This document shows positions 1 to 32,000 of a stretch of DNA of 32,000 nt, piece by piece (the stretch's first letter is position 1; every line of letters begins with the position of its first letter). Below the pieces are notes generated by a model. That model was given only the letters and a program-made list of their open reading frames with translations, was not told the origin of the DNA and did no database searches. The stretch comes from Haloferax volcanii DS2 (lineage in GTDB: Archaea; Halobacteriota; Halobacteria; Halobacteriales; Haloferacaceae), in NCBI RefSeq assembly GCF_000025685.1, contig NC_013967.1:480001-512000 (forward strand), in the 5' to 3' direction. A program made the position numbers and the translations under genes.

Positions 1-625
1 CGTCGCGCCCGAGGACGGTCGCCGCGTCGCGCTCGGCGGCGAAAAGCAGGTCGACCGAGTCGAGCAGGTCGCGGTAGACTTCGGCCGCCTCGTCGGGCGA
101 CCAGAGTTTCGTCCGGTAGTTCAGGTCGAAGGCGGTCGTCGTCCCGGCGTTCTGGGCCTCGTCGAGCACGTCGGCGGTGGTCTCGGAGAGCGTCTCGGAG
201 AGCGCGGGCGTGATGCCGCTCGTGAAACACACCTCGGCGTCGCGGACGGCGTCGAGGTCGAACTCGCCCGTCTCCAGCGTCGTCACGGCCGCGTCGGCGC
301 GGTCGTAGACGACGTTCGTCGGGCGCGGTGACGCCCCGTGTTCGAGGTAGTAGACGCCCTGTCGGGCGTCCGCGTCGTCGGTCCAGACGACGCCGTCGGT
401 GTCGACGCTGTGGCTCCGGAGTTCGCTGACGATTCGCCGGCCGAGCGGCGAGTCCGGGAGCTTCGAGAACCACGCGGCGTCCCGGCCGAGTCGGGCGGCG
501 GCGACGGCGACGTTCGACTCCGCGCCGCCCGCCTGCACTTCGAGTTCGCGGGCGGTTTCGAGTCGCTCGCCACGCGGCGGCGACAGCCGAAGCATCGTCT
601 CGCCGAAGGTCACGAGTGCTGTCAT
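1..625 (-). CDS. kdgK: PfkB-family sugar kinase, probable 2-keto-3-deoxygluconate kinase; N-terminal part only, gene continues past the left edge
   Basis: Absent from the ORF track because it is open at the window edge. My translation of the minus strand from the ATG at 625-623 gives [65 protein letters not shown]... The FGETMLRL and GGAESNVA motifs are typical of PfkB/KDG kinases. A TATA-like TTTATAT (647-653, minus sense) lies about 25 nt upstream. Confidence 0.75.
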
Positions 626-713
626 GGACGGCCGTTCGCAGGCGCGATATAAACGTCCGGCGTTGCCGACGAGGTTCGCGCCCGCGGTTGATTCGGTCGC
701 CCTTCCGGCCGGC

Positions 714-1016
714 TCACGCGGCCGTCAGCCGCCGGACGAGATAGATGAACGCGATGGGGATGCTCAAGAACGGAACCGCAATCAGGTAGTAGACGGGCGA
801 GGGAACCCAGTCGCTCTCGCGGGCGAGGTCCAGTCGGTCGGCGTGCAGCGCTAGCGGGCCGACGACCACGGCGGCCACGGTCCCGTAGAGCCGAATCGCC
901 TGTCCGGCCGCGTCGGCCCACGGGGGGACGCTCGGCCCCGTCGCCGCGGTGAAGAGATACGAGACGACGAGCACCAGCGGCCCGAAGCAGACGCCCAGAA
1001 CGACCAGCGGGTTCAT
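714..1016 (-). CDS. small integral membrane protein (about 100 aa, about 3 TM helices), function unknown
   Basis: ORF 714..1103. I prefer the internal ATG ([12 protein letters not shown]...) because the 29 upstream codons are hydrophilic filler. The frame shows strong GC3 bias. Hydrophobic segments are [34 protein letters not shown] and [20 protein letters not shown]. Confidence 0.55.
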
Positions 1017-1149
1017 CGCCTCCACCGTCTCGGTGCCCGGACTTGAATCCTCGCCGCGGCTATCGGTTCCAAGAATCGGGATCGGTGGCGAGACCAGCGT
1101 CACGAGACGGCCGACCCGACTCGACCCGCCCCAACGCGACCCGCTCGGA

Positions 1150-3357
1150 CTACTCCTCGCGTCGCCGCCCGCCGTGGCCGGGGTAGTCGCGCTCGAAGCG
1201 CGAGGCGATTTCGTCGCGGTCGAACTCGACGATGACCGGGCGGCCGTGGGGGCAGGCGTAGGGGTTCTCGCAGTCGTCGAGCGCCGCGAGCAGGTCGAGC
1301 ACGGAGCCCTCCCGCAGCGACGTGTTGCCCGTAATCGAGGGGTAACACGCGAGGTCCGACAGCAGTTCGTCGGCGACGGCGTCGACGGTCTTCCGGCCGC
1401 CGTCGACCTCCTCGCGGACGAACGCCGTCAGCGCGTCGCGGAGCAGTTCGGGGTCGAGCGCGGCGTCGAACACCGCCGGGACGGTGCGCACCGAGACGGT
1501 CCGCTCGCCGGTCCGCCCGGCGTGGAAGCCCACCTGCGCCAGCGCCTCGCGGTACTCCTCGAACAGCGCCGCCTCCCGCGCGGTGAGTTCGAGGTCGACC
1601 GGCTCGGCCAGCGCCTGCGTCGGCGTGTCGCCTTCGACCTCGCCTCTCAGGCGCTCGTAGTTCACGCGCTCGTCGGCGGCGTGCTGGTCGACGAGCACCA
1701 GTCCCTCGTCGGTCTCGGCGACGATGTAGGTGTCCGAGAGTTGGCCGATGATTCGCATCGACGGCAGCGAGTCGAACTCGGGTGAGAGGTCCGCCTCCTC
1801 GCCGGAGAGGTCGCGCTGGGTCGTCGGCGCGGCGATGCGCGAGGGAGGGCTTCGGGGCGCGTTGTCGTCCGCCCCCGAGTCGACCGACGACGCCTCGTCC
1901 GGTGTCGACCTCGATTCGCTCCCGTCGTCGGTCGAAAGCGACGACTGCTCGGTCGTCTCCGGCCCCGGCGCGAGGTCGTACTCGCGGGGCGGCGTCGGCG
2001 GCGCGGACGACGGCACCGAGGTCGGGCCGGACGACTCCGTAGTCTCGGCGGACGCACCGGAGTCGTCGCCGGCAGCGGGGTCGCCGGACCCGGCGCCCGA
2101 GTTTCGTTCAGTTGCAGGTGTGGTGTCCGTGTCGGCGTCGTCGGTCGCGGTCGAGTCCGCCCGAGCGCCCGATTCGCGGGCCTCCCGCGCCGACTGCACG
2201 TCCCGCGCGGACGGGGGGTCCGCGTCGTCGTCTGTTTCGCCGTCCGGCTCCGATTCCCGGACTTCGTGGGGGTCCAGTTGGGTCGCGTCGTCGCCCGACG
2301 AGCCGGGTTCGATGGCCGCTTCGTCGGCTTTCGACCGGCCTCGCGGGGCCGACGACCGGACGAGGCCGTGGCTTAACAGGGCGTCTTCGACCGCTTCGGT
2401 CACCTCGCGTTTGACGCCGGCCTCGTCGTCCCAGCGGACCTCCATCTTCCGCGGGTGGACGTTCACGTCCACGGCGTCGGGCGCGACCTCGACGAACAGC
2501 ACCGCGAAGGGGTAGCGGTCCGCGTCGAGTTGGCCGCCGTAGGCGTCGAGGACGGCCTCGCGGAGCACGCGGTCGGTGACGTAGCGGTCGTTGACGAACG
2601 TCGAGAGGTAGTCGCGGGTGCTCCGGGTCGTCTCGGGGTGGCTCACGAGCCCCGAGACGGAGACGCCGGGGGCGTCGTGGTCCACGGGGACCATCGACTC
2701 CGCGACCTCGCGGCCGTACACCGAGAGCACGGTCGACTGGAGGTCGCCGCGGCCCTCGGTGGCGAACACCTCGCGGTCGTCGTGTTCGAGCGAGACGGCC
2801 ACGTCCGGGTTGGCGAGGGCGTAGTGCGTGACGACCGCGTTGACGTGGTCGAACTCGGTCGCCGTCGTCTTGAGGAACTTCCGGCGGGCGGGCGTGTTGT
2901 AAAACAGGTCGTCGACCTCGACGACCGTCCCCTTGGGACAGCCGGCGGGTCGAATCGACTCGACCTCGCCGCCCTCGTACTGCAACTCGGTGCCCACGTC
3001 GCCGCCGCGGGGCTTCGACCGGATGGTCAGCCGCGACACCGCGCCGATGGTGTGGAGCGCCTCGCCGCGGAAGCCGAGGGTGCCGACGCCGGCTTCGAGG
3101 TCCTCGATGTCACCGATTTTGCTCGTCGTGTGCTCGCGGACGGCGAGTTCGAGGTCTTCCTCGCTCATGCCGACGCCGTCGTCGCGGATGCGGACGCCCT
3201 CAACCCCACCGGCGTCGACGGCCACGGAGATGCGCGTCGCGTCCGCGTCGAGGCTGTTTTCGAACAGCTCTTTGACGACCGAGGCCGGTCGCTCGACCAC
3301 CTCGCCGGCGGCGATGCGCTGGACGGTCTTCTCGTCGAGCTGTTTGATGTCGCTCAT
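1150..3357 (-). CDS. mutL: DNA mismatch repair protein MutL (735 aa)
   Basis: GHKL ATPase motifs are present: ERPASVVKELFENSLDA, DDGVGM and TLGFRGEAL. The C-terminal endonuclease motif DQHAADERVNYE and CPHGRP are also present. The start overlaps the mutS stop (ATGA at 3354-3357). Confidence 0.97.
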   Translation of the reverse strand: MSDIKQLDEKTVQRIAAGEVVERPASVVKELFENSLDADATRISVAVDAGGVEGVRIRDDGVGMSEEDLELAVREHTTSKIGDIEDLEAGVGTLGFRGEALHTIGAVSRLTIRSKPRGGDVGTELQYEGGEVESIRPAGCPKGTVVEVDDLFYNTPARRKFLKTTATEFDHVNAVVTHYALANPDVAVSLEHDDREVFATEGRGDLQSTVLSVYGREVAESMVPVDHDAPGVSVSGLVSHPETTRSTRDYLSTFVNDRYVTDRVLREAVLDAYGGQLDADRYPFAVLFVEVAPDAVDVNVHPRKMEVRWDDEAGVKREVTEAVEDALLSHGLVRSSAPRGRSKADEAAIEPGSSGDDATQLDPHEVRESEPDGETDDDADPPSARDVQSAREARESGARADSTATDDADTDTTPATERNSGAGSGDPAAGDDSGASAETTESSGPTSVPSSAPPTPPREYDLAPGPETTEQSSLSTDDGSESRSTPDEASSVDSGADDNAPRSPPSRIAAPTTQRDLSGEEADLSPEFDSLPSMRIIGQLSDTYIVAETDEGLVLVDQHAADERVNYERLRGEVEGDTPTQALAEPVDLELTAREAALFEEYREALAQVGFHAGRTGERTVSVRTVPAVFDAALDPELLRDALTAFVREEVDGGRKTVDAVADELLSDLACYPSITGNTSLREGSVLDLLAALDDCENPYACPHGRPVIVEFDRDEIASRFERDYPGHGGRRREE

Positions 3358-6128
3358 TCGCCGTCACCGCCGTCGAGTTTCGACTGCCACGCCTGCACCT
3401 TCGCCATCAGGTCCAGCGGCGACGTGTCGTTCACGTCGGTCGATTGCAGTTCGTCGAGGACGGCTTCCGTCTCCGGGTCCAGCGCGGCCTCGGCCTCGGA
3501 GTCGGACCCGGTCCCGGCGCGGTCCGCTTCAGCACTCCCTTCGACGGCCGCGGCCGCGTCCACCGAGCCGTTGCCGGCCGCACCCGTTCCAGTCGCGCCG
3601 TTCGCGGGCGCGCCGGAGCCAGCCGAATCGTCGCCGTCGCCGCCAGAGTCGCCGGCTTCGGCAACCTTCATCTGGCCGCTCCCCACGTCGAAGACGGCCT
3701 GCACGGGCTCCGAGGTGCCGGAGCCCTTCGCCTCGATTGCCTTCTCCTCGCGGAGTCGGTCCAGCACGTCGCCGGCGCGGTCGACCACCGGGCGCGGAAC
3801 CCCCGCCAAATCTGCGACGTGAATCCCGTAGCTCCGGTCGGTCGGGCCGTCGACGACGGTTCTGAGGAACGTCACGTCGCCGTCGCGCTCGTCGGCCGCG
3901 ACGTGGACGTTGGCGACGCGGTCGAGGTGGTCCGCGAGGCTCGTCAGTTCGTGGTAGTGCGTGGCGAACAGCGTCTTCGCGCGCACCTCGTTGTGGAGGT
4001 ACTCGGTGGCCGCCCACGCGATGGAGATGCCGTCGTAGGTCGCGGTTCCGCGGCCCACCTCGTCGAGGATGACGAGCGAGTCCTCGGTGGCCGAGTGGAG
4101 GATGTTCGAGAGCTCTTGCATCTCGACCATGAACGTCGAGCGGCCCTGCGCGAGTTCGTCCAGCGCGCCGACGCGGGTGTAGATGCCGTCGACGACGCCG
4201 ACGGTCGCGGAGCGAGCGGGCACGAAACTGCCGACCTGCGCGAGGAGCGTGATGAGCGCCGCCTGCCGCATGTACGTCGATTTGCCGGACATGTTCGGTC
4301 CGGTGACGATGAGGAAGCCGCGCTCGTCGTCCATGCGGAGGTCGTTCGGGACGAAGTCGGTCGTCGTCTCCACGACCGGGTGGCGACCGGCCTCGATGTC
4401 GAGCGCTCCGGCCTCGGTGAGTTCGGGGCGCGTCCACCCGTTGCCGGCGGCGTGGGTGGCGAGCGACGCCAGCGCGTCCACCTCGGCGATGGTCCGGCCC
4501 ACGTCTTGGAGGAGTTCGGCGTGCCGGGCCACGCGCTCGCGGAGGTCCTCGAACAGTTCGTATTCGAGGTCGCCGCGGGCCTCTTCGAGCCGGAGAATCT
4601 CGCGTTCTTTCTCCTCTAACTCCTCGGTGACGAAGCGTTTGGAGTTCTTGAGCGTCTTTATCTGCCGGTAGTGGTCCGGCACTTGGTCCGCGACCGACTT
4701 GCCGACCTGGATGTAGTAGCCGTCGGTCTTGTTGCGGTCGACGGTGACGTGCGAGAGGCCGTGGTCCCGCTTTTCGCGGTCAGCGAGCGTGTCGAGCCAC
4801 GACTTTGCCGACTCGTGGCGCTCGATGAGGTCGTCGAGTTCGTCGTCGTAGCCCGTCTGGAACAGGCCGCCTTGCGTGACCGTCTTCGGCGGGTCCTCGG
4901 CGAGCGCGTCGGCGAGGTCCGTCCGGAGGTCGGCCGCGGCGTCTCGGTCGGGCCGCGAGACGACTTCCGCGAGCGGGGAGTCCGCGAGTTCGGTCCCCTC
5001 GATGGCGTCGGCGAGGGCGGGAAGCACCGAGAGCGTGTCGCGGACCGAAAGCAGCTCTGACGCGCCGGCGCTCCCGGACGCCGACCGGGAGGCGAGGCGT
5101 TCGAGGTCGTACGCCCCGTCGAGCACCTCGCGGACGCGCTCGCGGGCGAGGGCGGCCGACGCGAGCGACTCCACGGCGTCGTGTCGGCGGGCGAGTTCGT
5201 CGCGGTCGCGTCGCGGTCGAGTCAGCCACTCGCGGAGGAGGCGGCCGCCGGGCGAGGTGACGGTGTGGTCTATCGTGTCGAACAGCGACCCCGAGCGGTC
5301 GCCGTGCATCGTCTCCGTGAGTTCGAGATTGCGCTGGGTGGTCGCGTCGAGTTCGAGCAGGTCCGACGGGTGGTAGACTTGGAGGCGCGTCATCGACCGG
5401 AGGACGCCCGCGCCCGTCTCCTCGACGTAGGCGAGGACGCCGCCGGCGGCGCGGGTCGCGAGGTCGGAGTCGAGGCCGACGCTATCGACCGTTGACGCGC
5501 CGAACTGCTCGCGGACGGCGTGGCGGGCGCGACCCGGCGCGAACGCCTCGGTGGCGAAAAGCGAGAAGGAGGCGTCGGTGGCCTCGCGCAGCCGCGAGAG
5601 CGTCTCGTCGTCGCTCCGCAGTTCCGGGCCGGGGAGGACCTCGACGGGGGCGAAGCGGTAGAGTTCGGCCGCGGCGTCGTCGACGGTCGCGGCCTCGGTG
5701 ACGAGGAACTGGCCGGTCGTGATGTCGGAGAACGCGAGGCCGACACCGTCGCCGTCGGTCACGACGGCCGCGAGGAACTGCGCGTCGGCGCGGGAGGTTT
5801 CGAGGAGCGTGCCCGGCGTGACGACGCGCTTTACCTCCCGGCGGAGGTCGCCGGACTCGGTTTCGTACTGGTCGGCGACGGCGACCCGGTAGCCGCGCTC
5901 GACGAGCGCCTTGAGGTAGGGCGTCAGGTCGTTCAGCGGCACGCCCGCCATCGGGTACGACGACCCGTGCGAGGACTTCTGGGAGACTTTGAGGTCGAGT
6001 TCGCGGCCGACCGTCTCGGCGTCGTCGGCGAAGAACTCGTAGAAGTCGCCGCACTGCATGGCGAGCAGGTCGGCGTCGGTCTCCTCTTTCAACGAGAGGA
6101 ACTGTCCGACGATTCCCTGAGTAGTCAT
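3354..6128 (-). CDS. mutS: DNA mismatch repair protein MutS (924 aa, bacterial MutS1 type)
   Basis: The mismatch-binding motif GDFYEFF, Walker A GPNMSGKST, DEVGRGT and FATHYHEL are present. A TATA-like TTTTATC (6152-6158, minus sense) is centred 27 nt upstream of the ATG. Confidence 0.97.
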   Translation of the reverse strand: MTTQGIVGQFLSLKEETDADLLAMQCGDFYEFFADDAETVGRELDLKVSQKSSHGSSYPMAGVPLNDLTPYLKALVERGYRVAVADQYETESGDLRREVKRVVTPGTLLETSRADAQFLAAVVTDGDGVGLAFSDITTGQFLVTEAATVDDAAAELYRFAPVEVLPGPELRSDDETLSRLREATDASFSLFATEAFAPGRARHAVREQFGASTVDSVGLDSDLATRAAGGVLAYVEETGAGVLRSMTRLQVYHPSDLLELDATTQRNLELTETMHGDRSGSLFDTIDHTVTSPGGRLLREWLTRPRRDRDELARRHDAVESLASAALARERVREVLDGAYDLERLASRSASGSAGASELLSVRDTLSVLPALADAIEGTELADSPLAEVVSRPDRDAAADLRTDLADALAEDPPKTVTQGGLFQTGYDDELDDLIERHESAKSWLDTLADREKRDHGLSHVTVDRNKTDGYYIQVGKSVADQVPDHYRQIKTLKNSKRFVTEELEEKEREILRLEEARGDLEYELFEDLRERVARHAELLQDVGRTIAEVDALASLATHAAGNGWTRPELTEAGALDIEAGRHPVVETTTDFVPNDLRMDDERGFLIVTGPNMSGKSTYMRQAALITLLAQVGSFVPARSATVGVVDGIYTRVGALDELAQGRSTFMVEMQELSNILHSATEDSLVILDEVGRGTATYDGISIAWAATEYLHNEVRAKTLFATHYHELTSLADHLDRVANVHVAADERDGDVTFLRTVVDGPTDRSYGIHVADLAGVPRPVVDRAGDVLDRLREEKAIEAKGSGTSEPVQAVFDVGSGQMKVAEAGDSGGDGDDSAGSGAPANGATGTGAAGNGSVDAAAAVEGSAEADRAGTGSDSEAEAALDPETEAVLDELQSTDVNDTSPLDLMAKVQAWQSKLDGGDGE

Positions 6129-6151
6129 GTCCGCACGTGGGCGGGCCGGCG

Positions 6152-6158
6152 GATAAAA
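6152..6158 (-). promoter_or_regulatory. TATA-like box for mutS-mutL (leaderless spacing)
   Basis: TTTTATC on the minus strand, centred 27 nt upstream of the mutS ATG at 6128. Confidence 0.45.
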
Positions 6159-6317
6159 CGCTACGATGCCCCGGCCGACGGGGTCGCCGCCGCCTCGACT
6201 CGCGGCGGCCCGACGCGGCGACGCCTCGATGTGGCGTGTGATACCACGTTCCTACTTCGCGTCTAATGTTGGACGATTCTTCCAAAAATACAGCGTCTGA
6301 TAATCGGCGGCCCAAAA

Positions 6318-6324
6318 TTATATA
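6318..6324 (+). promoter_or_regulatory. TATA box for the basB-basT operon
   Basis: TTATATA sits in an AT-rich patch, centred 26 nt upstream of the in-frame GTG at 6347. Confidence 0.5.
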
Positions 6325-6346
6325 CGGGAGTTGTCTCGGGAAATCT

Positions 6347-7591
6347 GTGACAGTCAGGTACGATAGACGAACGTTTCTCCGCACGGCCGCCGGCGCGGTG
6401 GGGCTCGGCTCGCTGTCCGGGTGCGTGGGAACGTTCGGAACGGAGTCCGGGGAGCCCGTTCGATTCGGGGCGATGTTGCCCGTCAGCGGGTCGCTGGAGC
6501 AGGTGGGAACGCACGGCAAGCGCGCCGCCGAGCAGGCGGTCGAGGACATCAACGGGGCGGGCGGCGTGCTCGGCCGGCCGGTCGAACTGACCACCGTGGA
6601 CACGGAGGGGTCCGCGTCGGTCGCGACCGACGGCTACGCCTCGCTGGCCGACGCGGGCGTCGTCGGCTTCGTCGGCGGCCTCGTCAGCGACGTGTCGCTC
6701 GCGCTCGCTCCGAAGGCGGCCGACGACGCCGTCATGGAGATGTCCCCGGCGAGCACGAACCCGCGGCTCTCGGACGCCGGGCGGGCCGACGGCCGGAAGT
6801 TCTTCGGCCGGACCGTCCCGAGCGACAGCCTCCAGGCGACCGCGATGGCGAAGATTCTCGACGCGCCGCAGTACGCCGACGCCGACCGGGTCGCCCTCCT
6901 CACCGTCGACGGGGCCTTCGGCTCCGACCTCGGCACCGCGCTCGGCGACCAACTCGACGCGGAAGTCGTCACCGAGGTCAGCTACGACCCGAGCGCGGAG
7001 GCCTTCGGCGGCGTCATAGACGAGGTGTTCGCTGACTCGCCCGACGCGGTCGGCTTCGTCAGCGTCCCCGGACAGGAACGGGGCGTCCTCGACGCCTACG
7101 GCGCGTCCGACCACGAGGCCCCGTGGGTCTTCTCGGCGGGCCTGTTCGACGGCGAGATTCCGCCCTACTACGAGGGGTTTTACAGCGCCTCGCTGTCGTC
7201 GGTTCGGACCGACGGCTACTTCCATCTCACCCAGCGGCTCTCCGACATCGCGCCGCTCCAGCCCTACGCGGCGAACGCCTACGACGCCCTGTTCCTCATG
7301 GCGACGGCGGCGGAGTACGCCGGTGAGGCGTCGGGTCCGGCCATCGCCGACGCTCTCCAGACCGTCTCGGGCGGGACCGGCCACACCGTCTCCGTCGGCG
7401 AGTTCGACCGGGTTCGGACCCTCGTCGACGCCGGCCGCGAACTGAACTATCAGGGCGCGTCGAGCGGGGTCGACCTCACGGAGGCGCTCGAACCGCTGAG
7501 TTCGTACCTCGTCGAGCGCGTCCGCAACGGCTCGGTCGAGCAGGTCGAACTCCTCCAGCGCCAGTTCTTCGAGTCCGGAGGCGGACGATGA
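6347..7591 (+). CDS. basB: Leu/Ile/Val-type periplasmic binding lipoprotein, BasB-like chemotaxis ligand-binding protein
   Basis: A Tat/lipobox signal ([21 protein letters not shown]) is followed by type-I binding-protein sequence ([44 protein letters not shown]...). The track start at 6266 lies upstream of the TATA box, so I prefer the GTG at 6347. The stop overlaps the next gene's start (ATGA at 7588-7591). The symbol is by analogy with Halobacterium salinarum BasB. Confidence 0.85.
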
Positions 7592-10083
7592 ATCCGTTTT
7601 CGCGGCTGACGAGCCTGCTCGAACGGGCGCTTCCGAACGTGATTCGCCGGCGCTACGCGGCGAAGTTCGGCGTCGTGCTCCTCCTCATCGCGGTCGTCAT
7701 GGGCGGCGCGGGCGCGTACATCCACTTCGACACGAAGTCGGTCGTCGAGTCGCAGACCGAATCGCAGATTCGCGGCGCGGCGGCGACGGGGGCCAAGTCG
7801 GTCTCCGACTGGGTGACCTCGAAGGAGTCGACCGTCTCGTTCCTCGCTGAATCGCTCGCCGACCAGCCGGCGGGCACCTCGGCGGCCGACCACCAGCGGT
7901 GGCTCGAAGGGAAGCTCATCCAGCTCTCCGGCGACGTTCGCTCGCTCCACTACGTCGACGCCGACACCGGCGCGGTCGTCGCCAGCACGACCGACAGCGC
8001 GACCGGGCAGTCGCTCGACTCGCTGTCCGCGCCGTGGACCGACGACGCCTCGGCGCTGGCGTCGAGCCGGTCCGTGACCGTCTCCGCGCCCTACGAATCC
8101 GGCGGCGAGCCGGTCGTCGCGTTCGTCGCGCCCGTCTCCGGAGCCAACGGCGCGGTCGTCCTGACGGCGTCGCTCGAAGCCGGCTCCCACCAGTTCGAGT
8201 CGCCCTACGCGACCGGTGACACCAAGGTCGTCACCGAGTCCGGGACCATCCTGTTCGACAACCGCAAGGCGTCCATCCTCGACGAGTACGCGGCCGCCGA
8301 CGGCTCGTCAATCGAGGCCATCGACGCCGCGATGTCGGGGCAGACCGGCTACGAGGTCGTCTCCGCCCGCACGGGCATGGAGCCCGGCGAGTACGCGATG
8401 GCGTACGCGCCCATCACCGGCACCGACTGGGTGGTCACCTACCACGTCCCGGCCGAGCGGGCGTTCGCGCTCCAGTCGCACGTGACGACGAACGTGATGT
8501 TCCTCGTCGCGTTCGCCGTCGGCGCGCTGTTCCTCGTCGGGGCGACCATCGGTCGCGGCACCGCGCGGTCCCTCTCGGTCGTCGCCCGCAACGCAGACGA
8601 CATCGCCAACGGCGAGGTCGACGGCGACCTCCCGAACACCGCCCGCATCGACGAGATGGGCCGGCTGTACGACTCCTTCGAGTCGATGCAGGCGTACCTG
8701 ACGACCGTCGCCGGGCAGGCCGAGGCGCTCGCGGACAAGCGCTTCGACGACCCCGTCCTCGACGAGGACATTCCGGGGTCGTTCGGCGAGTCGATGGGAC
8801 AGACGCACACGGAACTCGAAGCCCTCATCACCGAACTCGAAGCGACGGCCGCCGAGTTCAGCGAGACGATGGCGGACGCCGCCGACGGCGACCTCACGCG
8901 CCGGATGTCCGAGGACGCCGACAACGACGCGATGAACGAGATGGCGCGGTCGTTCAACGACATGGCCGACGAACTCGAAGCGACCGTCGCGGAGGTCGTC
9001 GGGTTCGCCGAGACCGTCGCCGCGGCCAGCCAGGAAGTCACCGCGAGTTCTCAGGAGATAGAGCGCGCGAGCCGGCAGGTCAGCGAGTCCACGCAGGTCA
9101 TGGCCGAGGGCGCGCACGAACAGCGCGAGAACCTCCGGCAGACGACGAGCGAGACGAGCAACCTCTCTGCGACCATCGAGGAGGTCGCCTCCTCGGCGAG
9201 CGAACTCGAACGCACGGCTCAACACACCCTCGAAGCGAGCGAGGACGGCCACGAGGCGGCCGCCAACGCCATCGACACCATCGAGACCGTCGAAACCCAG
9301 ACCAGCCGGACGGTCGACCGCATCGAGGACCTCGAAGGCGACATGGCCGAAATCGGTGACATCGTCGAACTCATCACCGACATCGCCGAACAGACGAACA
9401 TCCTCGCGCTCAACGCGAACATCGAGGCCGCCCGCGCGGGCGAGGCCGGCGAGGGCTTCTCCGTCGTCGCCAACGAGGTCAAGGAGCTCGCCGGCGAGAC
9501 TAAGTCCTCCGCCGAGGAAATCGAGGCGACCATCGAGGAGGTCCAAGCGAAGTCCGCGGCGTCCGTCTCCGAGATGCGCGAGACGCGTGACGCCGTCGAT
9601 TCCGGCGTCGACGCGGTCCAGACCGCCCGCGACTCGCTCGACACCATCGTCGAGAACGTCCGCGAGACGACCGACGGCGTCGACGAAATCAGCCGGACCA
9701 CCGACGAGCAGGCCGCCTCGACCGAGGAGGTCGCGTCGATGATGGACCGCGTCTCGGATATCAGTGACGAGACCGCCGAGCGAGCCGAATCGGTCGCGGC
9801 CGCGGCCGAGGAACAGACCGCCTCGCTCAGCGAGGTTTCCGACGGCGCGGACCGCCTCGCCACACAGTCCGAGCGGCTGATGTCGCTCGTCTCCGAGTTC
9901 ACCGTCGACCACGACGCCGCGGACCGCGACGGTGCGCGCACCGGCGCTGACACCACTCCGTCCGCCGAACTCGACGCGCCGACGACCGACGGCGGCTTCG
10001 ACGGCGACGGACCCGATGACGATGGCATCGACGACGACGGCCCCGACCGCTCTGCCGACGACCGTTCCGACCGACTCGACTGA
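7588..10083 (+). CDS. basT: membrane-bound methyl-accepting chemotaxis transducer (831 aa), BasT-like
   Basis: Two TM segments ([19 protein letters not shown] and [19 protein letters not shown]) flank an extracellular domain of about 270 aa. HAMP regions follow, then the conserved signalling hairpin [32 protein letters not shown]. The gene is translationally coupled to the binding-protein gene. Confidence 0.95.
9403..9471 (+). repeat. 69-nt block identical to 11349-11417 (transducer signalling-tip coding sequence)
   Basis: In my hand alignment, ctcgcgctcaacgcgaacatcgaggccgcccgcgcgggcgaggccggcgagggcttctccgtcgtcgcc is identical in both transducer genes. Confidence 0.9.
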
Positions 10084-10164
10084 CGCCGCGACCCGCCGCC
10101 GAAGCGCGGCCTCGCGGCCGTCCGAACCGTCGGTTCCCGATTCGGCCCTCCCGCGCGACCACCG

Positions 10165-10169
10165 TTTTT
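10165..10169 (+). terminator. oligo-T tract downstream of basT
   Basis: A T5 run lies about 80 nt after the stop at 10083. A CAGCCG-gttgt-CGGCTG hairpin follows at about 10190-10206 and is itself followed by gtttt. Confidence 0.35.
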
Positions 10170-10258
10170 CTCGACTGTTTCGCGTCCCGCAGCCGGTTGT
10201 CGGCTGTGACCGTTTTCGTACCACCTCAGTCTCACAGTTGATAATCCGGAGCGTAGCG

Positions 10259-10263
10259 TTATA
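10259..10263 (+). promoter_or_regulatory. TATA-like box for the PAS transducer gene
   Basis: TTATA is centred about 29 nt upstream of the ATG at 10290. Confidence 0.35.
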
Positions 10264-10289
10264 CCGGCAATCTGCGTGGGGGGAGACAT

Positions 10290-11960
10290 ATGGACCTGCT
10301 TTCGCGACTCGCGGCGCTGGTCCCGGGGGTCGGGGCTCGGACGCGGACCGACGGCGGCGCACAGGCTGACGAACGAGGGACGGTCGCGGCGGCGGCCGAG
10401 CAGTTGCACGCCGGTGCCCTGCTCGACGGCGTGGGGACGCCGGTGTTCGTCCTCGACGCCGACGGGCGGGTCATCGCGTGGAACGACCCGATTACGACGC
10501 TCACGGGCGTTCCCGCGGCGGAGGCGCTCGGGTCGGAGCACGTGAGCGAACTGTTCTACCCGGACGGCCGGCGGGCGAAGACGCTCGCCGACAAGGTGCT
10601 CGACGACCCGCGGAGCGCCAACGTGGTCAACGGCCTCGACGTGGTCGACGAGGCCAGTCGGCTCTACCGCGACACCAGCACGATGACGGACCGACACGGC
10701 GCGGAGCGCCACATCGCCTTCACCGCCCAACCGCTGTTCGAGGGCGACGAACTGGTCGGCGTCGTCGAGGCGGTCCACGACCGGACCGACGCGGTGGAGA
10801 AACAGCGGGCGTCCGAGGCGCTCGTCGAGGAGGTCTCGACCACCATCGGGAGCCTCACCGCCGGCGACCTCTCGGCCCGGGCGTCGTTCACGGACGACCG
10901 CGGCGTCCTCGAAGACGAGACGCTGGCGGTCGTCTCGGACCTCAACGAGATGGCGACCCGGTTCGACCGCCTCGCCAGCGAGGTCGACGCCACGACCGCC
11001 GACCTCGGCGGGGCGATTCAGCGGGCCGCGACCGCCGCGACCGACATCGAATCGCAGGTCACGGAGCAGGCGGACCTCCTGTCGACGGGCGCAGAGGAGA
11101 TGCAGGAGCTTTCGGCCAGCATGGAGGAGATAGCGGCCACCTCTGACGAGGTCGCGTCGGCGGCGAATCAGGCCCGCGTGGCCGCCGAAAACGGCCACGA
11201 GGCCGGCCAGAGCATCCGGTCCGCGACCGACCAGGTCATCGACATCTCCGACGAACTGCTCGACAGCGTGACCGAACTCCAACAGCGCATGGTCGTCATT
11301 GAGGAGGTCGTCGAGGTCATCGCGGAGGTCGCAGACCGGACGAACCTGCTCGCGCTCAACGCGAACATCGAGGCCGCCCGCGCGGGCGAGGCCGGCGAGG
11401 GCTTCTCCGTCGTCGCCGACGAGGTCAAACAGCTCGCGAACCAGACCCACGAGCACACCGAAGAAATCGCGGACAGCATCACCGAGATTCAGGAACAGGC
11501 CGACGAGACGGTGCTGGCCTCCGAGCAGTCGCACGAGCAGATTCAGGTCGCCTCCGGCGAAATCGAGGACGTGCTCGCCTCGCTCTCCGAAATCGCCGAC
11601 GCCGCGGATTCCGCGGCCAACGGCATCACCGAGGTCGCTCGCGCGACCGACTCGCAGGCGACGAACATCGAGGAGGTCACGAGTACGATTCAGATGGCCC
11701 AAGAGCACGCGACCGCCGCCGAGGCGTCGACGACCGACATCACCGACGCGACGGCCGACCAGACGGTCGCCCTCGACGCGCTCGCTGACCGGGTGGACGC
11801 CCTCGTCGGCGGCGACGCGACGGCGGTCGAGGAACTGGACGCGATGGACTTCGACGACGCGGCCGGCAGCGCGGACGCCGACGCGGATGCCGACTCGGTT
11901 CGCGCGGCGACCGACGGCGGGTCGGACGACGAGTTCGGCGGGTTCCAGTTCGACCGGTAG
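10290..11960 (+). CDS. cytoplasmic methyl-accepting chemotaxis transducer with N-terminal PAS domain (556 aa)
   Basis: No TM segment is present. A PAS-like N-terminus ([30 protein letters not shown]...[30 protein letters not shown]) is followed by the MCP signalling domain [32 protein letters not shown]. Confidence 0.93.
11349..11417 (+). repeat. 69-nt block identical to 9403-9471
   Basis: See the partner entry. The next base differs (a versus g, Asn versus Asp), then 10 more identical nt follow. Confidence 0.9.
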
Positions 11961-12023
11961 CGCGCCTCCTTCCGAGACGGTGGCGCTGTTGGAAACCCCA
12001 CCTACTGACAGTTTGTTGAGGCC

Positions 12024-12048
12024 GTGCTGACTTGATGGAAATTCTGCT
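12024..12048 (+). repeat. left terminal inverted repeat of the IS
   Basis: 24/25 complementarity with 13463-13487. Confidence 0.85.
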
Positions 12049-12059
12049 ATCCCTGCGGA

Positions 12060-12227
12060 GCGTGAATCAAGCATGGGACGCAAGAGACCGAGCTGTATTC
12101 CGTGCCCCAGAGCACGTGGTGCTGACTGGTCCGAGTGCGAAAGAAGCCGAGTTATGGGCGTCACAGCCCGGATGCCGCCGGGAGCGGCATCCGGGAAAGC
12201 CCGCATAGGTGAAGTTCTGATTCACGC
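12060..12227 (+). ncRNA. candidate structured RNA in the IS left end (5' leader, possibly bridge-RNA-like)
   Basis: A 10-bp long-range helix pairs gcgtgaatca (12060-12069) with tgattcacgc (12218-12227). It encloses a 5-bp hairpin (12101-12116) and an internal copy of the IS terminal 9-mer gtgctgact (12119-12127). It also encloses a perfect 12-bp hairpin (12167-12195) seated on a possible lower stem, gggc/gccc plus tat/ata. There is no expression evidence. Confidence 0.3.
12167..12195 (+). other. perfect 12-bp stem / 5-nt loop hairpin in the IS left end
   Basis: CCCGGATGCCGC-cggga-GCGGCATCCGGG. Confidence 0.8.
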
Positions 12228-12243
12228 ACCGCCGTCCTATCCC

Positions 12244-12249
12244 GGAGGA
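12244..12249 (+). promoter_or_regulatory. Shine-Dalgarno-like GGAGGA for the transposase
   Basis: GGAGGA lies 7 nt upstream of the ATG at 12257. This implies a leadered mRNA, unlike most genes in this window. Confidence 0.5.
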
Positions 12250-12256
12250 ACAAGCA

Positions 12257-13255
12257 ATGTACCTCGGAATCGACTTACACAAACGGTACGCACAGGTGGC
12301 AGTAATCGACAGCGAAGGCCAGATTGTCGAAGAGGTTCGCGTCACAAACGCGAACCTCGACGATCTCGCTCGACGCTACGCTGGCTCTCGTGCGGTCATC
12401 GAGGCGACCAGCAATTACTACCACGTCTACGATACGCTCGCGGAGTACTTGGACGTAACCGTCGCTCATCCAAGTAAACTGACGCTCATCGCTCACTCCG
12501 ACAAGAAAACCGACCGCGTCGACGCCAAAGAACTCGCGCGGTTGCTTCGACTCAACTCCGTTCCGCAGAGTTACGTTCCCACCGACGAGATCAGGCAAGC
12601 CCGCGCACTCGTGCGCGGGCGACAGACATTGGTCGAAGATCGCACCAAGTTCGCCAACAAGATCCACGGCTTGCTCGCTGACAACGGTATCACCCGCGAG
12701 GTGAAGCCACTGAGCGTGAAGGGATGAGAGTTCCTCCGGGAACTCTCGCTCCCGTCCCCGTGGGACGCGTTGTTGGAGTCGTACCTCGACGTGGTTGAGA
12801 CCCTGACCGAGCAGATGACACAGCTGGAAGCTGCGATTGAGGAGCGCGCTGGGTCTCTACCCGAGACCCAGCTGCTCATGACGATTCCTGGTGTCAGTTA
12901 CTACTCCGCGTTGCTGATCTACGCAGAACTTGGAGAAGTTGATCGGTTCGACAGCCACAAGGAGGTCGTGAGTTACATGGGGCTGACCCCGACGATCCGC
13001 GAGTCCGGCGACTCGCGGATCGAGGGTGGTATCTCGAAACGTGGTTCAGGACGGGTGCGGTGGATTTTGGTTCAGAGTGCGTACTCAGCAGTGTACACGT
13101 GTAAAGACGAGTATCTGAGCCGGTTCTTCCACCGGTTGAACCGTCGGATGACCCCGAAAAAAGCAATCGTTGCGACGGCGCGAAAACTGCTCGTCTCGAT
13201 GTACTACATGCTCGTCCGGGAGGAAATCTACGATCCACCGGGGGTGAGCGCCTGA
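12257..13255 (+). pseudogene. IS110-family DEDD transposase/recombinase interrupted by an in-frame TGA at 12725-12727
   Basis: ORFs 12257..12727 and 12770..13255 are in the same frame. The N-terminal part carries the DEDD motifs GIDLHKRYAQVAVID, VIEATSNYYH and KTDRVDAKELARLL. The C-terminal part carries the Transposase_20 motifs TIPGVSYYSALLIYAELGEVDRFDSHKEVVSYMGLTPTIRESGDS...ISKRGSGRVRWIL. Read-through would give about 332 aa, a normal family length. Confidence 0.85.
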
Positions 13256-13265
13256 GGAAGGGAGT

Positions 13266-13294
13266 CTGAGGAACGCCGGACTGGCGTTCCTCAG
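13266..13294 (+). other. perfect 12-bp stem / 5-nt loop hairpin 11 nt after the transposase stop
   Basis: CTGAGGAACGCC-ggact-GGCGTTCCTCAG. Confidence 0.8.
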
Positions 13295-13389
13295 TGGCCG
13301 GATGGAACCAGCGTGAGCGACAGCTATCGCGGAACTCGTACCGACCGCCTATCGGTTGTGGAGGTCTCAATCACCACGTTGTCCAGTGG

Positions 13390-13394
13390 TTTTT
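13390..13394 (+). terminator. oligo-T tract inside the IS right end
   Basis: A T5 run lies downstream of the transposase stop and hairpin. Confidence 0.3.
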
Positions 13395-13433
13395 CACCGT
13401 TGAAGAACGAGAGACACGAGATCGTGCGAACAA

Positions 13434-13440
13434 CTTTATC
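13434..13440 (+). promoter_or_regulatory. outward-facing TATA-like box in the IS right end
   Basis: CTTTATC is centred about 27 nt upstream of the first base of the IRR (13463), reading toward the element end. Confidence 0.3.
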
Positions 13441-13462
13441 GCTAGCGGTGGTTAGTTGAGCC

Positions 13463-13487
13463 AGCAGAATCTCCATCAAGTCAGCAC
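13463..13487 (-). repeat. right terminal inverted repeat of the IS
   Basis: 24/25 complementarity with 12024-12048. Confidence 0.85.
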
Positions 13488-13538
13488 GCCACTTCTGTCA
13501 GATTCCGAGGAACGCAACGGAGCCGAGACGCGCTCTCC

Positions 13539-14351
13539 TCAGTCGAGGCTGATTGCGCAGCTCTCGACGTAGTCGATGTCCTCGATGGAGTCGACCCCGC
13601 CCTCGCCGCAGACGGGGCAGTCCGGGTTCGTCCGATACGGGACCGTCTCGAACGTCATGTCCATTGCGTCGTAAAACAGGAGTCGCCCGTCGAGCGCCTC
13701 GCCCTCATCCAGCAGGAGTTTCATCGCCTCCGTCGCCTGAATACAGCCGACCGTGCCGGGGAGGACGCCGAGGACGCCGGTCGTCGCGCAGTCGGGGACC
13801 GTCCCCGGCTCGGGCGCTTCGGGGAACAGACATCGATAGCAGGGTCCGTCGGGGACGAGCGTCGTCGCCTGTCCCTCGAACTTGTATATCGCGCCGTGGA
13901 CCAGCGGGATTCCCTCGAAGCGACAGACGTCGTTGAGGAGATAGCGCGTCGGGAAGTTGTCCGAGGCGTCGACCACCACGTCCGAACCCGCGACGACCTC
14001 GTGGACGTTCGATTTGTCCACGCGGGCTTCGACCGGTTCGACCGACACGTCGGGGTTGAGCCCGCGGACGAACGCGGCGGCGCTCTCGGCCTTCGGCGTC
14101 CCCACGTCGTCGTCGCAGTGGACGACCTGCCGCTGGAGGTTGCTCCGCTCGACCACGTCGTCGTCGACCACGACGAGTTCGCCGACGCCGACCGCCGCGA
14201 GGTACTGGATGGCCGGCGCGCCCAACCCGCCCGCGCCGACGACGACGACCCGCGACGAGAGCAGTCGCCCTTGGCCCTCCGGGCCGACCTCGTCCATGAT
14301 GATGTGCCGCGAGTAGCGGTCCAACTGGGTGGCGTCGAGTGAGAGCGTCAT
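13539..14351 (-). CDS. ubaA: SAMP-activating E1-like enzyme UbaA (MoeB/ThiF family, 270 aa)
   Basis: The protein begins MTLSLDATQLDRYSRHIIMDEVGPEGQ and carries the GAGGLG nucleotide loop. It also has the CYRC and CPVC zinc motifs and the active-site Cys at position 188 (VPDCATTG). The track ORF (to 14594) is over-extended by 81 codons. A TATA-like CTTTATT (14376-14382, minus sense) lies 28 nt upstream of the ATG at 14351. Confidence 0.95.
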   Translation of the reverse strand: MTLSLDATQLDRYSRHIIMDEVGPEGQGRLLSSRVVVVGAGGLGAPAIQYLAAVGVGELVVVDDDVVERSNLQRQVVHCDDDVGTPKAESAAAFVRGLNPDVSVEPVEARVDKSNVHEVVAGSDVVVDASDNFPTRYLLNDVCRFEGIPLVHGAIYKFEGQATTLVPDGPCYRCLFPEAPEPGTVPDCATTGVLGVLPGTVGCIQATEAMKLLLDEGEALDGRLLFYDAMDMTFETVPYRTNPDCPVCGEGGVDSIEDIDYVESCAISLD

Positions 14352-14375
14352 ATCCCGAGGTTGGCGTCGCCCCCG

Positions 14376-14382
14376 AATAAAG
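14376..14382 (-). promoter_or_regulatory. TATA-like box for ubaA (leaderless spacing)
   Basis: CTTTATT in minus sense, centred 28 nt from the ATG at 14351. Confidence 0.45.
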
Positions 14383-14487
14383 CCGCGGCACGGGCGCGCC
14401 CCTCCCTCCGACCCCCGAACCACCGCCGCTGGCGACGACATCGCCGGAAGCGACGCGCCTTTGCCGCTCCGCCCGTTCACGTGGGGT

Positions 14488-14841
14488 ATGGTCGCCGAGA
14501 CGACGCCCGACGAACTACGCGAGAAACTGGCCGACGACGACGAGCTCGCCGTCGTCGATATCCGAGACCCCTCGTCGTACACGTCCGGCCACATCCCCGG
14601 GTCGGAGAACCTCCCGGCTGCGACGCTCGGCCCCGAGGTGTTCGACCGCGAGTGGCCCGCCGAGGTGGTCGTCTCGTGTTACGTCGGCAAGAGTTCGAAA
14701 CAGGTCGCCTCGGTGCTGGACAGCAACGTCGACGCCGACGTGTCCAGCCTCCGCGGCGGCTTCGACGCGTGGGACGGCGCGGTCGAAGACGGCACCGAGA
14801 GCGAGGGCGAAGCGGACCTCGGTCCCACGTCGCCGTTCTGA
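14488..14841 (+). CDS. single-domain rhodanese (sulfurtransferase) protein, 117 aa
   Basis: The sequence is MVAETTPDELREKLADDDELAVVDIRDPSSYTSGHIPGSENLP...VVVSCYVGKSSKQVA...LRGGFDAWD. The active-site loop is CYVGKS. The track ORF start (14329) is over-extended by 53 codons and overlaps ubaA. Confidence 0.85.
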   Translation: MVAETTPDELREKLADDDELAVVDIRDPSSYTSGHIPGSENLPAATLGPEVFDREWPAEVVVSCYVGKSSKQVASVLDSNVDADVSSLRGGFDAWDGAVEDGTESEGEADLGPTSPF

Positions 14842-14858
14842 GTCACTTCTGCGGACGC

Positions 14859-14862
14859 TTTT
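14859..14862 (+). terminator. short oligo-T after the rhodanese gene
   Basis: gcttttcg lies 18 nt after the stop. Confidence 0.25.
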
Positions 14863-14927
14863 CGACACCCGCGAGCCACGCGGACTCACTTGCCGGGAAC
14901 CGTGACGGGCGACCCGCACCGCCGGTT

Positions 14928-15119
14928 TCAGTTTCGAAGATAGAAGACGAAGACCGCGAGGCCGCCGAGCACCGGCAGGAGGACGAACGCGACGAAGAAC
15001 CCGACGGCCCACATGTCCGCCGTGTCCATCGCGCGGCGCTTCGCGTCGCGGTATATCCACACCGCACCGAGGACCGCGGCGGCAACGAGTATCGGTCCGC
15101 TGAGTTCGATACTGACCAT
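14928..15119 (-). CDS. small membrane protein, 63 aa, 2 TM helices
   Basis: The sequence is MVSIELSGPILVAAAVLGAVWIYRDAKRRAMDTADMWAVGFFVAFVLLPVLGGLAVFVFYLRN. It has a positive-inside loop between two hydrophobic helices and good GC3 bias. Confidence 0.55.
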   Translation of the reverse strand: MVSIELSGPILVAAAVLGAVWIYRDAKRRAMDTADMWAVGFFVAFVLLPVLGGLAVFVFYLRN

Positions 15120-15225
15120 AGGTCGATTCGATGGTCCGGCCCCGTCCCGATAAGCGTGGGGGCCTCGGGACGGAGCTACGGCTCGGCGGTCGATAAAGAG
15201 AGAAATCGGCGCGGTGCGCGGGGCG

Positions 15226-15816
15226 TTACTTGCCGCGGCCGTTGCCGGCGCGGATGGAGGGACGGTTGTGTTCCGTGCCCTTACCGCGGTTCTGGAGACC
15301 GCGGTTCTTCTTGCCCGCGTTGGTGAGACCGCGGAAGGCGCGGCCCTCGTGGGTGTCGTCGCAGATCCAGTTGAGGTCGTCGTCGTTCTGGATGGCCGGG
15401 TGCTCGGGGTCGACGAGGATGACTTCCTGCCACTTCTGGGAGCCGTCCTGTCCGACGCCGTAGGAGTTCAGCACGCGCAGGTTGGGGTGCTTGCGGGAGG
15501 CGCGCTCCTCCGCGATGCGCGGGATGGACTTCCGGCGGCCGATGCGGTTGACGCCCTGGCGCTTCGTGCGGCGGCCGGCCTTGTGGCGCTGTTTGCGCGC
15601 GCCGCCCTTGCGGACGGAGACGCGGACCACGATGATGCCCTGCTTGGCCTTGTAGCCGAGCTCACGGGCCTTGTCGAGGCGGGTGGGGCGCTCGATGCGC
15701 TCGATAGCGCCCTGGTTGCGCCACTCCTGTTTTCGCTGCCACTGGAGTTCGGCCAGCTTGCCTTCCTTCGGGGTCTTCCACGCTTCCTTGATGTGGGAAT
15801 AGAAGCTTCGTGCCAT
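15226..15816 (-). CDS. rpl15e: 50S ribosomal protein L15e
   Basis: MARSFYSHIKEAWKTPKEGKLAELQWQRKQEWRNQGAIERIERPTRLDKARELGYKAKQGIIVVRVSVRKGG... is unmistakable L15e sequence. Confidence 0.97.
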   Translation of the reverse strand: MARSFYSHIKEAWKTPKEGKLAELQWQRKQEWRNQGAIERIERPTRLDKARELGYKAKQGIIVVRVSVRKGGARKQRHKAGRRTKRQGVNRIGRRKSIPRIAEERASRKHPNLRVLNSYGVGQDGSQKWQEVILVDPEHPAIQNDDDLNWICDDTHEGRAFRGLTNAGKKNRGLQNRGKGTEHNRPSIRAGNGRGK

Positions 15817-16044
15817 TGTGTATCACCGCGGGCGCTTGCGATTCAGTCCGTCGGGGAACTCCCCTGAGACCACATTTCGTCCCGTGCGTGACGGGTGCCC
15901 TCTGGCGTGCCCGCGTTGCCAGCGAGTTGGCGGAACTACCAACAGGGGAGGGTTAAGGACTTCGGATTCTCACGGCGCGCGTGCCACCGACTCACGTGGT
16001 GAGGCGGCCGAAAAGGACGGTATCGAGGGTGCGCTCGATGCGGC

Positions 16045-17121
16045 TCAGCCTTCCATCCCGCCGAACGACAGGCCACCTTCGATGTAGCGCTGTGCGAACA
16101 GGTAGATGAGCATAATCGGCGCGGCGAACGTGAGTGCGAACGCCGAGAACCGGGCCCACGGGATGGAGTACCGGCCGACGAGCGAGTACAGCCCGACGGG
16201 CAGGGTGTAGTTGTCCGTCGAGAGCAGCGTTTGGGCGACGACGAACTCGGTCCACCCCGTGAGGAAGGTGAAGATGAACACCGTCGCCAGCCCCGCCTTC
16301 GACAGCGGCAGGATGATCTCCGTGACGATTTTCCACGACGGCGCGCCGTCAATCATCGCGGCCTCCTCGTAGGAGACGGGAATCCCGTCCATGTACGTCT
16401 TCAGGAGCCACGTGTTGAACGGGACCGCGGTGGCGGCGTAGTACGCCGACAGCGCGAGCTTGCTGTCGTTGAACCCGAACTGGACGAACAGGGCGTACAG
16501 CGCGATGAGGAGCGCGACGCCCAGCCCGCCGCCGATTTGGGTGAACAGCACGTAGCCGTACAGCACCTTCGAGCGCCCGATGAACTGCCGGCGCGACAGC
16601 GCGTACGCGCTGGGGACGATGAGACACATCGCGAGCAGCACCGTCGGAATCGCCACGGTGAGGCTGTTCGCGAAGAACCGCTTGAACTCGGAGGTCTCCG
16701 TGACCCCGTACTGCGACACGTCGAGGAACGTCAGTTCGGGCGTCTGCAAGAACACCTCGTAGCCGCCGAGGCCGAGGCTGATGCGGTAGCTCGGGACGAT
16801 GAGGTCGCCGATGACCCACAGGAACGGCTCGATGGTCGGGTCGGCCGGCCACAGGCGAATCCCGCTCGACGAGTACAGCGACGCGCCGGTGCCCGAGAAG
16901 GCCCCGACGGCGACCCAGTACAGCGGGAACAACAGGAGCGCGACGACGACCGCGGCACCGAGGGTGATGCCGGCGGTCTTCAGCACCGTCGCGGGGCTGA
17001 CGCGCCCCTCGCGGATGCCTTCGAGGGTGTACTTGGCGTCCTTAACCGACTCGACGGGAGCCATCGCGGCGGTCCGCGCGTCGGCGGCGAGTTCGGCCGC
17101 GATGTCGGAGATGACGCTCAT
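16045..17121 (-). CDS. sugar ABC transporter permease (MalG-like)
   Basis: This is a multi-TM protein with the EAA loop SYEEAAMIDGAPSWKIVTEIILPLSKAG. Its start overlaps the stop of the upstream permease (ATGA at 17118-17121). Confidence 0.92.
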   Translation of the reverse strand: MSVISDIAAELAADARTAAMAPVESVKDAKYTLEGIREGRVSPATVLKTAGITLGAAVVVALLLFPLYWVAVGAFSGTGASLYSSSGIRLWPADPTIEPFLWVIGDLIVPSYRISLGLGGYEVFLQTPELTFLDVSQYGVTETSEFKRFFANSLTVAIPTVLLAMCLIVPSAYALSRRQFIGRSKVLYGYVLFTQIGGGLGVALLIALYALFVQFGFNDSKLALSAYYAATAVPFNTWLLKTYMDGIPVSYEEAAMIDGAPSWKIVTEIILPLSKAGLATVFIFTFLTGWTEFVVAQTLLSTDNYTLPVGLYSLVGRYSIPWARFSAFALTFAAPIMLIYLFAQRYIEGGLSFGGMEG

Positions 17122-18053
17122 GCGTCGTCCACCCCGTCGGCGAGCTGTCCTTTCTTGACGTTTAGCATCATGAAGACGCCGATGACGGCCACGGCGACCA
17201 GCATGATGGCCGCGCCCTCACCGTACTTCTGGAAGCGGAACGCCTCGCGGTAGCCGTAGACGATGAGCAGTTCGTTCGTCCGCGACGGCCCCCCCTGATT
17301 GAACACGTACGGGATGAGGAACTGCTGGAACGACGCAGCGGCCGTGAGAATCGAGGCGAACAGCACGGGGCGCTTGATAGAGGGAAGCGTCACGTGCAGG
17401 AAGCGGGCGAAGAAGCCCGCGCCGTCTATCATCGCCGCCTCGTGGAGCTCCTCGGAGACGTCCTGCAAGGCGCTCACGGTGATGATGACCATGAACGGGT
17501 ACGCCAGCCACGCCTCGGTGACGTTGTAGGCGAGGAAGGCCATCCAGCGCTCGGAGAGCCAGGCGATGGAGTCGAGGCCGGCCATCCGGAGGAACTGGTT
17601 GGCGAGGCCGAACTCGGCCGAACTGAAGATGCCGCGCCAGATGGTGATGGTGAAGATGCCCGGGAGGCCGAGCGGGATGATGATGAGCGCGCGCATGAAC
17701 CGCTTGCCGCGGACGCGCTCGCCCGTCACCACGAGCCCGATGCCGAGGCCGACGAGCACCTTGAGCGCGACCGACGTGGCGACGAACAGCCACGTCACGC
17801 CCATCGAGTTCCAGAACTGGCCGTCCGAGAGGACCGTCACGTAGTTGGCGAGGCCGACCCACTGCTCTTTGCCCTGGAACAGCGTGGCCGGCTCCGCGTT
17901 GGTGAACGAGAGATACACCAGGTACAGGACGGGAAACAGCATGAACGCGAGGAAGACGAACAGCCCCGGCAGTACCAACAGCAAGGGCAGGTCGTCCTTG
18001 CTCACCACCGGGCTGTCCGCGACGCGCTCGACGGCGCTGTCGACGACGCTCAT
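17118..18053 (-). CDS. sugar ABC transporter permease (MalF-like)
   Basis: This is a multi-TM protein with the EAA loop LHEAAMIDGAGFFARFLHVTLPSIKRP. Confidence 0.92.
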   Translation of the reverse strand: MSVVDSAVERVADSPVVSKDDLPLLLVLPGLFVFLAFMLFPVLYLVYLSFTNAEPATLFQGKEQWVGLANYVTVLSDGQFWNSMGVTWLFVATSVALKVLVGLGIGLVVTGERVRGKRFMRALIIIPLGLPGIFTITIWRGIFSSAEFGLANQFLRMAGLDSIAWLSERWMAFLAYNVTEAWLAYPFMVIITVSALQDVSEELHEAAMIDGAGFFARFLHVTLPSIKRPVLFASILTAAASFQQFLIPYVFNQGGPSRTNELLIVYGYREAFRFQKYGEGAAIMLVAVAVIGVFMMLNVKKGQLADGVDDA

Positions 18054-18058
18054 CGTCC

Positions 18059-19357
18059 TTACTCCCAGTTAGACCGGATGTTTTCTTCGGCCTTCGTGAA
18101 CGCGGATTCGAGCTCCGCGTCGCCGTTTTTCACGCTGTTGAAGGCGTCTTCGAGCGGCCCCCACACGTCGCCCATGTTCGGGTGCGTCGGGATGGGGGTG
18201 CCGAGCGAGACGGACTCCGAGAAGCCCTGGACGGCCTCGGGGAGGTCGCTGCTCGAAGCGAGTTCCTTGTGGACCGGGATGTAGCCGAACTCCTCGGCGT
18301 TCGCCGAGAGCACGTCGGTGTCCGTGGTGTACCACTCGGCGAACGCGCGGGACGCGGCCGCCGTCGCCTCGTCGCCCTCCAGCGTCGAGGTGAAGTAGAG
18401 CTGCTTGACCGTCGTGTACGGCTCGGGCTCGGCGTCGCCCTCGGGCGAGGGGAGCCGGGCGATGCCGGCGTCGATGTCGTTGGAGCGAACGTCGCCGAGG
18501 AACCACGGCCCGTTGATGGCGAAGGGCGCGTTGCCCTCGAGGAAGACGGCCGCCTGCGGGTCGTAGCCCGTGTCCTTCGGCTGGTACGGGACGAAGTTGT
18601 CGAGGATGAACTGGAACCCGTCGAGGGTCGCCTCGTTCGACAGGCCGAGTTCGACGTTCGACTCGTCGAAGTAATAGCCGCCGAAGGCGTGCGCCCACGC
18701 GCTCATGAAGTAGGCGTTCAGCGGGTAGCTGAGACCGTACATCCAGTTTTCGGGGTCGTGGTACTCCTCCATGATGGCCTTCATGTCGGCGATGGTCTCG
18801 GGCGCTTCGTCCACCATCTCCCTGTTGTAGATGAGGCCGACGGTCTCGGCCGCGTAGGGGAGCGCGACGGTCGCGCCGTCGAACTGGACCGCCTCCTGTG
18901 CGGGGCGGGTGTAGACCGAGAGGTCCACGTCCAGCTGGTCGCTCTGGTCCGAGAGGAAGCCGTTCTGATAGTACTCGCCGGTCCAGTCGTGGGCCCAGTC
19001 GAACATGCCCGCGCCCTGCCCGGCGGGGATGGCGGAGGTCGTCTTCTTCCGGAGGTCAGCGATTTCGGCGGGTTTGGCCGTGTGGGCCGTCTCCGAGGTG
19101 AACGTCTCGGCGTTGGCTTCGAGCGCCTCCTTCTCGGCTTCCGCGCGCTGGTGCCAGAGCGTGAACGTCCCGCTCGGCCCCGCGGACTCGGTCTCCGCTC
19201 CGGCGGTGGTCTCCTCGCTACCGTCGTCGCCCTCCGCACCGCTCTGTTCGGACGTCTGTGTCGAATCGGTCTCCGACACGCCCACGCAGCCCGCGAGTGC
19301 GCCGACGGCCGTCGTGCCTGCCAGTTGCTTCAGGATTGTGCGGCGGTTCATTGGCAT
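18059..19357 (-). CDS. sugar (maltose/maltodextrin-type) ABC transporter substrate-binding lipoprotein
   Basis: A Tat/lipobox signal (MPMNRRTILKQLAGTTAVGALAGC) and a Ser/Thr/Glu-rich linker precede MalE-family sequence. An alternative ATG is at 19351. Confidence 0.9.
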   Translation of the reverse strand: MPMNRRTILKQLAGTTAVGALAGCVGVSETDSTQTSEQSGAEGDDGSEETTAGAETESAGPSGTFTLWHQRAEAEKEALEANAETFTSETAHTAKPAEIADLRKKTTSAIPAGQGAGMFDWAHDWTGEYYQNGFLSDQSDQLDVDLSVYTRPAQEAVQFDGATVALPYAAETVGLIYNREMVDEAPETIADMKAIMEEYHDPENWMYGLSYPLNAYFMSAWAHAFGGYYFDESNVELGLSNEATLDGFQFILDNFVPYQPKDTGYDPQAAVFLEGNAPFAINGPWFLGDVRSNDIDAGIARLPSPEGDAEPEPYTTVKQLYFTSTLEGDEATAAASRAFAEWYTTDTDVLSANAEEFGYIPVHKELASSSDLPEAVQGFSESVSLGTPIPTHPNMGDVWGPLEDAFNSVKNGDAELESAFTKAEENIRSNWE

Positions 19358-19371
19358 AACTAATCTATGAT

Positions 19372-19400
19372 GAACTATGTATTCATATATTTAATAGTTC
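19372..19400. promoter_or_regulatory. inverted repeat GAACTAT-N15-ATAGTTC bracketing the TATA box of the binding-protein operon; candidate operator
   Basis: The arms are at 19372-19378 and 19394-19400. The spacer holds the AT-rich box (ATTAAATATAT in minus sense, 19385-19395), about 33 nt upstream of the ATG at 19357. A third GAACTAT copy is at 19515-19521. The palindrome TTGAA-A-TTCAA is at 19501-19511. Confidence 0.4.
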
Positions 19401-19581
19401 GGAATGACGCCCGCATTCGCGGCGAAAATCGCCAATGAGACGGGCATCGTGAATTCGTGGAAACGACGATAGAGCGGTTCTACACAGCACTATCGAGTTT
19501 TTGAAATTCAATACGAACTATTGCATCACAAATTCAGAAAATAGGAAAACGATTATGGACGATGGGAACAGACGGGGAGTA

Positions 19582-20721
19582 ATGGCACGTCTCACACTCG
19601 AAGCGCTTCGCAAGGAGTACGACCGGGGTCGCGTCGTCGCCGTCGAGGACCTCTCGCTCGACGTCGAGGACGGCGAGTTCATCACCGTCGTCGGCCCCTC
19701 TGGCTGCGGGAAGTCGACGACGCTCCGCATGGTCGCGGGGCTCGAATCGCCCTCCGGCGGCACGATTCGAATCGGCGGCGAGGACGTCACGGACCAGCAC
19801 GCCCGCAAGCGCGACGTGGCGATGGTGTTCCAGAACTACGCGCTGTACCCGCACAAGACCGTCATGCAGAACATGGCGTTCGGCCTGCGGATGAGCACCG
19901 ACCTCTCGAAGGACGAGCGCCGCGAGCGCGTCCGCGAGACGGCGGCCATGATGGGTATCGAGGACCTCCTCGACGACAAGCCCGACGAGCTTTCGGGCGG
20001 GCAGAAACAGCGGGTCGCGCTCGGCCGCGCCATCGTCCGCGAACCCGACGTGTTCCTGTTCGACGAGCCGCTTTCGAACCTCGACGCGAAGCTCCGCACC
20101 ACGATGCGGACCGAGATTCAGCGCCTCCAGAACGAACTCGGAATCACCTCGCTGTACGTCACGCACGACCAGGAGGAGGCGATGACGATGGGCGACAAAA
20201 TCGTCATCCTCAACGACGGGAAACTCCAGCAGGTCGGCCGCCCGAAGGACGTGTACGAGAACCCCGCCAACGAGTTCGTCGGCGGCTTCGTCGGCTCTCC
20301 CTCGATGAACTTCCTCGACGTGTCGGTCGAACGCGAGGGCGACCGCCTCGTCCTCGCCGGCGACAGTCCCTTCTCGTACCGCCTGTCCGAATCGTTCTCG
20401 GCGACGCTCCGCGAGGCGACGGACGCGACCGACCTCCGTGTCGGCGTCCGCCCGGAGGACGTGGTGACTGCCTCCTCCGGCGAGAACGTCGTCGACTCGA
20501 CCGTCGGCGTCGTCGAGCCCATCGGCTCGGACAACTACCTCCACCTCGACATCGGCCCCGATTTCATCGCCCGCGTCGACTCGGACGTCGAACCCGAGAC
20601 GGGCGAGACGGTCGGCGTCACCTTCGACGAGTCGGACCTCCACGTCTTCCACCCGCGGACCGGCGAGTCGCTCCTCTCCCGCGAATCGAAGCGGCGGGCG
20701 GCCCCGACGCAGCAGGCGTGA
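19582..20721 (+). CDS. sugar ABC transporter ATP-binding protein (MalK/UgpC-like)
   Basis: Walker A GPSGCGKST, signature LSGGQKQRV and Walker B VFLFDEPLS are present, with a C-terminal regulatory (TOBE-like) domain. The track start (TTG at 19501) is implausible. An alternative ATG is at 19555. Confidence 0.93.
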   Translation: MARLTLEALRKEYDRGRVVAVEDLSLDVEDGEFITVVGPSGCGKSTTLRMVAGLESPSGGTIRIGGEDVTDQHARKRDVAMVFQNYALYPHKTVMQNMAFGLRMSTDLSKDERRERVRETAAMMGIEDLLDDKPDELSGGQKQRVALGRAIVREPDVFLFDEPLSNLDAKLRTTMRTEIQRLQNELGITSLYVTHDQEEAMTMGDKIVILNDGKLQQVGRPKDVYENPANEFVGGFVGSPSMNFLDVSVEREGDRLVLAGDSPFSYRLSESFSATLREATDATDLRVGVRPEDVVTASSGENVVDSTVGVVEPIGSDNYLHLDIGPDFIARVDSDVEPETGETVGVTFDESDLHVFHPRTGESLLSRESKRRAAPTQQA

Positions 20722-20736
20722 AGAAGTAGTTCGCTG

Positions 20737-20740
20737 TTTT
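20737..20740 (+). terminator. short oligo-T after the ATPase gene
   Basis: ctgttttctc lies 16 nt after the stop, in a convergent spacer. Confidence 0.25.
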
Positions 20741-20781
20741 CTCGCGGTCCCTCGTTGTTCGACAGCCGCGTCGCCGCCGAC

Positions 20782-22788
20782 TTACTCCCCGTCGAAGGCG
20801 CCGTCGGCGTCGAGCGTCGCCAGCGTCGCCAGCCGAAGCGCGTGCGGCCAGCCGAGCGGCGTCGCGCTGTCGGGCGTGCCGACGTCGAAGAACTGCTCCG
20901 CGAGGTAGCCCTCGTCGGTACAGAGCGGACCGTCGGGGAGGACGAGGTCGAGGAGCGCGCGGCCCTCGTCGGCGAACGTCCCCGCCCGGTCGTCGTCGTG
21001 GGCGGCCAGCAGGGCGGCGAGTTCGACGCCGGTGTTCGCGCCCCACGCGGTCGAGACGGTCCAAACCTTCTCCGAGGACTGCTCGCGCATCCGCCAGTCG
21101 TCGCCCTCGAAGCGGACCAGCCCCTTCACCTCGCTGTCGTCGGGGTCGTGCCAGAGGCCGTCGAAGACGGACTCGACGTGGCGGACGAGTCGGTCCAGCC
21201 GGTCGTCGTCGACGGCTTCGAGTCGGTCGTAGGTCCGGTGGGCCGACGCGAGCGCGAGCGCGGCGGAGTCGTAGCGGTCGTCGAGTTCGCCGTCGGCGAC
21301 GCGGAGGGCGTAACAGTCGCGGCCCTCGCTCCAGAGGCGGTCGATGCCCTCGTACACCTCGCGGGCGCGCGACGCGGCGCGGTCGGTCAGCGCCGAATCG
21401 AGGCCGGACAGCGCGAGCGCGGCGTAGGCTTCGAGGAACGTCGCGGCGGTGTGGCTGAACCGGCCGGTCATGTTCTCCCACGCGTTCTGGCAGTCGACGG
21501 GGAGGCCGTCGTCGTCGAGGGTGTCGTCGAGGCTGTCGAGGGCGCGCGAGAGCGTCTCCTCGATGTCGGTGCGGAGGTCGTCGTCGGCACAGCGGTCGTG
21601 GTAGGCCGCGAGGAAGGCGATGACGCTCCCCGTCTGGTCGGCCTGATAGTCGGCGTCGTCGCCGGATTCGAGGCGGGCGTTCGCCCACCCGGGCGCGAGC
21701 GACCCGTCGAAGGGCCAGACGCGGTGGGGCCACGAGCCGTCCTCGCGCTGGGTGCGGCAGTAGGCGCGGGCGCTGCGCTCGTGCCACGCGTCGAGGCCGA
21801 GGTCGAGTCGCTCGTCGGACTCGAAGAGGAACGTCGAGATTTCGGCGTCGTCGCGGAACCACGTGTAGCCGTAGCCGCCGGAGTAGGCGTAGTAGGGGTC
21901 GAAGTCGGGGCCGGCGATGCGGAGGCCGAGCGCCCCCGAAAGCAGCGAGAGCACGCGGATGTCGTCGCGCATCGCGGCCGATTCGCGGTGGTCGGGAACC
22001 GCGCCTTCGACTTCCGTCGCGGCGCGCTCGCGGAGGTCGTCGAGGTCGCGGGCGACGAGGTCGCGGACGCGGTCCAGCGCGTCCTCGCGACCAGTCTCGG
22101 TGTCGTCGGTGAGCAGGTGGCCGACCGCGGCCGCGCCCGATTCGAACGGGACCGTGCCGACGACCGCGCCGCTCAGTTGCCCCTCCTCGTAGCAGTCGTC
22201 GGTGCGGGGTCGCGGCAGTTCGACCTCGCCCTCCGAGAGCAGTTCGTCGAAGCCCTCGGGCACGCGCCCCTCGACGTGCTCGAAGGCCGGCGACGACGCG
22301 AGGAAGTCGTGTTCCTCGGCGTGGTACGCTTCCACCGCATCGCCGTGGGTCAGTTGTCCGACGAGCGTGTCGCGGCCGTCGGGCTGGAAGTGGACGAAGG
22401 CGACGAGTTCCACGTCGGCGTCGGTCTCGAACCGGCTGACGTGCCCGTCGTCGATTGCGAGGTCGTACTGCGTCACGTCGCCGTGGGGCGTCTCGTGGTC
22501 GGTGACGACGAGCGCGCCGTCGCCCGCGTACGACTGGCTCGCGCCCTCGTCGAACCAGTGGACGCCGGCGTCGTCGCCGACGGGGCGGACGCCGAACCGG
22601 GAGCGCTCGACGCCCCAGAGCCCGGACAGCGGGTAGCCGAAGTCGCGGAGCGAACCGTCGGTCTCGACGTGGACCAACCGGTCGCCGAGACCCGAAAACA
22701 GGCCGCTGGTCGTCCGTCGCTCGCCCGGGAACCGCGTCGGGTGGTCTGCGTGCCGCTTGTAGTCGGCCAGCGCGTCGCGTAGTTGCAT
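20782..22788 (-). CDS. glycoside hydrolase family 15 glucoamylase/glucodextranase-like protein (668 aa)
   Basis: The N-terminal beta-sandwich region begins MQLRDALADYKRH... The catalytic (alpha/alpha)6 region carries YTWFRDDAE, YQADQTGSV and QNAWENMTGRF. No signal peptide is present. A TATA-like ATTATTAT (22813-22820, minus sense) lies about 28 nt upstream. Confidence 0.9.
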   Translation of the reverse strand: MQLRDALADYKRHADHPTRFPGERRTTSGLFSGLGDRLVHVETDGSLRDFGYPLSGLWGVERSRFGVRPVGDDAGVHWFDEGASQSYAGDGALVVTDHETPHGDVTQYDLAIDDGHVSRFETDADVELVAFVHFQPDGRDTLVGQLTHGDAVEAYHAEEHDFLASSPAFEHVEGRVPEGFDELLSEGEVELPRPRTDDCYEEGQLSGAVVGTVPFESGAAAVGHLLTDDTETGREDALDRVRDLVARDLDDLRERAATEVEGAVPDHRESAAMRDDIRVLSLLSGALGLRIAGPDFDPYYAYSGGYGYTWFRDDAEISTFLFESDERLDLGLDAWHERSARAYCRTQREDGSWPHRVWPFDGSLAPGWANARLESGDDADYQADQTGSVIAFLAAYHDRCADDDLRTDIEETLSRALDSLDDTLDDDGLPVDCQNAWENMTGRFSHTAATFLEAYAALALSGLDSALTDRAASRAREVYEGIDRLWSEGRDCYALRVADGELDDRYDSAALALASAHRTYDRLEAVDDDRLDRLVRHVESVFDGLWHDPDDSEVKGLVRFEGDDWRMREQSSEKVWTVSTAWGANTGVELAALLAAHDDDRAGTFADEGRALLDLVLPDGPLCTDEGYLAEQFFDVGTPDSATPLGWPHALRLATLATLDADGAFDGE

Positions 22789-22852
22789 TGCTGAGTCGTG
22801 GGAGCCCCGCAGATAATAATCTTGGTGTAATGTTCCTTCACACTTTCATACG

Positions 22853-22862
22853 GTTTCGAAAC
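22853..22862. promoter_or_regulatory. perfect 10-bp palindrome GTTTCGAAAC in the GH15/GH13 divergent promoter region
   Basis: It lies about 31-40 nt upstream of the amylase ATG (22893), where that gene's BRE/TATA would be. Confidence 0.3.
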
Positions 22863-22892
22863 GATAACGACCCCCCTCACCCGAGGTGGGGT

Positions 22893-25076
22893 ATGCATCA
22901 CCCCGGTCCGCCGCGAGTCACGACGGTCGGCCGCCCCGTCGAACTCGCCCCGAGAGCCCCCGAACGAGACGCAACGTACCGGTGGCGCGTCCTCGACGCG
23001 CCCGCGGAGAGCGCCGCGACGGTCGGCTCGGGCCCGGTCGTCCACCTCGCACCCGACGTTCCCGGCACGTACCACCTCGAACTCGACGCGCCCGACGGCC
23101 GCCACGAACAGACCGTTCGCGCCTTCCCCGACGACCGCCGCCCGGCGACGATGGCGGTCCCCGCGGCCGCCCTCGAACCCGCGTCGCCCGACGAGGTCGC
23201 CGTCATCGGCCCGTTCAACGACCGCCTCGTCGGCCGCGACCGGCCGCGCCGCGCCGGGGACGACTACGTCCTCGACGTGGATCTCCCGCCGGGCACGCAC
23301 CCGTTCGGGTTCGCCCCGCACGACGACCTCGCGGAACAGGTCCGCGGTGACGTCGAAGTCCCCGGACCGGGCCGCCCGCGGGTTCGACTCGACGGGCGAG
23401 TCGGGCAGGAGAACAGTGACGACCTCCTCGTCGTCGCGGACGCGGAGACCGCGCCCGACGCCGAGGAAGCGACGCTCGCCGTCGAGTTCCTGTTCGACGG
23501 CCGCGACGCGCTCGACTCGAGTGACTGCGAGGTCCGCGACGACCGCCTGCGCGTCCCGGTCGACACGCTCCGCGGGGTCGACTCGTCGGAGCCGGTTCGG
23601 GTCCACGCCGTCGCGGTCCAAACGACGGCCGAGTCGGGTGAGTCGGGCGAACCGTACGTCCGGCACTCGGTTCTCGACACGCTGGTCGTGGACCCCGGCG
23701 TCGTCGCCGACGAACCCGGTTCCGGCCTCGCCGTCTCGCGGCCCGCGGACGCGCCCGAGTGGGCGCACCACGCGACCGTCTACGAGGTGTTCGTCCGGTC
23801 GTTCGCCGGCGAGACGCCCGACCCGACGTTCGACGAACTCGCCCGGCGCGTCCCCTACCTCGAATCGCTCGGCGTGGACTGCCTGTGGCTCACGCCGATA
23901 CTGGAGAGCCACACGACCCACGGCTACCACGTCACCGACTACTTCGACACCGCGTCGGACCTCGGTTCGCGCGAGGACTTCGAGGCGCTCGTCGAGCGAT
24001 GTCACGACGCCGGCATCCGCGTCGTCTTCGACCTCGTCATCAACCACACGTCGCGGGACCACCCGGCCTTCCAGTTCCATTCGACCGGCGTCCCCGGCTA
24101 CGAGGACCACTACGCCCGCGTCCCCGAGCGCGAGGACCCCTCCGAGGTCGACTGGGGCGGCCCCGGCGCGGCGGAACACTACTTCAACTGGACGCGCATC
24201 CCGAACCTCGACTACGACTCGCCCGCGGTCCGGTCGTGGATGCTCGACGTGGTCACCGAGTGGGCGGCGGTCGTCGACGGCTTCCGCTGCGACGTGGCGT
24301 GGGGCGTCCCCCACGGCTTCTGGAAGGAGGTCCGCGAGCGGGTGAAAGCCGACGACCCCGACTTTCTGCTCCTCGACGAGACCATCCCGCGGGACCCCGC
24401 GTACCACGAAACCGAGTTCGACGCCCACTACGACACGACGCTGTACGGGGCGCTCCGAGCTATCGGCGCGGGCGAGAGACCGGCGACGGCCCTCCTCGAC
24501 GCCGTCGCCGACGCCCGCTGGCACGGGTTCCCCGACGACGCCGTGCAACTTCGCTACATCGAGAACCACGACGAGGAGCGCTACCGGAGCGCAGTCGGAG
24601 ATGACGCGCTTCGGGCGGCCGCGGCCGCGACGTTCACGCTCCCCGGCGCGCCGATGATATACTACGGGCAGGAGACCGGCGTCGCGGACCGGCGCGGGAC
24701 GATGCGCTGGTACGACGCCGACACCGACCTCGTGGATTTCCACCGGCGGCTCTCCCGCCTCCGCGACGCGCACGAGGCGCTCCGCGCCGGCGACGTCGAA
24801 CCCGTCTCTGCCAGCGTTGCCCCCGCCGGAGACGATGGTGTCGAGGCCGACCGCGTGGTCGCGTTCGCCCGCGACGACGGAACCGACCGACTCGTCGTCG
24901 TCCTGAACTTCGACGGGGAGCCGACGACCGTCGAACTCGGCGCGGAGACGGCCGAGATCGACCTGCTGACGGGCGAGCGAGTCGGCGCGAGCGGCGCGGC
25001 CGCGGGCGATGGGGGCGTCCGCGTCACCGTCGCCGACGCGGTCGTGCTCCGCGCCATCGGTGATTCGAGCCATTAA
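22893..25076 (+). CDS. glycoside hydrolase family 13 alpha-amylase-family enzyme (727 aa) with an N-terminal extension of about 300 aa
   Basis: The four GH13 regions are VVFDLVINHTS, GFRCDVAWGV, LLLDETI and YIENHDEER. No signal peptide is present. The start was chosen at MHHPGPPRV; the track start is 35 codons upstream, in AT-rich promoter DNA. Confidence 0.9.
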   Translation: MHHPGPPRVTTVGRPVELAPRAPERDATYRWRVLDAPAESAATVGSGPVVHLAPDVPGTYHLELDAPDGRHEQTVRAFPDDRRPATMAVPAAALEPASPDEVAVIGPFNDRLVGRDRPRRAGDDYVLDVDLPPGTHPFGFAPHDDLAEQVRGDVEVPGPGRPRVRLDGRVGQENSDDLLVVADAETAPDAEEATLAVEFLFDGRDALDSSDCEVRDDRLRVPVDTLRGVDSSEPVRVHAVAVQTTAESGESGEPYVRHSVLDTLVVDPGVVADEPGSGLAVSRPADAPEWAHHATVYEVFVRSFAGETPDPTFDELARRVPYLESLGVDCLWLTPILESHTTHGYHVTDYFDTASDLGSREDFEALVERCHDAGIRVVFDLVINHTSRDHPAFQFHSTGVPGYEDHYARVPEREDPSEVDWGGPGAAEHYFNWTRIPNLDYDSPAVRSWMLDVVTEWAAVVDGFRCDVAWGVPHGFWKEVRERVKADDPDFLLLDETIPRDPAYHETEFDAHYDTTLYGALRAIGAGERPATALLDAVADARWHGFPDDAVQLRYIENHDEERYRSAVGDDALRAAAAATFTLPGAPMIYYGQETGVADRRGTMRWYDADTDLVDFHRRLSRLRDAHEALRAGDVEPVSASVAPAGDDGVEADRVVAFARDDGTDRLVVVLNFDGEPTTVELGAETAEIDLLTGERVGASGAAAGDGGVRVTVADAVVLRAIGDSSH

Positions 25077-25081
25077 GTATC

Positions 25082-26152
25082 ATGGTCGATGACAGTCCGA
25101 CCATGGACGACCGGGAACTCGCCGACCTCCTGGAGCAGTTCGGGCTCTCAGAGAAGGTCGTCGACACGTATCTGACTCTGCTCGAACTCGGGGAGGCGAA
25201 GGCGAGCCAGATCGCCGACGCGGCGGGCGTCTCCAAGCGCTACGTTTACAGCGTGAGCAAGGAACTGGAATCGCGCGGCTTCGTGGAGGTCAACGACCAC
25301 GTCGTGCCGACGACGATTCGGCCCTTGCCGCCGATGGAGGTCATCGAATCGCTCTCCGAGAGCGTCGAATCCATGCGCCCCGCGCTGGAGGAGCGCTACA
25401 CGGCCACCGCCCGGGACCAAGAGCGCTTCGAGGTCATCAAGTCCCGCGTGACGGTGCTCAAGCGCATCGGAGAACTCGTCGGCCGCGCCGAGTCCGAAAT
25501 CACGCTGTCGCTCCCCTACGACGTGCTCGACGAGGTCGAAGACGAACTCCGGGCGGCCCGCGAGCGCGGCGTCCTCGTCTCGCTCGTCGTCAGTGGCGTC
25601 GAACCGCACGACGACCTCGCGCTCGACGGCGTGGCCTCGCTGGTGCGCGTCTGGCACGAACTCATGCCCACGATGCTCACCGTCGATTCGCGAACGGGCC
25701 TCATCTCCCCCGGCGAGATGGTCGCCCGGTCGAACTCCGAGTCGCAGGCCATCGTCTTCGCACAGCCACACCTCGGTCCGGTCATCGTCGGCTCCTTCTT
25801 CGGGAACTACTGGCCGATGGCCGCCGAGGCGTACACGACCGACCCCGACCCGCTCCCGGCGATGTACCACAACTTCCGCCACGCCGTCCTGCAAGCCGCC
25901 CTCTGCGAGCGCGCGGGCATCGACCTCGACGTGACCGTCAGCGGGCGGATGGTCCACACCGACGGCCCGACCGAACTTCACGGCCGCGTGGTGGACATCC
26001 GGCAGGGTCTCCTCGAACCCGCGAACAACTCCTTCCCGGTCGAGAACGCCTTCGTCGTCGAAACTGACGAGGGCACCTACAGCATCGGCGGACAGGGCGC
26101 GTTCGTCGAGGACTTCGAGGCCGACGCGGTGGAGTTCACGGCGGCCGAGTAG
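25082..26152 (+). CDS. trmB: TrmB-family sugar-responsive transcriptional regulator
   Basis: The N-terminal wHTH is LEQFGLSEKVVDTYLTLLELGEAKASQIADAAGVSKRYVYSVSKELESRGFVEV, with a C-terminal effector domain. The start lies 5 nt after the amylase stop. An alternative ATG is at 25103. Confidence 0.88.
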   Translation: MVDDSPTMDDRELADLLEQFGLSEKVVDTYLTLLELGEAKASQIADAAGVSKRYVYSVSKELESRGFVEVNDHVVPTTIRPLPPMEVIESLSESVESMRPALEERYTATARDQERFEVIKSRVTVLKRIGELVGRAESEITLSLPYDVLDEVEDELRAARERGVLVSLVVSGVEPHDDLALDGVASLVRVWHELMPTMLTVDSRTGLISPGEMVARSNSESQAIVFAQPHLGPVIVGSFFGNYWPMAAEAYTTDPDPLPAMYHNFRHAVLQAALCERAGIDLDVTVSGRMVHTDGPTELHGRVVDIRQGLLEPANNSFPVENAFVVETDEGTYSIGGQGAFVEDFEADAVEFTAAE

Positions 26153-26242
26153 GCGAGCGCGTCGTGCAGTTCCTTTTCGGCAGTTCGGCTGGCCTTTCTG
26201 ACGCCCGTCTCACCGAGCGACGCCTCGCCGGTCAGCGTCCGT

Positions 26243-26256
26243 GTTTTCTCGAAAAC
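26243..26256. terminator. bidirectional oligo-T palindrome GTTTTC-tc-GAAAAC between convergent trmB and rio2
   Basis: It gives a T4 run on both strands in a 210-bp convergent spacer. Confidence 0.35.
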
Positions 26257-26362
26257 GACATTTCGTATCGCGCAATTTGGTTTATCGGCGTCGAAACCGA
26301 GTCACGACCGGGTCGCTCGGAGACACACGAACAGCGAGAGAAAGCGGAGGGGTCTCGACGGC

Positions 26363-27274
26363 TCAGACGGCGAACTCGTCGACGCTCTCGAACTCGTTTC
26401 CGGCGATAGCGTCGGACAGCGCGTCGATGTCAACCTCGTCGGGCATCTCGCCGGGGTACTTGCGGCGGAAGTAGCCGACGATGTTCTTCGCGTCGCGCGC
26501 GAGGAGTTCGCGGGCGTTGTCGTGGTCGGTCGGGACGGCCTGCGGCCAGTCGAACACCGTGACGCCGCGCTCGCCGACCGCGACGTTGTACTCGGACATG
26601 TCGGCGTGAACGTAGCCGGCCGCGTAGGCGTCGGCCATCTCGGAGAGAATCAAATCGAGGACGCCCGTCACCTGCTCGGATTCGAGCTTCGCCTTGGCGA
26701 GTTCGACGCCGTCGAACTTCGCCATGATGATTGCGTGGCGGTTGTGGTCGACTGGGCGCGGCACCGACACCTCCGGAAAGAGGGTTTCGAGCGCCTCGTA
26801 CTCGCGTTCGGCCGCCTTGCGCGCGGTGTAGAGCCACGAGACGTGGTGGTTCTCGGAGGTGTAGTCGCGCTCGCGGCGCACCTCGCGGAAGTTGGTGTAC
26901 CCCTCGCGGTGGAACTTCAGCGCGAGCGGCTTGAACGACTGCACCTCGAACACGTCGCTTTCTTTGCCGACGCCGAGGGGCGCGCCGAACCCCTGGATGG
27001 TGTCTCGCTGGGCGAACGTCCGGAGGGCGAGCGCGTCGTACCCCTCGACCGTGAGCTTGTACCCCACGTACTGGATGGTCTTGCGCTCGACGAGCTCGCG
27101 GGTCATACAGCGGTCGATGCGGTAGTCGACCTCCTCGGCGGTCAGCCCCGAGTTCTTCGGCAACTTCTCCCGGTTGACCCACTCGCTGAAGCGCATGCCC
27201 TGCTCGACGCCCGAGAGGAGGTAGAAGTCCTCGGGCTCGAGTTCGGCCATGACGCCGGCGACGTTCCGTACCAT
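26363..27274 (-). CDS. rio2: RIO-type serine/threonine protein kinase Rio2
   Basis: An N-terminal wHTH (MVRNVAGVMAELEPEDFYLLSGVEQGM...) is followed by the kinase core GVGKESDVFEV and VHADMSEYNV. The ATG at 27274 is preferred because a TATA-like CTTTTAC (27298-27304, minus sense) lies 27 nt upstream. The track start at 27343 lies upstream of that box. Confidence 0.9.
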   Translation of the reverse strand: MVRNVAGVMAELEPEDFYLLSGVEQGMRFSEWVNREKLPKNSGLTAEEVDYRIDRCMTRELVERKTIQYVGYKLTVEGYDALALRTFAQRDTIQGFGAPLGVGKESDVFEVQSFKPLALKFHREGYTNFREVRRERDYTSENHHVSWLYTARKAAEREYEALETLFPEVSVPRPVDHNRHAIIMAKFDGVELAKAKLESEQVTGVLDLILSEMADAYAAGYVHADMSEYNVAVGERGVTVFDWPQAVPTDHDNARELLARDAKNIVGYFRRKYPGEMPDEVDIDALSDAIAGNEFESVDEFAV

Positions 27275-27474
27275 GCACGTCCGTCCGTCGGCGAGGCGTA
27301 AAAGGCCCGCGAGTCGGCGTATCTCGCCCGCGATAAATCTCATATGACGATACGAAATTCGTGATGTGACGACTCACACCGTTTCGGCGGGAGAGTCTGG
27401 AAGATAGGCACCTCGCCGCAGGGCTACGGGAGAGGTGCGAAGTCTCGAGGATGTATCGTGCATCTCTTCGAGAG

Positions 27475-27678
27475 TTAATCACCAACCACAGCGTCGAGAG
27501 TGGCGAATGTCATCCCAGCAGTAATGCCGTACAAAAGTCCTCTGGAGAGGGGCTGATTCAATACGAATGAGTAGATTAGCCCTCCTACAACGCCGGATGC
27601 GACTAAGTACATAACAAACGCTGTCGGGCGTGAATCAACCCACGAACCAGTACTGTCGCTTGACTCCGGGTCCCCCAT
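27475..27678 (-). CDS. hypothetical small membrane protein (67 aa from ATG 27678; 88 aa if from 27741)
   Basis: The C-terminal half forms two hydrophobic helices (AFVMYLVASGVVGGLIYSFVL and LLYGITAGMTFATLDAVV). Codon usage is atypical (AT-ending codons). A TATA-like GTTATTG (27701-27707, minus sense) lies 26 nt upstream of the ATG at 27678. I recognise no homology. Confidence 0.35.
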   Translation of the reverse strand: MGDPESSDSTGSWVDSRPTAFVMYLVASGVVGGLIYSFVLNQPLSRGLLYGITAGMTFATLDAVVGD

Positions 27679-27809
27679 GTGACAACCGTTCCATACTTGA
27701 CAATAACGGATGAAACCTCGTTGACCGACTTGCACATCCACTGAGCGGCTGATTCAAACAGTAAAACCGAGCAAATAGCTCTCGTGTCAGCCGTCTTCGA
27801 GGCGCGGAT

Positions 27810-28865
27810 TCAGGCCGCGTCGAGGTGGAACTCGACGACCGCGCCCTCGCCGTCGTCGGTCGGGGGAAGGTGGAGTTCGCCGCCGTAGGCCTCCACAATC
27901 CATTTCGAGAGCCAGAGGCCGAGGCCGTTGCCGTGGGCGAGGTCGCTCTCTTCGACGTTCTGCTCGATGAGTTCGCGCTGGTGGTCGGGGATGCCGGGGC
28001 CGTCGTCCGCGATTCGCACGACGACCTCGCTTCCGACGCGCTCGTACGCGATTTCGACCGTCGGGGCGCTCCCGGCGTGTTCGAGGGCGTTGTCGACGAT
28101 TTCGCGGAACGCGATTTGCAGCTTCTTCCCGCCGACGACCGCCGCGGAACCGTCGCCGCGGACGGTGATGGTCGCCTCCGGGTTGGCCGCCGAGCGGTCG
28201 TCGACGAGCGGGTCGAGGAGTTCGCGCAGGTCGACCGTCTCGCCTCCGTGGTCGTTGTCGACGAGTTGGGTGACGGTCTTCACTTGGTCGCTCATCGTTC
28301 CGAGGTCGTCGCCGGTCGCTTTCAGTCGCTGGCCGATGCGGACGGTCTCGTCGTCGCCGCCGTCGGTGGCGAGTCGGTCGCCCCAGCCGAGGAGCAACTG
28401 CGCGGTGTGTCGGAGGTTGTGGCGGACGAGTCGGTTGATGACCGCGGAGCGTTTGTACTGCTCCGAGAGTTCACGGGTCCGAATCCGGCGCACGTCGTTG
28501 AGGCCGATGAGGACGTGCGCGACGGCGCTCACGCCGACGACCACGGCGGCGCTGAAAAGCGGTTCGCTGACCGTCCCGCCCGCGGCCTGCTGGTAGCTCC
28601 CGATGAGCGCGAGGACGAACACGGTGACGGCGACGCCGAGGAGGTTCCAGCCGGCGACGCGGGCGACGTGGCTGGTCTTGAGGTCGCTTCGGTAGACGAC
28701 GGGGCCGACGGCGACGAAGAGCACGGAGATGATGAGGCCGAAGGCCGCGGCGACGAGGCCGGCGAGGTCGGATGCGACCGAGGCGACGCTGTTCGAGACG
28801 ACGACGAATAGGGCCACTCCGGTGAGACTGAGTGACCCCGCGCTAACGAGACGAGAGACGTTCAC
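27810..28865 (-). CDS. membrane-bound sensor histidine kinase (351 aa, GTG start)
   Basis: About 4 N-terminal TM helices are followed by the H-box region RLVRHNLRHTAQ. The HATPase_c motifs EIVDNALEHA, DDGPGIP and GNGLGLWL are present. A TATA-like GTTATTAG (28887-28894, minus sense) lies about 25 nt upstream. No response regulator is adjacent. Confidence 0.88.
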   Translation of the reverse strand: MNVSRLVSAGSLSLTGVALFVVVSNSVASVASDLAGLVAAAFGLIISVLFVAVGPVVYRSDLKTSHVARVAGWNLLGVAVTVFVLALIGSYQQAAGGTVSEPLFSAAVVVGVSAVAHVLIGLNDVRRIRTRELSEQYKRSAVINRLVRHNLRHTAQLLLGWGDRLATDGGDDETVRIGQRLKATGDDLGTMSDQVKTVTQLVDNDHGGETVDLRELLDPLVDDRSAANPEATITVRGDGSAAVVGGKKLQIAFREIVDNALEHAGSAPTVEIAYERVGSEVVVRIADDGPGIPDHQRELIEQNVEESDLAHGNGLGLWLSKWIVEAYGGELHLPPTDDGEGAVVEFHLDAA

Positions 28866-28913
28866 GGTTCGTTGACTCTCCTAGTGCTAATAACGCTTCT
28901 CTGAAACGAGTTG

Positions 28914-29564
28914 TCACTCGGCGTTGACGCGGTAGGGGAGCCCCTCGGGGTCGAAAACGCCGTCGGCGTCGCACTGCGCCGACACCGGACCGACGGTCGC
29001 CTCGCTGTCGGTCGGATACCACGGGCGGCCGACCGGCGAGACGACGAATCGGGCGTCTCGGTCGCCGACGAACACGAGGTCGCCGCCCTCGAACGACTCC
29101 AGCGGCTCGATGCCGAGCGCCTCGGTCAGCGAGGCCACGAACGACGCCACGTCGGGGACGGCCATCCCGACCTCGGTCGCGCCGCGGAGGTCGGTCGCCG
29201 GGTCGAATTCCCCGGTGGCGTCGCCGTCGTAGCAGACGTACTCGATGACGTTGCCTTCGGGGTCCTCGAAGTAGACGGAGTCGCAGCCGAGGAAGTCGAA
29301 CCGGACGCTCGGCCCCTCGTCGGTGTCGAGCACGTCCACGCCCGCTCGGTCGTCCAGCCACGCGACCACGGAGTCGACCGCGGCGGCGACGGTGAACGCG
29401 AGGTGGCCGGGGTCGGTGTCTCCGAGTTCGAACCACAGGGTCGTCTCCCCGGCGGTCGCAGAGCGCTGCGACCCGGGAACGGCCGCGAAGCCGAGCGTCT
29501 CGACGTAGAACTCACACAGCGAGATGGGGTCTGTCGCGGCGAGGGCGACGCGGGTGAACTTCAT
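28914..29564 (-). CDS. VOC (glyoxalase/bleomycin-resistance/dioxygenase) superfamily protein, two-module
   Basis: The sequence contains MKFTRVALAATDPISLCEFYVETLGF...HLAFTV...SVYFEDPEGNVIEY. A second module follows (EVGMAVPDVASFVASLTEALG...). A TATA-like GTTAAAC (29587-29593, minus sense) lies 26 nt upstream. Confidence 0.75.
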   Translation of the reverse strand: MKFTRVALAATDPISLCEFYVETLGFAAVPGSQRSATAGETTLWFELGDTDPGHLAFTVAAAVDSVVAWLDDRAGVDVLDTDEGPSVRFDFLGCDSVYFEDPEGNVIEYVCYDGDATGEFDPATDLRGATEVGMAVPDVASFVASLTEALGIEPLESFEGGDLVFVGDRDARFVVSPVGRPWYPTDSEATVGPVSAQCDADGVFDPEGLPYRVNAE

Positions 29565-29722
29565 GGTCCCACGTCACCGCGATGCGGTTTAACGGAATCG
29601 CTCGCGTCGGCAGCGCCGGTTGCGTCGGCGGGCGCTCGGCGGAAGACCGTCGCGGCGAGACCGGGCGGCCCCGCGCGGCCGAGCGTCGAAATCGCTTTCC
29701 CCCGGTTGGACGAAGCCGACGT

Positions 29723-30550
29723 ATGAACGATTCGCAGGGGTCGATTGCCGACCGCGAGTGGCGGGTGATTCGCGAGGAGGTCCGACCGGGACCGATGCAG
29801 ATGGCGCTCGACGAGGTCGCGGGCGAGACGGCCGCGGCGGGCGGCCCCCGGACCGTCCGCGTCTACTCGTGGGTGCCGAGTTGCCTCTCGCTGGGCTACG
29901 GACAGGACCCCGAGACGGTCGACTGGGACTACTGCGACCGCGAGGGCATCGACGTGACCCGCCGACAGACCGGCGGCGGCGGCATCTACCACGACCGCCA
30001 CGGCGACGTGGCCTACTCCATCGCCGCGCCGAAATCGGAGCTCCCGGGCGACCTCATGGACTGCTATCACCTGCTGTGCGAGCCGATTCTGGACGCGATT
30101 CGCGCGGTCGGCGTGGACGTGAACTTCGTCGACGACGACGTGCCCGTCATCTGGCACCCCGCGTGCTATCTGCGGGCGCTCCACCCCGCCCACGATATGG
30201 TCGCCGCGGGCCGGAAAGTCGCGGGCAACGCCCAGTACCGCCGCCGCGACGCCGTCGTCCAACACGGCTCGCTCACCTACTCGGTCGACGCCGAGACCCA
30301 CCTCGGCGTGTTCGAGGGCCACGACGTGACGCCCGAGGCGTTCCGCGAGCGCGTCGTCGGCATCGACGAACTCGCGGACGCCTCCCGCGAGGCGTTCGTC
30401 GCGGCGCTGACCGAGTCGCTCTCGGAGTTCGTCGACGCCGAGGAGGGCGCGTGGACCGACGACGAACTCGACCGCGCGCGCGAGAAAGTCGACGAGAAGT
30501 ACCGCGCCGACGACTGGGTGCGCCGCCGGCCGGGGTCGCGGTCCGACTGA
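29723..30550 (+). CDS. lipoate-protein ligase A family (BPL/LplA/LipB catalytic domain) protein, 275 aa
   Basis: VRVYSWVPSCLSLGYGQD, RRQTGGGGIYHD and the GRKVAGNAQ lysine motif are present. The track ORF start (29582) is over-extended by 47 codons. Confidence 0.85.
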   Translation: MNDSQGSIADREWRVIREEVRPGPMQMALDEVAGETAAAGGPRTVRVYSWVPSCLSLGYGQDPETVDWDYCDREGIDVTRRQTGGGGIYHDRHGDVAYSIAAPKSELPGDLMDCYHLLCEPILDAIRAVGVDVNFVDDDVPVIWHPACYLRALHPAHDMVAAGRKVAGNAQYRRRDAVVQHGSLTYSVDAETHLGVFEGHDVTPEAFRERVVGIDELADASREAFVAALTESLSEFVDAEEGAWTDDELDRAREKVDEKYRADDWVRRRPGSRSD

Positions 30551-30604
30551 GCGGCCGCCGACAACTCCGAAGTCCCTTTGTTCGGGTACGCCGTCGGACT
30601 CTGC

Positions 30605-31480
30605 ATGCAAGTCGGCGCACACGTCTCGATGTCCAGTTCGAAGGTCTCGTCCGACGACGAGACGCCACCGCACGGTAACGTCGCCAACGCCGTCTTCCGG
30701 CAGGTCGCCTTCGGCGGCAACTGCGGGCAGATTTTCACCACCTCGCCGCAGGTGTGGCGCGACCCCGACATCTCCGACGAGGAGGCCGAACTGTTCCGCG
30801 AGCAGACCGCCGACAAACTGTCGGGGCCGTGGGTCATCCACTCGTCGTACCTCGTCAACCTCTGTACGCCCAAAGACGGCCTCCGGCAGAAGTCGCTGGA
30901 CTCGATGCAGACGGAGGTCGACATGGCCGACAAACTCGGCATCGAGTACGTGAACGTCCACCTCGGCGCGCACACCGGCGCGGGCGAACAGCAGGGCCTC
31001 GACAACGCCGTCTCCGTCCTCGACGACCTCGACATCCCCGACGGCGTCACCGTCCTCATCGAGTCTGACGCGGGGTCGGGCACGAAGATGGGCGACGACC
31101 TCGCCCACCTCGGCTACGTCCTCGAAGAGTCCGACCAGGACCTCGACGTCTGTCTCGACACCGCCCACGCGTTCGCCGCGGGCTACGACCTCTCGACGGC
31201 CGAAGGCGTCGACGAGACGTTCGCGGAACTCGACGCCGAGGTCGGCTTAGAGCACCTCAAGTGCGTCCACCTCAACGACTCGAAACACGAGTGCGGGACG
31301 AACAAGGACGAACACGCCCTCATCGGAGAGGGCCTCATCGGCGAGGAGGGCATGCGCGCGTTCATCAACCACGACGCCATCGTCGACGACGACGTGCCGC
31401 TCGTCTTGGAGACGCCCACCGAGGACGGCAAGGGCTTCGCGTGGAACATCGAGCGGGTGCGCGAACTCCGCGCCGACTGA
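30605..31480 (+). CDS. nfo: deoxyribonuclease IV / AP endonuclease IV
   Basis: [45 protein letters not shown] and LVLETP are present. The start was chosen at MQVGAHVS, the typical Endo IV N-terminus. Confidence 0.93.
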
Positions 31481-31531
31481 GGGTGAGCCGAGGCGGAGGG
31501 CCGCTGAGCCCCGCATCGACCGTTTCGACTG

Positions 31532-31537
31532 TTTTTT
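31532..31537 (+). terminator. oligo-T (T6) terminator after nfo
   Basis: ctgttttttggg lies about 52 nt after the stop. Confidence 0.45.
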
Positions 31538-31606
31538 GGGTCGCCGCGCCCGACTCCGCGTGTGCGACGTTTCTCCGAATCGTACCTCCGGCGGACGCGA
31601 GACGGT

Positions 31607-32000
31607 ATGTGGGACGACTCCCGCGCGGCCCTCGGGGACCTCGACCTCGGCGGGCGGACCCGCATCCTCGACGTGGGCTGCGGGACCGGCGAGTTCACGC
31701 GCGTCCTCGCGGAGGCCTCGGAGGCCCGCGTCGTCGGCGTCGATGCCGACACTGACTTGCTTTCTGTCGCCAGCGACCGCGACAGCGATATCGAGACGGT
31801 CGCCGGCGACGCGACCCGGCTTCCCTTCGCCGCAGGCAGCTTCGATTTGGTCGTCTGTCAGGCGCTCCTCGTGAACCTCCCCGACCCGACAGCGGCCCTC
31901 TCGGAGTTCGCCCGCGTTTCGTCGGACCTCGTGGCGACGGTCGAACCCGACAACGCCGCCGTCGGCGTCGACTCGACCGTCGAATCCGAGGCCGCGCTCG
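31607..32000 (+). CDS. class I SAM-dependent methyltransferase, N-terminal part (runs off the right edge)
   Basis: Not in the ORF track because it is open-ended. My translation is MWDDSRAALGDLDLGGRTRILDVGCGTGEFTRVLAEASEARVVGVDADTDLLSVA...LPFAAGSFDLVVCQALLVNLPDP. This includes motif I (DVGCGTG) and a post-I acidic residue. Confidence 0.8.
   Translation, partial: MWDDSRAALGDLDLGGRTRILDVGCGTGEFTRVLAEASEARVVGVDADTDLLSVASDRDSDIETVAGDATRLPFAAGSFDLVVCQALLVNLPDPTAALSEFARVSSDLVATVEPDNAAVGVDSTVESEAAL

Follow-up and report, generated by a model that had tools for sequence, protein, structure and literature searches.

The question raised by this locus is whether the non-coding left end of an IS110-family element in the chromosome of Haloferax volcanii DS2 encodes a guide RNA for the recombinase encoded next to it and, if so, which of its nucleotides read the target and which the ends of the element. 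To our knowledge, bridge and seek RNAs have so far been tested in bacterial elements only. We analysed a window of 32,000 nt (NC_013967.1, positions 480,001 to 512,000); coordinates below are those of this window, and the features are given on the + strand. The first-pass annotation, drawn from the window sequence, had proposed that the left end may serve as a bispecific, bridge-RNA-like guide. All the left-end features that it listed (helices, hairpins, an internal 9-mer and a GGAGGA sequence at 12244-12249) were found where it had placed them, and its main proposal was borne out by comparison with relatives, in which the helices covary and the loops covary with both the insertion flanks and the element ends. 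From these data, the left non-coding end, about 12049-12232 on the + strand, is very probably the gene for a bridge RNA (seekRNA). The kind of system is already known, and the left-end RNA of a near relative, ISHvo9, has already been listed (Durrant et al. 2024). What is new here is the guide-level anatomy of an archaeal clade, namely guides, core, donor ends and natural target, as read from sequence.

The element, its relatives and its boundaries

At 12030-13476 the window carries an ISHvo9-like insertion sequence, here a defective copy, of the IS110 family with IS1111-type features. Its recombinase gene (12257-13255, ATG at 12257, preceded by the Shine-Dalgarno sequence GGAGGA) sits between two non-coding ends of 233 nt each, and the left end (12030-12256) adjoins it directly upstream. 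The protein matches the Pfam families PF01548 (DEDD_Tnp_IS110) and PF02371 (Transposase_20) as well as NCBIfam NF033542, 'IS110 family RNA-guided transposase'. It is 332 aa long, with the motif GLTPTIRESG, and its residues D6, E49, D86, D89, S250 and G251 are invariant among relatives. Length and motif lie within the range given for IS1111 recombinases, 330-350 aa with GLxPxxxxS(T)G (PMC11187229). An in-frame TGA at 12725-12727 (CGA to TGA) breaks the gene at a position that is Arg in more than 90% of homologs (R157, nearly invariant). Because of this stop codon, a full-length recombinase is impossible from the window copy. Upstream of the element lies a PAS/MCP transducer gene and downstream, on the opposite strand, a ThiF-family gene.

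With the repaired recombinase as query, 1476 database relatives were found at E <= 1e-20, nearly all of them Halobacteria proteins of 332 aa. When species-representative genomes were scanned, 80 loci were obtained, in 61 of which both ends could be located. Hosts of intact copies include Haloferax volcanii (ISHvo9), Natrinema gelatinilyticum BND6 (at least 9 copies) and Halobellus marinus DFY28. The closest locus, in a Salinigranum MAG, shows 92% identity. The recombinase is about 88% identical to that of ISHvo9, over the trimmed sequence printed in the supplementary table of Durrant et al.; as judged from sequence, the window element is distinct from ISHvo9, its identity being below that usually used for the same IS.

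Both junctions are constant in the family: the left one reads NNNNN-TG-ACTCG-ATGG... and the right one ...CCAT-AGG-TG-NNNN. The 4-5 nt preceding TGACT differ among elements and match a variable block, block B, of the left end of the same element. A dinucleotide TG (12028-12029 at the left junction of the window copy) is found at both junctions in 60 relatives; it occurs once per uninterrupted target site, as against both sides of an inserted element. Empty sites inside the fetched loci read GTGC-TG-AATACAG, and one uninterrupted site, in locus L067, reads ...CTGTTGAAATCC...GGAGCC-GTGC-TG-AATACAG-AGCGCG. These uninterrupted sites identify GTGC as target DNA and TG as the core, and have the element begin at ACTCG, in the window at A12030. 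By the junction table, GTGC at 12024-12027 is therefore the left target flank (LT), host DNA outside the element, and the true left terminus (12030-12048) consists of ACTTG, the right-donor half (RD), and a subterminal repeat. A pattern search for this 14-nt inverted repeat, ATGGAAATTCTGCT, gave 12035-12048 as one copy and 13463-13476 as the inverted one. Between the repeat and the end of the element there are 5 nt on the left and, where the right end is normal, 3 nt. Its length is within the 7-17 bp of IS1111 subterminal inverted repeats, and at 14 nt it does not fit the IS621-like IS110 group.

These junctions also settle how far a 26-nt inverted repeat that bounds the window copy (12023-12048 with 13463-13488) can be taken as the ends. 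Judging from the sequences of the relatives, it cannot: the element begins at 12030 and, as seen in intact relatives, finishes with ...CCATAGG. The 26-nt repeat at the termini, which the first-pass annotation had treated as a property of the element, is confined to the window copy, the relatives having the 14-nt subterminal repeat. A similar correction applies to the 9-mer at 12024, earlier regarded as the terminus. Its last three bases, ACT, do belong to the element, whereas GTGC is flanking target and TG the shared core.

Probable target guides in the left end

Across the 61 related haloarchaeal elements the left end is near-constant apart from two hypervariable blocks, both of which correspond to the DNA into which the respective element is inserted. 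Block A, the right-target guide (RTG), is CTGTATTC at 12093-12100 in the window; its reverse complement, GAATACAG, equals the core G followed by the right flank AATACAG. As measured by the longest common substring, the reverse complement of block A had 7 nt or more in common with the right flank of its own element in 32 of 47 cases, compared with 0.7% of non-cognate pairs (permutation 0/5000). About a third of the right flanks match their own guide by less than 7 nt. Block B comprises the 4-5 nt ahead of an invariant TGACTGG and is GTGC at 12119-12122 in the window. It is the left-target guide, recognized by its identity with the flank and followed by the core TG and the extension ACT (12119-12127 in total). 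Identity between block B and left-flank positions -1 to -4 was 92-98% for cognate pairs and 30-66% for non-cognate (different-guide) pairs, and none of 5000 permutations did as well. In all, 22 distinct left and 25 distinct right guide classes could be told apart.

The left flank is thus matched in sense and the right flank in antisense. This is the strand pattern defined for bridge RNAs, for which strand rules for all four guides have been published (PMC11208160), and we assigned the two blocks as target guides. Block A lies 5' of block B (12119-12124), which is the guide order of IS1111-type elements (PMC11187229). Together, the two blocks would specify the site GTGC-TG-AATACAG, and the closest complete relative, from Salinigranum rubrum (L081), specifies the same site. 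In another subfamily the blocks are TCTGT and GGATTTCA, aimed at CTCTGT-TG-AAATCC. The ACT that follows block B corresponds to the first 3 nt of the element and changes to ATT together with the element end in L023, L026 and L030.

This assignment bears on two earlier proposals. The 9-mer GTGCTGACT was indeed found to recur beyond chance: it stands at positions 12024 and 12119 and, in inverted form, at 13479-13487. These three occurrences compare with 0.16 expected in the whole window, and 0/100 shuffles had as many. Its internal copy had been proposed as a donor guide; it is instead the left-target guide GTGC plus the core TG plus ACT, and the segments matching the donor ends lie elsewhere, at 12148-12153 and 12204-12211. 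An alternative agcac/gtgct pairing, suggested earlier for the same region, was rejected because gtgct is the variable left-target guide.

Probable donor guides in the left end

Two constant segments of the left end match the ends of the element itself, CGAGT(T) the left end and CATAGGTG the right end. The former is the right-donor guide (RDG), CGAGTT at 12148-12153, which is antisense to the core G plus ACTCG or ACTTG, with G-U wobbles in the window copy. In most elements its reverse complement is GACTCG, the left end, and it becomes GATTCG or AATTCG where the element end is GATTCG. Indeed, in L023, L026 and L030 such ends occur together with a CGAAT(C/T) guide and with TGATT in the target loop. 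The RDG spans just 5-7 nt, and several lineages have an imperfect one, with TTCTCG or GCCTCG as reverse complement, for instance.

The left-donor guide (LDG) comprises CATAGG, the core TG and an extension AA (12204-12213), and agrees with the terminus CCATAGG-TG of the relatives. The part at 12204-12211 is a sense copy of this normal right terminus, and it shifts with it, to AGAGG in L063 and to ATACG in L064 and L072. Each sense guide continues 2-3 nt beyond the core, with ACT in the first arm and AA in the second (12212-12213). When the 2-nt extension of the LDG was compared with the right flank, position 1 agreed in 98% (control 63%) and position 2 in 86% (control 21%). The core G is covered by all four guides and the core T by the two sense guides only. 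Covariation of the donor guides comprises few independent events, in three or four lineages, and gives them weaker support than the target loop has.

Predicted secondary structure of the left-end RNA

The structure (the closing helix P1, a basal stem, a 5-bp hairpin, a GGGC/GCCC stem and a 12-bp hairpin) was tested on 54 distinct sequences in an alignment of homologous left ends, the comparison that the first-pass annotation had named as a check on its helices. Changes on both sides of a pair were seen at 16 pairs, compared with 6.6 in shuffles, of which 0/500 reached 16; common ancestry inflates such shuffle statistics. Over the whole structure 90.8% of the cells were paired, as against 23-38% when the partners were slid by 1-3 columns.

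P1 closes the RNA domain and pairs 12060-12069 with 12218-12227. In the window it is exact over 10 bp, or extends over 15 nt with one mismatch as 12055-12069/12218-12232. Four of its pairs (alignment pairs 42:206, 43:205, 44:204 and 45:203) change on both sides yet stay paired, so that this long-range helix, already noticed in the window, is supported by compensatory changes; pair 44:204 is an A-C mismatch in 22 of the 54 sequences. The outer extension of P1 (12055-12059/12228-12232) was rejected as unconserved, with columns 33, 34 and 36 mostly unpaired.

The target-binding loop stands on a newly found basal stem, GACCG/TGGTC, pairing 12086-12090 with 12127-12131. All of its cells (100%) are paired, with compensatory changes in L021 (G-C to A-U) and in L007 and L078 (A-U to G-C). 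The loop is topped by the hairpin CGTGC/GCACG (12101-12116), in which three of the five pairs have changed on both sides, for example in L004, L055, L064 and L065. The upper part of the donor-binding arm (12156-12202) consists of a lower stem, an internal loop and a perfect 12-bp hairpin. The lower stem, GGGC at 12156-12159 with GCCC at 12199-12202, is invariant in the alignment, and so are two parts of the conserved internal loop (GTCACAG facing AAA), namely CAG and AAA. The covariation in this arm is in the hairpin (12167-12178/12184-12195), which has 99.5% of its cells paired and four pairs changed on both sides, among them 152:175 in 18 sequences and 153:174 in 30. The left end has, then, the conserved stem-loops carrying internal loops of a bridge RNA: P1 and two arms, with compensatory changes. 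Locus L080, whose protein is 58% identical, forms P1 plus the same two-arm architecture when folded by itself; its P1 is a 9-bp helix at the same place with the unrelated sequence GCAUGGACU/AGUCCAUGC.

G-U pairs are fixed on the + strand at 68:108 (54/54) and 136:187 (52/54), which favours an RNA from this strand. Compared with shuffled sequences, the folding energy gave z = -2.67 for the 233-nt left end and z = -3.76 for 12049-12240, where 0/200 shuffles were as good. The single-sequence minimum free energy fold of the first arm, GCAUGGGA with UUCCGUGC, was rejected; it conflicts with the covarying stem 12086-12090/12127-12131. RNAalifold prefers other closing helices, 53-58/217-222 and 116-120/209-213, and these (GGGACG/CGTCCC and GTGCG/CGCAC) are almost invariant. 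When 11900-13600 was scanned against Rfam 15, with E values of up to 10 allowed, chance-level matches alone came up and none in the left end.

Proposed mechanism and alternative explanations

In the mechanism that we propose, P1 would close a domain with two arms, one carrying the target-binding and the other the donor-binding loop. Carrying the RNA, a tetramer of the DEDD recombinase would bring about recombination at TG between the circular junction CCATAGG-TG-ACTCGATGG and the target. The circle junction would then read ...CAGCAGAATTTCCATAGG-TG-ACTCGATGGAAATTCTGCT..., the donor carrying CCATAGGTGACTCGATGG and the target GGTGCTGAATACAGC. The structure and the guide correspondences described above are seen in the sequences; transcription of the left-end RNA, its binding by the protein and catalysis are inferred.

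Other explanations have to be weighed against this one. The left end might be no more than the folded 5' leader of the mRNA for the recombinase, with a role in, for example, translational control or stability, and its matches to flanks and ends would then not guide anything. The Shine-Dalgarno sequence at 12244-12249 follows the region directly, the GGGACG/CGTCCC pairing preferred by RNAalifold adjoins this ribosome-binding site, so that the region could affect translation, and no separate promoter or terminator of a small RNA was identified. A leader, however, gives no reason why two hypervariable blocks should copy host DNA from outside the element in a guide-like strand pattern, nor why other segments should track variant element ends. 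We therefore consider it improbable that the left end is a leader and nothing else; it may serve as both leader and guide. The reading in which the internal 9-mer is a donor guide for a terminal 9-mer, and 26-nt terminal inverted repeats form the ends of the element, has a very small chance of being right. It draws on the 9-mer at both ends of the window copy, once inverted, and on the last five bases, TG and ACT, which do belong to core and element. Against it, the right end of 60 relatives is CCATAGGTG plus flank and not the inverted 9-mer, bases 1-4 of the 9-mer change as the flank does and occur in empty sites without an element, and the donor ends are matched by the RDG and LDG segments.

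Since the element has IS1111 features such as the 14-nt subterminal repeat and GLxPxxxxSG, its guide RNA could also be sought on the right, in the non-coding end downstream of the gene, which is where canonical IS1111 elements have it, the left end having another role. The right end is equally long (233 nt) and folds similarly (z = -2.66), and ISHvo10 has been named as an exception, with a long non-coding region on each side (Siddiquee et al. 2024, PMC11187229). As the right end folds about equally well, single-sequence folding does not discriminate between the two ends, but the comparative data do. On neither strand of the right end did we find an excess of target matches, the mean longest match being 5.3 nt as against 7.1-7.2 nt for the left end. 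In the alignment of the relatives one hairpin was the sole conserved structure, and the right end is poorly conserved except for this hairpin and the last ~45 nt. The covariance models of Durrant et al., furthermore, put the RNA of ISHvo9 in the left end. An RNA gene on the right is, in our estimate, the least probable of these alternatives, with next to no weight, and we retain the left end as the predicted RNA gene.

Relation to known guide RNAs

The nearest described elements are ISHvo9 and ISHvo10 of Haloferax volcanii, assigned by ISfinder to the IS1111 group of the IS110 family; like the window element, they have a predicted left-end RNA, and ISHvo10 also has a long non-coding region on either side. 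For both of them, Durrant et al. 2024 (PMC11208160) give in Supplementary Table 5 'Detected Bridge RNA End = LE, group IS1111'. These published entries name the RNA-bearing end only, without guides, core, target or structure. An upstream RNA or a long region as an exception to the IS1111 pattern has been noted before for ISMtsp17, ISHvo10 and ISHvo9. According to the first-pass annotation, no haloarchaeal example was known to have been characterised. In the literature we likewise found no experimental work on any haloarchaeal member and no transcript evidence, but a prediction of the left-end RNA already existed for ISHvo9 and ISHvo10 (Durrant et al. 2024). A small-RNA study of Haloferax volcanii reported very abundant antisense RNAs at the two IS110-family transposase genes HVO_RS07375 and HVO_RS02445, a signal not resolved to the left-end region (PMC5892119).

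With the IS1111 seekRNA elements ISEc11, ISKpn4 and ISPa11 (PMC11187229) the window element shares the subterminal repeats, the recombinase size of about 330-350 aa and its motif GLxPxxxxSG, a segment complementary to the top strand 5' of the one complementary to the bottom strand, and insertion in one orientation into a repeated sequence. It differs in its archaeal host and in the explicit donor guides in its second arm. Furthermore, IS1111 seekRNAs are encoded downstream of the recombinase gene, whereas the RNA of the window element lies upstream, so that in this respect it is not of the IS1111 type.

With the bridge RNA of IS621 (PMC11208160, PMC11208158) it shares the position in the left end, two internal loops, the inclusion of the core in the pairings and, in each loop, two guides, of which the bottom-strand one serves the left half and the top-strand one the right half. 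The strand order per loop is reversed with respect to IS621, with the top-strand guide on the 5' side; the core is TG here and CT in IS621, and the subterminal repeat has 14 nt as compared with 2-3 nt. Once strands have been exchanged, the handshake guides of IS621 pair with the non-cognate partner (Hiraizumi et al. 2024, PMC11208158). A short extension of the guide on the 3' side matches the non-cognate partner in both systems and is handshake-like here, where it sits on the bottom-strand guide.

The clade documents natural retargeting, with at least 22 left-guide and at least 25 right-guide variants and with subfamilies that aim at different positions of one intergenic repeat of about 75 nt. 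It offers a ready design for trials of programmable recombination in haloarchaea such as Haloferax volcanii, and a data point on the move of the RNA gene between the ends of IS110-family elements.

The right end and the rearrangement of the window copy

Just past the stop codon lies the conserved hairpin of the right end (13266-13294), for which compensatory changes were seen in relatives: pair 58:76 is GC in 12 and CG in 12 sequences, and pair 60:74 is CG in 18 and AU in 5. It has 12 bp, overlaps the recombinase stop codon in some relatives and has no T-run after it. This hairpin may define the 3' end of the mRNA. Further downstream, in the conserved last ~45 nt, an A/T-rich box, ACAACTTTATCG at 13430-13441, is found about 27 nt upstream of the right repeat and at the same position in all relatives. 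We take it for a possible TATA box of archaeal type that faces outward, in which case transcription would run across the circle junction or, in integrated copies, into the right flank.

The right terminus of the window copy (13463-13488) is aberrant according to the junction table. The right subterminal repeat AGCAGAATCTCCAT (13463-13476) is followed by CAAGT-CA-GCACG, and the resulting CCAT-CAAGT-CA-GCACG is the inverted left junction of the same copy, replacing AGG-TG and the right flank. This was the case in 1 of 62 copies. Beyond the two ends of the element, the window held no normal right terminus, no uninterrupted target and no further copy of the repeat, and the right half of the target (AATACAG...) is absent from it. 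The left flank (11981-12036) resembles the left half of the target repeat in direct orientation (nhmmer E = 0.019), and the right flank (13463-13528) resembles the same half inverted (nhmmer E = 0.004). The RNA gene of the window copy is intact. The copy as such is probably immobile, because its recombinase has a premature stop and its right end is without the AGG-TG that the donor loop reads.

Our best guess for the aberrant junction, on the sequence at hand, involves a second copy, inverted and in a neighbouring target, with the DNA from the right repeat of the window copy to the left repeat of that second copy deleted. The crossover of such a deletion would fall inside the 14-nt repeats, which would be direct repeats in that arrangement. 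A wider reading would make the haloarchaeal clade a natural hybrid of two IS110 subgroups and the window copy a natural rearrangement footprint; taken jointly, we regard the two as rather unlikely. In the hybrid, an IS1111-type recombinase, long subterminal repeats and the IS1111 guide order would go together with an RNA encoded upstream, yet made mainly from the circular form by transcripts that start at the A/T box and run over the junction, with a 5' hairpin formed by the two 14-nt repeats. As a footprint, the copy would lie between two inverted left halves of the target repeat and would record an RNA-guided or repeat-mediated event in an archaeal chromosome, one route being a deletion between two copies of opposite orientation.

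As their natural target, the insertion sequences use an intergenic repeat of about 75 nt, CTGTTGAAATCC..GGTGAT..TTT..GGCC-GTGCTGAATAcAG-AGCGCGAATGTcGCAC, which is present in many haloarchaeal genera. Examples are found in L067 (- strand, ~1994-2034), in L040 (2700-2760) and in the window (11966-12029), where the repeat lies after the stop codons of both convergent genes. One IS subfamily inserts into it at CTGT-TG-AAATCC and another about 40 nt downstream, at GTGC-TG-AATACAG. Unusual right junctions were also seen in two relatives: in L007 (2574-2610) the junction CCAT-CTATGAG is unfit to the guides, and in L071 (2679-2720) the right flank matches 12 nt of the element's own right end, which suggests further rearranged or off-target copies.
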